A stretch of 64,000 nucleotides of DNA from a virus (taxonomy: Duplodnaviria > Caudoviricetes), in IMG/VR virus record IMGVR_UViG_3300020045_015293, positions 1-64,000 of that record. One strand, 5' to 3'. Of this stretch, positions 1-64,000 are shown piece by piece. The notes under the pieces are model-generated. The model had not been told where the DNA came from. It saw only the letters and a program-made list of their open reading frames with translations, and made no database searches. The position numbers and the translations under genes were made by a program. Within the stretch, counting starts at the first letter, position 1. The number at the start of each line of letters is the position of its first letter.

Positions 1-121
1 ACGTTTAGATAAAATTAATTATACTTTAAATTCTGCTGAAATTAATATTGGAGATTTAATAAAAATTATTGAAGAACAAAAATATACTATATCTGCATCT
101 GGGGCATTATTTAGAACTGAT
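1..121 (+). repeat. Exact copy of 2377-2497 (inside polB), fused to an inverted copy (118-182) of 333-397; likely chimeric contig end
   Basis: Direct comparison; TGAT microhomology at the junction. Confidence 0.85.
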
Positions 122-367
122 TTTTCTTTATATTCTGTAAATGTCATTTTATTTTATATTTTTTATTTTTAATATTTTTATTATTAGAGTATCTCATGAA
201 TTAACACCTGAATTAGTCGATAATATTAGAAATAGAGTTTCTTCACAACTTAATGATTATCATGTTTTAGTTGTAGTTAAAGAAATGGAAAGGGGAGAAG
301 TTGAATTTGAATGTTATAATTCTCCTAAAGGAAATAAAAATATTAAAAATAAAAAATATAAAATAAA

Positions 368-697
368 ATGACATTTACAGAATATAAAGAAAAATCAATA
401 CATACAAAAATATACCCACAAGGTGAATTAGCTATACCATATGTTGTATTAGGATTAATGGGTGAAGCTGGTGAAGTTGCTGAAAAGGTTAAAAAAGTAT
501 TAAGAGATAATAAAGGAAATTTTACCGAAGAAATAAAACAAAGTTTAGGAAAAGAAATGGGTGATGTGCTTTGGTATCTTGCATGTTTATGCGATGAATT
601 AGGATTAAATTTTGATGATGTTGCTCAAGATAATATTGATAAATTAGCAAAAAGAGCACAAGAAGGAAAATTGTCGGGGAGTGGGGATAACAGGTAA
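368..697 (+). CDS. MazG-like NTP pyrophosphohydrolase
   Basis: GEAGEVAEKVKK and EMGDVLWY motifs. Confidence 0.85.
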   Translation: MTFTEYKEKSIHTKIYPQGELAIPYVVLGLMGEAGEVAEKVKKVLRDNKGNFTEEIKQSLGKEMGDVLWYLACLCDELGLNFDDVAQDNIDKLAKRAQEGKLSGSGDNR

Positions 698-1087
698 AAA
701 TAGAAAGGAAATAGAAAAATCTATTGATATTTTACTTGAAAGTTATTATTCTCATGAAAGTGCTATAAACATTATGAAAAATTGTAGTAAGAAAGAAAGA
801 ATAAAATTAGAAAATGCATGGGGAGATATACCTTTTCATGAACAATGTAACAAAGAATATAAATATGTTATTAATACATTAATTAAATTATGAAATTTAA
901 AGATAATATTAAAATTGAGACTGATGATTTTTGGTATGATTTAATTGAAGGTGGATATATTAAGTTTGAAGAAATGTTAAAAAATGAAAAAGATATAAAG
1001 GATATGAAAGAAGCAATTGCTACATTATTGGATTTTAAAGAAACTGCAGAAAGAAAGGAAATAATAAATTATTCATAAATTTTAAAA

Positions 1088-3682
1088 ATGTACCAATCAG
1101 TATATTTCGATTATAAAGAACAACAATATTATTTGAGAGATGATGTTGAAAATTGGATAATTTTTAAACACCAACCAACTTACTTCAAAAGAGTCAAATT
1201 AAAACAAAATAATGCTTTACCAGTGCTAACTGGTGGATGGGCCATACCTACTAAGCGCTTTGATAAAGAAGATCCTAATTTATTAGAAAAAGATATAAAT
1301 AAGGAATTAGTAATTTTACGTGATTTATATCATGATGAAGGAGATAATATTCCTAAATGGCATAATATAGTTTATTTAGATATAGAAACTGAAATGGGGG
1401 GAGCAATTACTCCACAATATTTACAAGATGCCCCCGTACCTGTTACTGCTATTGCTTTAATTGATTCTACTACAAAACAAAAAATATGTTTTATTCTTGA
1501 TAAATCTGGTGAAATAACAGAAACTACTGAGAAAGAAAAACATATTATTCCATGCAAAACTGAAAAAGAATTATTTCTAAAATTTTTAGATAAATGGGAA
1601 GAACTGGATGCTACTATTGTAGCTACCTGGAATGGTGAGTATTTTGATATTCCTTATTTATATTATAGAATGTGTAAAATAATAGGAATGACTGAAGTAC
1701 TTAGATTATCTCCTATTAAAAAAATAAATATTATTGATTATAATCCAAATGAAATACTTATTAGAATTGGAGGTATTAATCATTTAGATTATATGATTTT
1801 ATTTAAAAAATATGAACAAAAACAAGAACCTTCATATAAATTAAAAGACATTGGTCCTAAATATGCTGGATTAGAAAAAATAGAATTTGAAGGTAATTTA
1901 AACCAATTATTCAAAGCTAATAAAGAAATATTTATTGAATATAATTTAAGAGATGTTGAAATATTAGATGCTTTAGAAGAAAAATTAAAATATATCAATT
2001 TAACAATAATGATGTGTCATATTTGTTCAATTCCATATGAACAAGTATATTATAATACAGTATTAAATGAAGGTGCTATTTTAAAATATTTAAAGAAAAA
2101 TGGAATAGTTGCTCCAAATAAACCTACTACACAAAATATATCAAGAAAAATAAAAGAAGAAACATATGCTGGAGGTTATATAAAAACCCCAAATCCAGGT
2201 TTATATTTTGATTGTATTGATTTAGATTTTACTTCATTATATCCTTCAATTATTAAATCACTTAATTTAGGCATTGAAACATTAGTAGGAAGAATTAAAG
2301 TGAATTCTACATATGAACAAAATTATTCATTAGAAAAATTAAAAGAAAGAGATGAAAAAGAAATAATTACTATAGAACGTTTAGATAAAATTAATTATAC
2401 TTTAAATTCTGCTGAAATTAATATTGGAGATTTAATAAAAATTATTGAAGAACAAAAATATACTATATCTGCATCTGGGGCATTATTTAGAACTGATGTT
2501 CGTTCAGTATGTGCTCAAATATTAGAAGAATGGTTTGAAAAAAGAGAGGATTATAGAGATAAAAAGAAAAAAGCAGGTAAAGCAAAAGAATGGGAAAAAT
2601 ATAAATCATATGATACATTTCAATATGCTTTTAAAATTCTACAAAATGCTATGTATGGAACATATGCTAAAAATGGATGGAGATTTACCGATGGATTTTT
2701 AATTTGTAGTTGTGCTATAACAAATAGTGGTCAAAGACTTACACAAGAATCAATAAAATTTGTTAATAACAAATTAAATAAAGAAATAAAACAAGAAAAA
2801 GATCATATTTTAATTTCAGATACAGATAGTTTATATATTGAATTAGGAGATATATTAAAACATAGATATAAAAATTTAGATAATAAAGATCAAAAAATAT
2901 TAGAAATAGCTCATGAAATTCAAGATGATTCTAATAAATATTTAAATGAATTATCTAAAAATTTATTTAATGTAAATGGTAAACATTTTTTTACATTAAA
3001 ACAAGAAATAATAGCATCATCAATTTTAGTTACAGGTAAACGTAGATATGGAATGTTTATTACTAATAAAGAAGGTGTAAGTATCCCACCAGATAGTGAA
3101 GATGCATTAGATTTAAAAGGATTAGAAGTAATGAAATCTAATATGAATCGTTTATTTAAAAGTTTTGGTGAAAATTTTATTAAAAATATATTATTTGGTA
3201 AACCCAAAGAAGAATTAGATACTTCTATTTTAACATTTTATAAATCATTAAGTACAATAGATCCTAAAAAATTAGGTAAACCTATTGGAATATCTTTTAT
3301 AACAAAATGTATTAAACGACCACCTACACTTGGTGAAATATTTTCTGAATTAAATATTAATACTAAAGAACATTCTAAAGCTGCAATATATTATAATGAT
3401 TTATTAAAATTTAAAAAATGGGATAAAAAATATGAATCAATAATTGAAGGTGATAAAATATATGTAATTAATTTAAAACCTAATCCATATAATATTGATG
3501 CTATTGCTATTCCAAATAATACAATACCCCCTGATATAGATGAATTTATTAAAGAATATATTGATATTGAACAAATATTTGAATCATCAATTCTAAAAAA
3601 ATTACGTGAATTATATAAAGATTTAAAATGGGATTTTCCTTCATTAAATCCTAAAGTTCACCGTTTCTTTAAATTTGTTTAA
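1088..3682 (+). CDS. polB: Family B DNA polymerase (T4 gp43-like)
   Basis: Exonuclease DIET motif, DFTSLYPS, KILQNAMYG, SDTDS. Confidence 0.96.
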   Translation: MYQSVYFDYKEQQYYLRDDVENWIIFKHQPTYFKRVKLKQNNALPVLTGGWAIPTKRFDKEDPNLLEKDINKELVILRDLYHDEGDNIPKWHNIVYLDIETEMGGAITPQYLQDAPVPVTAIALIDSTTKQKICFILDKSGEITETTEKEKHIIPCKTEKELFLKFLDKWEELDATIVATWNGEYFDIPYLYYRMCKIIGMTEVLRLSPIKKINIIDYNPNEILIRIGGINHLDYMILFKKYEQKQEPSYKLKDIGPKYAGLEKIEFEGNLNQLFKANKEIFIEYNLRDVEILDALEEKLKYINLTIMMCHICSIPYEQVYYNTVLNEGAILKYLKKNGIVAPNKPTTQNISRKIKEETYAGGYIKTPNPGLYFDCIDLDFTSLYPSIIKSLNLGIETLVGRIKVNSTYEQNYSLEKLKERDEKEIITIERLDKINYTLNSAEINIGDLIKIIEEQKYTISASGALFRTDVRSVCAQILEEWFEKREDYRDKKKKAGKAKEWEKYKSYDTFQYAFKILQNAMYGTYAKNGWRFTDGFLICSCAITNSGQRLTQESIKFVNNKLNKEIKQEKDHILISDTDSLYIELGDILKHRYKNLDNKDQKILEIAHEIQDDSNKYLNELSKNLFNVNGKHFFTLKQEIIASSILVTGKRRYGMFITNKEGVSIPPDSEDALDLKGLEVMKSNMNRLFKSFGENFIKNILFGKPKEELDTSILTFYKSLSTIDPKKLGKPIGISFITKCIKRPPTLGEIFSELNINTKEHSKAAIYYNDLLKFKKWDKKYESIIEGDKIYVINLKPNPYNIDAIAIPNNTIPPDIDEFIKEYIDIEQIFESSILKKLRELYKDLKWDFPSLNPKVHRFFKFV

Positions 3683-3711
3683 CCAAAGTTTTTTACTTAA
3701 ATTCAAAGGTT

Positions 3712-4077
3712 ATGAAAATAATATCACCAACATATTTTAGAGATAGTTACATTCAAAAAATAATTGATAATTTTGAATGGGATAAAATTCATGAAGTTAT
3801 GAAATTTTTGAATTGGACGTGGGCTGGATATAATGGAGTTCCATCTATTGAAGAAATGAAAAAAGATGCAATTATGTATTTAAAAGAAGCATATAATACT
3901 TGTTTATCTCGAAAATATAAAAATGGATATAGTGTAGGAAGTGGAGGACTTATTGCTGAAAGTTTTTATGATGATAAATTAAACAAAATTACGTATTTAG
4001 AATTAAGATTTGTTTTAGATAGTTGGTTTATTGATGAAGATTCAATGGATTTAATTGATAAAAAAGAATATAATTAA
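3712..4077 (+). CDS. Hypothetical protein, paralog of 48707-49042
   Basis: Shared IIDNFxWxxIHxVMxFLxW and GG(L/F)xA motifs. Confidence 0.7.
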   Translation: MKIISPTYFRDSYIQKIIDNFEWDKIHEVMKFLNWTWAGYNGVPSIEEMKKDAIMYLKEAYNTCLSRKYKNGYSVGSGGLIAESFYDDKLNKITYLELRFVLDSWFIDEDSMDLIDKKEYN

Positions 4078-4281
4078 TGAAAATATTATCTAAAATAAGA
4101 AAAGAATATAAAGATTTTTTGGATTATGTTCGTGATGAATGGGAATATGGACATTTAAATGAACTTGAATTTAATGATAAATTTATTATTAAAGAATATG
4201 CACCTTTAGGTGAGGGTCATTATAGAGCATTAACATTTGAAGAATGGTTACCAAGAAGAACAGAAATAAAGCAAATAATAT

Positions 4282-5001
4282 ATGGATAAATTACATATAG
4301 TTTCAATATTTGAAAAATATTACTTAAATGGTTTAATTGAAAGAGCTAGAGTTAATGTTAAAGACAATAACATTGAAATTAAATTTATTAATGATAATAA
4401 AAATTTAACAGGTGTTATTAATGCTGATAATTTTGAATTTAAAAATGGAGAAATAGGTATTTATGATACTACACAATTTCTTAAATTAATATCTATTTTA
4501 AATCAATATATGGTTATTTCATCAGATGAAAAAAATGGAATTTCACAAAAATTATTAATAGCAGATGATGAATATAATTTAGAATATCCTTTAGCTAACA
4601 TAACTATTATTCCTAAAGCTCCAATTGTAGAAGAACCATTGTATGAAATAGAGTTTAGTATTAATAATGAATTTATTACTAAATTTTTAAAAGCATATAA
4701 AGTATTAAAAGTTGAAACACTAATGATTGATACGTATTTAGATGAAGGAGTTGGAAAAATAAGATTTACAATAGGTGAAAATACAACTTTTTCAAATAAA
4801 ATTGATTTTTCAATAATTGCAGAAATTGGAATACCAATGGGACCAATATTATTTCCAATCGCTGAATTTGCAGCCATATTAGATAATAATAAAGATTTAG
4901 AAACATCTAAATGTTATATAAGTGAGCAAGGATTATTAAAATTAGAATTTGAAACAAAGGAAAAGATAAAATCAACTTATATTTTAATTGGTAAAGAATG
5001 A
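4282..5001 (+). CDS. Sliding clamp (gp45-like)
   Basis: 239 aa, two-domain beta-rich pattern, between polB and clamp loader. Confidence 0.65.
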   Translation: MDKLHIVSIFEKYYLNGLIERARVNVKDNNIEIKFINDNKNLTGVINADNFEFKNGEIGIYDTTQFLKLISILNQYMVISSDEKNGISQKLLIADDEYNLEYPLANITIIPKAPIVEEPLYEIEFSINNEFITKFLKAYKVLKVETLMIDTYLDEGVGKIRFTIGENTTFSNKIDFSIIAEIGIPMGPILFPIAEFAAILDNNKDLETSKCYISEQGLLKLEFETKEKIKSTYILIGKE

Positions 5002-5299
5002 GATTATTAAGTGCGAGTAAATATGGTAAAGGAATTGTATTATTTGATAAAAGTAGTTTGGATTTTTTTCAACAAAATGAAAGATTAAAAATATGGAATG
5101 ATAATTTTATAGTAATAAATAAAAAGGCATTAAATCATAATAAAATTTCTTACTTATGTTTATCTAAACATTTTGATAAAAAACTTGAACATGGTTTTTT
5201 AATACCTATTTATGAAGTATGGTATAGATCTAGTCATGGTTCTGTTAGATTATTAGAAGTAAGAAAACAAGAAACACCATTAAATCAAAAAGATTATAT

Positions 5300-5590
5300 A
5301 TGAAAATAAAACCAAAATTTAACAACGTATTAATAAAAATATTACCTGAAGAAGAACAAAATCATGGTAATATAATTATTCCTGACTTAGGAAAAGATAA
5401 AAGCAGAAAAGGAGAGGTAATAGCTGTAGGACCTGGATTTTATACAATGACTGGTGCTTTAATACCAGTAGAAACAAAAGTTGGAGAAATTGTAATATTA
5501 CCTAAATTTGGTTCATCCATATTAACTATGGGTGGAATAGATTATGAATTAATTAAAGAAAACGATTTATTAGCAGAAATAGAAAAATAA
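5300..5590 (+). CDS. groES: Co-chaperonin GroES
   Basis: GNIIIPD, GEVIAVGPG, VGEIVILPKF; directly upstream of groEL. Confidence 0.93.
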   Translation: MKIKPKFNNVLIKILPEEEQNHGNIIIPDLGKDKSRKGEVIAVGPGFYTMTGALIPVETKVGEIVILPKFGSSILTMGGIDYELIKENDLLAEIEK

Positions 5591-5593
5591 AAT

Positions 5594-7234
5594 ATGAATA
5601 AACAAATAATATTTAATCAAGAAGCAAAAGACAAATTATTAATTGGAATTGAAAAATTATCAAAAGCAGTATGTTGTACATTAGGTCCATCTGGAAGAAA
5701 TGTAATAATAGAAAAAGAACATGGTCAAATATCTTCAACTAAAGATGGAGTAACAGTTGCAAAATCTATATTTTTATCTGATGTAATTGAAAATATGGGG
5801 GCACAGATGGTAAAACAAGCTGCTATTAAAACAGGAGAAATTGCAGGTGATGGTACAACCACTGCAACTTTATTAGCATATGAATTAATAATAAATGGTG
5901 TTAAGTCTATTAAAGCAGGTAGTAATGCTGTTGAAGTTAGAAAAGGAATGGATAAAGCATGTAAATTAGTTATAGAAGAATTGAAGAAAATTTCCAAACC
6001 TATAAATGATGAAAAACAAATAAAACAAGTAGCTACAATATCTGCAAATAATGATGAAGAAATAGGTAATTTAGTTGCTACAGCTATGGAAAAAGTTGGT
6101 AGAGATGGTATAGTATCTGTAGAAGAAAGTAGAACAGGAGAAACATATCTTGAATCAGTAGAAGGAATGCAATTTACAAGAGGTTATAAATCACCTCATT
6201 TTGTTACTAATCAAAATAATATGCAAACTGTTTTAACAGATGTTTCGGTATTAATATATGATAAAAAAATAACTCAAGCAAAAGATTTATTAGCAATTTT
6301 AAATCATATATCATCTAATAGTAAATCTTTATTAATTATTGCTGAAGATATAGAAGGTGAAGCTTTAGCAACCTTAATTGTAAATAAAATTAGAGGAACA
6401 ATAAAAGTTGTTGCTGTTAAAGCACCTGATTTTGGTGATAGACGTAATCAAATATTAGAAGATATTGCAATATTAACAGGAGCACAAGTAGTATCATCTG
6501 AAAAAGGAATGAAATTAGAAACTCCTAGTACTGATTGGTTAGGACAGGCTAGAGTAGTAACAGTTACTAAAGATGATACTACCATTGTAGATGGTAAGGG
6601 TAATGAAGAAAAATTAAAAGAAAGAGTGTTGGCTCTAAAAGAACAAATAGATGCTTCGGATTCTGATTTTGAAATAGAACGTTTGCAAGATAGATTAGCT
6701 AAATTAATTGGTGGTGTTGCTATTATTAATGTAGGAGGAGCAAATGAAATTGATATTAAAGAAAAGAAAGATCGTGTTGACGATGCATTACAATCAACAA
6801 AAGCTTCATTAGAACAAGGTATTTTACCTGGAGGTGGTATAGCATTGTTACGTGCTTCTGCAGTATTAGGAAATAAAAAATTTCTTAATTCTCTTAATGA
6901 AGATGAAAATTTAGGAGTTGATTTAGTCTATGAATCATTAAATAAACCTTTTTATCAAATTTTAAAAAATGCTGGTTATAGTGAAGATAATATATATAAT
7001 TTATATTATAAAATATTAAGTAAAAAAGATGTATGGGTAGGTTTTAATCCTAAAATAGGAAAAATTGTAAATATGTTTGATGATGGAATTTTAGATCCTA
7101 CTAAAGTAACTAGAACAGCACTAGAAAATGCAGTTTCTGTTGCAGGTACAATGTTAATAACTGAAGCTGTAATTGGAAAAGAAAAAGAAGATAAAAAAGA
7201 TGAAGAACCTGATTATTCAAATTTTGGAATGTAA
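5594..7234 (+). CDS. groEL: Chaperonin GroEL
   Basis: TLGPSGRNV, TKDGVTVA, AGDGTTTAT, KAPDFGDRR. Confidence 0.97.
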   Translation: MNKQIIFNQEAKDKLLIGIEKLSKAVCCTLGPSGRNVIIEKEHGQISSTKDGVTVAKSIFLSDVIENMGAQMVKQAAIKTGEIAGDGTTTATLLAYELIINGVKSIKAGSNAVEVRKGMDKACKLVIEELKKISKPINDEKQIKQVATISANNDEEIGNLVATAMEKVGRDGIVSVEESRTGETYLESVEGMQFTRGYKSPHFVTNQNNMQTVLTDVSVLIYDKKITQAKDLLAILNHISSNSKSLLIIAEDIEGEALATLIVNKIRGTIKVVAVKAPDFGDRRNQILEDIAILTGAQVVSSEKGMKLETPSTDWLGQARVVTVTKDDTTIVDGKGNEEKLKERVLALKEQIDASDSDFEIERLQDRLAKLIGGVAIINVGGANEIDIKEKKDRVDDALQSTKASLEQGILPGGGIALLRASAVLGNKKFLNSLNEDENLGVDLVYESLNKPFYQILKNAGYSEDNIYNLYYKILSKKDVWVGFNPKIGKIVNMFDDGILDPTKVTRTALENAVSVAGTMLITEAVIGKEKEDKKDEEPDYSNFGM

Positions 7235-8175
7235 TGAAAAATAAAACACATTATCTTTGGAAAGAAAAATATCGTAGTGAAACATTAGAAAATTATATTT
7301 GTGGAAATGAATTAAGAATAAAGATACAGGGATGGATTGATAAACAAGATTTTCCTCATTTATTGCTACATGGTTCAACAGGTACAGGTAAAACAACTTT
7401 AGCTAAATTATTAGTTAAAAATATTAATTGTGAATATCTTTATATTAATGCTACTGATGAAAGATCAATGGATACAATGCGTGATAAAGTAAAAGCATTT
7501 GCTTCTACTATGTCATTTAAACCAATTAAAGTAATAATATTAGATGAAGCTGATTTTATTAGAGTTGATAGTCAGGCATTGCTTCGTAATATGATTGAAG
7601 AATTTTCATTAACAACTCGTTTTATTTTAACAGGTAATTATGTTGATAGATTTATTGATCCTTTACAAAGTAGATTACATAAAATAAAACTTGAACCTCC
7701 TTCACGTAAAGATGTAGCATTATGGGTTAATAATATATTGGAAAAAGAAGAAATAAAATTTTCTTTGGAATCCATTGTTTTTTACGTAAATTTGTATTAT
7801 CCTGATGTACGTAAAATAATTGATGAAGTTCAACACAACAGTGGAACCGGAGAATTAGTTACGAATGAAAAGGCTTTAATTGAATCCAATTATATGTTTC
7901 AAGTTTTAGAAGCATTAGAAAAGTTTCTAAAAAAACCAGATGGAGGACAAACATTTTCAAAAATAAGACAAATTATTGCTGATTCAGGTCATAAATCATT
8001 TGATGAATTATATAGATTTTTATATGATAATTTATTTAAAAAAGATGCAAGTTATCAAGAAGAAATTATTATTATTCTAGCTGAAATGGAATATCAATCT
8101 TCATTTTGTTTAGATAAAGAAATAAATATTATGGCTACAATAGCAAAAATATTAAATATATACAATAAAAAATAA
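7234..8175 (+). CDS. Clamp loader AAA+ subunit (gp44/RFC-like)
   Basis: Walker A GSTGTGKTT, ILDEAD, PLQSR. Confidence 0.92.
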   Translation: MKNKTHYLWKEKYRSETLENYICGNELRIKIQGWIDKQDFPHLLLHGSTGTGKTTLAKLLVKNINCEYLYINATDERSMDTMRDKVKAFASTMSFKPIKVIILDEADFIRVDSQALLRNMIEEFSLTTRFILTGNYVDRFIDPLQSRLHKIKLEPPSRKDVALWVNNILEKEEIKFSLESIVFYVNLYYPDVRKIIDEVQHNSGTGELVTNEKALIESNYMFQVLEALEKFLKKPDGGQTFSKIRQIIADSGHKSFDELYRFLYDNLFKKDASYQEEIIIILAEMEYQSSFCLDKEINIMATIAKILNIYNKK

Positions 8176-8180
8176 AGTTT

Positions 8181-8783
8181 ATGATACAATTAGAAAATTG
8201 CGTTAAACGTTTTGGAAAATTAATTCTTGATGAATTAAAAGATATGGAAATAAAAACATGGGTTGCAGGTGGAGCAGTTCGAGATTATTTTCAATCAATT
8301 GAAATAAAATCAGATATTGATTTATATTTTCAAAATCAAAAAGATTTCGATAAATGTAAAACATATTTAATAAAAACTGAAGGAAAAATATACTTTGAAA
8401 ATGAAAAAGTAATTAAAATTGAACGTAATAAATTAAAATTAGATTTAGTAAAAACTTTTTTTGCATCACCTGGTTTTTGTATTGGTGAATTTGATTTTAC
8501 TGTTTGTTGTGCTGCTGTTGATTTTGAAAGAGTTTATTATAATAATACATTTTTTATTGATTTAGCTAAAAAACAATTAATGATTAATAAATTAAATTAT
8601 CCAATTTCAACATTATGGAGATTACAAAAATATAATTGGAAAGGATTTAAAATATGTAAAGGTGAATTAACAAAAATTGTAGAAGCAATTCAAAATACCC
8701 CTAAAATTAATGAATTAATTCCAGTAGATAATATGTTTGATGAATTTCAATCAGATTCAAATTTATTTATGGGGATTGATTAA
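8181..8783 (+). CDS. Pol-beta-fold nucleotidyltransferase (CCA-adding/poly(A) polymerase head-like)
   Basis: VAGGAVRD..SDIDLYF and DFT motifs. Confidence 0.7.
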   Translation: MIQLENCVKRFGKLILDELKDMEIKTWVAGGAVRDYFQSIEIKSDIDLYFQNQKDFDKCKTYLIKTEGKIYFENEKVIKIERNKLKLDLVKTFFASPGFCIGEFDFTVCCAAVDFERVYYNNTFFIDLAKKQLMINKLNYPISTLWRLQKYNWKGFKICKGELTKIVEAIQNTPKINELIPVDNMFDEFQSDSNLFMGID

Positions 8784-9354
8784 AAAATAAAAAAAAATAA
8801 AATATATGTCAATATTAGCAAAATTTAAAGTAAATGGAGTCACAAAAAGAGTAGGATGGGGAACAAATCCTTGGATTTATGATGTTAAAATGAATCCTGT
8901 AACATCAAATTCAGAAGAAAATAAAAAATTTTTTACTGCTACTCCTAGTGGAGAAATAACATTATCCACTATAAATGAAGAGGTTGCCAAAGAAATGGAA
9001 CCAGGAATAGAATTTTATGTAACATTTGAAAAAGCAAATAAATAAAAATATGGAACAACCCAAATTAAACATTGATTTAAAAAATACAACAGCAATTAAA
9101 TCTGAAGAAGGAAATCAAATTTTTCAAGAAGGATTTATATTACGTAAAGCCTCTCGTTTTATTACAGGAGGTACAAAAGATTCAATAATACCTATTCCAA
9201 TATTTTTTGATATTTTAACAGGTAAACCTATAAAAGAAACATTACCTATTGAATTTTGGGAAGAGTTTGGATATATTACAGAATTATCCAAAGAACAATC
9301 AAATGGTAATGTAATTCCATTTGTTAAATCTGAAGATAGAGAAAAAGCTCCTCA

Positions 9355-9765
9355 ATGACTTTATTTGACTGGTTAAAAGAAATAACTGAAAAAAAATCAG
9401 AATGGTCATATTTTTCAGAAGAAGATAAAAAATCATGGAATACATACATGATTTTGAAATTTTTATCAATGAACAAGGATTATATAGAATTTATAGATCA
9501 ATTTCAAAAATATAACACATTAACTCCAGAACATGTATATATTGTTTTGAAAAATGTCATACCTAAAGCAAAAGTATGGCTTAAATTTGTAAAATCTTCA
9601 ACGAAAGAAGCGAATAAAGAGCTCATTAAATTACTTTCTTCTTATTTTGAATGCTCTCGTGAAGAAGCTAAAATAAATTTAGATTTATTGTCTATTGAAC
9701 AGATAAACGATATTTTAATCGATTTAGGTACAGATAAAAAACAAATTAAAGCATTAATGAAATGA
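9355..9765 (+). CDS. Clamp loader small subunit (gp62-like)
   Basis: LFDWLKEIT..WNTYMILKFLSM pattern and operon context. Confidence 0.6.
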   Translation: MTLFDWLKEITEKKSEWSYFSEEDKKSWNTYMILKFLSMNKDYIEFIDQFQKYNTLTPEHVYIVLKNVIPKAKVWLKFVKSSTKEANKELIKLLSSYFECSREEAKINLDLLSIEQINDILIDLGTDKKQIKALMK

Positions 9766-10005
9766 ATATATGCCAAGACCCAATAGTAGAAGCAGTACGT
9801 GAAAAATTAAAACAACGTAGTGATGTTGGAATTAAGAAATATGGAACAACCTTAGAACAAAACAATAAAGACAATTATTTAAATCATATACAGCAAGAAT
9901 TAATGGATGCATGTAATTATTTAGAAAAAGAAATGACAGTAATGAAAAGATTAATAGAACAATTTCCTAATGATGATGATTTAGGTAAAAAAATAAGAGA
10001 AATAT

Positions 10006-10398
10006 ATGGAAATAGCAATTGATTTTGATGGAACTTGTGTAACACATGAATATCCAAAAGTAGGAAAAGATGTTGGATCAATTCCCGTGTTAAAAACTCT
10101 TATAGAAAACGGACATAAATTAATATTGTGGACAATGCGTTCTGATAACAGAGAAAATAATACAAATCCACTGACAGATGCAATTAATTGGTTTATAGAA
10201 AACGATATTGAACTTTATGGAATACAAGAAAATCCTACGCAGAAAGAATGGACAAGTTCACCTAAAGCTTATGCTCAATTGTATATAGATGATGCTGCTT
10301 TAGGATGTCCTTTAATTTATGATAAACATGAACGTCCATATGTTGATTGGGAAAAGGTAGAACAAATTTTAATATATAAAGGATTAATTTTAGAATGA
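10006..10398 (+). CDS. HAD-family phosphatase
   Basis: IAIDFDGT and YIDD motifs. Confidence 0.8.
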   Translation: MEIAIDFDGTCVTHEYPKVGKDVGSIPVLKTLIENGHKLILWTMRSDNRENNTNPLTDAINWFIENDIELYGIQENPTQKEWTSSPKAYAQLYIDDAALGCPLIYDKHERPYVDWEKVEQILIYKGLILE

Positions 10399-11321
10399 AT
10401 TTAAAAGAAATACAGAAAGCGATTAAATTTTCTCCTATACCAGAGGTAAATTTTGCATATCAAAAAGTAGTTTCTTTTTCTCAATTTGCAACATATACTA
10501 AATGTCCTCATTTATGGTATATGCAAAAAATAAAAAAGGTTGTACCTGATGAACCAAATATACATTTTGTATTTGGTACAGCAATGCATAATGCTTTAGA
10601 ACATTATTTTAAAATAATGTATGAACAATCAGGAGTTGCTGCTGATAAAGAAAATATATTAGATATATTTGAAACTAAATTTTCTGAGGAATATAAACAA
10701 AATTATGAAAAATATGGTCAACATTTTTCTTCCCCTAAAGAAATGAATGAGTTTTATGAAGATGGAACAAAAATATTAGTATGGTTAAAAAAACATAGAA
10801 GAGAATATTTTTCAATTAAGAATGTGCATTTATTAGGTATTGAATTACCATTATCTGTAGAAGTAAAGAAAAATGTAATTTTAAATTCATTATTAGATAT
10901 TGTTTTATATGATGAAGATTTAAATAAAATAAAAATTATTGACTTTAAAACATCTACAAGAGGATGGGGCGATAAAGACAAAAAAGATGAATCTAAATAT
11001 CCACAATTAGTATTATATAAAGATTATTTTGCTAAGCAATATAAAATTGATCCTGATGCAATTGATGTTGAATATATAATATTAAAAAGAAAAATTTGGG
11101 AAAATTCAGAATTTCCTCAAAAACGAATACAAGTATTTGAACCATCTTCTGGTAGAAATTCAAGAGCAAAATTTACTAGATCATTTCAAGCATTTTTAGA
11201 TAATTGTTTTGATGAACAAGGTAAAGTTATAGAAAAAGAATATGAAAAAAAACCATCATTACATAATTGTAAATATTGTGTATTAAATCAAACACAACAT
11301 TGTGATAAAGGAATTATATGA
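10395..11321 (+). CDS. PD-(D/E)XK (RecB/Cas4-like) nuclease
   Basis: KCP..GTAMH..D..IIDFKTS..QLVLY..CKYC. Confidence 0.85.
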   Translation: MNLKEIQKAIKFSPIPEVNFAYQKVVSFSQFATYTKCPHLWYMQKIKKVVPDEPNIHFVFGTAMHNALEHYFKIMYEQSGVAADKENILDIFETKFSEEYKQNYEKYGQHFSSPKEMNEFYEDGTKILVWLKKHRREYFSIKNVHLLGIELPLSVEVKKNVILNSLLDIVLYDEDLNKIKIIDFKTSTRGWGDKDKKDESKYPQLVLYKDYFAKQYKIDPDAIDVEYIILKRKIWENSEFPQKRIQVFEPSSGRNSRAKFTRSFQAFLDNCFDEQGKVIEKEYEKKPSLHNCKYCVLNQTQHCDKGII

Positions 11322-12263
11322 TTGCCTATAAATTATTTAAAGAAAGAAAAGATGGGAGTATTGGTAGTTTATTTATTAATAAAAAAGAAATTTTACCATT
11401 AAATAAATGGATAATAGCAAAAAAATTTCCAACAAAAGGATATAAATTTAGACCCTTTTTCCATTGCACTAATTTACCTATAGCTCCTCATTTAAGCAAA
11501 AAAGGGAGAAGATGGTATAAAGTTGAAATGAAACAATTTTCAATTATGAATAGACCTATTTCTCAAGGTGGAATATGGTATTTAGCTAAAAAAATAAAAG
11601 TATTAAAATAAATGGGAACATTTTCATACGCACAGACAGAATTAGATATATTGGTAAAATCATCACCAGATCCTGATAATAGACCAATAATAGAAGAATT
11701 TATTCCTGAAATATTGGCTTTAATTAAAAAGTTTGGAGAATCTGGTCAAAGTGGAGGTTCTGCTCCATACACAGCGAATGCTTTGTCATCTATAATAAAA
11801 AAATTATGTTTATATGAACCTATATGTCCTATTACAGGAATTGATGAAGAATGGACTGATGTTTCATCTATAAATGATGGGAAAAGTTGGTATCAAAATA
11901 AGAGATGTTCTTCTTTATTTAAAGATGGAAAAGAAGGAAGAGCATATTATTGTGATGCAATAGTAAAAAGAACTCAAGATGGAAGTTGTTGGAGTGGTTG
12001 GTTTTGGTTATCTGAAGAAGATTATTTAAAAAATAATGAGAAAGCACATATTAGTAATAATGCATACATTAAATCATTTCCTTTTATTCCAAAAACATTT
12101 TATATTGATGTTATTGAAAAAGAAGTTGCAAAAGATGATTGGGAAATGTGGTGTAAAGATCCTAAACAATTAGAAGAAGTTTGGGAATATTATGATAAAA
12201 AAATAAATAAATTTTAATTTTTTAGTCTTAATATATATTTATATATATCAAAATTAGAAAATT

Positions 12264-12464
12264 ATGGACAAACCAACACAAGTAACATCTGTTCAGGTAC
12301 CTAGTAAATTATTTGAAGAATTTAGAATATTATCAATTCGTACAAAAATTAATTTTAATAAATTAGTTGAAAGATCATTATATTTGTATGTAACTAATAA
12401 TGATTTTAAAAAACAAATAAATAATCAATTAGATACATTTTTTACAGGAAGTAATAATAATTAA
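12264..12464 (+). CDS. Small ribbon-helix-helix-like DNA-binding protein
   Basis: TSVQVPSKLFEEF beta-alpha-alpha pattern; preceded by ATATTTATA. Confidence 0.5.
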   Translation: MDKPTQVTSVQVPSKLFEEFRILSIRTKINFNKLVERSLYLYVTNNDFKKQINNQLDTFFTGSNNN

Positions 12465-12482
12465 AAAAACATAAAAACTGTT

Positions 12483-13943
12483 ATGATTCACGGATTAGAT
12501 GATAAGTATATTCCTTTTAAAGAACGTAAAAAAATACTATTAATAGGAGATGATATAAGAATGACTAGTGGTGTCAGTAGTGTTTTAAGAGATATTGTTA
12601 TTGGTACTGCAATGAAATATAATTGGGTACAAATTGCAGGTGCTATAAATCATCCTGAACAAGGTAAACGTTTGGATTTATCTGAAGATACAAATAAACA
12701 TGCTCAAATAATTGATTCTTCTGTTATAATATACCCTTTTAATGGATATGGGGATTCAAATTTAATTATGCAATTAATAAATATTGAAAAACCAGATGCA
12801 TTAATGTTTATGACAGATCCCAGATATTTTTATTGGTTATTTCAAATTGAGGATGAAATTAGAAAAAAAATTCCAATGATTTATCTAAATATTTGGGATG
12901 ATATTCCTTATCCAATGTATAATAAGTCTTTTTATGAATCTTGTGACGCTTTATTTGCTATTTCAAAACAAACAGAAAATATTAATAAAGTAGTTTTGGG
13001 AGATAAAATTAATAATAAAGTTATAAAATATATACCTCATGGTGTAAATGAAGAAATGTTTTTTCCATTAACTAAAGAGCATGAACAATATATTAATTTT
13101 ATTAAATTTAAAAATAATTTATTAAAAAATAAAGAATATGATTTTATTGTTTTATGGAATAGTAGAAACATTAGAAGAAAATCAACCTCTGATTTATTAT
13201 TAGCATGGAAGATGTTTATTGATACATTAAATGAAGAAGAAGCTCATAAATGTGCTTTAATATTACATACTCAACCTGTTGATGAAAATGGAACAGATTT
13301 ACCAGCAGTAAAAGATATGTTATTTGGTAATGATAAAAAATATAATATTATTTTTTCCTCTAATAGATTACCAACTTCAGAAATGAATTTTTTATACAAT
13401 TTATGTGATGTTAATATTTTAATTTCTTCAAATGAAGGATGGGGGTTAAGTTTAACAGAAGCTATGATGGTTGGAAAACCTATAATAGCAAATGTAACAG
13501 GAGGAATGCAAGATCAAATGAGGTTTGAAGATGAAAATGGTGAATGGATTAAATTTACTGAAGAATTTGGTTCAAATCATAAAGGCAAATATAAAAAATG
13601 TGGAAATTGGGCATTTCCAATATTTCCAAGTAATATTTCATTAATTGGTTCTGTTCCTACTCCTTATATATATGATGATAGGGTTGCACCTGAAGATGTT
13701 GCTAAGAATATTAAATTTGTTTATAATTTAGAAAAATCTGAAAAAGATGATATTGGTAAAATGGCAAGACAATGGGTTACATCAGATGAATCAATGATGT
13801 CAGCACGTTGGATGTGCAAAAATATAATTAATGGAATTGATGAAACTTTAGAAAAATTTGTACCAAGAGTAAATTATGAATTACTTAAAGTAGAAACTCC
13901 TAAACAACCTAAACATTATGTAAAATTTCCTATAGCACAATGA
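12483..13943 (+). CDS. GT4-family glycosyltransferase
   Basis: YIPHGV, SSNEGWGLSLTEAM..GKPII. Confidence 0.9.
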   Translation: MIHGLDDKYIPFKERKKILLIGDDIRMTSGVSSVLRDIVIGTAMKYNWVQIAGAINHPEQGKRLDLSEDTNKHAQIIDSSVIIYPFNGYGDSNLIMQLINIEKPDALMFMTDPRYFYWLFQIEDEIRKKIPMIYLNIWDDIPYPMYNKSFYESCDALFAISKQTENINKVVLGDKINNKVIKYIPHGVNEEMFFPLTKEHEQYINFIKFKNNLLKNKEYDFIVLWNSRNIRRKSTSDLLLAWKMFIDTLNEEEAHKCALILHTQPVDENGTDLPAVKDMLFGNDKKYNIIFSSNRLPTSEMNFLYNLCDVNILISSNEGWGLSLTEAMMVGKPIIANVTGGMQDQMRFEDENGEWIKFTEEFGSNHKGKYKKCGNWAFPIFPSNISLIGSVPTPYIYDDRVAPEDVAKNIKFVYNLEKSEKDDIGKMARQWVTSDESMMSARWMCKNIINGIDETLEKFVPRVNYELLKVETPKQPKHYVKFPIAQ

Positions 13944-14627
13944 TATTAATATCTAAGAAAAAATATGAAAGTATACAAAAAGAAATATATAAAATATTTG
14001 GAGAACAAATATCTAAATTAAAAAAAGAACCAAAACCAATTAATAAAATTTTTTATTTTATTATGAATGAAACAACTAGCAATACTACTGAAATTACCTT
14101 TTCTCTGAAATCATGTGATATAAATAATATAAAAGGTCTAAATAATCTATTAAATAATTATGAAGAAAATAATTCTTTTTTTAATTCTAGTCCATCTATA
14201 AAAATACCTTTAATGCGTAAAAAATTATGAACTTTAATTCACAAACAAATATTCCTTCTTTCTCTTTACAAGCAAGAGATTGGCATTTTTTAGGAATGAT
14301 TATACCTACTAATCCAATTTATGATGATATTGAATATAATTTAAAACAAAAATTTCAAATATCCAACCCACCTATAGGAGCTACTTTAGTGAGTGTTGAA
14401 AATCAATATCTTGGAATTATTATGAATCTTTTTTACAATTGTCATATGAATTATGGTAAAGAAGTTGGAAAAAATACACGTAATAGATTTAGAACCGCTT
14501 TAGAAAATTTAGCTTTATCAGAAATTACAACTATTTTAAGTGAAATTGATGCATTAGATATAACAATGGAAAATTATTATCAAGAAATAGGAAGAAAATT
14601 TTTAAGAGGTAAATTAGGATAAAAATT

Positions 14628-15905
14628 ATGAATAAACCAACAATAGTAGTATATGGACCAGTTGATACACATTCTGGTTATGGTTCTCGTAGTAGAGATG
14701 TAGTTAAAGCCATTTTAAAACTTAACAAATATGATTTAAAAATTATATCATGTAGATGGGGAAATACTCCAATGGGATTTCTTAATCCCAATATTTTAGA
14801 ACATAAACAAATTCTAGATTGTATAGTACCTAATGGGCAACTAACTTCACAACCTGATTTATGGATAATGATAACAGTAGGTCATGAAATGCAAAAAGTA
14901 GGAAAAGTTAATTGGTTAATTACTGCTGGTATTGAAACTACTATAACACCTGCTGATTTTATTGAAGGATGTAATAAAGCGGATTTAGTATTAGTTTCAT
15001 CTCAACATTCCAAAAAATCAATACAAGAATCTAAATTTGAAAAAAGGGAAAATGGTAGTAATAAATTATTAGAAGTTATTGAATGTAAAACACCTATTGA
15101 TATTTTATTTGAAGGTCTAGATGAATCAATTTATCATAAATTAGATAAAGTTAATTTTGATTTAAATAATATTAAAGAAGAATTTTGTTTTTTATATACT
15201 GGACACTGGTTGCCAGGTTCATTTGGTGAAGATAGAAAAAACGTTTCTGGATTAATTAAAACCTTTTTAGAAACATTTAGGAATAAAAAAGTAAAACCTG
15301 CATTAATATTAAAAACATCATGCGGTTCATATTCAATAGTAGATAGAGAAGCGGTATTAGACAAAATTGAAACTATTAAAAAAGAAGTAACTGGTGATTT
15401 ACCAAATATTTATTTAATTCATGGGGGTTTAAGTGATAAAGAGATGAATGAATTATATAATCATCCTAAAGTAAAAGCTATGGTTAATTTTACAAAAGGA
15501 GAAGGATATGGTCGCCCATTATTAGAATTTTCCATTACTCAAAAACCAGTTATAACATCTGATTGGAGTGGTCAATTAGATTTTTTAGACAAAAACTTTT
15601 CAGTTTTATTACCTGGTAAATTAAGTAATGTGCATGAGAGTGCAGCTAATCAATTTTTATTAAAAGAAAGTCTCTGGTTTACTGTAGATTATAAAGTAGC
15701 TTCAATGTTATTACAAAGTGTATATTTAAATTATAAAAATTTTTTAGATGGAGCAAAAAGACAAGCTTATAAATCACGTACTGAATTTAATTTAGTAAAA
15801 ATGCAAGAAAAATTGGAACAATATTTATCTAAAGTATCCTTTATTGAAGTTAAACCATTTGTATTACCCACACTTAAAAAATTACCTCAACCTATAAATT
15901 TATGA
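14628..15905 (+). CDS. GT4-family glycosyltransferase
   Basis: SGYG, RKNV, TKGEGYGRPLLEF. Confidence 0.88.
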   Translation: MNKPTIVVYGPVDTHSGYGSRSRDVVKAILKLNKYDLKIISCRWGNTPMGFLNPNILEHKQILDCIVPNGQLTSQPDLWIMITVGHEMQKVGKVNWLITAGIETTITPADFIEGCNKADLVLVSSQHSKKSIQESKFEKRENGSNKLLEVIECKTPIDILFEGLDESIYHKLDKVNFDLNNIKEEFCFLYTGHWLPGSFGEDRKNVSGLIKTFLETFRNKKVKPALILKTSCGSYSIVDREAVLDKIETIKKEVTGDLPNIYLIHGGLSDKEMNELYNHPKVKAMVNFTKGEGYGRPLLEFSITQKPVITSDWSGQLDFLDKNFSVLLPGKLSNVHESAANQFLLKESLWFTVDYKVASMLLQSVYLNYKNFLDGAKRQAYKSRTEFNLVKMQEKLEQYLSKVSFIEVKPFVLPTLKKLPQPINL

Positions 15906-16564
15906 CAGATAAAGAATTTATAATGTGGTTAAAAGGATATTTGGATGGAATTATTATTCCTGATGAACCCTCTCAAATGTTGGTATCAAGAATGTTTAAA
16001 AATATTTATGATAAAATAAAAGAGATGGAACCTGAAAAACCTAAAAAACAATTATTAACAGAAGAAAGACCTACCTCAGATACTTCAAAAATTATGAAAA
16101 AATACTAAAAATGTCAGATAAATTAACAATATGTCCTCATTGTAATGGTAATGCATGTTATGAATTCTCACAACCCCAATTAACCTCATGGATTTGTATG
16201 GGATGCGGATATACTACTAATTCAGAATATACATTTAGTAACAAAAAATTTAAAATTGGTGACGTTGAAGCTTCACTACCCGAATTAATAAAGGATTTGA
16301 GATTTATTGATGAAAAGGGATACGTTTGGTATCCAACAGTAATAAATGAAAACGGTAAAGGAATGGTATTTCCTAATGGAACTAATATAAAAAATTGGAA
16401 ATGGAGTGGTGTAAAATCTGTTAAAATAGAGGAAAATGAAAAATCAAAATATCCAAATCCAAAAGGGGGGTATTATGAATATAGATCTGATATGGATTCA
16501 ATTCAATATTTTGATCCTTTGGATTTTATGGATGCATTAGAATATATTGGTTATTTTTCCTAAT

Positions 16565-16587
16565 CCAAAATCTTTTATTTAATTTTA
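16565..16587 (+). promoter_or_regulatory. Representative of an 11-copy CCAAAR-N8-9-TA(A/C)(T/C)TTT(A/T) promoter motif
   Basis: Also near 29256, 38473, 39719, 42795, 46653, 47558, 48602, 52748, 55984, 60280. Confidence 0.7.
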
Positions 16588-16593
16588 TAAAAA

Positions 16594-17235
16594 ATGCATA
16601 GTATTTCATATGCCATAACAGTATGTAATGAACGTGAAGAATTAGAACGTTTATTAACTCAACTTTTTGAATATGTACGAAAAGAGGATGAAATAATTGT
16701 ACAATTTGATACTCAAAATGGTAGTTCTGAAGTTAAAGATTATCTTGAAATAACTTCAATGTATACTGTTATTGAAGGTATAGATTTTCATAGAATATTT
16801 TTTCCTTTAAATAATAATTTTTCTGTTTTCAAAAATGAACTTAAATCTCATTGTACAAAAGATTATATATTTTTTATAGATGCTGATGAGTTATTACATG
16901 AAAATTTAATTTTAAATTTACCTATAATATTAGAAAATAATGATGTAGATGTAATTTTAATACCTAGAGAAAACTATGTGGAAGGAATAACAGAACAAGA
17001 TATTAAAAAATGGGGATGGGTAGTTGATGAAAAAAATCGTATAAATTATCCTGATTTTCAATATAGAATAGTTCGTAATAAACCTGGTTTAGTTTGGAAA
17101 AATAAAGTTCATGAACAAATAATAGGAATTAGAACATTATCTTCTCTTCCATATGATGTAGAAGGGTATTGTTTATTACATTATAAAAATATAGATAAAC
17201 AACGTAAACAAAATGAATTTTATTCAAAATTATGA
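16594..17235 (+). CDS. GT2-family glycosyltransferase
   Basis: ITVCNE, FFIDADE, VHE. Confidence 0.88.
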   Translation: MHSISYAITVCNEREELERLLTQLFEYVRKEDEIIVQFDTQNGSSEVKDYLEITSMYTVIEGIDFHRIFFPLNNNFSVFKNELKSHCTKDYIFFIDADELLHENLILNLPIILENNDVDVILIPRENYVEGITEQDIKKWGWVVDEKNRINYPDFQYRIVRNKPGLVWKNKVHEQIIGIRTLSSLPYDVEGYCLLHYKNIDKQRKQNEFYSKL

Positions 17236-17446
17236 AAGTAAAATTTATAGCTAATAATAAAACATTATTTAATGAGGATTTAAATTTAAATCTTAATGAA
17301 GAAGAAACCCAAAAATTAAATCAATTTAATGATAGAGAAATAATTTCATATTTAGTTGAATTTAATGAAGGATTAAAAGTGGAACATGCTCATGATATTA
17401 ATGATATAAGTCCTGAGTTTCTTAAACAAATTACAATAAAAATAAA

Positions 17447-18892
17447 ATGAAAATATTATTTATAAAACAAAAGGGTGAAGATTATTTGGGGGATTCTATA
17501 TATAATGGACTTAAATCCGTTTATGGTAGAGATGTGGTATGTAATACATATTTAGATTATATGTACTCTGATTATCCAAATAAGTTACAACTTTATGGTA
17601 AAGGATTTTCATTATTTGGTACATTAGATCCTGAATTAAAAGAATGGATTGATGATGAAGAGGAAATAAAAGAAAAAATTAAAAATAAAGAATTTGATTA
17701 TATATTTTATGGATCTGTATGGCGTTGTTTAGATTATTTAGATTTAGTAAAACAATATTATTCAAATAATAAAATAATTTTATTTGATGGGGAAGACTCA
17801 ACATCTCTTCATTCCTTAGCAGGACAGGGAATGCCTTATTTTAAACGTGAATTAGAGCGTAAAACCGATGAAAATTTATATCCTATATCATTTTCTATAC
17901 CATCATCAAAAATAATTAAAAATATTGTTGGTTTAGAAAAAATTAAAGATTTTGGAACAGTAATCCCAGGCCAAACACAAACATATACTTTTGATAAAGA
18001 GGAAGAATATTATAAAGATTATCAAGAGTCACATTTTGGTGTAACAATGAAAAAAGCAGGATGGGATTGTATGCGTCATTATGAAATATTAGCAAATGGA
18101 TGTTTACCTTATTTTATAGGTATTGAAGATTGTCCTTTTTATACATTATATAATTTCCCTAAGAAATTAGTTATAGAAGCAAATAAATTAACTGAAGGTT
18201 TTAATGAAGGAGTATATAATGAATTACTAGTAGATTTACATGAATATACTAAAAAATATTTAACTACTGAAGCAACTATTGAATATGTTTTTAATACATT
18301 AAATAAAATTTATCCTTTTAAACAATTAATAACTCAAACAATTAAAGATGAATACAATCGTTTATGTTCTCCACAAGAAGGTGAATCAGTTGACATAAAA
18401 GAACATTTATCTACTTTATTTAAATATGCAAACCAATGTGATCATATTACAGAAATGGGTGTTCGTTCAGTTGTATCAACTTGGGCATTTTTATATGGAA
18501 CTCCTAGTAGATTGGTTTCTTATGATATTGAGTATCATGGTAATATAGAAAAAGCATTAGTAGCAGCAAAAGAATCAGGAATACAATTTGATTATATATT
18601 AAAAGATGTATTAAAAACTGAAATAGAAGAGACAGATTTCTTATTTTTGGATACATGGCACCAAGAATCACAAGTTTGGTCTGAACTAATTAAACATCAT
18701 AGTAAGGTAAGAAAATATATTGGGTTTCATGATGTTGTTTCATATGCCTGGAATGGTGAAGGAGGTGGTAGAGGTATTATGTATGCTATAAATAAATTTT
18801 TAGAAGATTATAAAGATGAATGGGAAATTGATCAAAAATGGGAAAATAATAACGGGTTATTAATAATTGAGAGAATAAAAGCTCCTGAATAG
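17447..18892 (+). CDS. Fusion of a glycosyltransferase-like N domain and a class I SAM methyltransferase; ends in TAG
   Basis: GWDCMRHYEILANGC; TEMGVR..FLFLDTWH..FHDV. Confidence 0.7.
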   Translation: MKILFIKQKGEDYLGDSIYNGLKSVYGRDVVCNTYLDYMYSDYPNKLQLYGKGFSLFGTLDPELKEWIDDEEEIKEKIKNKEFDYIFYGSVWRCLDYLDLVKQYYSNNKIILFDGEDSTSLHSLAGQGMPYFKRELERKTDENLYPISFSIPSSKIIKNIVGLEKIKDFGTVIPGQTQTYTFDKEEEYYKDYQESHFGVTMKKAGWDCMRHYEILANGCLPYFIGIEDCPFYTLYNFPKKLVIEANKLTEGFNEGVYNELLVDLHEYTKKYLTTEATIEYVFNTLNKIYPFKQLITQTIKDEYNRLCSPQEGESVDIKEHLSTLFKYANQCDHITEMGVRSVVSTWAFLYGTPSRLVSYDIEYHGNIEKALVAAKESGIQFDYILKDVLKTEIEETDFLFLDTWHQESQVWSELIKHHSKVRKYIGFHDVVSYAWNGEGGGRGIMYAINKFLEDYKDEWEIDQKWENNNGLLIIERIKAPE

Positions 18893-18917
18893 GAGCTTGG
18901 AGAAGTAATATTTATCA

Positions 18918-19541
18918 TTGCAAGAAAATATAACTTCGATGATAAATACAAGTAAAAAACAGGTTATTATAGGAATTTACAAAATTACTTCTCCAACAGG
19001 TAGAATGTATATTGGACAAAGTATTGAAATAAGAGAAAGATGGTTATCATATTTTAGATTAGATCTACAAGTAACTAAACAACCTAAATTATATAGGTCA
19101 TTTTTAAAATATGGTGTTAAAAATCATCAATTTGAAATAATAGAAGAATGTCCTGAAGAATATTTAGATGAACTAGAAACATGGTGGAAACTTTACTATA
19201 ATAGTGTAGAGAATGGATTAAATTGTAGTTATTGGGATTGTACTCCTGTTTTAAGAGGTCAAAAACGTAGTTATGAAACTATCATTAAGATTAGTAAAAC
19301 ATTAAAGTCTCTTAATAGGAAACGTTCTGAAGAATCAATTAATTTACAACGCTATGTTATTCATCAATTGGATTTAAATAACAATTTAATAAAAGAATGG
19401 GTAGGAATGAAGAATATGTGTGATGAATTAAAATTTAGTTGGAGAATAATTCGTGATTGTGTTTATAATAGAAGAGATAATTATAAAGGTTTTAAATTTA
19501 TAAAAGTAAGTAATAACGGTAAATCCAAAACAAAAGAATGA
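18918..19541 (+). CDS. GIY-YIG homing endonuclease
   Basis: GIYKIT..MYIGQS..R; NUMOD-like C terminus. Confidence 0.9.
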   Translation: MQENITSMINTSKKQVIIGIYKITSPTGRMYIGQSIEIRERWLSYFRLDLQVTKQPKLYRSFLKYGVKNHQFEIIEECPEEYLDELETWWKLYYNSVENGLNCSYWDCTPVLRGQKRSYETIIKISKTLKSLNRKRSEESINLQRYVIHQLDLNNNLIKEWVGMKNMCDELKFSWRIIRDCVYNRRDNYKGFKFIKVSNNGKSKTKE

Positions 19542-20536
19542 AAATATTAATAACAGGAGGAGCAGGATATATTGGCTCAGTATTAGTTTCAAAAATATTT
19601 AAAGCAGCATCAAATGCTGATAATAATAAAATTCAAGAAGGAGATTGGCATTCACATTTTTTATCAAATGTAGAACAAGTAACGGTTTATGATAATTTAT
19701 TGTATAAACAAACTACATTATTAGATCAATGTTATAGAAATAATTTTAGATTTGTTTATGGTGATGTACGTAATTTGAAGTTATTAAGAGAAGAAGTAAG
19801 AAATCATGATGTTATTATTCCTTTAGCAGCATTAGTAGGAGCACCTTTATGTTCACGTGATCCTATTTCAACATATGAAATTAATAGAAATCATGTTAAT
19901 GAAATTTGTTTAGCGGCTAAAAATGGACAAAAAATAATTTATCCTAATACCAATTCAGGTTATGGTATAGGTATATCAGGTGAATTTTGTACAGAAGAAT
20001 CTCCACTTTCTCCCATTTCGGATTATGGTATATCTAAATGTCAAGCTGAAAAAAGAGTTTTAGATTATGGTGGGATAACATTAAGATTAGCAACAGTATT
20101 TGGATTATCACCAAGAATGCGTTTAGATTTATTGGTAAATGATTTTGTTTATAAAGCTGTAAATGATAAATATATTGTTTTGTTTGAAAAAGATTTTAAA
20201 CGAAATTATATTCACATTCAAGATGTTGCATTGACTTTTATTTATATGATTAACAAATATGATGAATTAAAGGGTAAAACATTTAATGTTGGTTTAAGTG
20301 ATGCAAATTTATCTAAATTAGAGTTATGTGAAAAAATTAAGAAATATATTCCTGAATTTGTAATAAAATACGATGATTATGCACAGGATCCAGATAAAAG
20401 AGATTATATAGTATCTAATGCTAAAATTGAGGCAACAGGTTGGAAACCTTATTACTCATTAGATAATGGAATTCAAGAATTAATTAAAGGGTATTCAATT
20501 GTGTCAAATAATAATAAATTATTTACAAACTTATAA
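19538..20536 (+). CDS. NAD-dependent sugar epimerase/dehydratase
   Basis: TGGAGYIG and YGISK. Confidence 0.9.
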   Translation: MKILITGGAGYIGSVLVSKIFKAASNADNNKIQEGDWHSHFLSNVEQVTVYDNLLYKQTTLLDQCYRNNFRFVYGDVRNLKLLREEVRNHDVIIPLAALVGAPLCSRDPISTYEINRNHVNEICLAAKNGQKIIYPNTNSGYGIGISGEFCTEESPLSPISDYGISKCQAEKRVLDYGGITLRLATVFGLSPRMRLDLLVNDFVYKAVNDKYIVLFEKDFKRNYIHIQDVALTFIYMINKYDELKGKTFNVGLSDANLSKLELCEKIKKYIPEFVIKYDDYAQDPDKRDYIVSNAKIEATGWKPYYSLDNGIQELIKGYSIVSNNNKLFTNL

Positions 20537-21759
20537 TGAAAATAACTAACTGTATTTGTTGTAATTCAGATAAGTTAAAACTTATATTAGATCTAGGTGA
20601 ACAACCTTGGTGTAATAATTTTTTGTTAAGAGAAGAAATAGGTAAAGAAGAATATTATCCATTACAATTAATGAAATGTGAAGAATGTCAATTTATTCAG
20701 TTATCATATTTTGTTCCAAAAGAAAAAATGTTTTCAAAACATGATTATTTATCAGGTACAACAAAAACATTAGCTAAACATTTTAAAAAAATCGCAGAAA
20801 ATGTTACAAATTTTATTGAAGTTGATAAAAATGATTTAATTGTTGATATTGGTGGTAATGATGGAACAAATTTATTACAATATAAAGAATTAGGTTATAA
20901 TAAATTATGGAATATTGAAGCTGCTTCAAATATTGCTAAAATATCTAATGATAATGGTATAGAATGTTTAAATGAATTTTTTAACGAAAAAACAGTTGAA
21001 AAATATAAATTATACATACCTAAAAAAGCAAAAATAATTAACGCCTCAGGTGTATTTTTCCATTTGGAAGAAATACATTCAGTTATCAAAGGTATTAAAA
21101 AATTACTACATGAAGATGGAGTATTATGTGTACAATTTATGTATGTTTTGGATATGATAAAAAACAATTCATTCGATATGATTTATCATGAACATTTATT
21201 TTATTATACATTGAATTCATTAGAAAAATTATTACAACCATACAATTTAGAAATAGTCCATTGTTATCATTCAGATATTCATTCAGGTTCAATGATTGCA
21301 TATATTAAACATACCTCTCCACGCAATAATAAAACAGATGATTATTGGGAAAATATGACTAATGAAAGAAGAGATTTAGAAGAGCATAGTTTAGAAGAAT
21401 TTGGAGAATATATTATACAAATAAAACATTCATTAAAAGAACATTTATTTCATTATCAAACTTTATATCCAGGTGCTAAAATATATGCTCTTGCCGCAAC
21501 TGCAAAGGGAAATACTTTAATGAATTATTTTAATATTGGTGAATTTATTACTAAAGTTCATGAAATAAACGAATTAAAAATAGGTAAATATACCCCACAT
21601 ACTCATATACCAATTGAGAAAGAATCAATGGATGATTTGCCTGATTATTATTTAGTATTAGCACATAATTTTTTTGATGAAATTGTTGAAAAAAATAAAG
21701 AAATGCGTGATAAAGGAGTTAGATTTATTTTACCATTTCCAAAAATTAAAATTGTATGA
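20536..21759 (+). CDS. NDP-hexose C-methyltransferase
   Basis: N-terminal CxxC zinc site, DIGGNDG, YHEH, ATAKGNTL, C-terminal FILPFP. Confidence 0.9.
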   Translation: MKITNCICCNSDKLKLILDLGEQPWCNNFLLREEIGKEEYYPLQLMKCEECQFIQLSYFVPKEKMFSKHDYLSGTTKTLAKHFKKIAENVTNFIEVDKNDLIVDIGGNDGTNLLQYKELGYNKLWNIEAASNIAKISNDNGIECLNEFFNEKTVEKYKLYIPKKAKIINASGVFFHLEEIHSVIKGIKKLLHEDGVLCVQFMYVLDMIKNNSFDMIYHEHLFYYTLNSLEKLLQPYNLEIVHCYHSDIHSGSMIAYIKHTSPRNNKTDDYWENMTNERRDLEEHSLEEFGEYIIQIKHSLKEHLFHYQTLYPGAKIYALAATAKGNTLMNYFNIGEFITKVHEINELKIGKYTPHTHIPIEKESMDDLPDYYLVLAHNFFDEIVEKNKEMRDKGVRFILPFPKIKIV

Positions 21760-22147
21760 AAGTTAAAGCAAATTTTGATAATGGGACTTCATTAGTATTA
21801 ACTGTAGAAGAAGATGGTGATGGAGTATATTATTTTATAGAAAGAAATTTATGTAAATGGTGGTGGAAAGAAGCTTGTGAAATAATTGAAGTATGAAATT
21901 AATATCTGGAAATATTACTCCTGCTATTATTTGGAAAAAATTTGAGGAAGTTAACGCAAACGATAAATGGAAATTGGTACCTTTTATTAATTATTATATT
22001 AGTGAACATAGTCAATTTCCAAATGCAATTTGTTATAATTATGATCAATTAAAAAATTCTTTTTATAATATATCAAAGAAAGGTTTATTAAATGCCTATA
22101 TTAGATTTTTTGAATTAAAAAATAGAGGATATTGGGGATAAAATAAT

Positions 22148-22861
22148 ATGAATAAATTAGAATTAATAAATATAAATGGCAACTCAATAGAAATTGATTT
22201 ATCTGATGAATTAGTTAGAAATCATTTTGCAAAAGATTCTAATTATGGGGTTCATATATTACGTCAAATAAATAATGGTGGGTGTGATATAATGAAACAA
22301 TTTATTCCTGATGGTTCAGTTTGTTTGGATATAGGTGCAAATGTAGGATTAGTTTCATTATACATGGCTGAAAGATGTACTGGAATTCATGCGTGGGAAC
22401 CAAATAAATCAAATTTTGAAATATTACAAAAATTAACATTAAAATATGATAATATTATACCTACAAAAAGAGCACTTAGTGCAAAAGATGAATTAATAAA
22501 ATTTTATGAATGTGATTTTAATTCAACTATGAATTCATTAATTGATTTTTCTGCAAAAAATAATTATGAAGAAGTTGCAGGTAGAAGATTAGATACCTTT
22601 GTTGATAAACTAGCGACTAATGTAGATTTTGCAAAAATTGATATTGAAGGTTCAGAAGTTATTGCATTAACTGAAGAAATATTAAATAATTGTAAAGATG
22701 TAATTAAAGCCTACTATTTAGAAATACATGATACTCGTGAATTAAATGGTCAAGATCAATATGGAAATTTGACTAATTTTATTAGAATTTTTTCAAATTT
22801 AGGATATAATATTGAAAGAGTAAATCATATGGTGGATAACGTAACTATAATTTGTTATTAA
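22148..22861 (+). CDS. FkbM-family methyltransferase
   Basis: DIGANVG, WEPN, KIDIEGSE. Confidence 0.9.
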   Translation: MNKLELININGNSIEIDLSDELVRNHFAKDSNYGVHILRQINNGGCDIMKQFIPDGSVCLDIGANVGLVSLYMAERCTGIHAWEPNKSNFEILQKLTLKYDNIIPTKRALSAKDELIKFYECDFNSTMNSLIDFSAKNNYEEVAGRRLDTFVDKLATNVDFAKIDIEGSEVIALTEEILNNCKDVIKAYYLEIHDTRELNGQDQYGNLTNFIRIFSNLGYNIERVNHMVDNVTIICY

Positions 22862-23698
22862 ATGAAAATAATTATAATAGGTTCTAATGGTTTTATTGGA
22901 AAAAACATTTATGAATTTTATAAAGGAAAACATGATTTATTATTATTAATAAAAGGAAATCCAATATATGAAAGCATATTTAGATTTCAACCTGATATTA
23001 TAATTAATTGTGCTGCAGAAATATATAATAATTCAAAAATGTTTAACTCAAATATAAAACTTTTATATAAATTATTAGAATATTGTAGAAATCATCCAAA
23101 TTGTAAATTAATTCATTTTGGTTCATCTTCTGAATATGGAAGGAAAAAGTTACCTATGAAAGAAACTGATTTTTTAGAACCTACAAATTTATATGAAGCC
23201 ACAAAAGGAATGGGAACATTATTATGTGGGGCATATAGTAAAATGTACAATTTTTATTGCACAGTTATTCGTCCATTTACAGTTGTGGGTAGATATGAAA
23301 AATCACATAAACTTTTTCCAACATTATATAAAGCATACAAAACAGATTCTCCAATAAATTTATCTGAAGGAGTTCATGATTTTATATTTATAGATGACTT
23401 TCTCAAAATTTTTGATAAAATAATTTTTTACACAGAAACTCAACATTTCAATATCATTAATATAGGAAGTGGGATACAAACTACTAATGAAAAAATAGTA
23501 AAAACGTTTGAAGATTTATTAAAATATAAATATACTATAAATTTAGTACCAAAATTAAGAGAATTTGATTCAGAATATTGGGTATGTGATATTACATTAT
23601 TAGAAACAAAATATAAAATAAAACCTAAAATTTCAATTAGAGCTGGGATAAATCATTTTATAACAGATTGCGAAAGATTAAATTTATATGGATCTTAA
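22862..23698 (+). CDS. NAD-dependent sugar epimerase/reductase
   Basis: GSNGFIG, GSSSEYG, YEATK. Confidence 0.88.
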   Translation: MKIIIIGSNGFIGKNIYEFYKGKHDLLLLIKGNPIYESIFRFQPDIIINCAAEIYNNSKMFNSNIKLLYKLLEYCRNHPNCKLIHFGSSSEYGRKKLPMKETDFLEPTNLYEATKGMGTLLCGAYSKMYNFYCTVIRPFTVVGRYEKSHKLFPTLYKAYKTDSPINLSEGVHDFIFIDDFLKIFDKIIFYTETQHFNIINIGSGIQTTNEKIVKTFEDLLKYKYTINLVPKLREFDSEYWVCDITLLETKYKIKPKISIRAGINHFITDCERLNLYGS

Positions 23699-24290
23699 AA
23701 AATTAGAAAATAGAATATTAGAAATATCTAAAAAGTATGATTTATCACATTTGAGTAGTTGTTTAACTACTCTACCTATTCTTATTGATATATTTACCAA
23801 AAAAACAGAAGAAGATCATTTTGTTTTATCTAATGGGCATGCAGGATTATCATTATATGTAATATTAGAAGAAATATATGGATTAAATGCTGAAGAGTTA
23901 TTTATAAAACATGGTATTCATCCTAATCGTGATTTAGATAATAAAATAGAAGTTTCAACAGGTTCTTTGGGTTCTGGAATATTAATAGCATGTGGATTAG
24001 CATTGGGAGATAAAGAACATGATGTATATGTAATTGTTTCTGATGGAGAATGCGCTGAAGGATCTGTTTGGGAAGCATTGAGATTTGCTTGGGAGCAAGG
24101 TTTAGATAATTTAAAAATATATATAAATGCTAATGGATTTTCTGCTTATGATAAAATACATTTAGAGTATTTAAAAGAAAGAATATATGCTTTTAACCCA
24201 TTAGTAAATTTTATTGATACAAGTGAAATTTATAGAAAATTTGATTTTTTTAAAGGAAATTTTTCAGACCACTATGAGAAACTTAAATGA
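23688..24290 (+). CDS. Transketolase-like alpha (ThDP-binding) subunit, short
   Basis: LSNGHA, TGSLG, SDGECAEG..WEA..NG. Confidence 0.85.
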   Translation: MDLKKLENRILEISKKYDLSHLSSCLTTLPILIDIFTKKTEEDHFVLSNGHAGLSLYVILEEIYGLNAEELFIKHGIHPNRDLDNKIEVSTGSLGSGILIACGLALGDKEHDVYVIVSDGECAEGSVWEALRFAWEQGLDNLKIYINANGFSAYDKIHLEYLKERIYAFNPLVNFIDTSEIYRKFDFFKGNFSDHYEKLK

Positions 24291-24903
24291 TACCAATGGA
24301 GCTAGCCAAATATTATTGGATGTGGCTAAAAAAACTTTAGAAGAATTTAAAAAAGGAATTATAGGAGTTGAAATGGGAATCGCATATGGAGGTGGAGTAG
24401 AAACCATTGGAAAAATGTGGGGAAATCAAGGTATTGTATTTGGTTTTGATACTTTTGAAGGTCATCCAAAAGAAATAGCTTTAAAAGATCCTGATTGCAA
24501 TTATTCAATGGATTCATTTGCTGCTACTTGTATGGATGGATGGTACAATATTTATGACAATAAAGAATTAACTATTGAATATCAAAGAGAAGAATTAGAA
24601 AGACAAGGTATATATAATGTAAATTTAATTAAAGGTATAATTGATGAAAATACAAAAATAAATTTTATTCCATATATTAATTATTGTTTAATTGATTTAG
24701 ATTTTTCAGTAGCTATGAAAAATGCATATAATTTAATTAAAGATAAATTAGTAAAAGGAGCTTATTTATGTTTACATGATGTTATACCAAATGGACATAT
24801 AAAAGGATTAAATGAATGGTATCAAATTATTAAAAATTCAGGAGAATATGAAATTTTAGGAGAATATTCAAATAGTTACCTAGCAATTTTAAAAAAATTA
24901 TAA
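24274..24903 (+). CDS. TylF/MycF-like O-methyltransferase
   Basis: EMGIAYGG, FDTFEG, IDLD, LHD; internal ATG preferred over the ORF-track start. Confidence 0.75.
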   Translation: MRNLNDTNGASQILLDVAKKTLEEFKKGIIGVEMGIAYGGGVETIGKMWGNQGIVFGFDTFEGHPKEIALKDPDCNYSMDSFAATCMDGWYNIYDNKELTIEYQREELERQGIYNVNLIKGIIDENTKINFIPYINYCLIDLDFSVAMKNAYNLIKDKLVKGAYLCLHDVIPNGHIKGLNEWYQIIKNSGEYEILGEYSNSYLAILKKL

Positions 24904-24908
24904 AAAAT

Positions 24909-25544
24909 ATGGGATTTATAGCTTTAGAATTTGATATAGTAAATCATTATGTTGATTATTATAAAAAAATATATAATAAACAATATGAAGACATACAAAT
25001 GTTAGAATTGGGAGATCAAATTTTTTATGTTGATCATCCATCAGTTGGAGTATTAAATAGTAACAATTTTAAATATAAAGTTGCTAAAGATTATTTTCAA
25101 AATAAAAAAATTAATCATACTTCAATAGATTTAAATGGAAATAATGGATCTATATCCTTAGATTTATCTAAATCTTTACCTGAAGAATTTTATAATAAAT
25201 TTGATATAATTACGAATGTGGGTACTGTTGAACATGTGGAAGAAGATCAATATGAAACTTTTAAAAACATACATAAATGTTTAAAAGTAAATGGAATGTT
25301 TATGTCTTTTATGCCTAAAGTAGGAAGTTTTGATATTAATCATTGTTCTTGGTTTTATAATTTAGATTTTTATCGAGATTTAGCAAATGAACAAAAATAT
25401 ACTATATTTTACTTAGGAGAAATATTATATCCTTCAATTAATAGAGATATGGGAACATTAGTAACATGTGTTTTACAAAAAACAGAAAATAATGATTTTA
25501 TAATAAATAAAGATATATTTCATAGAAATTTATTTCGAAAATAA
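24909..25544 (+). CDS. Class I SAM methyltransferase
   Basis: LELG, IDLN, FDIITNVGTVEHV. Confidence 0.8.
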   Translation: MGFIALEFDIVNHYVDYYKKIYNKQYEDIQMLELGDQIFYVDHPSVGVLNSNNFKYKVAKDYFQNKKINHTSIDLNGNNGSISLDLSKSLPEEFYNKFDIITNVGTVEHVEEDQYETFKNIHKCLKVNGMFMSFMPKVGSFDINHCSWFYNLDFYRDLANEQKYTIFYLGEILYPSINRDMGTLVTCVLQKTENNDFIINKDIFHRNLFRK

Positions 25545-26029
25545 TGAGAAAAACATTTGCAAATTTAATATTAGAAGAAACTAAAATTAATCCAAATATT
25601 GTTGTATTAACGGGGGATTTAGGTTATAAAGTATGGGATGAATATAAAGAAAATTTTCCTAATAATTTTTATAATGTAGGTTCTGCTGAACAATTAATGA
25701 TAGGCACAGCTATAGGATTATCATATACAAATAAAATTCCAATATGTTATTCTATTACTCCATTTTTATTATATAGACCATTAGAATTAATAAAAAATTA
25801 TATAAATCATGAAAATGTTCCTATAAAATTGGTAGGTAGTGGTCGTAATAAAGAATATAAAGATGATGGTATATCTCATTGGGCTGAAGAAGATAAAGAA
25901 ATTATGAAAGTTTTTATTAATATTATAACATGGATTCCTAATTCAATAGAGGAGTTAGAAAAATTTTATAAAGAATTTCTTTATTCAGAGTCTCCTATTT
26001 ATCTTAATTTAAGTAAAAAAATATATTAA
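25544..26029 (+). CDS. Transketolase-like beta (pyrimidine-binding) subunit, lacking the C-terminal domain
   Basis: LTGDLG, NVGSAEQ, RPLE, GISH. Confidence 0.85.
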   Translation: MRKTFANLILEETKINPNIVVLTGDLGYKVWDEYKENFPNNFYNVGSAEQLMIGTAIGLSYTNKIPICYSITPFLLYRPLELIKNYINHENVPIKLVGSGRNKEYKDDGISHWAEEDKEIMKVFINIITWIPNSIEELEKFYKEFLYSESPIYLNLSKKIY

Positions 26030-26971
26030 ATGAAAAAAATAGCATGTTCTTTTTTTTATACTGATGATAGATATAAACATTTAGCAGATTTAGCTATACA
26101 AAGTTTTAAAACATGGCATCCAGATATTGATGTTTTTATTTTTGATAAAAATAATATAGATTTAAACATGCCTTATAACTATACTGCTGGATATACTAAA
26201 TTTTATTATGCATCTACTTTATTTAGAAAAGGATATAATAAAGTTATAAGTTTAGGAGTTGATACTGTTACTTGTGGTCGTTTAGATGAATTTATTAATA
26301 ATGAAGAAGATGTTTTAACAACTTTAGATTTCAATTATGGAATAAATTTTAATGGAATAAACATTCCAGCAGATCATCATTATAATGCAGATGTTATATG
26401 TTTTAATAATAAATTTTTTATTTTTGATTTATTAAGATTAATGAGAAAATATGCTAATGATTATTTTGAACAAGGGGCATTAAACCAAATGTTAGCTATT
26501 ACAGATAGTAAATATTCATATAAAAACGTTGATTATATGGATCAAAAAGTGGTTTATAATTGTAGAGCATATTATAGGGATGAAGGAAATAATAATTCAT
26601 TTCATGGTCAATATCCATATCCATTTAGAGTTGAAGAAGATAAATTAATTTCTCCTTTAGAAAAAATTGTAAAAATAATTCATTTTGTTAAAGGATTTGG
26701 TACTTTTGATAAACCAAGATTTGTACAAGAAATAAATAGTATTAAAGATGGGGTTTTTAATGAGGAAACTAAAAAATTTATTATAGAAAAATGTGGGGTA
26801 CCACAATCTTGGTTTGATACAAAAATGACCGAAGAAGAATATCCTGAAAATTTAAAATTACATCCAAGTAAAACAAATGCAATGTTTCCAAGAGGTGATA
26901 AATTAAAATTTGATGGAGATATAAATATAAGTGATTATTTAAATAAAAAATTGAAAAAAATAGAGTTGTGA
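26030..26971 (+). CDS. GT-A (GT8-like) glycosyltransferase
   Basis: GVDT, YNADV, EQGALN, IIHF. Confidence 0.6.
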   Translation: MKKIACSFFYTDDRYKHLADLAIQSFKTWHPDIDVFIFDKNNIDLNMPYNYTAGYTKFYYASTLFRKGYNKVISLGVDTVTCGRLDEFINNEEDVLTTLDFNYGINFNGINIPADHHYNADVICFNNKFFIFDLLRLMRKYANDYFEQGALNQMLAITDSKYSYKNVDYMDQKVVYNCRAYYRDEGNNNSFHGQYPYPFRVEEDKLISPLEKIVKIIHFVKGFGTFDKPRFVQEINSIKDGVFNEETKKFIIEKCGVPQSWFDTKMTEEEYPENLKLHPSKTNAMFPRGDKLKFDGDINISDYLNKKLKKIEL

Positions 26972-27891
26972 AAAAAATATTAGTTACGGGTTCAACAGGT
27001 TTTTTAGGTAAACATTTTATACAATATTTACATAAATATTTTCCTGATTACTTTGAAATAGTTGAATCAAATACTCAAAAATTAAATTTATTAACAACTA
27101 ATTTGTTAGCTTGGGAATGGGGGTTTAATGAATTTGATTATATCTTTCATTTTGCTGCAGTTACAAAAGCAGGGGATTGGTGCTTAACTCATACAGGTGA
27201 ACAATGGTTAACAAATCAACAAATTAATACAAATATAATTAAATTTTGGAAAGATTATAGTCCTAGAGCAACATTTATTGGAATAGGAACATCATGTAGT
27301 TATGGAGATGATTGGCGTAAAGATGAACAAAACTATTTAACTTATGAACCAGAGCAATCTTTATACACATATGCTTATACAAAAAGAATGTTATATTTGG
27401 GTTTAGAAGCAATGAAAAAACAATATGGAATGAATCATTGTTATTTTGTTCCTTCTACATTATATGGTACTCAATTTTCTGAAAATGATAATCATTTTAT
27501 TTATGATATTGTAAGAAAATTTTATGATGGAGTATATAATAATAAAGAAGTAGAAATGTGGGGAACAGGAATAGCAACAAGAGAATTAACATGGGTTAAT
27601 GATTTTATTGAATTAATGTTAAAAATTGTTTTTGATTTACCTCAATATCATAATAAAATAGTTAATATAGCGAGTGGACAAAGTAGAATGATTTCTGAAT
27701 ATTATTATTATGTTTCTAAACTATTTAATTATGATTTTAAAAATATAATTAGGAATACAGAAAAATATGTAGGAATGAAAGATAATAAATTAATTACTAC
27801 AATTCCAGAAGTAAAAAATTTTGAATTTAAAAAATTAGAAGAAGGTTTAGAAGAATTAGTTAAATATTACAAAGCATTAAAATATGAATAA
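26968..27891 (+). CDS. GDP-fucose synthase-like epimerase/reductase
   Basis: TGSTGFLG, GTSCSY, YAYTK, WGTG..RE. Confidence 0.85.
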   Translation: MKKILVTGSTGFLGKHFIQYLHKYFPDYFEIVESNTQKLNLLTTNLLAWEWGFNEFDYIFHFAAVTKAGDWCLTHTGEQWLTNQQINTNIIKFWKDYSPRATFIGIGTSCSYGDDWRKDEQNYLTYEPEQSLYTYAYTKRMLYLGLEAMKKQYGMNHCYFVPSTLYGTQFSENDNHFIYDIVRKFYDGVYNNKEVEMWGTGIATRELTWVNDFIELMLKIVFDLPQYHNKIVNIASGQSRMISEYYYYVSKLFNYDFKNIIRNTEKYVGMKDNKLITTIPEVKNFEFKKLEEGLEELVKYYKALKYE

Positions 27892-28546
27892 TATTGAACA
27901 AATTATAAATAAAAATAAAGGTATAAATAATCAAGGATTACCTGGTTATCAACATCATGATGGATTATGGTTTGGAGAAGAAGAACATAATTCATATTAT
28001 AATTTAGCACAAATTATTAATAAAACATTTCCACAAGATAATTTAAATATTTTAGATATAGGTTCTGGAGCAGGTTCATTATCACATTGGTTAAGAACCT
28101 TAAATAAAACTTATAATGTTGTAACTCTAGATGGAAATATAGATATATTAAATAGTCCTTATATTTTAAATAATTATCATTTTGTAATTAGAACTGATGA
28201 AGAGTATGAATTAATTAATGATAATCAAACTATTAAATTTAATTTAATATTATGTTATGAACATCTAGAACATATACAAGAACATAAATTAGAAAAATGG
28301 TTTAAAAATTTAAATAAACATAGTAATTTAGAAACAATATTTCTAGGGACATCATCAACAAATCCATATAATGATGATGTACATGTAACTGTTCGCCCTA
28401 AAAAATGGTGGATAAATATATTTAAAAAATATGGATGGATAAATATTACTGATTCATTTTTAAATGAAACTACCAAACCATTTAATTTTGTTTTAGAAGA
28501 TACTAGTGAATTAAACTTCATAAAATTAGATATAAATGAAATATAA
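27884..28546 (+). CDS. Class I SAM methyltransferase
   Basis: ILDIGSGAG, EHLEH, HVTVRPKKWW. Confidence 0.8.
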   Translation: MNNIEQIINKNKGINNQGLPGYQHHDGLWFGEEEHNSYYNLAQIINKTFPQDNLNILDIGSGAGSLSHWLRTLNKTYNVVTLDGNIDILNSPYILNNYHFVIRTDEEYELINDNQTIKFNLILCYEHLEHIQEHKLEKWFKNLNKHSNLETIFLGTSSTNPYNDDVHVTVRPKKWWINIFKKYGWINITDSFLNETTKPFNFVLEDTSELNFIKLDINEI

Positions 28547-29252
28547 ATTTCTTATAGGTATAATGATACCTACACGTAAACGCATTCAATTTTTAAAAGA
28601 ATGCTTAGATAGTTTTAATACTAAAACTAAAGATAAATCATTAGTAGAATTATTATTAAAAATAGATTCTGATGATTTAGATACATTAAAATTTGCTGAA
28701 GCATATAAATCAAAAATTGAAATTAAAATTTGTGTAACAGATAGAAAAAAAGGTTATGGAAGTTTACATGAACATTATGATTCATTAGCAAAAATATCAG
28801 AATCAGAATTTTTACAAGTTTTTAATGATGATATTGAAATGTTAACTCAAGATTGGGAACAACAAATAATTCCTTATTCAGGTAAATATAATGTATTAGC
28901 TGTTAAAAATGAAAGAATTAAAAATGGAGAAAAAATATCTATATTTGATGGTTATAATGGAAACCCAATAATTCCAAGGTTTTTTTATGAAGATTACGGT
29001 ACTTTATCTGAACATCCAATGTTAGATGATTGGTGGGTTAATGTAACAAATGCTGTACCTGGATTACAAAAATGGTTAGATATAACTGTATGGTTTAAGA
29101 GACCAGATGGTGAATATACAGATTTTGCATTAGATGAAACTTTTTCAGAAGGTAGAGCTCACATAAATTGGAGTCATCATGGTTCAAAAGGATTAAATGA
29201 TTATATTAATTACATTAAAAATTGTGTTTTGATTAATCCTGAAAAATTTTAA
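28536..29252 (+). CDS. GT2-like glycosyltransferase
   Basis: IPTRKR, IDSDD, FNDD, GNP. Confidence 0.7.
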   Translation: MKYKFLIGIMIPTRKRIQFLKECLDSFNTKTKDKSLVELLLKIDSDDLDTLKFAEAYKSKIEIKICVTDRKKGYGSLHEHYDSLAKISESEFLQVFNDDIEMLTQDWEQQIIPYSGKYNVLAVKNERIKNGEKISIFDGYNGNPIIPRFFYEDYGTLSEHPMLDDWWVNVTNAVPGLQKWLDITVWFKRPDGEYTDFALDETFSEGRAHINWSHHGSKGLNDYINYIKNCVLINPEKF

Positions 29253-29282
29253 AATCCAAAATTTAATTTTTACCTTTACCAA

Positions 29283-30002
29283 ATGCTAAAATTTAATTCA
29301 CATTCAATACAAGGGAGAAGGGCCTATCAAGAAGATAGAATAGCAATAATCCAAGATAATGGAGATATAGTTGCTGCTATTATTGATGGGCATGGTGGAG
29401 ATAATACTGCGGAATTTATTAAAAAATATATTGAAGGAATTGCTTTTTCTTCTCATGAAGATGATGTTAATAAATCATTAGAAGAAATATACGATGATAT
29501 GCATTATTATGCATCGGATAAAGATGAAAACAATTTTCAAGATGGTGCTTGTTTACTTGTATCTAATGTAGGGGAAAAAGGTGATTTTGAAATATCTTGG
29601 GTTGGTGATTGTGTTGCCTTTCAAAGAGGAGAAAAAATAACAACACAATTAAATAAAATTCATAATTTGAATAATGTTCAAGAAGTAGAAAGAATAACAA
29701 AAGAAATAGGAAGATTATATAGATCAGGTCCATATTTAATGTCTTCTACAATAAGAGAATATGGTTTAATACCTACAAGAACAATAGGAGATAGAGATTT
29801 TGAAGTTGATGGTGTATCACATGAACCTGAAATTATAACAGGTAAATTAGAAAAAGGTGAGTCCTTAATATTAGTTACTGATGGAGTTACAGATGTATTA
29901 TCAAAGGATCAATTAGAAAAAACAGCAGAAGAAATTGTATTAAGAGCTTATAAAGCAGGTTCCTCAGATAACATTTCAGCAATTGTAATAACTTTAGAAT
30001 GA
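29283..30002 (+). CDS. PP2C/PPM-family Ser/Thr protein phosphatase
   Basis: GRRAYQEDR, DGHGG, VGD, TRTIGD, TDG, DN. Confidence 0.92.
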   Translation: MLKFNSHSIQGRRAYQEDRIAIIQDNGDIVAAIIDGHGGDNTAEFIKKYIEGIAFSSHEDDVNKSLEEIYDDMHYYASDKDENNFQDGACLLVSNVGEKGDFEISWVGDCVAFQRGEKITTQLNKIHNLNNVQEVERITKEIGRLYRSGPYLMSSTIREYGLIPTRTIGDRDFEVDGVSHEPEIITGKLEKGESLILVTDGVTDVLSKDQLEKTAEEIVLRAYKAGSSDNISAIVITLE

Positions 30003-30403
30003 AAATAGTTAAAGAAACACCAGAATTAAAATTTAAAATATTTTTACAAAATATTGGTGGTTTAAAATCAGGATATTATCCAGAAGATAGACCACCAATT
30101 ATAGGAAATATATGTGAATGTGGTGATGGATGGTTACCTTTAATTCAGGAATGTATTCAAAAATTAATTGATGCTGGATGGAATAAAGAAATTATTCAAA
30201 TAAAAGAGAAATTTGGAACATTGCGCTTTTATACTAATAAATTAAATGATGAATGTTGGAAAATAATTTCAGAAGCAGAAGAAAAATCTGCTGTTACTTG
30301 TGAATTATGTGGTCAACCAGGAATTTTAAGAAAAGATTTTCCTTGGATTAGAACACTATGTGAAAATGATTATAATGAATTTAAAAAAAGATATGAAAAA
30401 TAA

Positions 30404-31156
30404 ATGATTAAAATAGTGCATATTTCTGATCTTCATGGAAAACATGAAGAATTAAACATTCCTGAATGTGATGTTTTGATTTGTTCGGGGGATGTTGGTA
30501 ATGTGCGTACTACTTTAAATGAATTAAATTTATTTTTAATTTGGTTTGAGAAACAACCAGCAAGATTAAAAATATTTGTTGCTGGTAATCATGATGTATT
30601 ATTAGATAAATATTTTGCCAAAAAACAAGGTGATTCGATAGCTATAATGTTAGCTGAACAAAAATATCAAGATGCTAAAAAATTAATTGAAGCTTATAAT
30701 ATAAAATATTTAGAAGATAAGGATTATTGCTTTGAAGGTATAAAATTTTATGGTTCACCTTATTCACCTTCATTTGGAGACAATTGGGGCTTTAATGCAG
30801 ATAGAGGTAATAAAATTAAAACAATTTGGGGAAAAATACCTTCAGATGTTGATGTTTTAATTACACATACACCTGTTTATAAAATATTGGATAAAGTTGA
30901 AGATAAGCAAAAAAGATATCCTGATGAAGATACAAATGTTGGATGTCAAGATTTATTAAATGTAATTAAAAAAAGACTAACAAAATTAAAATTACATTGT
31001 AGTGGTCACATTCATGAACAATATGGCGTTGTTCATATTAAAATATCTAATACAAGAAGTATTTTGTTTTCAAATGGAGCAGTAGTAAAAAATGAATATG
31101 ATAAAGATCAACAACCTATTATTTGTATAAAAAATCCATTATTAATAACTTTATGA
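30404..31156 (+). CDS. Calcineurin-like metallophosphoesterase
   Basis: SDLH, GD, GNHD, THTP, GHIHE. Confidence 0.92.
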   Translation: MIKIVHISDLHGKHEELNIPECDVLICSGDVGNVRTTLNELNLFLIWFEKQPARLKIFVAGNHDVLLDKYFAKKQGDSIAIMLAEQKYQDAKKLIEAYNIKYLEDKDYCFEGIKFYGSPYSPSFGDNWGFNADRGNKIKTIWGKIPSDVDVLITHTPVYKILDKVEDKQKRYPDEDTNVGCQDLLNVIKKRLTKLKLHCSGHIHEQYGVVHIKISNTRSILFSNGAVVKNEYDKDQQPIICIKNPLLITL

Positions 31157-31364
31157 AATTAATATCTGTTAACATAACACCAAAACAAATTATAAAAATG
31201 GATGAATTATCTAGAACGACAGGTGAAGGATATGCTTTTAAAAAATTAAAAGAATTAGGATGGGCTAAAGATCTATTGTGTCCAAGTTTTGAGAAATGGT
31301 TAGAACTTTTAACTCCAAAACAAAGAATTGAATTATATATTGCTTATTTTAAAGATCAAAATTT

Positions 31365-31856
31365 ATGAAATTATATTTTTTCCAATCTAAAAACATAAAT
31401 CAATATAAAACAATTTTGGAAAAAATGGTTGATGTATGGGAACATGAACATTATTCCCATATTTTAGAATATTGTGAAATTATTGAAACTGATTATAATT
31501 TATATTGGGAAATATGGTTAATTCAAAATGAAAAATATGAAGTAATTGGAATTTGTGGTTTATATTCATTAAGAAAAGATTATGAAGAATTATGGTTAAG
31601 TTGGTTAGGATTAATTCCTGAATATCGTAATAATAATTTAGGTGATCAAATATTAAATTTTATTGAAAATAAAGCTAAAGAAAAAGGAACTAAAAGATTA
31701 CTTTCTTATGTAGGGGAAGATGGAGATGCATTAAATTTTTATTATAAACATGGATATCAATGGGGTGGAAGTGTTGAAAAATATATTAAAGAACATCCTG
31801 ATGTTAAAAATGAATTTGGTAATATCAAAGATTTTATAATTTATAAGGATTTATGA
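31365..31856 (+). CDS. GNAT acetyltransferase
   Basis: PEYRNNNLG and ALNFYYKHGY. Confidence 0.85.
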   Translation: MKLYFFQSKNINQYKTILEKMVDVWEHEHYSHILEYCEIIETDYNLYWEIWLIQNEKYEVIGICGLYSLRKDYEELWLSWLGLIPEYRNNNLGDQILNFIENKAKEKGTKRLLSYVGEDGDALNFYYKHGYQWGGSVEKYIKEHPDVKNEFGNIKDFIIYKDL

Positions 31857-32652
31857 CATTAAAAGACATTATACCAAACTCTATATATTGCACAATAGGT
31901 TATTGTGATGAAAAACATTTAGAAACATTAGAACAATATATACAACAAAACAAATTTTTGTTAGAATTATTTGATAAAATATCTATTGCTTATAATGGAG
32001 AAAGAGAAAAATGTTTAGAAGCAATTAAAATATGGAATGACCGTTTTCCTGGTAAATTATTATTTGGTATTTTACCAATAAATAGAGGCCAAACATATGG
32101 TACTATGGATCTTGATAATGAAGTTATCAGGTTAGGATTAATTTCTAATAAAGATTATATTTGGAAAACATCAGCAGATACAATATTCTTTGAACAAATT
32201 CTAGAAAAAGAAATTGCCGAAGCAGATTTTTATTATTTAAATGGAATAGGATATGCCGGTTTAGAACGTTTTAATTCTGAATATTTTTTTCCGCAAACTA
32301 ATTTTTATATAATTTCTTCAAATATTGATTATTTAAATGATGAAAATGAAGTTGATGAAGTATATGAATTACAAAAGGTTAACCCAAATAAAAGACCTTG
32401 GGAATTAAAACAAGGTTTTGAAAGTGAAACATTTTTAAAACGTTGTGTGGAACGAAATAAATTATGGAAATTTCATTTATGTAATGATTCATATTTTAGA
32501 AAAATTATGAATGTTGTGAGAAATTATCAAATACATGATAGTAGTCATAAAAATTTAATTATTGAAGATCCTGGTGTTTCTCATTTACATTATCCAGATA
32601 AACCAGCATATAGTATTAGTATATTAAATGAACATATATAAAAATAAAAAAT

Positions 32653-33273
32653 ATGGATGGAATATTTGAACATTTTAATTTAAAAATAGGAGAAAAAAAA
32701 GAAAAGGGAATAGCATCTATTTCTGCTTATGAATTTAAAACAGCAGAAGATCCAATTTATGCTATGAGACAAGCTATGAATGGACTTAGTATAAGTGATG
32801 GAAAATATGTAAGACTCAATGTAAATGGACAATTAATGATGTCTGATACAGATATGGAAAAAAGAAGTAACAGAGGATTTATATATGCTGCAAACGGAAA
32901 TGTTTTAATTGCAGGATTAGGAATTGGTTTAATTTTAAAAGCAATATTAGAAAAACCAGAAGTAGAAAGTATAACAATTATTGAAAAATATAAGGATGTT
33001 ATTGATTTAGTTAGTCCTTACTTTACTAATCCTAAAATAGAAATAATAGAAGCTGATATATTTGAATGGAAACCACCTAAAGATAAAAAATACGATACTA
33101 TATATTTTGATATATGGCCTGAAATATCTACAGATAATTTAGAAGATATTAAAATATTACATAATCGTTTTAAAAATAAACTAAATAGAAACAATCCTGA
33201 TTGTTGGATGAATAGTTGGATGAAAGAAAGATTACAAAGAGAAAAAAGAAAAGAAAGAAATTATTTTTGGTAA
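32653..33273 (+). CDS. Spermidine-synthase-like SAM-dependent protein
   Basis: VLIAGLGIG, IEK, ADIF, YDTIYFDIW. Confidence 0.75.
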   Translation: MDGIFEHFNLKIGEKKEKGIASISAYEFKTAEDPIYAMRQAMNGLSISDGKYVRLNVNGQLMMSDTDMEKRSNRGFIYAANGNVLIAGLGIGLILKAILEKPEVESITIIEKYKDVIDLVSPYFTNPKIEIIEADIFEWKPPKDKKYDTIYFDIWPEISTDNLEDIKILHNRFKNKLNRNNPDCWMNSWMKERLQREKRKERNYFW

Positions 33274-33275
33274 AA

Positions 33276-33995
33276 ATGACCAAACCAATAGAAATATTTG
33301 TTAGACACTGTAATACGTCTAGTAATAGTGTAGGAAAATCACGTCCAGAGTGGTTTTCAAGGGAGAAATGTTTTCAAAATTTATTAAATACATTTAATCC
33401 TGAGCTTGCAAATATTACTGTTATATTTGATGGAACACCAAATGCTGAACATTTTTTAAATAAATTTGATACTCCACATTATAAACAGTGGTGGAAATTG
33501 GTTTGTAAACATGGGGGTAATGATGCTGTTTCATTTTTGAATGTATTAGAATATATAAAAGAACAAAATTTACCTCCTGAAACTATAACTTATTTATTAG
33601 AAGATGATTATTTACATAAACCAAAATGGTGTGAAATTTTGCTAGAAATATGGGATTATATGGATGTTGATTATGTAACCTTATACGACCATTTTGATAA
33701 ATATTTTTTACCAATGTATATAGGATTACAATCAACAATTTATTGCACTGAATCTTGTCATTGGCGTACAACTCCATCAACTACAAATACTTATGCTACA
33801 AAATGGAAAACATTAAAAAAACATTTTGAAATACATAAATCATTTTGTGATTTAGAAAAAGGATATACTCGTGACCATGATAAGTTTACAAAACTTTGGG
33901 AAATAGGTTCTAATCTAGTATCATGTATTCCAGGATATTCAACTCATGTAGAAACACAATATTTATCACCTTGTATAGATTGGTCTAAAATTTAA
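33276..33995 (+). CDS. GT-A fold glycosyltransferase
   Basis: YLLEDDYLH; glycan-cluster context. Confidence 0.65.
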   Translation: MTKPIEIFVRHCNTSSNSVGKSRPEWFSREKCFQNLLNTFNPELANITVIFDGTPNAEHFLNKFDTPHYKQWWKLVCKHGGNDAVSFLNVLEYIKEQNLPPETITYLLEDDYLHKPKWCEILLEIWDYMDVDYVTLYDHFDKYFLPMYIGLQSTIYCTESCHWRTTPSTTNTYATKWKTLKKHFEIHKSFCDLEKGYTRDHDKFTKLWEIGSNLVSCIPGYSTHVETQYLSPCIDWSKI

Positions 33996-34925
33996 ATTAT
34001 GAAACCTGTTGTATCATCTCCTACATTAGCTTTAAATGCTTTAATTAAAGGTTGGAAATTTAATAAAAAATATATTAAAGCTATATTTGAATATTTTAAT
34101 AGTAGTTTTGATCAAACTGATAATTATTTAGATGGAATGGATGGAGAAGGAGTTACACATCCTAAAGATTATTGGAAAATATGGTGTAGAGGTGAGAGAA
34201 TTATGCATGAAAGTGATAATAATCCTTTTTTAAATATTTAAATTTATGATTTTTATACTCAAAGAATCCATAATGAATGGAACTGTTACTATGTTTACAA
34301 AAACAACAGGAATTGAAGCTAATACTTTTGAAGAAGCAAAAGAAAAGGTAAAATTATTACCAAATGTTATTAATAAATTTGATGTAATTGAAAAAGAAGA
34401 TTTAATTTCGATAAAATTAAAACCTGAATTTATAGAAAGTTATCCATGTTATGGAACTATGGATAATTAACCTTTAAAAATAATATAAATATGAATAAAA
34501 TACAAGAAATAAAACAGGTGTGGTATAAAAATCCTAAAATAAAATTTAATGTAAGTACTAAGGAAAGAAAAGATATAATGTTAAATGAAAATTTAAATAT
34601 AATATTTCAAGGAGAAATTTATGATATTAAGTTTAAAAATTTAGGAGGAGGGGTATGGGAAATATATACTGAAAAAAAATTAAATAAATATGATTCCTCA
34701 AACACTAATAAATAAATATAAAATAGAAAACCAACGACTAGCTGCTTATGTAGAATATCTAAATATTTTAGGTGTTGTAGGTTTTGAAAAACAACATGAT
34801 TTAAATATGGTTTCATTATGGTTGGATAAAAATAAAATACCACATGAAAAAAATGATAGATATTTTATATGGATAGACACATTAGGGGAGAATTTAAAAA
34901 AATGGTTTAAAAAACCTTTAAAATA

Positions 34926-35702
34926 ATGCCAATAAGTATAATTATACCAACATATGATGCTGTAGATTATTTAGTATTGTGTTTAGAATCAATTTATCAA
35001 AATCAAGTCGATCCTAACAATGAAATTATTGTAGTTGTTGATGGTAAGCCTGAATTAAATAAGCATATTTTAGAGCAATATAAAACTAAATTAAATTTAA
35101 AAACAGTTATTTTTACGGAGAACGTAGGTTTAGCTTTAGCAACAAATTATGGCTTTTATAGTGCTTCTAACAAATATTGTTTAAATATAAATGATGATAA
35201 TGTATGTCCACATGAATTTGATAGGATATTAATGGAAGATTATATTAAATATTCAAATTCAGGAGTATTAATAGTGCCTAATCAAATCGAACCTAGACCA
35301 TCAATGTTTAAATCATTTATAATAAGAAATTTTGGAGAAGATGTAAATGAATTTGATTTAAAAATATTTAGTACCGAAGAAACAAAATTAAGAAAAAATA
35401 ATCATAGTGGTGATGGATGGACATTTCCATTTTTTATAAATAAATTGGATTTTATTAGGGTTGGGGGATTTGACCCATATTATAATAGTAGTCATGTAAT
35501 TGATTGGGAATTATTTTTGAAATTAAAATTATCAATGGTTTCATCATTTAGGACTCATAGATGTAATTTTTATCATTTTGGTTCTAAATCAGCTAGAACA
35601 CCAGGTAGTGAGGAGAAAGAAAGAGCAGCTCATGAATATGCTAAATTAAAATGGGGATCATATATTAAACATAATCCTGATACAAACGAAAAATATATAT
35701 GA
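34926..35702 (+). CDS. GT2-family glycosyltransferase
   Basis: SIIIPTY, VVVDG, INDD, GGFD, YHFG. Confidence 0.9.
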   Translation: MPISIIIPTYDAVDYLVLCLESIYQNQVDPNNEIIVVVDGKPELNKHILEQYKTKLNLKTVIFTENVGLALATNYGFYSASNKYCLNINDDNVCPHEFDRILMEDYIKYSNSGVLIVPNQIEPRPSMFKSFIIRNFGEDVNEFDLKIFSTEETKLRKNNHSGDGWTFPFFINKLDFIRVGGFDPYYNSSHVIDWELFLKLKLSMVSSFRTHRCNFYHFGSKSARTPGSEEKERAAHEYAKLKWGSYIKHNPDTNEKYI

Positions 35703-35894
35703 AAACAAAAATACAAATAATAGCAGAGTTATTAGATAAAAAAGCAATAACAGCTGAAGAAGCAGTTGTATTATTGACACCTGATGAACCTTCTAAAAAT
35801 ATTATATATGGACATCCTTTATCAAATCCTTGGAAACCTCAACCATATACTGGAGACCCTTTACCTAATCAAGACCCAATAATAACTTGTAAAA

Positions 35895-36452
35895 ATGGCA
35901 AATAAAAAAATATATAATAGTAGATTATTAATGCTTTCTGAAATTGAAGCTAAAGAAGTTGATAAAATAGTGGAAGCTATTTACTATTTTAATGAAGAGG
36001 AATCACAAAAAGTTATTAATGTATTAGAACATCCTAGTTATAAACCTGAACCCATTAGAATTGTATTAAAAAGTGAAGGAGGATCAATGTATGATGGTTT
36101 GGCTTTAATAGATGTTATTGAAAACTCAAAAATTCCAATACACATCACAGCTCACGGTTGTGTAATGTCAATGGCCTTAAATGTATTAGTATCAGGACAT
36201 GAAAAATATTGTAGTAAAAACACTACATTTATGTATCATGAAGGTTGGTATTCCATACCTGAATCTAATATACAAGAACATAAAGATGAATTACAAGAAG
36301 CTGAACGTTTAAATGAATTATGTGATAATTATTTAATCTCAAAAACAAAATTTACTATTGAAATTTTAGAAAAAATAAGAAAATCACGTAAAAATTGGTA
36401 CTTCGATGCTAATGAAGCTTTAAAATATGGGGTAGTAAATAAGATTCTCTAA
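35895..36452 (+). CDS. ClpP-like protease
   Basis: SEGG, GCVMSMA (Ser), FMYHE (His), YFDANEALKYG. Confidence 0.85.
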   Translation: MANKKIYNSRLLMLSEIEAKEVDKIVEAIYYFNEEESQKVINVLEHPSYKPEPIRIVLKSEGGSMYDGLALIDVIENSKIPIHITAHGCVMSMALNVLVSGHEKYCSKNTTFMYHEGWYSIPESNIQEHKDELQEAERLNELCDNYLISKTKFTIEILEKIRKSRKNWYFDANEALKYGVVNKIL

Positions 36453-36488
36453 AAAACCCATAATATTTATACATAAAGATAATTTGTT

Positions 36489-36803
36489 ATGATAAAAAAA
36501 ACAAAAAATTTTATGCGTAAATTATTAGGAGCAAATACAGGAATATCATCAAAAAGATTTATTGCTATATATGGATTTTTTTTAATTGCATTTGTAGTTT
36601 TAATAAACCTATTTACAGGTTTAAAAGTCAATGATTATATATTCAATGGATTGGTAATTACAGTGGGAGCGGCTTTGGGTGCTACTAGTATGGAACTTTT
36701 TGGAAAAGAAAGAAATTCAAGTTCATTTGATAGTACAACAACTACAACAATTAATAAAACTAATAATGCAGAAACTCCACCAAGTGGAATTGTTGAAAGA
36801 TAA
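36489..36803 (+). CDS. Two-TM holin-like membrane protein
   Basis: SSKR followed by two hydrophobic segments; ATATTTATA upstream. Confidence 0.5.
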   Translation: MIKKTKNFMRKLLGANTGISSKRFIAIYGFFLIAFVVLINLFTGLKVNDYIFNGLVITVGAALGATSMELFGKERNSSSFDSTTTTTINKTNNAETPPSGIVER

Positions 36804-37557
36804 TTTTTATAAAATGAAATCTAATAAATATATTAAAAGAGTAATTCCAATTTTAAGAATCCCTTTAAATACTAATGCTGATTACGATAAAATTTGTGAA
36901 GTCCCTGAATTTAAAAAAATTATGATGCTTGAAACATTATTAGCTATTAAAGAAGGAATTATAAAAAATAAAAAATCAATTTCATTATTCGAAATATCAG
37001 ATTCCAAACATTGTTTAAATATAGATAAAAAAAATTGGAAACCCCCTTTAAATACAGTTATGAAATATTTTATAGAATTGGAAGATTATGATAAAGCAAT
37101 AGAGTGTAGAGAATTATTAAAACAAATTTAATTATGGATGGAAAAAAATCAATTGATAAAATAAAAAATTCTATTGAAAGTTTATTAAATACCAAAACAG
37201 ATTTAGTTCCTAAAAAAATCACAAAAGAAGATAAAGATAAAATATTATTTGAAAAAATAATAAAAAATATAGAATTGGTAGATATTCGCTCTTTTATTTT
37301 AGAAGAAAAAAGTGATATTAATTTATCAAAATATGATAATAAATTTTTTAATATAATAGATGATCTAATACTTCTTCATTTTGGAATTGAAGCTTCAGAA
37401 CTTATATCTTTTTATTTATATGAAAGACATAACCCAGATGGAAGTATTAATCAAATATTAGATAATGAAAATACTCCCATTCCTTTAGAAAACCCTTCAG
37501 ACTTATGGAATTTAATACAAATTATTAAAACTTTTAAAAAACCAAAATCAAAATAAT

Positions 37558-37788
37558 ATGGATTGTATAAGATGTGGTGAACAAATTAATCCAAAACGAT
37601 TAAAAATTCTTCCTGAAACTAAAATATGTGTTAATTGTTCAACTACTAATAAATTAGTAGGAGTTCCAATTGCTATAGGAAAGGGTGAAGAAATTTATAC
37701 TGATTTAAATATTATGACTCAAGAATCATTTAAAGAACTTTCTAAATTACAAAGAGGAACATTTTTAGGAGGAGAAGATTATGGCTAA
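37558..37788 (+). CDS. TraR/DksA C4 zinc-finger protein
   Basis: CIRCGEQINPKRLKILPETKICVNC. Confidence 0.85.
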   Translation: MDCIRCGEQINPKRLKILPETKICVNCSTTNKLVGVPIAIGKGEEIYTDLNIMTQESFKELSKLQRGTFLGGEDYG

Positions 37789-38449
37789 TGGAAAATTACC
37801 TGGAAGGCCCAGAACTAAATTTATTACTAAAGAAGATATTCTTAGAGCTATGAAACATACTAAGAGTATTAAAGCATTAGCAAGATATTTAAAAGTAAGT
37901 TATCCCTATATTAAACCTTACATGAAAATGTTTAAGGATGAAGAAAGTGGAAAAACTTTATATGAAATTCATAAAAATCAACAAGGTAAGGGAATTAAAA
38001 AATTCATGAAAAATGGATATAAATTCCCAAATGTAAAACAAATTTTTAAAGAAGGAACGGGATTCGAATCATTTACTCCTGAAAAAATTAAAGTAAGAGG
38101 AATACAAGAAGGATACTTAAAAGAATGTTGTTATAGGTGTGGATTTGAAGAAAGAAGAGTTATAGATTTTAAAGTACCATTATTAATGAATTTCAAAGAC
38201 GGTAACCATCAAAATTATTTATTAGACAATATTGAATTACTTTGTTATAATTGTTATTTTTTAACAATAGGTAATATATTTACTCCAGATCAAATAAGAT
38301 ATATTGAAGATTATGTTACTGTTAAAACAAAATCTTTTAATTGGGAATTGGAGCATATTCCAAATAACCCTAAAACAGATTGGAATTTAACAGAAGATCA
38401 AATTACTAATATGAAAGCATTAGGATTATTAGATAATAATGATTCCTAA
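37781..38449 (+). CDS. HTH plus HNH-like zinc-finger protein
   Basis: CYRCG..DGNHQN..LLCYNC. Confidence 0.55.
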   Translation: MANGKLPGRPRTKFITKEDILRAMKHTKSIKALARYLKVSYPYIKPYMKMFKDEESGKTLYEIHKNQQGKGIKKFMKNGYKFPNVKQIFKEGTGFESFTPEKIKVRGIQEGYLKECCYRCGFEERRVIDFKVPLLMNFKDGNHQNYLLDNIELLCYNCYFLTIGNIFTPDQIRYIEDYVTVKTKSFNWELEHIPNNPKTDWNLTEDQITNMKALGLLDNNDS

Positions 38450-38508
38450 CTTACAATAAAAAATTTTAAAGTCCAAAATTTTTAATTTAATTTTATAACA
38501 AATGTGAA

Positions 38509-39051
38509 ATGCATATAAATAAAATAGAAACTGTTAGAAGATTTGCATTTTATTGTCACAAAAATGTTAATCATTTATATGATGGAAGACCTTATGAAGT
38601 TCATTTAGATATGGCTAGTGATGTTGGAAAAAAATTTATTCATTTAATACCAGTAAAAGATAGAGAAAATGTAATAGGAGCTATATATTTGCATGATGTA
38701 ATAGAAGATACAAGAAAAACTTATAATGATATTACAAAAGTTACAAACAAAACAATAGCGGATATTGTATATGCATTAACAAATGAAAAGGGAAAAACTA
38801 GAAAAGAACGTGCAAATAAAAAATATTATAAAAGTATAAGATATACAAAGTATGCAACATTTGTTAAATTATGTGATAGAATTGCAAACATTGAATATAG
38901 TAAAGAAAAAAATAATTCAATGTTTAATACATATGTAAAAGAAAATAAATTATTTGTAAATTCATTGAAAAAAAATTGGTTTGAACGTATATTTTGGAAA
39001 GAAAATAATTATAAAGAAATGTTTGATTATTTAAATAAACTAGTAAAATGA
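38509..39051 (+). CDS. SpoT/Mesh1-like HD hydrolase (small alarmone hydrolase)
   Basis: H..Y..PY..H, LHDVIED, LT, KLCDRIAN. Confidence 0.8.
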   Translation: MHINKIETVRRFAFYCHKNVNHLYDGRPYEVHLDMASDVGKKFIHLIPVKDRENVIGAIYLHDVIEDTRKTYNDITKVTNKTIADIVYALTNEKGKTRKERANKKYYKSIRYTKYATFVKLCDRIANIEYSKEKNNSMFNTYVKENKLFVNSLKKNWFERIFWKENNYKEMFDYLNKLVK

Positions 39052-40549
39052 AAGTTTTGGGAAAAAATAATGTAACTCCAAAAATTGTTAGTGATTTTTA
39101 TTATTCATTATTAATAGAAAAAAGGTTACTTTGTCAAGATTTAAAGGTAGAATGTTTTGGAGAAAGGTTTTTTAAGTAAAGAAAAATTACAAACTTTTCC
39201 ACATAATCAATTGGTAAATTTTTATCAAAAATTATTAAGTTTATAAATGGGGATTTTAATATTAATATATTATATAATTATTGGTAAATTAACATTACCT
39301 GAATATTGGGAAAATGATTAAAAATAAAGTTTATGGATACAAAACAACAAAAAGAAAAACCTCACGTAGAATTATTAGCTAAATTGTTTTCTAATTTCAA
39401 AGATCCAGAGCCATTTAGAAAAAACCCAAAACAAAATGAATATGTTTTAGGTTCAAAAAATTTCACTAAAATGGTTATGTTTGCTATTGAAACTCAATTA
39501 GACAATAATGATATTGATTTTTGGTGTCATCAATTACCAAAACGTAGTTCTGAAGAATCATATGAATCTTATAAACAACGAATGATATTTACTAAACTAT
39601 TAAATAAATATCGTCCATTTTTATATAATTATAATGTATATAATGTTGAAAAGAAACATTCAACAAAACGTGCTAAAAAAGTTATGAAAGAACTTGGAAT
39701 TGCTTAAAAGTTTGTTTTCCAAAATTTTATTTTTAATTTTACAAAAACATAAAAAAAGTTATGAAAAGAAAGTTTATTGTAAATAATGAAATTTCATCTG
39801 GAGGAATTCCTACTCTATTTATGAAGTATATCATTAACAAAAAGGGAACAAAATATGTTTTTGGTTGTGGGGATGTTACTATTGGTGTGGAAGGAATAAG
39901 AGCTTTTAGAGAATTAATGACATCTCTTAGAATATATCATCAAGGTCCATGGAATGGAAAAATAAAATCAATTGAAAATGCTCAAATATATATTAATAGA
40001 GCAATTTATAATGATAAATTTAATGATAAATTTAATAATTGGGGATATAGGGCAACAAGAACAAAATCAGGAGGAATTTCATTTGGATGCGGTGTGGTAA
40101 AATTCACTTATAGAGAATTAAAATATCTTAACAATATATTAAGTTATATCATTCCTTATTTAAAATCATTTAAATATGATGATGCTTTATTAGCATTAAA
40201 TGAATTATTATTATTATCAAGAAATATGTTAATTACTTTAAGCAATTAATAATGAATTTAAAATTTAATTTAAATAAAGATAATATAACACTTTCTATGG
40301 AAATAGATGGCGAAAATATTGCAGATAATATTTTATTTATTCCCGAAAAATGTGTTGATCATCGTGGTTTGGCTCTAAATTTATATGCTAGTGAACATGG
40401 TTATAAATTAAATGATTTTATATTTGATGATGTTAATGGAGAAATAAAACGTGGATTTAATTATATGTTAAATCCTATATATATTAAAAGAGCAATTAAT
40501 AATTTTAAAAATAGAGAATAATAAACTTAAAAACAAAAAAAATAAAGTT

Positions 40550-41215
40550 ATGAAACAAACTGCATTTGATTTAAACAATTCTTATTTTATAAACACTACA
40601 TTTCGCAAAATGAGAATTCATGGAAAAGAATTTGATATTTTATCATTTCCAAGAAATGGTAATAATGTAAAAGTGGATGATGTCAAAAGTGTATTTAATG
40701 GTAAAAATACTATTTCAATTTATAACAATAATGGAAGGTGTATATCTGAAAATTTTAATATTAAAAAAAGTAAAAATGATGAGGGCCCATGGGAATTAGG
40801 TTGTCAAACCATTACAAAGCAAAATGTTAATAAACTAAGAAGTTTATTGTTTGAAACTAAACCAAAAGTAGCAGCTAAACCAAAAATTGTTAATAGAGTT
40901 TTTAATTTAAATACTAGGGATTTAAGAAATTCTAAAGTAATAATTGCTGAAACATTTGGTGCTAGAAAGAAAAATGTACCGGTATTATATTTTCCAAGAA
41001 GAAGAGAAGCGGTTTCATTAGATGAAGTTAGAAAAGTTTTAACTAATAGAAATAAAACAAGTATGCATACTTATACTTATAATACTAATGAAAAACAATT
41101 AAATTTTCATTTTAGTGAATTCCATGGTATAAGTAGAAAAAATGGTTTAAAAATTGGTTGTCAAAAAATTAATTCAAGAGTATTACAATCTTTTAGAAAA
41201 GCTATTGGATTATAA
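40550..41215 (+). CDS. Protein with two ~100-aa GCQ-motif repeats
   Basis: Internal duplication ending (L/I)GCQ..L. Confidence 0.7.
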   Translation: MKQTAFDLNNSYFINTTFRKMRIHGKEFDILSFPRNGNNVKVDDVKSVFNGKNTISIYNNNGRCISENFNIKKSKNDEGPWELGCQTITKQNVNKLRSLLFETKPKVAAKPKIVNRVFNLNTRDLRNSKVIIAETFGARKKNVPVLYFPRRREAVSLDEVRKVLTNRNKTSMHTYTYNTNEKQLNFHFSEFHGISRKNGLKIGCQKINSRVLQSFRKAIGL

Positions 41216-41232
41216 ATTAAAAAATAAAGTTT

Positions 41233-41886
41233 ATGTCAAAAATTATAACACTTCCAAACATAAAAATTAATAATAATTTAGGAACAATTGGTATTATAGA
41301 AGTAAGTATTAAGGGTAAAATTCATCAATGTATTCAATTTTCTTATAGATCTGATTGTATTAAAATTTCATCTGTAAAACAAATATTACAGGGAAAAATT
41401 AAAAAAAGGGTTACAACATATGATCGTTATGGTAATAAATATGATACTTATAATATAACAAATACTTCAAAAGGAATACATATAGGATGTCAATATATTC
41501 ATTCATCAGTAGTTAATAAACTTAAAACTTTACTTTTAGGTACAAATATAGAAGCAGTTAAAAAACAATTTTCATTAACATCATTTAATAGTAATGACTT
41601 AAGAAGAATTTCAATAATAAATGAAAAAGTATATCGTAAAGGAGTTTTTTCATGTATATATTTTCCACTAAGAGAGGACTATGTTTTATTAAATGATGTT
41701 AAATTAGTAATTCAAAATAATAAATTGTCTTTTATTAATACATATTATAAAAGAGGTAATATTTTAAGATTAAATGTAGCAAGAAAAATATATAGAAATT
41801 ATAAAGGAAACATTATATCCGTTGGATGTCAAGGTATACCTTCTTCAACATTAATTCAATTAAAACAATATTTTAAAATAAAATAA
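41233..41886 (+). CDS. Paralog with two GCQ-motif repeats
   Basis: HIGCQ and SVGCQ repeats. Confidence 0.7.
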   Translation: MSKIITLPNIKINNNLGTIGIIEVSIKGKIHQCIQFSYRSDCIKISSVKQILQGKIKKRVTTYDRYGNKYDTYNITNTSKGIHIGCQYIHSSVVNKLKTLLLGTNIEAVKKQFSLTSFNSNDLRRISIINEKVYRKGVFSCIYFPLREDYVLLNDVKLVIQNNKLSFINTYYKRGNILRLNVARKIYRNYKGNIISVGCQGIPSSTLIQLKQYFKIK

Positions 41887-41905
41887 CGGTTTTTAAAAAG
41901 TATAT

Positions 41906-41914
41906 ATATTTATA
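41906..41914 (+). promoter_or_regulatory. Representative of the ATATTTAT(A) motif (second, probably late, promoter class)
   Basis: Also near 12236, 18909, 36463, 43102, 47359, 51320, 59588, 63742; always intergenic. Confidence 0.6.
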
Positions 41915-41917
41915 GAT

Positions 41918-42022
41918 ATGAAAAATAAAATGTCATATAGATCCTTTAGTTGGTCAATTTGTCCCGGTGCACAACGCGTGCATGGAGAAGATACTAAGGG
42001 CTATAAAGATGTTATTGTATAA
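41918..42022 (+). CDS. Leader peptide 1 MKNKMSYRSFSWSICPGAQRVHGEDTKGYKDVIV
   Basis: Hand translation; follows ATATTTATA and precedes a terminator. Confidence 0.7.
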   Translation: MKNKMSYRSFSWSICPGAQRVHGEDTKGYKDVIV

Positions 42023-42047
42023 AACTATAAATTAACAATATTTTAAG

Positions 42048-42073
42048 AAGCCCATTGAAAAATGGGCTTTTTT
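42048..42073 (+). terminator. Intrinsic terminator (attenuator) ahead of tRNA block 1
   Basis: AAGCCCATT-GAAA-AATGGGCTT plus T tract. Confidence 0.85.
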
Positions 42074-42077
42074 ATTC

Positions 42078-42150
42078 GGTGACTAAGCTAATCTGGTGAA
42101 AGCGTATCCCTGAAGAGGATAAGAGTTCGGGTCGGAACCGAGAGTCACTG
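42078..42150 (+). tRNA. tRNA-Phe(GAA), atypical T-loop GTCGGAA
   Basis: Manual cloverleaf; loop CTGAAGA. Confidence 0.75.
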
Positions 42151-42297
42151 CAAAAATAAAAGTTAAAAGTTAATAGCGGTTCGCATTTAAATGGCAAGTA
42201 GTAGAGGTCCAAACTCATAAATCTATCCAACTCCTGAGGGCTGGAAGGTACCCAAGAGTAATATCAGGCAAGTTAAATGTACTTTTATTTTAAATAC

Positions 42298-42368
42298 GCG
42301 GGTATGGTGCAATGGTAGCATAAGTGATTCCAAACCACTTGATAAGAGTTCGAACCTTTTTATCCGTG
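42298..42368 (+). tRNA. tRNA-Trp(CCA)
   Basis: Manual cloverleaf; loop TTCCAAA. Confidence 0.9.
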
Positions 42369-42373
42369 CAAAT

Positions 42374-42446
42374 GACTCTATGGTGAAATTGAATATCATT
42401 CTTCTTTCCTAAAGAAGCGTTTCAGATTTGAATTCTGATAGAGTTA
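42374..42446 (+). tRNA. tRNA-Arg(CCT)
   Basis: Manual cloverleaf; loop TTCCTAA. Confidence 0.85.
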
Positions 42447-42455
42447 CTAAAATAT

Positions 42456-42528
42456 GGTTCCATGGTGAAATTGAATATCATTCTCGCCTTCTAAGCAAGA
42501 GTTTCGGGTTTAAATCCTGATGGAACTA
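42456..42528 (+). tRNA. tRNA-Arg(TCT)
   Basis: Manual cloverleaf; loop CTTCTAA. Confidence 0.85.
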
Positions 42529-42535
42529 CTAAAAT

Positions 42536-42608
42536 GGACTTATGGTGAAACAGAACATCACTCCACGCTACGGACGTGGCATTTCGGGTTTGAATCCTGA
42601 TAAGTCTA
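42536..42608 (+). tRNA. tRNA-Arg(ACG)
   Basis: Manual cloverleaf; loop CTACGGA. Confidence 0.87.
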
Positions 42609-42700
42609 CTAAAAGAGGAGCGGAAACGTACCATGAAATCCCGAAAGGGAGAATTGGGTCAGATCGATGGCTTTAAAAATTCTAACCTCTTTTTCAATAT

Positions 42701-42773
42701 GGCGGTATGTCCGAGCGATTATAGGTGCTAATCTGCAAAATTAGTTAGGTTGGTTTAACTCCAACTACCGCTT
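42701..42773 (+). tRNA. tRNA-Cys(GCA)
   Basis: Manual cloverleaf; loop CTGCAAA; U73. Confidence 0.85.
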
Positions 42774-42839
42774 CAAAAAATAAATTTTTTTATTCCAAAA
42801 AAAGAATTTAATTTTATATGTTCTTTGAAATTTAAATAT

Positions 42840-42912
42840 CTAGGTGTGGCCGAGATGGGAAGGCACTACTTTTGGGAAGTAGACCAAGCAGGATCGTCAC
42901 CTGTCACCTAGA
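42840..42912 (+). tRNA. tRNA-Pro(TGG)
   Basis: Manual cloverleaf; loop TTTGGGA. Confidence 0.85.
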
Positions 42913-42985
42913 CATAACTACCTAGTCCGACTTAACTTTGAATTTAATTATGTTAAATTTAGGGGATTGTGAGGGGTAGTTAAAT

Positions 42986-43060
42986 GGGGATATAGTATAA
43001 ATTGGAATAGTATGGTGGTTTTGCATACCATCGATCCGGAATCGTGGTCCGGTATCTCCA
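42986..43060 (+). tRNA. tRNA-Ala(TGC)
   Basis: Manual cloverleaf; G3:U70. Confidence 0.85.
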
Positions 43061-43122
43061 CAAAAGTTCTTTGAAAATATTCGTTTTTTATTTTTTCCAC
43101 ATATTTATACCAAATATAAATT

Positions 43123-44037
43123 ATGGGAAGATTAAAATATACTAAAGAATTACTTGAAATAAAAGTTAAAGAAAGTTTTTCATTAAGAGAATTAATGGAA
43201 AAATTAGGGATGAATTATTATTCAAGTCAAAAACATATAAGAAATTTACTTGAAGCTTATAATTTAAATACTTCACATTTTATTGGAATTAAGATACAAA
43301 AACGTAATAATGAAGAAATATTTAAAACTGATTCTAAAGTAAATAGATCAACTTTAAGAAAAAGAATTATTGATAATAATTTAATTCCATATATTTGTCA
43401 AAATTGTAATTGTAATGATGAATGGATGGGTAAAAAAATGCCTTTTATATTAGATCATATTAATGGAATAGGAGAGGATAATAGAATTGAAAATTTAAGA
43501 TGGCTTTGTTCAAATTGTGATTCAATACAGGATACTTATAAATCAAAAAATAAAAATTCGAGTAAATCAAGAAAAAGAATAATTAATAAAATAAACAGAG
43601 AATCTGAAATATTAAATATTAAATTAAATAAACATAAAATTACAGAATTAAAAAATAATGAATTAAAACAACAAATACTAAATTCAAGAGTAGAATTTAA
43701 TGAAATGGGGTGGGGAGTAGAATTAAGTAAAATATTAAATATGACTCCTCAAAATTGTTTGAGAATAACTAAAAAATTATTACCTGAATTTTATAAAGAA
43801 AAATGTTGGAAAAAATTTGAAGATAAAAATAAATTTAAAAGACAAAAAGATTTAGAAATTGAAAAATCAAAATATAATTTAGAAAAAATAAAGAAAAATA
43901 TTAACCTTATAAAAGCATCAAAAATTAATTTTAAAGAAAGAGGTTGTTTTGTAAAAGCTAATCAAATATTAGGATTTAAACAAACTACAGATGCTATTAA
44001 ATGGTTAAAAAGAAATCTCCCCGAATTAATAAATTAA
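43123..44037 (+). mobile_element. Free-standing HNH homing endonuclease inside the tRNA array
   Basis: CQNC..LDHING..DNRIENLRWLCSNCD. Confidence 0.85.
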
Positions 44038-44109
44038 AAACAAAAACATGAAAAATTCCAACAGCCTAACGCTTTAAGGTTACTGACAAAACAGTAGCCC
44101 AGCGTAAAA

Positions 44110-44280
44110 ATGGCTAAAAAAGAAGGCGGTGGTAAAGGTAAAAAAGGTAATAAAAAATACGGCCGCGAAATTAAAAAAAGATCAAATAGAGGAAGTACAA
44201 TTTCTTTATTTGTTCGCAACAGAATTACTGCTGAAGAATATTTTAGAAAAGCAGGATTATCTCTAAAAAGAGATAAATAA
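44110..44280 (+). CDS. 56-aa Lys/Gly/Arg-rich basic protein (below the ORF-track cutoff)
   Basis: Hand translation MAKKEGGGKGKKGNKKYGR.. Confidence 0.6.
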   Translation: MAKKEGGGKGKKGNKKYGREIKKRSNRGSTISLFVRNRITAEEYFRKAGLSLKRDK

Positions 44281-44283
44281 ACA

Positions 44284-44423
44284 GGCTCCGGAAGTCGTGA
44301 GTTCGAGTCTCACCTTGGCCCGAAAGGGCTGAGTAGCTCAGTTGGTAGAGCGCCGGACTAGGTTATCAATTAACGAGGACGTTAGTGCACGCCTACAATG
44401 CAGTAATGCAAGAGGATAACCGC
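44284..44423 (+). ncRNA. Circularly permuted tRNA-like RNA (YrlA-type Y RNA candidate)
   Basis: Order T arm, loop-closed acceptor stem, D arm; open anticodon stem TCCGG/CCGGA. Confidence 0.75.
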
Positions 44424-44428
44424 AAATT

Positions 44429-44501
44429 GGCCCTATAGCTCAGTTGAGAAGAGCTCTGGTTTTACATACCAGGTGCACCCGTTCGAATCGGGTTAGGGCT
44501 A
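44429..44501 (+). tRNA. tRNA-Val(TAC)
   Basis: Manual cloverleaf; loop TTTACAT. Confidence 0.88.
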
Positions 44502-44543
44502 CTTGAATTTTCGAAAAGATCTTTGAAATAAATAACGTTCTTA

Positions 44544-44681
44544 ATCAGGAATAGATTTTACAAAAAATGGGTGGGGTAATAAATTATCAAAAATAATAAA
44601 TAGATCTCCTGCTTGGACTTTAAAATGGGTGAAAAGTAATATTCCAGAAATTGAAAAAATTTGTTTTAAACATTCTTTTTA
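44544..44681 (+). pseudogene. Relic of a homing-endonuclease C-terminal repeat
   Basis: SGIDFTKNGWGNKLSKII..KWVKSNIPE resembles the C-terminal repeats of 43123-44037; no start codon. Confidence 0.6.
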
Positions 44682-44684
44682 AAA

Positions 44685-44758
44685 CGAGGTAACGCATAAA
44701 TGATGGTGCACCTGCCTTCCAAGTAGGAATAGAGCCGGTTTGATCCCGGTTACCTTGA
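44685..44758 (+). tRNA. tRNA-Gly(TCC)
   Basis: Manual cloverleaf; loop CTTCCAA. Confidence 0.8.
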
Positions 44759-44864
44759 CAACATACACATTCCCCTTCTCATAAGAACAGGGTGCTCAGA
44801 GTGTGTTTTTTATATGCCGAGTTGAAAGGGAATCCACAGTGGGGACACTGCCCCTCGGCTCCAT

Positions 44865-44937
44865 GCGAATATAGCACAATGGCTCAGTGTACCGGCTTGC
44901 CAAGTCGGTGATGACAGTTCGAATCTGTTTATTCGCT
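44865..44937 (+). tRNA. tRNA-Gly(GCC)
   Basis: Manual cloverleaf; loop TTGCCAA; U73. Confidence 0.9.
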
Positions 44938-45309
44938 CATAAATAAAAAATTATGATTATTCTTTCTGGTTGATGTCTTGACTCTGTAAAAAGAATCAAT
45001 GATGAATCAAAACAAACAAATTCGACTTTGGAGAGTCGAGTGGGTCCATAAAAATGGATACCGTGCCCCTCATTATTGGGTTGAGGCAAAAGTAGTAATA
45101 AGGAAAGGTAATGTGAATGAAAAGGAAACAAGAAAAAATGCAGTAAAAGCTGCAAAACAACACTCAAGATTAGGTGATTTTCCTAAAACTTGGTATTGTA
45201 AAATTACAGATGTTAGTGAATAACTAATATCTTAAAAATAGATTCCACGCTTCCCATCTCGAAGGATAATGAGAAGAATAATACGTCTTTCAAGAATCTA
45301 TTTTTATAT

Positions 45310-45381
45310 TGCCACTTGGTGTAATGCGTAGCACAAGAGTTTTTGGAGCTCTTTGTTTCAGTTCGAATCTGAAAGTGGTGA
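45310..45381 (+). tRNA. tRNA-Gln(TTG)
   Basis: Manual cloverleaf; loop TTTTGGA. Confidence 0.87.
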
Positions 45382-45389
45382 CTTAAAAT

Positions 45390-45473
45390 GGAGGATAGCA
45401 TGCAAGGTGCATAACTGGCTTTGAACCCCAGGCCAACGCTGATCGCGTTGAGGTTTCGATACTTTATCCTCCG
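45390..45473 (+). tRNA. tRNA-Ser(TGA)
   Basis: Long variable arm CAACGC/GCGTTG; loop TTTGAAC. Confidence 0.78.
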
Positions 45474-45476
45474 CAA

Positions 45477-45668
45477 AAATAAAAAATGAGCTATCGCTAT
45501 ATTAATATAGAGGAAACTCAGGACTCCGTTGTTTAATTTGGAAGACGAAAGTCGTTATACCAAAGAGGGAGAAACTTAAAACAGTCTATATGGATGAACA
45601 ACATGGACAAGGTAAAGGATTAGACAAATGATAGCATAAAACAGAAACCTGGTTACTATTTTTTATTT
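45477..45668 (+). ncRNA. rnpB: Minimal RNase P RNA (catalytic domain, S-domain reduced to one hairpin)
   Basis: GAGGAAACTCAGG and ACAGAAACCTGGTTAC form P4 with bulged U; P1, P2, P3, P5, P6, P7 and L15 GGU all identifiable. Confidence 0.85.
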
Positions 45669-45671
45669 TAT

Positions 45672-45742
45672 CCCGCTATGGTGAAATGATATCACTTCAG
45701 TTTGTGGATCTGAAATTATAAGTTTGAATCTTATTAGTGGGA
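45672..45742 (+). tRNA. tRNA-His(GTG), without G-1:C73
   Basis: Manual cloverleaf; loop TTGTGGA. Confidence 0.8.
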
Positions 45743-45751
45743 CATTAAAAA

Positions 45752-45842
45752 GGAAGTTAAACCCATGATGGCATTGGGGAATACCTGCTAAGTATTTTAT
45801 CGGCTATAAACCGATACGTGAATTCGAGTTTCACAACTTCCG
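45752..45842 (+). tRNA. tRNA-Ser(GCT)
   Basis: Class II cloverleaf; loop CTGCTAA. Confidence 0.9.
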
Positions 45843-45847
45843 CATAT

Positions 45848-45926
45848 TGGATAGTACCGAGCCATCCTGATAAGATGGATAATCGTAGCGGTGTTGTAAA
45901 CGTGGGTTCAAATCCCTCCTATCCAA
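45848..45926 (+). tRNA. Atypical tRNA-Ile(GAT)-like RNA with no D arm
   Basis: Acceptor TGGATAG/CTATCCA, arm CCATC-CTGATAA-GATGG, T arm present. Confidence 0.5.
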
Positions 45927-47384
45927 CTAAACTTCTGAGTCATAAACAAAAAAACCACTCGGGTTCAAGGGAACTATACACCATGCAGAGTAAGTATTTG
46001 CAAATGCTTGACTCATAAGAAAACCTTAAAGTATAGTAGTTGTGAGGGTGACACAAACTTAGAAGTTTAACTTATTTAATTTTTAGTTATGAAATATAAA
46101 AAACTTAAAGTTCCTGAAACATCATCTTGGGATAGAAAACCAACATTTTTTAGACGCTATTTCCCAATTTGGTTAAAAGAATTTGTTGAAGGAATAAAAA
46201 ATATTATTAGATGGATTCCAACTATATATAAAGATAAAGATTGGGATCAATATTTCATAATGAAATTACTTCAAAAGAAAATTGAACATCAAAGAGAATA
46301 TTTAATTTATCATAATCGTCACATAGGAATAGAACAAGATAATAGAAATATGACTTGGGTTCTAAATTTAATTGAGTACCAAATCAATGATTATTATGAA
46401 TTAGAAAAATATGATTATGTTGAATTTGGAAAAAAATTACTTGGACCTTATAAATCTGAGAAATTAGATAATTATTTAGTAAAATATCCAGGAACTATTC
46501 GAAGAGTAAAACAAAAATATCCTAATATAAACTTTGATAATAAAGATAGACTTTCATTGTATGTAGGTATATATAATCAACAAAAATGTAATCATTTAAT
46601 TTGGAAAATAATGGAAGAAAAAAGTGGGCAATGGTGGGATTAATACTTTTTTCCAAAGTTTTTTTCTTACCTTTATGCTAGTAAAAAGGTTATGAAATGA
46701 AAGTAATTCCTAAAATAGAACCTAAAAAAGTTTATACTTTACGAACTTTTTATGATGCAGGTATAATTCATATACATACTTTAGTTTATTTAAGATTTCA
46801 ACATATATTTAATTCTAATATATATTATATACCACATCGTACTAGTGAGTATTTAAAATCATTTAAATTTTTAAATTTAAATTCAGCAAAAAATGCACCA
46901 ATACCAAGTAACCCTGAAATTAAATCATTTGAAAAAGATATTGAAATTAAAATTTGTGGGGAAGTATTTGAAGCTGAAAGAATCGAAGCAGATACTAAAT
47001 TAATATCAGATATTATTGGGGAAAATGGTATTATTTTATTATAATTTTTTAAAATGAATGTAATTCCTGAAACATTTTTGAGAAAGTTAACTATTAGGAA
47101 CAATGCAATAGTTATCCCTAAGAAAATAGATGAATTAAAAGACAGATCTAATGAATATAAACAATTATTTGAAATGCGTTTACTTTCATTTGTTCATGAT
47201 GGAACAATAACAAGAGCGGTGTGTGAATTGTTAAATGATCTTCCTTATGATCATAATTTTAATATTGCACAAGAAAATAGAGAAAAAGGTAGTATTATTT
47301 CATTACCAATAAGTATTTTAAAGTTTGTTAAAGAACCTGAGGTTTCCTAAATTTCGATATATTTATATACAACAAAAAATTATT

Positions 47385-47474
47385 ATGTTTTTACAAAGTT
47401 TGATAAATACAAATATTCTTACGTTAGATTATATGGATAATCTAAATGAGGATAAATCTGTTACATCAGGCTAG
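47385..47474 (+). CDS. Leader peptide 2 MFLQSLINTNILTLDYMDNLNEDKSVTSG, amber stop
   Basis: Hand translation; follows ATATTTATA. Confidence 0.7.
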   Translation: MFLQSLINTNILTLDYMDNLNEDKSVTSG

Positions 47475-47498
47475 ACCAAATCAATATATACCATTCGT

Positions 47499-47533
47499 AA
47501 AAGCCTGATGCCCCCGAAGCGTTAGGCTTTTTT
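47499..47533 (+). terminator. Intrinsic terminator (attenuator) ahead of tRNA block 2
   Basis: AAAGCCTGATGC-CCCCGAA-GCGTTAGGCTTT plus T tract; competing 9-bp antiterminator 47464-72/47502-10. Confidence 0.85.
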
Positions 47534-48325
47534 AGTTCTTTGAAAATATTTTTTTACCCAAAATTTTTTACATAATTTTATATTATAAAATATAAGGTTA
47601 TGAGTCAAGTAATAAATAAAAAAATCAACCTAAATTTAGTAGGTTTAGATGGAAATGCATTTTCTATTATGGGAGCATTTCAAAAACAAGCCCGTAAAGA
47701 AGGATGGAGTAAAGAGGAAATTGATGCTGTGATAACAGAGATGCAATCTGGAGATTATAATCATTTGTTACAAACAGCAATGGCACATTGTGAAGATCCA
47801 GAAGATGAAGAAATGGATGAAAATTATGTAACTGATGAAGATGGAGATTTTAATTATTAAAATACAAATTTATGTATTTAAATACACATAAAGATCGTGG
47901 TGAATCAACTTACCAATTAGCCAATAATGTAGGCGATAGAGGAGGATGGGTTAAATTTGATTGGGATAAAGATGTTCAAGCTGTTAAACCACATTATGAA
48001 AATACAATTGTTGTATTAAAAAATGGTACACATTATTTGTTATTTGGAAGAGGATATGGTGTATAAAAATTAATTTTTATGGCTAAATTATATACAATAG
48101 AAGAAATTAAAACATATATAACATCACAAGATTCACTTGGTGATGCCTTATATAACTTGAATGAAGATAATGTTGATAAAGCAGTATGGGAAGATAAATT
48201 TCAAGCTATAAAAGAAGAAATAATGGATGATAGTTTTGATGGTAATGAAGATGAATTAATGAGAGAAACAGAAGAACTATTTAAGAAAAGATATAAATTT
48301 GATTATTACGATAAATATTAAAAAT

Positions 48326-48397
48326 GGACTGGTAACTTAAAGGCAAAGTAGCATCCTGTTAAGATGAAGAGTGTGGTATCGTGATCCACCCAGTCCG
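48326..48397 (+). tRNA. tRNA-Asn(GTT)
   Basis: Manual cloverleaf; loop CTGTTAA. Confidence 0.82.
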
Positions 48398-48480
48398 CAA
48401 AAAAATTAATAGTACTCATAGTTTAAAACTGTTATAAAGGAGTAGTTAAATTAGAATATGGAGACCATATTTAGCTATTA

Positions 48481-48491
48481 GTTCTTTAACA
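48481..48491 (+). promoter_or_regulatory. boxA-like antitermination element GTTCTTT(G/A)A; representative copy
   Basis: Also near 42820, 43066, 47535, 49457, 50954, 62741, with a variant at 62944; confined to the RNA island. Confidence 0.6.
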
Positions 48492-48509
48492 TTATAAATT
48501 TTAAAAAAA

Positions 48510-48580
48510 GGGATAACGTCCAGGGCAGATCACAACGACTGTAAATCGTAGGTGTTGAGTTTCGATTACTCATTATCCCA
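48510..48580 (+). tRNA. tRNA-Tyr(GTA), short variable loop
   Basis: Loop CTGTAAA; weak D arm. Confidence 0.7.
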
Positions 48581-48706
48581 CTTAAATAAAAAATTCTTTT
48601 TCCAAAATTATTTGTTTAATTTTATAAAAGTAGAAATTTTTCAAAAACCAAACTGTTATGTTGGGAAAAAATATCTAAACAATATTTTTGACTAAGTAAA
48701 CATAAC

Positions 48707-49042
48707 ATGAAAGTAATATCTCAATCCTATTTTAGAAATCAATATATTCGAGAAATAATTGATAACTTTAATTGGGAAAGAATTCATAAAGTGATGGTTT
48801 TTCTTCAATGGAAATATTTAAATGAAGAAATTCCTGAAATTGATGATTTAAAATTATTAAGTAAAAATTTACTTGACAATATTTGGTTATCAACAACTAA
48901 ACAACAGAATGAAACATGGAGCATAAAATCAGGTGGTTTTAAAGCAACAGCTTCATACAATTCAAATAAAAAAAGAATTGACTTTTTAAAATTGGAATTT
49001 ATACTTAGTGATTATTATAAAGAAGAAAATGATGAAGGATAA
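48707..49042 (+). CDS. Hypothetical protein, paralog of 3712-4077
   Basis: IIDNFNWERIHKVMVFLQW. Confidence 0.7.
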   Translation: MKVISQSYFRNQYIREIIDNFNWERIHKVMVFLQWKYLNEEIPEIDDLKLLSKNLLDNIWLSTTKQQNETWSIKSGGFKATASYNSNKKRIDFLKLEFILSDYYKEENDEG

Positions 49043-49902
49043 AGTAACTATAGTAACAGCTGATTGGAAAGATATTGATGGATTAGCTAATGCTTTTAAA
49101 AAAGCTATAAGAAAATTAGGAGCTCATATTTATAATCATCCTGATTTTGAAGGTAGCGATACTTATGGTTTTATTGTTAGTGATAAAAAATTGAGTAGAA
49201 AGAAAATTAAAGATAATTATTGTATTCCAAAAGAAGAAATAGATTATATTTATCCAATTGGAGCATAAAAAACATGAATAGGGAAGAAAGAGAAGAAAGA
49301 ATACAACGTGCCAAAGAAGAATTTGGTGAACAAGTTGTAGCAGAAGTTAGAGAAGTTGTATCAATGAGTGATCCTGATGGAGCTTGGAGTACATATAGAG
49401 ATTTTGAAAAGTATGATCATTGTGCATGTATTGAAATGATTTATTTTGAATAAAAAGTTCTTTGAAGACAAGAACCTGATAACTAACAGGCACTTTTAAA
49501 AGTTAGGAAACAGGGAATATGCGGTGCCAGCATGTGGATAGCTACTAAATAATATTAAAAGTAGTTCCGGTGAAAGGATGTTTCACAACCAATCACTGAA
49601 AAAATAAAAATGAATAATAGAACGTTTTGGACGTCTGAACGACAGCTCGAAAGAGTTATTACGGTTCCCTATTATTCATTAACTTGATTAAAATTATTAG
49701 GTGGTAATGAGTAGAGTTACATCGCGTGGAATGGTTCCACACCCAACTCAGGATTAGGCTCTGCCGTTCAATTCGGCCAGTTAATCTCTACCAAATTTTC
49801 CCCTAAAATAATTATAAATTATTGGATGGTTATAAATCAGTTTCATCGCTAATGGTCAATTTGCAAAAAATACTGATTTAAATTTTCCTCCAAAATTAAT
49901 TT

Positions 49903-49975
49903 GGCCCTGTCGAATAATGTGTTAGTTCGTTGCCCTTTCACGGCAAAAATTTCGGTTCAAATCCGTGCGGGGCTA
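49903..49975 (+). tRNA. tRNA-Glu(TTC)
   Basis: Manual cloverleaf; loop CTTTCAC. Confidence 0.87.
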
Positions 49976-49997
49976 CTAAAAGAAAAAGGTTGCGTAA

Positions 49998-50585
49998 ATG
50001 AATATATTAAAATTAGATGATTTACCTCTATATGACTTAGGTAATACAATTCAAATATCAGGAATGATATTACAAGGTAATGATAAAACTTACAATGTAT
50101 TTTTTCCAGATAAAAAAATTGAGAATCCTGAATTAGTAGAAGTAAATGAAGATGAATGGAAAAAATTGTTGCTACAATTAGATACTTTAGAAACAGTTTT
50201 ATTTCCAGGTAATCCAGGTGCTAAAATAGTTGTACGTAAATCTCAACGTATAATCGAATCAGCAATGATTTGGAAAGTTTTTAGGAGAGATAATTATACT
50301 TGTCAGTATTGTGGTGCAAGAGATAAACCATTGTCAGTTGATCATGTAGTTCTTTGGGAAGATATGGGTGGAACTGTTGAAGAAAATTTATTAACTGCAT
50401 GTTCTGCATGTAATATGAAAAGAGGTAATATGAGGTTTTTAGATTGGTTGGATAGCGATTATTATAATAAATGTTTGAAAAATTTTGGTAATGAAGATCA
50501 ACAATATAATCAAGATAAAAAATTGTTAGATTTTTGGATAATAGCAAGAGATTTACCATTACGTACAAATAAAAGAGGGAGGTAA
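49998..50585 (+). CDS. HNH endonuclease domain protein
   Basis: RRDNYTCQYCG..VDHV..NLLTACSACN. Confidence 0.88.
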   Translation: MNILKLDDLPLYDLGNTIQISGMILQGNDKTYNVFFPDKKIENPELVEVNEDEWKKLLLQLDTLETVLFPGNPGAKIVVRKSQRIIESAMIWKVFRRDNYTCQYCGARDKPLSVDHVVLWEDMGGTVEENLLTACSACNMKRGNMRFLDWLDSDYYNKCLKNFGNEDQQYNQDKKLLDFWIIARDLPLRTNKRGR

Positions 50586-50876
50586 TTATGAATACTATAT
50601 TAATAATACTTTGTAGTTGTTTATTTCTTATTCAGTTAGGATTAATATTAAGATATTTTAATATTGAAAAAAATAATGATTGGAATTTTTTAGGACAAGG
50701 AGGATTGGTAAATTTAATTGCATACCCTATAATGGTATGGATAATGTTTTTAATGTGGAAAGAAAGTGAGAATTATTATAAAAAAATAGTTGAAAAAAAT
50801 AAAATAGAACAAAAATATTCACCAACTTATACTTCAGAAAAGGGGGATACTTTGTTTACAAGAGTAAAATAAATAT

Positions 50877-50944
50877 GGAGGGGTAGCTCAGAGTAGAGCA
50901 CTGTCTAAACAACAGGGGTCGGTAATTCAGTTTGCCCCCTTCCG
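50877..50944 (+). pseudogene. Degenerate tRNA (4-bp anticodon stem, 6-nt T-loop)
   Basis: Acceptor and D arm intact; anticodon arm 15 nt. Confidence 0.5.
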
Positions 50945-51145
50945 CAATAATTAGTTCTTTAAAATATGGAGATGAATGTTTGTAATAGAACATTTTGGTT
51001 ATTCGGTTAATCCATCTCCACTACATGCCGGGAAAGCAAAAACATACTGTTTTAAACTTTCCCCGAAAGGTGGTAACTAAACAGTTACATCGCAATACAA
51101 TCAACATTTGTTAAGATTCCCGCAAGGGTCCCGGCACCATTTTGA

Positions 51146-51237
51146 AACATTCGCGCCTGATGGTTAATGATCATTAAGACTGTGAGGCTAGCAGTTGACC
51201 CCAACACTTAAGTCAGTGGGGTATGGCGACGAATGTT
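51146..51237 (+). ncRNA. Multi-branched RNA with a GNCGAANG helix (Y RNA candidate)
   Basis: Closing stem AACATTCG-CGCC/GGCG-A-CGAATGTT. Confidence 0.5.
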
Positions 51238-51241
51238 AAAC

Positions 51242-51316
51242 AGCCACGTAGTTTACTGTGTGTAATCGGGAAATTGTCGATTTCCGTCGGGGCGAGTTCG
51301 ATTCTCGTCGTGGCTG
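51242..51316 (+). tRNA. tRNA-Asp(GTC)
   Basis: Manual cloverleaf; loop TTGTCGA. Confidence 0.8.
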
Positions 51317-51484
51317 CATATATTTATACACCCACAGAATGAATCTAACTTAAGGGTACTAGTAAAAACTTAAGGTAATGCGTTTGAAATTTGGTTCAGG
51401 TTTCGCCTGTGTGGGTGTATAAAAATCTCAATGTGTAAATTAACTAGTGCATGACACCGTAGCGTAGAAAGTTGAGATGAATAT

Positions 51485-51558
51485 ACTGATATAGCTCAGA
51501 GGTTTAGAGCAGGATGCTTATACCATCAAGGTCGGGATTTCAAAATTCTCTATCAGTA
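51485..51558 (+). tRNA. tRNA-Ile(TAT)
   Basis: Manual cloverleaf; loop CTTATAC. Confidence 0.8.
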
Positions 51559-51575
51559 CAACAAAATTTTTATAT

Positions 51576-51655
51576 CGTGGGGGAGTGGAAAGGACACACA
51601 AACCATTCAAGCCTCATAAGCTTTGAGATAGCCAGTTCGATTCTGGTCCCCGCAA
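51576..51655 (+). tRNA. tRNA-Met(CAT), C1:A72, enlarged D arm
   Basis: Loop CTCATAA; canonical T arm. Confidence 0.65.
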
Positions 51656-51739
51656 CAAACTATTCTTATAATAGTATGAATTGGAAAATAAATTTCCAAT
51701 TAAAAAACTCCCGAATTCATTCTTGATATAGGGGAGTTA

Positions 51740-51811
51740 TGGCGCAGCCTCAGGTGAGGAATTTTGGCTCATATCCTAAATTAGACATGGTTCAATACCA
51801 GTATGCGCTAC
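51740..51811 (+). tRNA. Atypical CAT-anticodon tRNA-like RNA
   Basis: Acceptor TGGCGCA/TGCGCTA; loop CTCATAT; weak T stem. Confidence 0.45.
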
Positions 51812-51953
51812 ACCAGATGTAATAGTGTAAGCTAGAAGTACATCAGCAATTGGGATCTTACAATCCGTGAATTGTGGTTTAGGTTAACACGAAGGTAACG
51901 AAGTGCTTTAAGTCACCTAGCAGTTAGAATACCACTAGAAGTTCTAACAAAAT

Positions 51954-52028
51954 GCCTCTTTAGTAGTAATTGCAGCAGCTATCCGCACTTGTAATGCGGG
52001 GGTAACAGTTTGAATCTGTTAAGGGGCT
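51954..52028 (+). tRNA. tRNA-Thr(TGT)
   Basis: Manual cloverleaf; loop CTTGTAA. Confidence 0.82.
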
Positions 52029-52088
52029 CAAAGAAATTAATATAAGTTTTATGACCCCCCTGGTTACAAACAAAATATTAGTTTCTTT

Positions 52089-52440
52089 ACCGGTTACGGG
52101 TTTATTTTGTTGGTTTTTATCCCGTAAAAATTAAAAGAAAAACCAATAGAATTAAACCCGATGTTAAACGCTGTTATAAAATTTTAGCGATGAAAGTTAA
52201 ATATGTGAAATTACAAAGCGGAGAGGTAATAATGTTTCCTCCCGTTATTGAACACGATACATTCAAATACCTGAACCCAATAACGGCAGGATTTTGTTGC
52301 ATCGGAAATGATAAAGTAGAGTGCTTTGGAGAAAGTTACTCACTCAAATTGAAGGCAGACGAAAAGCAAGATACATTAGATGCAACAAAACATTATTTTG
52401 GAATAGAGGCGATGATAAAAATTTTATAATTGCGTTTAAC
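52089..52440 (+). mobile_element. attC-like hairpin plus GTT..AAC inverted-repeat-flanked gene cassette (ORF 52190-52429)
   Basis: Arms 52097-117/52139-160; 23-bp IR 52163-185/52418-440. Confidence 0.55.
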
Positions 52441-52441
52441 A

Positions 52442-64000: not shown

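Follow-up and report, generated by a model that had tools for sequence, protein, structure and literature searches.

Does the short open reading frame (ORF) that lies directly ahead of the first tRNA block of a large AT-rich phage control the transcription of that block? A sequence-only reading had proposed that it does, as a leader-peptide attenuator, and our computational follow-up supports this reading in silico by composition tracking, by the joint change of antiterminator and terminator, and by permutation tests. Judging from sequence, we put at roughly 0.6 the probability that the element is a ribosome-mediated leader-peptide transcription attenuator gating the first tRNA block.

The window analyzed here, a stretch of 64,000 nucleotides, opens an IMG/VR virus record of 88.6 kb that is estimated to be about half complete. 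Its GC content is about 22%, every gene lies on the + strand, and the gene content includes a family B DNA polymerase, a Cpn60 chaperonin and a TROVE/Ro60-like protein. The DNA polymerase is at most 32% identical to the polymerase of any GenBank phage, and a blastn search with positions 41200-43200 against GenBank phages gave no match. No relatives were found through the flanking proteins (41233-41886 and 46089-46643) or through a 22-mer of the apical hairpin, and a 32-mer specific to the tRNA-Phe of the window, when looked for in metagenomes, was not found. The family B polymerase led to only two short contigs, one of which extends into a tRNA array. Twelve related contigs were reached via the TROVE protein, all with large tRNA arrays adjoining the TROVE gene, and further contigs were reached via a conserved stretch of tRNA-Phe. 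In several of the TROVE-linked contigs (L012-L017), a tmRNA gene lies inside the tRNA array.

The leader and the tRNA block behind it

The unit begins with the promoter-like motif ATATATTTATA (41904-41914, + strand), of which the window holds five exact copies, all on the + strand, versus 1.45 expected. The first 8 nt of the motif resemble the Bacteroidota -7 box TAnnTTTG, and the leader mRNA may be leaderless, since the ATG lies only 3 nt after the motif. The leader ORF (41918-42022, + strand) has 34 codons followed by TAA and uses 19 of the 20 amino-acid kinds, with Leu absent; the frame is open in only 5.7% of shuffles of the leader's own bases. The idea that the ORF is a pseudo-tRNA was dropped, as there is no tRNA-like match. 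The motif, the ORF, an intrinsic terminator and the gene for tRNA-Phe are packed into one tight unit, with about 175 nt from promoter to terminator.

The first gene behind the terminator, and thus the first that would be regulated, is tRNA-Phe(GAA) (42078-42150, + strand), which is recognized by Rfam with 41.2 bits and by ARAGORN at a relaxed threshold; the default ARAGORN run misses it. It begins 5 nt after the U-rich tail of the terminator, and there is no room for a promoter between the two. This gene opens tRNA block 1 (42078-45926, + strand), which contains 15 tRNA genes of 12 kinds and is interrupted by an HNH endonuclease gene and small structured RNAs. The block comprises tRNAs for Phe, Trp, Arg (three genes), Cys, Pro, Ala, Val, Gly (two genes), Gln, His and Ser(GCU), together with a 79-nt gene (45848-45926, + strand; Rfam 34.3 bits) whose anticodon loop is read as GAU. 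The 79-nt gene occupies the place of tRNA-Ile(GAU) in relatives, after His and Ser(GCU), and the count of 12 kinds rests on counting it as Ile(GAU). The HNH endonuclease gene (43123-44037) splits the block between Ala and Val and looks like a mobile insertion, because the orthologous array of L013 is continuous at that place. It has its own promoter-like motif (43099), which, by its position, could independently drive the second half of the block.

The amino-acid roster of block 1 reappears in the leader. Codons 8-23 (41939-41986, + strand; 16 codons) specify all and only the 12 kinds of block 1, exactly as had been claimed, and this is the sole run in the six frames of the window that covers 12 of 12. 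The ORF, this core from Arg8 to Gly23 and the RNA pairings described below were likewise all found where the sequence-only reading had placed them. With anticodons read by hand, 13-14 of the 16 core codons are directly read by block-1 tRNAs; the two Arg codons call for two different Arg tRNAs, and the two Gly codons for the two Gly tRNAs. The codons that lack a direct block-1 reader are Ser TCC and TCA, as the sole confident Ser tRNA is GCU, and arguably CCC. Within the core, every kind has between one and three codons, and tandem codon runs are absent. The response to the loss of one tRNA may therefore be weak. Of the 34 leader residues, 13 are of kinds that block 1 lacks (Met, Lys, Asn, Tyr, Glu, Asp and Thr). 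The GC-rich codons that had been described as unusual for this genome are indeed rare in its long ORFs: among the synonymous codons for the same residue, TCC, CCC, CGC and GTG have shares of 3-5% each, AAG has 7% and GGC 2%. All six fall in paired segments of the 1:2 hairpin.

Several other features lie inside the block. The stretch 45389-45476 is probably a degenerate tRNA-Ser(UGA), which lies between Gln and His, as Ser(UGA) does in relatives. Its acceptor pairing has 7 bp, and its UGA anticodon loop is closed by a C-C mismatch; its variable arm is long, its T arm is weak, and neither ARAGORN nor Rfam calls it. Such a tRNA would read the leader codon TCA. The next 194-nt stretch (45478-45671) matches the bacterial RNase P class A model over its full length at 48 bits, against a gathering score of 100; the tRNA block may harbor a strongly reduced RNase P RNA here. 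Additionally, a match to Y RNA-like RNA (YrlA) at 44270-44372 scores 40.7 bits, below threshold, within the tRNA block, and the TROVE/Ro60-like protein gene (57438-59003) follows 13 kb downstream of it.

Statistics of the match

The strength of the match depends on how much freedom of choice is allowed. When the 48 nt of the core were shuffled, an "all and only" outcome arose in 5e-6 of the shuffles, a figure that ignores the choice of core and block. In base shuffles of the whole leader that kept an open frame, coverage and in-block count were at least as good as in the real leader in a fraction of 0.003, and of the windows of equal length taken from the phage's own proteins, 0.37% include all 12 kinds. 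The permutation test that had been suggested as a check thus excludes base composition as the cause, and a GC-rich core alone is rejected as the source of the match by these own-composition shuffles (P = 0.003). When the choice was opened to every contiguous tRNA block and to windows anywhere in the six frames of the 88-kb genome, a compact match of at least 12 kinds arose in 46-57% of random tRNA orders, and the real tRNA order also gives an unrelated compact match inside a protein gene at 47711. The match in the window therefore draws its weight solely from two facts: the ORF stands immediately before its own block, and relatives show the pattern again. Taken alone, it is moderately significant, suggestive but not decisive; the relatives decide the matter.

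Predicted RNA structures of the leader

Based on folding predictions, the leader RNA can form three mutually exclusive structures in a trp-like arrangement, as had been proposed for the pairings 1:2, 2:3 and terminator 3:4. The 1:2 hairpin, or anti-antiterminator (41936-42005, + strand), has a computed energy of -23.1 kcal/mol and is part of the minimum-energy fold (z = -4.15). Its 5' strand corresponds to codons 7-11, and its 3' strand holds all of the sequence GGGCU. In the predicted antiterminator 2:3 (41998-42053, + strand; -13.0 kcal/mol), the same GGGCU (41998-42002) pairs with AGCCC (42049-42053). The intrinsic terminator 3:4 (42045-42075, + strand; -15.4 kcal/mol) has a 12-bp stem, a 4-nt loop and a U run. 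It was missed by a simple terminator scan and was found by a custom scan combined with folding; between 41000 and 56000, it is one of only two canonical terminators, the other lying at 47499-47531, and block 1 is enclosed by the two.

The objection that the 2:3 helix has only 5 bp is correct for its core, but this core is the base of a three-tier stem of -13.0 kcal/mol. Above the 5-bp core, the composite has another tier of 5 bp and then an A/U hairpin in which the stop codon lies. This three-tier stem is the minimum-energy fold of 41990-42058, whereas the bare helix is worth -5.9 kcal/mol. As a duplex alone, the 5-bp core reaches P = 0.053, and it is the weakest antiterminator core among the modules examined.

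The effect of a translating ribosome was modeled by folding nascent transcripts under a 30-nt ribosome mask. The antiterminator is kept with the A site at codons 1-28 and lost at codons 29-35. In this crude footprint model, the 2:3-permissive zone also includes codons 2-7 and 24-28, which do not belong to the roster. In equilibrium folding with ribosome masks, the terminator probability is near 1 everywhere, and the full-length RNA always folds the terminator. As the device would be kinetic, equilibrium folds are uninformative for the switch.

Sister modules in this phage and in relatives

A second module of the same kind lies in the window ahead of tRNA block 2 (47357-47545, + strand), with motif, mini-ORF, antiterminator and terminator. 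Its 29-codon ORF (47385-47474) ends in a TAG stop, its terminator lies at 47499-47531, and its 9-bp antiterminator pairs 47463-47471 with 47502-47510 and overlaps the last codons and the stop. The second leader is complementary to the first in its amino-acid set: block-exclusive residues stand at 19:12 in leader 1 versus 7:19 in leader 2 (P = 0.016). As a separate observation, block 2 contains a tRNA with anticodon CUA (52442-52513), while the second leader stops at TAG. Suppression of this TAG would bring the ribosome into the terminator stem, a possible feed-forward loop.

Eleven modules, each with a promoter motif, a small ORF, a terminator and a tRNA block, were examined, and nine of them were composition-tested. 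They come from the window (two), L013/L015/L061, L018/L019, L020/L022/L023 (two), L059, L063 and G002, that is, from the clade and from other phages. In L013 and L015, a 44-codon ORF and a terminator come after the same motif, and the orthologous tRNA-Phe begins 7 nt further on. Their array is undivided, with tRNA-Ile(GAU) followed directly by tRNA-Asn and 20 kinds in total, and their leader holds all 20 kinds. The homologous leader of L061 (47 codons, 19 kinds) also stands before the orthologous tRNA-Phe, and the nearly complete genomes L018 and L019 (162 and 173 kb) have one leader each, of 51 or 46 codons and 20 kinds. In contrast, the giant phages L020, L022 and L023 have a split array and two leaders, whose exclusive residues stand at 30:7 versus 9:18 (P = 2e-4). 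The first of these leaders covers 13 of the 13 kinds of its block and is without Cys, Glu and Leu, as is the block itself; the second covers 9 of 9. In L059, the block has six kinds, which account for 21 of the 29 leader residues, compared with 0.28 in the background (P = 9e-7). The leader of L063 covers 10 of the 11 kinds of its block. Undivided arrays thus have leaders with 19-20 kinds, whereas split arrays have partitioned leaders. The expectation that leader composition tracks tRNA gene content in related phages was checked and holds: over the nine modules, with open shuffles of each leader's own bases, the combined P is 8e-13. Moreover, in these arrays all canonical terminators directly before tRNA blocks have such an ORF, whereas other terminators follow ordinary genes. 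In the giant relatives G006 and G007, the first tRNA group starts from a plain promoter, without a leader.

The structural part of the module recurs as well. In 11 of the 11 modules, the segment that pairs best with the 5' arm of the terminator is found in the last part of the leader ORF, in a range from 19 nt upstream to 1 nt downstream of where the stop codon starts. The sequence of the antiterminator strand differs wherever the terminator differs, so the stem co-variation that had been proposed as a check in related phages is seen across the modules as a joint change of the two elements. The antiterminator has 8-10 bp with shuffle P ≤0.0035 in six modules and is weaker in L013, L018, L019, L020_B and the window leader.

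No close relative of the window leader was found; against L013 and L061, it aligns poorly except at the motif, the U run and the tRNA. Only the leaders of L018 and L019 can be aligned with each other, at 74% DNA identity. They differ by 5 synonymous and 16 non-synonymous codons, with the differences spread evenly over codon positions, and the frame is kept because the two indels are 3 and 12 nt long. Both leaders keep 20 kinds; one has its single Trp codon within the 12-nt insertion, the other at a different place. From this comparison, the open frame and the roster are conserved and the peptide is not, as would be predicted for a leader peptide but not for a small protein or a purely non-coding RNA.

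Two further observations concern the arrays of these relatives. The array of L063 includes, at about 6155 with tRNA-Phe on the + strand, a tRNA with anticodon UUA that resembles an ochre suppressor. In L019 (4200-4312) and L018 (4614-4727), a 113-nt tRNA-like gene has an insertion after the anticodon region, possibly an intron.

Alternative explanations

One alternative, which we consider unlikely, is a constitutive leaky terminator that ends a short transcript or an upstream operon, with the tRNAs supplied by unregulated read-through and processing and the composition match due to chance. In its favor, compact roster matches arise in about half of random tRNA orders when block and frame are left free, and such chance matches are present elsewhere in the genome, as in the protein gene at 47711; the 5-bp core of 2:3 (P = 0.053) and the dominance of the terminator at equilibrium point the same way. 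This explanation meets its difficulty in position and recurrence. The ORF directly precedes its own block, with P = 0.003 given its own base composition; architecture and match recur in nine independently tested modules (combined P = 8e-13); every canonical terminator directly before a tRNA block has such an ORF; and the orthologous position in L013 and L061 holds a leader with 20 and 19 kinds, respectively.

The strong fold (z = -4.15) and the coincidence of rare codons with stems would also suit a structured non-coding leader or small RNA, in which the ORF is incidental and the terminator is overcome for timing by a phage or host antitermination factor, as in lambda N/Q or put-type systems. 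Phages often time gene expression by antitermination, and small stable RNAs are known within the T4 tRNA cluster. We nevertheless regard this as quite improbable, because it accounts neither for frames that are kept open through in-frame indels nor for a composition that tracks the tRNA genes behind the leader. Nor does it explain why the frame is open in all modules but in only 3-10% of shuffles, and no Rfam family reaches its threshold. An ordinary small-protein gene that has its own promoter and terminator and stands before the tRNA array by chance would account for a promoter-like motif spaced as at real genes, for the open frame and the terminator, and for a diverse, protein-like composition of 19 kinds. 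It seems very improbable to us, given that the leader peptides of relatives are unalignable across lineages, including the window versus L013/L061, that L018 and L019 are without purifying selection on the peptide (16 non-synonymous versus 5 synonymous differences, no third-position bias), and that the gap between the terminator and tRNA-Phe is too short for a separate tRNA promoter.

Proposed mechanism

We infer leader translation, the direction of the switch and its physiological trigger; the attenuator would work as follows. Transcription would be initiated from the conserved motif, with a start probably at the ATG or close to it, and the 34 leader codons would be translated behind the moving RNA polymerase. 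A fast ribosome would reach the stop-codon region and cover the middle of the antiterminator; with the antiterminator masked, the terminator would form and transcription would end 5 nt before tRNA-Phe. In the case of no ribosome, 1:2 would hold region 2, and the terminator would form too. A ribosome lagging within about codons 4-23 would open 1:2 and free region 2, and, as 2:3 forms and the terminator cannot, the tRNA block would be transcribed. The phage thus probably makes block-1 tRNAs when decoding runs slow. Because each kind is represented only one to three times, the leader may integrate decoding time over the whole set and act less as a sensor of one tRNA. The outcome would be a negative feedback that holds the supply of phage tRNAs. 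The trigger could be a codon-usage mismatch, host shut-off or tRNA-cutting nucleases; of these, anticodon nucleases as the trigger are a speculation.

For the modules as a whole, we lean slightly towards the broader view that unrelated phage lineages gate tRNA blocks by leader-peptide attenuators, whose rosters co-evolve with the array, split or complete as it is, and that these act as decoding-speed integrators for a homeostatic, on-demand supply of tRNAs. If this view is right, it would define a new regulatory class for tRNA genes and would extend trp-type attenuation from enzymes to the tRNAs themselves. The structure of transcription units in phage tRNA arrays would become readable from sequence alone, as leader composition would predict which tRNA genes are co-transcribed. 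The phage would directly measure decoding capacity and top up only what is slow, which bears on why large phages carry tRNA arrays and how these arrays are expressed. The device would connect phage tRNAs with codon-usage mismatch and with the host's attack on tRNAs in a way that can be tested. Its span of about 175 nt, promoter and terminator included, would also make it a compact natural part for control that responds to tRNAs.

Comparison with known systems

Multivalent attenuators are known from enterobacteria, where the ilvGMEDA leader contains Leu, Val and Ile codons and the thr leader contains Thr and Ile codons. Like these, the window element has a short leader ORF, which we take to be translated, placed after a promoter and before an intrinsic terminator; three helices 1:2, 2:3 and 3:4 (here predicted) that exclude one another; leader codons for at least two amino acids that are linked to the genes downstream of the terminator; and a peptide that is not conserved. 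Unlike in the ilv and thr systems, the genes that would be regulated here are 15 tRNA genes rather than those of biosynthetic enzymes, and the element is phage-borne. Furthermore, 12 kinds (up to 20 in relatives) are each named one to three times, whereas the enterobacterial leaders name a few kinds in tandem runs, and the likely signal here is total decoding time, not starvation for a single amino acid. Set against attenuators of the trp/his/ilv/thr type in general, the locus shows a short ORF, an intrinsic terminator, a predicted antiterminator, a 1:2 helix in the ORF and enrichment of roster codons; tandem runs of regulatory codons and downstream genes for amino-acid biosynthesis are absent.

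Overall geometry and relative helix energies resemble those of the trp leader (trpL; RF00513), with a weak full-length alignment at 41945-42075, but tandem Trp codons are lacking and the target genes differ. Membership in the Rfam family Trp_leader (RF00513) was rejected, as the score is 22.3 bits versus a gathering score of 41. The Rfam matches to STnc430, Trp_leader, PyrR, sroB and Yfr13 are all below their gathering scores and are driven by the hairpin and the terminator. T-box riboswitches of Gram-positive aminoacyl-tRNA synthetase and amino-acid genes are similar in that transcription attenuation reports the state of tRNA. A T-box, however, directly binds one uncharged tRNA via a specifier codon, without translation, whereas an ORF with a codon roster is conserved here; no T-box covariance-model match was obtained in E-value scans of 41000-56000 and 41850-42300.

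Further counterparts are the sister modules, which share with the window element a promoter, a mini-ORF, an antiterminator strand in the 3' part of the ORF, a terminator and a tRNA block, and in which composition follows the block. Among them, the window copy has the shortest antiterminator core, and its leader has diverged from the orthologous leaders of L013 and L061 and lists only the 12 kinds of its split array. In full-text literature searches, we found no description of leader-peptide control of tRNA genes, in agreement with the sequence-only reading, which knew of none.

The promoter-like motif and other small ORFs

In the relatives L012-L019 and L061, the 10-mer TATATTTATA occurs at a fixed distance of 3 or 14 nt before the ATG of genes and tRNA leaders. 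The sites of this 10-mer in the window are 12233, 41904, 47357, 51318 and 59586, and a spacing of 3 nt implies that the transcripts would be leaderless. In the giant relatives, TATATTTG precedes a tRNA. This pattern fits a Bacteroidota-type -7 promoter box, which hints at the phylum of the host.

Two other short ORFs of the window deserve mention. A 39-codon ORF (774-893) just upstream of the DNA polymerase gene holds all 20 amino-acid kinds. At 59586-59640, in a region of small structured RNAs near the Ro60-like gene, the motif is followed by an 11-codon ORF whose first four codons are those of the leader at 41918, with 92% identity between the two over 24-26 nt.

Follow-up and report, generated by a model that had tools for sequence, protein, structure and literature searches.

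Gene content of the locus

The sequence analyzed comes from an IMG/VR virus contig of 88.6 kb, with a CheckV completeness of 49% and a GC content of about 25-26%, in which all genes lie on the same strand. The window, i.e. the whole stretch of DNA that was analyzed, covers the first 64,000 nt of this record, and all window coordinates given here refer to the plus strand. The contig contains a T4-like replication module (PolB, clamp loader and GroEL), and its tRNA genes, at least 21 in number, form an array; tRNAs are the only RNAs reported for the window by Rfam at gathering thresholds. Within the array, at 45477..45668, lies a gene of 192 nt for a complete miniature RNase P RNA (mini RNA), as judged from a match to the Rfam model RF00373, the pairing of its helices and covariation among its relatives.

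The mini RNA is tightly flanked on both sides. Upstream, a tRNA-like cloverleaf with a long variable arm is found at 45390..45473, separated from the first helix (P1) by 3 nt. It folds with a z-score of -2.4 into a cloverleaf shape, and is called neither by ARAGORN nor by Rfam, even at E up to 10. This element is probably a tRNA-Ser with a 6-nt T-loop, the predicted anticodon being UGA; its anticodon stem is closed by a C-C mismatch. Downstream, a tRNA-His(GTG) gene (45672..45743) begins 3 nt past P1. The same junction between RNase P RNA and tRNA-His recurs in the closest, best-scoring relatives of the window copy (L194 and L176). The tRNA-His genes behind these two mini RNAs encode G(-1), unlike the gene of the window, which has a U at -1, C1:G72 and A73. 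Neither a Thg1 homologue nor a clear CCA-adding enzyme was found in the source contig. An ORF of 200 aa (8181-8783) shows a weak signal for a Pol-beta-type nucleotidyltransferase (phrog_1614; the head domain PF01743 scores 16 bits, which does not reach the cut-off), and its product may represent a tRNA nucleotidyltransferase of minimal size. Between the mini RNA and its neighbours, no site resembling a promoter or a terminator was seen. P1, being A/U-rich, was considered as a possible terminator or promoter and rejected: it has no G+C-rich stem, and site counts are not above those of shuffled sequences.

Anatomy of the 192-nt RNA

The initial annotation had read this sequence as an RNase P RNA without specificity domain (S-domain), about half as long as usual, and had recognized P2, P3, P4 with its bulged U, P5, P6, P7 with a GAC-GAAA-GUC cap, the GGU of L15 and the conserved region AGACAAAUG (45622-45630). 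All these elements are in place and perfectly paired, and the length of 192 nt is indeed about half that of a usual RNase P RNA. In a narrow permissive scan with Rfam models, RF00373 (archaeal RNase P) was the sole match of the window copy, with 47.2 bits and an E value of 2e-12 over model positions 1-288 and the full length of the RNA. Conserved regions CR-I, CR-IV and CR-V align, and about 117 S-domain positions of the model are replaced by 29 nt. The score is to be compared with a gathering score of 84 for RF00373, and the mini RNA falls below every Rfam gathering threshold. Genome-wide searches with RF02357, RF00010 and RF00011 gave no match; these are weak negatives, obtained behind a coarse pre-filter that no RF02357 candidate passed. 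When the three conserved regions are combined into one pattern, the window contains a single match, the chance expectation being 0.00.

The mini RNA has a GC content of 32%, and all of its ten helices are perfectly paired. P1 (45477-45488/45657-45668) consists of 12 bp, A-U throughout except for one terminal G-U, and all 12 pairs covary in the family. P2 (45490-45495/45630-45635) pairs GCUAUC with GAUAGC over 6 bp; it is 98.3% paired in the family, with covariation in 5 of 6 pairs. The P3 hairpin (45497..45510), defined by its pairing and by the family alignment, has 5 bp and a UUAA loop. It is followed by CR-I, GAGGAAACUCAGG (45510..45522), which aligns to the CR-I of RF00373 and holds the 5' strand of P4. 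P4 itself (45515-45522/45648-45654) pairs AAC(U)CAGG with CCUGGUU over 7 bp, U45518 being bulged. P5 (45524-45527/45568-45571, CUCC/GGAG) is 100% paired, and its four pairs all covary. The P6 pseudoknot joins 45528-45533 to the P17 loop (45597-45602) through six Watson-Crick pairs, GUUGUU/AACAAC.

What is left of the S-domain lies within P7 (45537..45564; 5 bp, UUUGG/CCAAA). The 18 nt that P7 encloses, compared with about 150 nt for a normal specificity domain, form the GAC-GAAA-GUC hairpin inside an asymmetric loop. They leave no space for P8-P14, nor for CR-II and CR-III, which belong to the P10/11-P12 junction of the S-domain. P18 is absent as well, only 4 nt separating the 3' strand of P15 from CR-IV; the missing P8, P10-14 and P18 had been noted initially. 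The asymmetric loop around the stub (45542-45559) is well conserved across the family, with two purines on its 5' side (GA; AA in the window) and G-U-U-N-N-A on its 3' side. This loop could be a docking motif that substitutes for lost S-domain contacts.

On the 3' side of P5, the junction J5/15 reads AAA (45572..45574), with A97 and A98 invariant in the family; by homology, it would contain the adenine proposed to contact tRNA position -1. The P15-P16/17 arm with the L15 internal loop follows at 45575..45617; P15 is 100% paired and its three pairs all covary. The GGU on the 3' side of L15 (45611-45613) comprises G135, which is invariant, and G136 and U137, which are at least 80% conserved. CR-IV (45622..45630) was aligned to the RF00373 consensus and is kept in two family members that were found without any motif pattern. 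CR-V, ACAGAAACCUGGUUAC (45641..45656), includes the 3' strand of P4 and is recognized from the RF00373 alignment and from family covariation; the two members found without a pattern retain it as well. CR-IV (AGNNNAAU) and CR-V (ACAGAA...UUA) are in register with P2 and P4. These features support the identification of the RNA as a phage-encoded homologue of RNase P RNA, in which the specificity domain is cut down to a stub.

A family of related RNAs in phages

Relatives were searched with a covariance model (R1) built on the single sequence of the window and restricted to nested helices, so that P4 and P6 are not encoded in it. IMG/VR was scanned with a motif pattern of the conserved regions, and R1 was then applied to the candidates. 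With a spacing like that of the window, 20 of 23 candidates are full-length R1 matches (196-228 nt, 32-55% GC), the 3 other pattern matches in viral contigs being due to chance. A shorter spacing gave 8 members of 156-177 nt (38 of the 46 pattern matches being chance), and a longer one 54 members of 219-255 nt (25 chance matches out of 79). Full-length relatives are thus present in at least 82 viral contigs, with lengths of 156-255 nt and GC contents of 31-60%.

Two further matches to R1 were obtained independently of the pattern. One is located in a published phage genome of 642 kb (LR756502.1, 68 bits); the other, in the cultured Stenotrophomonas phage DLP6 (KU682439.2, 105773-106019, 56.7 bits), lies in an unannotated stretch and ends 6 nt ahead of a tRNA-Arg. 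Contigs filed as cellular contain 9 true members, the other 69 of 78 pattern matches there being chance: 6 in Planctomycetota MAGs, 1 in an Opitutaceae MAG, 1 in the MAG of an uncultured archaeon and 1 in the cultured Achromobacter anxifer. The latter copy (strain LMG 26857, NZ_CAHLAR010000005.1, 6075-6296; L099) follows a tRNA-Pro at a distance of 7 nt, amid 32 tRNA genes that are densely arrayed over 8 kb. No member was found in the cultured phages Mel-JY01, P-HM1 and ACG-2014f, nor in two relatives identified through PolB and represented by short contigs (L016 and L017). BLASTN of the mini RNA and two of its relatives against the phage collection gave no match; the RNA is too diverged for BLAST.

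Covariation and conservation

Covariation was analyzed on an alignment of 21 sequences, with two controls, in which the 3' partners were slid or the alignment was shuffled 500 times. Standard pairs are formed in 94.7% of the alignment cells, compared with 33-44% for slid partners. Both sides change in 45 of 56 pairs, and none of the 500 shuffles reaches any of the measures. The two helices that R1 ignores behave in the same way. In P4, pairing reaches 98.6% and four pairs covary, and the two copies found without the pattern (LR756502.1 and DLP6) add further compensatory changes to it. For P6, 5-7 Watson-Crick pairs are formed between the strand of each member and its own P17 loop. In the six members with a variant P6, the window copy among them, no cross-combination of strands is as long as the proper pairing, and the 6 pairs of the window are matched by 0 of 19. 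The invariance of CR-I, CR-IV and CR-V in the alignment was partly imposed by the search pattern; A97, A98 and G135 are invariant too, and the discovery pattern did not demand them. Taken together, the covariation, the pairing of P4 and P6 and the unforced invariant positions rule out chance. Along with the RF00373 match (E 2e-12), the family covariation bears out the initial identification as an S-domain-poor RNase P RNA encoded by a phage.

The RNA could in principle be a functionless, decaying fragment of a captured host rnpB, as its size of roughly half the normal one and its score below the Rfam thresholds might suggest. We regard this as hardly credible: at least 82 viral contigs, whose GC contents range from 31 to 60%, share the architecture, compensatory changes occur in every helix, and covariation is not expected of pseudogenes.

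Graded loss of the specificity domain

The family is heterogeneous in the S-domain remnant. The closest relative of the window copy, L194 (137 bits, 233 nt), differs from it chiefly in that 47 nt are inserted into the stub hairpin. At the other extreme, L149 (159 nt) has lost the whole P7 module together with the stub, and the loop that forms P6 caps P5 directly; the specificity domain is wholly missing in the members of 156-177 nt. The insertion in the former and the loss in the latter indicate that the range of 156-255 nt reflects a graded erosion of the remnant S-domain next to a constant catalytic domain. With 192 nt, the window copy stands in the lower-middle part of this range.

Comparison with known RNase P RNAs

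The mini RNA was compared with the described classes of RNase P RNA. It shares with bacterial type A (RF00010; E. coli M1 RNA encoded by rnpB, T. maritima P RNA) the helices P1-P5, including P4 with its bulged U, and P15-17. Also in common are P6 between J5/7 and the P17 loop, the GGU on the 3' side of L15, which pairs with the tRNA 3' end, the J5/15 adenine, CR-I, CR-IV and CR-V, as well as bacterial-looking U(-1) substrates and, in one carrier, a bacterial-type RnpA. Several family members have their best Rfam score on RF00010, at about 63 bits. Unlike type A, the mini RNA has no P8-P14, no CR-II/CR-III and no P18, is about half as long and does not reach the gathering threshold; its genes are carried by phages, within tRNA arrays.

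Archaeal type A (RF00373), the best Rfam match of the window copy, likewise lacks P18. However, the 47.2 bits obtained with the S-domain part of the model skipped are far below the gathering score of 84, and the RNA is carried by tailed phages, T4-like ones among them, whose tRNAs have bacterial features. The resemblance to RF00373 probably reflects the shared absence of P18 and not an archaeal origin.

Archaeal type T (RF02357; PMC3579882) is the only natural class of S-domain-less design previously described. It is also about 200 nt long, with a conventional catalytic domain and most of the S-domain missing. The paper on metagenomic rnpB finding reports that type T RNAs are catalytically active without an S-domain, and that this minimal type is limited to Thermoproteaceae (PMC7191817). 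The two designs differ in several respects: type T has a P2 of 3 bp, a shortened P15 and a GC content of 61-78%, whereas the mini RNA has a P2 of 6 bp and 32% GC; type T belongs to one archaeal family (Thermoproteaceae) and works with the proteins Pop5, Rpp30 and Rpp29, whereas the mini RNA belongs to a tailed phage; and RF00373 gives at most 10 bits to type T RNAs, compared with 47 for the window RNA. These differences point to an independent, convergent reduction of the S-domain.

The nearest precedent in print is provided by the extra RNase P RNA copies of Mycobacterium austroafricanum and M. sp. YC-RL4, which have a diverged or altered S-domain and were probably acquired horizontally (PMC9569102). 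In the P12-less RNase P RNAs of some CPR bacteria (PMC8172020), S-domain helices are altered or partly missing. Both groups, like the mini RNA, were found by lowering Rfam thresholds, but they are chromosomal and near full size, and were described neither as phage genes nor as fully devoid of an S-domain.

Protein partner, substrates and proposed mode of action

A gene for the protein subunit RnpA was found neither in the source contig (49% complete) nor in the one complete carrier genome (G003), so that the host is presumed to supply this protein. Among 20 carrier records, one encodes RnpA (C1:35853-36140, 50 bits, above the Pfam cut-off). This record, G022 (171 kb; the record of L042), carries both subunits, the mini RNA being at 16733-16955 and RnpA 19 kb away.

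The reading that we favour, with a probability of roughly 0.7, is that the window contains a genuine and selectively maintained gene for an RNase P RNA of bacterial type-A ancestry, with a complete catalytic domain, which would work with host RnpA. As far as can be judged from sequence comparison, the mini RNA most likely functions as an RNase P RNA that normally borrows this protein from the host. Biochemical precedents exist in the active type T RNAs mentioned above and in the C-domain of the E. coli RNA, which is reported to cleave pre-tRNA on its own with reduced efficiency (PMC5839562). A non-catalytic role as decoy or regulator may be opposed to this reading: the RNA, having kept the side of its C-domain that binds RnpA, would sequester host RnpA, or compete with host M1 RNA, and so remodel host tRNA processing. 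The missing S-domain and the score below Rfam thresholds fit such a role, as does the lack of a phage RnpA in most carriers, which would place the RNA in competition with the host RNA for the host protein. It is nevertheless improbable, since the family conserves parts of the active site and of the substrate contacts for which a decoy would have no use (P4 with its bulged U, the J5/15 residues A97 and A98, P6 and the GGU of L15), and the phage that encodes its own RnpA would make little sense for a sponge.

The favoured catalytic role agrees with the tRNA neighbourhood of the family. A same-strand tRNA is present nearby in 63 of 83 members; the remaining 20 have none anywhere in the retrieved locus. 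In 26 members, a same-strand tRNA starts 24-34 nt past ACAGAA, i.e. roughly 0-10 nt beyond the end of P1; the value for the window is 26 nt, which corresponds to the 3-nt gap after P1. This frequent contiguity, the 3-nt gap between P1 and tRNA-His and the conservation of the junction in L194 and L176 would also be expected of a cis-acting leader ribozyme, in which the mini RNA would serve as 5' leader to the next tRNA and process this tRNA alone, without being a general enzyme in trans. We consider this quite improbable: no tRNA adjoins the mini RNA on its downstream side in 57 of 83 members, and for 20 no same-strand tRNA was seen in the retrieved locus; the downstream tRNA comes in 12 kinds; and, from geometry, a spacer of a few nt would hardly let a tRNA enter the active site of its own leader.

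The tRNAs of the window (genes at 42298-55204) look like bacterial substrates and would fit a bacterial RNase P. U(-1) is found in 17 of 21, and C74 is encoded in all 21, which is striking at 26% GC and fits the retained GGU of L15; none of the 21 encodes CCA. Pairing of L15 with CCA thus needs prior CCA addition, unless C74 alone is used.

A mode of action may be proposed for a catalytic mini RNA working in trans. Considering the tight tRNA flanks, with no promoter- or terminator-like site in between, co-transcription with the tRNAs and release by tRNA end-processing is the simplest reading. The mini RNA would be transcribed within the phage tRNA array; its 3' end would be freed by RNase P cleavage at the 5' end of tRNA-His, and its 5' end by 3' processing of the upstream tRNA-like gene. 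Together with host RnpA, it would then cleave the 5' leaders off the more than 21 pre-tRNAs of the phage. Substrates would be recognized through the acceptor stem, U(-1), the 3' end and the leader, without use of the elbow formed by the T- and D-loops.

The elbow of the phage tRNAs

The initial annotation had also explained the mini RNA as an enzyme adapted to the elbow-rewired tRNAs around it. Its observation on the tRNAs holds: the A19:U56 pair is real in the window, where U56 is found in 7 of 21 tRNAs, 6 of which have GA instead of GG in the D-loop. As a reason for the existence of the mini RNA, the proposed match is not supported, other carriers being largely canonical. C56 is found in 149 of 153 tRNAs from 20 other carrier loci, and the three U56 cases seen among other carriers are in the most AT-rich phages; the swap therefore tracks AT pressure and not possession of a mini RNA. 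The corresponding scenario, in which the S-domain was lost specifically to mature tRNAs with an A19:U56 elbow that host RNase P handles poorly, can draw on the seven U56 tRNAs and their D-loops, and on the aberrant 6-nt T-loop of the upstream tRNA-like gene. It is very improbable in view of the canonical carriers, and of the 14 tRNAs of the window itself that are canonical at position 56. Moreover, the S-domain stacks on the elbow pair and does not read the identity of its bases, so that an A:U pair at this place would not necessarily hinder the host enzyme. Tolerance of A19:U56 tRNAs is possible as a side effect of the loss of the S-domain.

A broader version of this idea would make the mini RNase P a private, elbow-independent maturation channel of phages with large tRNA arrays, for structurally deviant phage tRNAs that the host enzyme handles poorly; it would also sustain phage translation at times when host RNase P is scarce or switched off. 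In the present phage, candidate substrates would comprise the tRNAs with A19:U56, the Ser-like one with its 6-nt T-loop and the tRNA-His devoid of G(-1). We hold such a channel to be rather unlikely, and retain as preferred reading an RNase P RNA of bacterial ancestry that serves the phage pre-tRNAs with host RnpA.

A phage-borne variant of a known ribozyme

RNase P RNA is counted among the housekeeping ribozymes of cells, and textbooks present phages such as T4 as dependent on host RNase P. A search of the accessible full-text literature, which covers few subscription journals, found no description of a phage or viral RNase P RNA family, and a 2024 review on RNase P makes no mention of a phage-encoded RNase P RNA. 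The family described here is conserved and phage-borne, differs in structure and in ecology from the described forms of this known ribozyme, and is very likely functional. Within the searchable literature, it would be the first viral class of RNase P RNA. It would also be the second, independent natural case of S-domain loss, which was earlier known from one archaeal family alone, and would extend the phage translation toolkit (tRNAs, tmRNA, synthetases) into tRNA processing. The graded series from 156 to about 255 nt is well suited to asking what a natural RNase P minimally needs, and the copy of the cultured phage DLP6 makes the idea directly testable at the bench. All family members are below the Rfam gathering thresholds, which constitutes a blind spot of annotation; a scan of megaphage genomes with all Rfam models reported only tRNAs and a tmRNA (PMC8172020).

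Other features of the tRNA regions

Several additional elements were observed in and around the tRNA arrays. Large structured RNAs cluster in the tRNA regions of carrier phages: near the mini RNA lie GOLLD RNAs that exceed the gathering score, as well as group I introns and a tmRNA (L036, 5642-6103; L037, 312-770; L021, 426-1037). In the window, the tRNA array is interrupted by an HNH endonuclease gene (phrog_10822, 43123-44037). Directly after tRNA-Ser(GCT), a tRNA-sized stretch (45846-45930) combines an irregular body with an acceptor-like stem of 7 bp and a T-loop of canonical sequence, UUCAAAU. It folds no better than shuffled sequences (z = -1.0) and may be a degenerate or intron-bearing tRNA.

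An amber-suppressor tRNA (anticodon CTA) is located at 52442-52513. Reading TAG as sense alters just 2 of the 18 long ORFs of the window, so that any recoding would involve genes elsewhere, perhaps late genes. Ro60 proteins of bacteria and phages partner tRNA-like Y RNAs. A protein with a Ro60/TROVE domain is encoded shortly downstream of the tRNA array (57438-59003; Pfam TROVE, 6e-13; phrog_850, 'RNA-binding protein'), and a weak YrlA-like match was observed in another carrier locus (L032).

Follow-up and report, generated by a model that had tools for sequence, protein, structure and literature searches.

Why phages carry tRNA genes is debated; among the proposed reasons (PMC10264068) are codon compensation, the substitution of host tRNAs that have been degraded, and evasion of defences which cleave tRNAs. 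The locus described here raises a narrower question, namely what a compact unit made up of a promoter-like box, a 29-codon open reading frame (ORF) and a strong hairpin does ahead of the second of two tRNA blocks in a large phage genome. We propose that this unit (47357-47537) is a ribosome-mediated, that is leader-peptide, transcription attenuator for the second block, a reading to which we assign a probability of roughly 0.7, and that the phage probably transcribes more of the block-2 tRNAs when decoding is slow. The proposal is built upon the parts of the unit, their alternative pairings, the covariation of these pairings and the codon roster of the ORF, all of which were established from the sequence and by comparison with related phages.

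The contig and its two tRNA blocks

The window, i.e. the whole stretch of DNA that was analysed, is the first 64 kb of the 88.6-kb viral contig IMGVR_UViG_3300020045_015293 (Duplodnaviria; Caudoviricetes). The contig has a G+C content of ca. 25% and all of its genes are on the + strand. Among the proteins it encodes are a DNA polymerase of family B, HNH endonucleases, a GroEL-like chaperonin and a Ro60-like protein; by its polymerase the nearest cultured phage is a Microcystis phage with 32% identity, which gives a distant placement only. With default settings ARAGORN revealed 21 tRNAs on the contig, to which a lower threshold added Phe, Asn, Tyr and Met. Block 1 (42078-45843) contains the tRNAs for F, W, R, C, P, A, V, G, Q, H and S. 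The composition of block 2 (Table 1) is as listed in a preliminary description made from the sequence alone (Asn, Tyr, Glu, Asp, Ile, Met, Thr, Lys, three for Leu and a CUA suppressor), with support that is unequal between the tRNAs. Those for Asn, Tyr and Met were missed by ARAGORN at its default setting and are present at the lower threshold; tRNA-Asn is confirmed by Rfam (44 bits), and Tyr and Met are based upon low-threshold ARAGORN together with synteny with relatives. The general tRNA model scores poorly for several tRNAs of this contig (Tyr, Met, Thr, Asp), and a tRNA-Gly(UCC) at 44685-44758 was matched by Rfam and missed by ARAGORN at both the default and the 95% thresholds.

The first tRNA of block 2 is located about 800 nt 3' of the putative attenuator, past three small ORFs. 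The 86-aa protein specified by the first of these (47600-47860) has relatives in 31 viral contigs ranging from 23 to 70% G+C, where the context is unrelated: none of the 31 is syntenic or adjoins tRNAs. No relatives of the flanking proteins encoded at 47054-47350 and 46089-46643 were found in viral contigs, and the sole match to the former, a 98-aa protein, among 5.8 billion proteins was the protein itself. A blastn comparison of the attenuator region and tRNA block 1 with the phage collection yielded nothing useful.

Table 1. Features of the proposed attenuator, its surroundings and its sister unit (contig positions, which are also those of the window up to 64,000).
Feature	Position	Strand	Description
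Promoter-like box	47357..47367	+	ATATATTTATA, 11 nt, TAnnTTTA-type -7 element; 17 nt 5' of leader ATG; putative promoter
Leader ORF	47385..47474	+	29 codons, ATG at 47385, TAG stop at 47472-47474; roster stretch codons 6-24 (47400-47456); ortholog in L050 at 1934-2020
Region 1	47397..47404	+	Pairs with 47465-47472 in full-length minimum free energy fold, 8 bp, 2 G-U; encloses sensor codons
Inner hairpin	47414..47454	+	Inside ORF, 8 + 9 bp; perfect 9-bp core, 47424-32 with 47437-45
Region 2	47464..47472	+	Antiterminator 5' strand CAUCAGGCU; overlaps last codons and first base of TAG
Region 3	47502..47510	+	AGCCUGAUG; 5' arm of terminator core, partner of region 2
Intrinsic terminator	47499..47537	+	13-pair hairpin 47499-47531, -16.6 kcal/mol, then T run
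Second promoter-like motif	47558..47584	+	CCAAAAT, 8 nt, TAATTTTATA; 3' of terminator, before next gene
Three small ORFs	47600..48321	+	86, 64 and 80 aa, between attenuator and first block-2 tRNA; without Pfam family
tRNA block 2	48326..55204	+	Asn, Tyr, Glu, Asp, Ile(UAU), Met, Thr, CUA suppressor, Lys, Leu(UAG), Leu(UAA), Leu(CAA); small genes interspersed; ARAGORN, Rfam
Sister unit (leader 1)	41904..42075	+	Box, 34-codon ORF 41918-42022, terminator 42045-42072; adjoins tRNA-Phe at 42078
Bipartite-motif sites	16565, 29256, 38473, 39719, 47558, 48602, 64221, 66857, 77497		Nine sites of the second motif

Codon roster, competing pairings and ribosome position

The box ATATATTTATA is situated in the gap which separates the leader ATG from the upstream gene (stop at 47350), and is also found 5' of leader 1 (41904) and of the leaders in the related phages L033, L035, L038, L039 and L050. 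The motif TATATTTATA occurs 12 times on the + strand and four times on the - strand versus approximately three expected; these occurrences are strand-biased and mostly intergenic. The TAnnTTTA element, which the box has in common with a second promoter-like motif considered below, resembles the -7 box of the Bacteroidota.

The stretch L6-K24 of the leader uses all and only the nine amino acids of block 2, as the preliminary description had it, and the coordinates given there proved to be correct throughout. This is the sole run of at least 19 residues in the six frames of the 88.6-kb contig which is restricted to these nine amino acids and includes them all. The match extends to anticodons, with a cognate codon in the leader ORF for 11 of the 11 sense anticodons of block 2 (P ~0.003); Ile(UAU) is represented by ATA, and the three Leu isoacceptors by TTG, TTA and CTA/CTT. 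In both amino acids (9/9) and sense anticodons (11/11) the regulatory codons thus match what the regulated genes would supply. The four different Leu codons reported earlier were found in the order TTA, TTG, CTT, TTA, CTA; TTG, CTT and CTA between them reach the separate Leu isoacceptors. Several leader codons are rare in this phage (TTG 7%, CTT 7% and CTA 4% of Leu; ACG 2% of Thr; GAG 6% of Glu), and the mean log RSCU of the leader has P=0.024. The earlier caution that such a residue set is common in AT-rich ORFs is well taken: the amino-acid match of the whole ORF is by itself modest (P ~0.01). Most sensor codons are present once or twice and there are no runs, the regulatory codons of the his and trp leaders being arranged in runs. 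For one sensor codon, ATT, block 2 lacks a cognate tRNA, and the ORF ends in a non-roster tail (S, V, T, S, G).

It had also been claimed that leaders 1 and 2 partition the 20 amino acids between them. This applies to the core stretches; the complete leader-1 ORF contains 19 of the 20 amino acids, and lacks, as had been noted, Leu alone. The Leu tRNAs are found at the far end of block 2.

The amber codon is an uncommon stop in this phage, being used by two of the 116 long ORFs of the contig. One of these two, the gene at 59753-60232, is preceded by another box of the ATATATTTATA type, followed immediately by an 11-codon ORF which itself ends in TAG (59587-59640).

The 3' end of the leader ORF can pair with the terminator. 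The antiterminator previously described, CATCAGGCT (47464-47472) with AGCCTGATG (47502-47510), was recovered as nine perfect base pairs whose 5' strand overlaps the amber stop. Alone, this 2:3 helix has a free energy of -12.6 kcal/mol; the duplex value, -16.1 kcal/mol, was equalled by none of ~3000 random windows (P<3e-4). It would compete with a terminator hairpin which is indeed present, the pair count being 13, including two G-U and four A-U, rather than the 12 first given. With -3.7 kcal/mol on its own the 1:2 helix is weak, and in the truncated fold the 2:3 pairing prevails over it; the hairpin within the ORF is a candidate RNA polymerase pause hairpin. From box to terminator the unit is significantly structured (z = -3.2). 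A search of 47300-47650 against Rfam revealed no T-box, no amino-acid operon leader (Trp, His, Leu, Thr) and no other cis-regulatory match, either at the gathering threshold or at E values up to 1, and over the terminator chance-level sRNA matches only. The possibility that the ORF region is a decayed tRNA or another known RNA gene was rejected using low-threshold ARAGORN and Rfam.

To place the ribosome on this RNA we simulated its footprint, folding the transcript as far as the terminator loop, before the 3' arm, with a stretch of 30 nt blocked (the assumed ribosome footprint). With the A site at any of codons 2-22 the 9-bp 2:3 antiterminator formed; once it was placed at codon 24 or beyond, the stop included, the 2:3 helix was reduced to 0 bp. 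L050 behaved in the same way, and thus the earlier suggestion that stalling in the sensor frees the antiterminator, and that complete translation occludes it, held for both phages in the simulation. Judged by the simulated stall positions, the roster codons occupy the zone in which a lagging ribosome would permit read-through, and the non-roster tail is the part which would need to be covered for termination. When region 2 was placed by energy alone in six units, residues belonging to the downstream tRNA set made up 115 of 141 (82%) in the sensor zone versus 26 of 57 (46%) in the tail (Fisher P=9e-7). Full-length equilibrium folds with a blocked footprint always kept the terminator, because it is the more stable hairpin, and truncated folds were used instead. 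In the truncated fold of RNA free of ribosomes the antiterminator is already preferred. Since untranslated RNA forms the antiterminator and the 1:2 helix is weak, termination may require the timely arrival of a ribosome, and read-through may be the default state.

Leaders and terminators in related phages

Relatives were collected through the Ro60-like protein, which led to contigs whose tRNA arrays are syntenic, 12 of them viral and 8 from metagenomes; two additional contigs were found through a conserved tRNA-Phe segment. L033, L048, L050 and L055 stem from lake samples. Where upstream sequence is present, the arrays of these relatives are headed by the box, a short ORF, a spacer of 20-36 nt and a strong terminator, with the first tRNA usually 3-90 nt past the terminator.

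One metagenome relative, L050, has a Ro60 protein with 64% identity to that of the window and the same gene order, CUA suppressor included. Here the same box precedes a 28-codon ORF (1934-2020) with a TAG stop and a terminator (2049-2083). Its start codon is a GTG which aligns with the ATG of the window, and the residues which come next, Phe and Leu, are identical in the two. An ORF with the same frame, start position and amber stop has thus been kept. The peptide has diverged, but all nine amino acids served by its array are still present in it, as are cognate codons for 10 of the 11 sense anticodons. Its terminator arms are not those of the window, and the 3' end of the ORF has changed to match: region 2 (UUCAGGAGC) pairs with region 3 (GCUUCUGAA), the pairing having been kept via changes on both strands. 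A hairpin of different sequence occupies the same relative place in the ORF as the inner hairpin of the window. We count L050 as a replication because the hypothesis was fixed before this locus was seen. An amber stop together with a CUA tRNA in the array is common to the window and L050 and is treated as a single observation because the two units are homologous. A pattern search of viral contigs for more orthologs of leader 2 gave no matches.

Under TAG read-through the leader frame of the window would be open across the spacer and the terminator, to 47541. Further in-frame TAG codons follow the leader stop at 47520 in the window (region 47472-47543), and at 2045 and 2087 in L050 (region 2018-2092); by a rough estimate these are not statistically unusual, and they were left out of the evidence. 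Compared with the L033-type phages (L033:8066-8317), the window (45844-48325) and L050 possess extra genes between the His/Ser tRNAs and tRNA-Asn, and the second leader is confined to this split lineage (window and L050).

The short leader ORFs of the related phages (L033-L055) form non-homologous families, and the roster property recurs in L050 and in five further families. Where an array is undivided its leader contains all 20 amino acids; where the arrays are split, so are the rosters. Phages L033, L035, L048 and L055 each carry one undivided array behind a 44-codon leader containing all 20 amino acids. The leaders of L038 and L039 (L038:191-346, L039:4379-4519), which are homologous to one another, also contain all 20 and are distinguished by in-frame indels (3 and 12 nt). 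L039 lacks the 12-nt segment and with it the Trp codon of L038, and has a Trp codon at a new position, which suggests selection on codon content and not on peptide sequence. In real proteins of these loci, 0.6-1.8% of windows of such lengths contain all 20 amino acids.

In L040-L043, L051 and L053 two arrays divide the tRNAs between them in another way, and are located behind near-identical promoter regions. The first leader of the L040 type lacks C, E and L and covers 13 of the 13 amino acids of its array; the second (L040b) covers nine of nine (S, T, C, H, L, D, M, E, V), and in four phages this ORF shows only two substitutions, both synonymous. Approximately 80 nt 5' of both leaders are near-identical (L040:2624-2713 and 13456-13545; also in L041-L043), i.e. 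the promoter region is duplicated per array. L045 and L047 represent a further leader family, in which 10 of 11 amino acids of the array are matched. On the reverse strand of L047 (6155-6244, reversed coordinates) ARAGORN identified within the array a tRNA with the anticodon UUA, resembling an ochre suppressor; the leader of this array ends in TAA. Complementarity of the antiterminator type was above background in eight of the eight units tested, with P values from <3e-4 to 0.12.

Downstream of the terminator lies the second promoter-like motif. This bipartite sequence, CCAAAAT, 8 nt, TA(A/C)(T/C)TTTA(T/C)A, is found at nine contig sites (Table 1), most of them directly 5' of genes; it differs from the ATATATTTATA box which heads the leaders, the TAnnTTTA element being common to both. 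The preliminary description had warned of internal CCAAA promoters, and the warning stands: because there are promoter-like copies at 47558 and 48602, block 2 is probably also transcribed independently of the attenuator. L050 has a further TAnnTTTA box at the equivalent place 3' of its terminator. In leader 1 and most relatives, unlike block 2, the terminator adjoins the first tRNA, which leaves no room for a promoter after it.

Proposed mechanism, alternatives and known systems

According to the attenuation model, transcripts would start at the 47357 box or arrive from upstream, and a ribosome would translate the 29-codon ORF, in which codons 6-23/24 hold at least one codon for each of the 11 downstream sense tRNAs. 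If decoding is fast, the ribosome would reach the last codons or the TAG in time to cover region 2 (47464-72), 3:4 pairing would take place and the polymerase would stop at 47531-37. Any slow codon would cause the ribosome to lag, upon which regions 2 and 3 would pair (9 bp), no terminator would form, and transcription would proceed into the three small genes and the tRNAs. As the phage tRNAs accumulate decoding would become faster and termination would return, a negative feedback by which tRNA supply would be matched to demand. Here we infer that the ORF is translated, that transcription and translation are coupled, that the unit responds to a shortage of tRNAs, and how large its effect would be relative to that of the 47558 promoter.

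A more ambitious version, which we advance tentatively and consider doubtful, is that the two attenuators form the sensing layer of an inducible translation-rescue programme and that the amber stop of leader 2 also reads the phage CUA suppressor. The phage would check for each codon whether the host is still decoding its messages; after a loss of host tRNAs, e.g. to anticodon nucleases or shut-off, it would replace precisely that half of the tRNA set which is missing. Accumulation of the CUA suppressor would allow ribosomes to pass the TAG into the terminator arm, by which block 2 would be locked on. In L050 the frame is open for at least 40 further codons upon TAG read-through.

The switch may be real but sense general translation capacity, or the coupling of transcription and translation, with the codon roster incidental or secondary. 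We regard this as unlikely, since the roster tracks array content, split and unsplit, in several non-homologous leader families, is restricted to the sensor zone, employs rare isoacceptor-specific codons, and in L039 retains a Trp codon at a new position after deletion of the one present in L038. What speaks for a general sensor is that a single slow codon, in a roster where most occur once or twice, may add little delay, and that an RNA which defaults to the antiterminator when untranslated would report the arrival of a ribosome and not which codon is slow.

It is quite improbable, in our estimate, that the hairpin 47499-47531 is a plain terminator of the upstream unit (block 1 plus the genes at 46089-47350), the ORF a chance frame in an AT-rich spacer, and the 47558 motif the element which drives block 2. 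Residues L, I, N, D, E, K, Y, T and M are what AT-rich DNA encodes, the match of the whole ORF has a P value of only ~0.01, and a promoter-like motif does lie 3' of the terminator; moreover, as there is no terminator between block 1 and this hairpin, the latter also ends the block-1 unit. However, the ordinary terminators of the contig (n=3) are found 22-50 nt past a gene with no box between, whereas the two ahead of the tRNA blocks are ~150 nt past the previous gene (148 nt at block 2), with the conserved box and a small ORF in the gap. A chance frame also accounts poorly for the retention of frame, start position, stop type and roster in the diverged L050, and for an arm complement within the ORF (P<3e-4) which co-varies with the terminator. 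We leave a similarly slight chance to a stand-alone product acting in trans, either a ~160-nt small RNA or the 29-residue peptide, for which the rnTrpL RNA and peTrpL peptide of Sinorhizobium are precedents (PMC6614838, PMC7298713). Such a product would be compatible with attenuation, and the unit is self-contained, with a strong terminator and the significant structure noted above; but what the window and L050 have in common is the composition and the RNA pairings, the peptide sequence being poorly conserved, and no Rfam match was found.

If the attenuation model is correct, a leader which lists the codons of its own array implies that the phage measures decoding speed and tunes its tRNA supply by feedback, extending textbook leader-peptide attenuation from amino-acid supply to tRNA supply. 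The signature of box, roster ORF, arm complement and terminator should be usable to annotate tRNA transcription units in uncultured phages, and could predict which tRNAs a phage treats as limiting. Phages with one 20-amino-acid leader and one array, and those with complementary leaders and two arrays, represent natural experiments. Full-text searches of a paper library revealed no description of leader-peptide attenuation of tRNA genes.

Among known systems, the T-box riboswitches also employ transcription attenuation with a competing terminator and antiterminator, and also read the state of tRNA. They bind uncharged tRNA directly, via a specifier codon and the T-box sequence, without translation; the element described here, in contrast, contains a conserved ORF and has no T-box match in Rfam. 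The resemblance to the amino-acid attenuators of enterobacteria (trpL, hisL, leuL, pheL, and the multivalent leaders of ilvGMEDA, responding to Leu, Val and Ile, and of thr, responding to Thr and Ile) is more extensive: a short promoter-proximal ORF which contains regulatory codons, an intrinsic terminator, an antiterminator competing for the 5' arm of the terminator, a stop placed so that the terminating ribosome masks region 2 and, in the multivalent ones, more than one amino acid sensed. Unlike these, the present unit is phage-encoded, has no sequence similarity to the Rfam leader families, and would regulate tRNAs and a few small ORFs rather than biosynthetic enzymes. Its sensor covers nine amino acids and 11 anticodons, mostly by single codons and not by runs, and its feedback would operate via tRNA abundance rather than amino-acid synthesis. 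The leader pheM of the E. coli pheST operon (phenylalanyl-tRNA synthetase), with its run of Phe codons, is likewise a leader-peptide attenuator for part of the decoding machinery, and responds to how much charged tRNA is available; pheM, however, senses one amino acid and controls a synthetase, whereas here the genes under control would be those of the tRNAs themselves.
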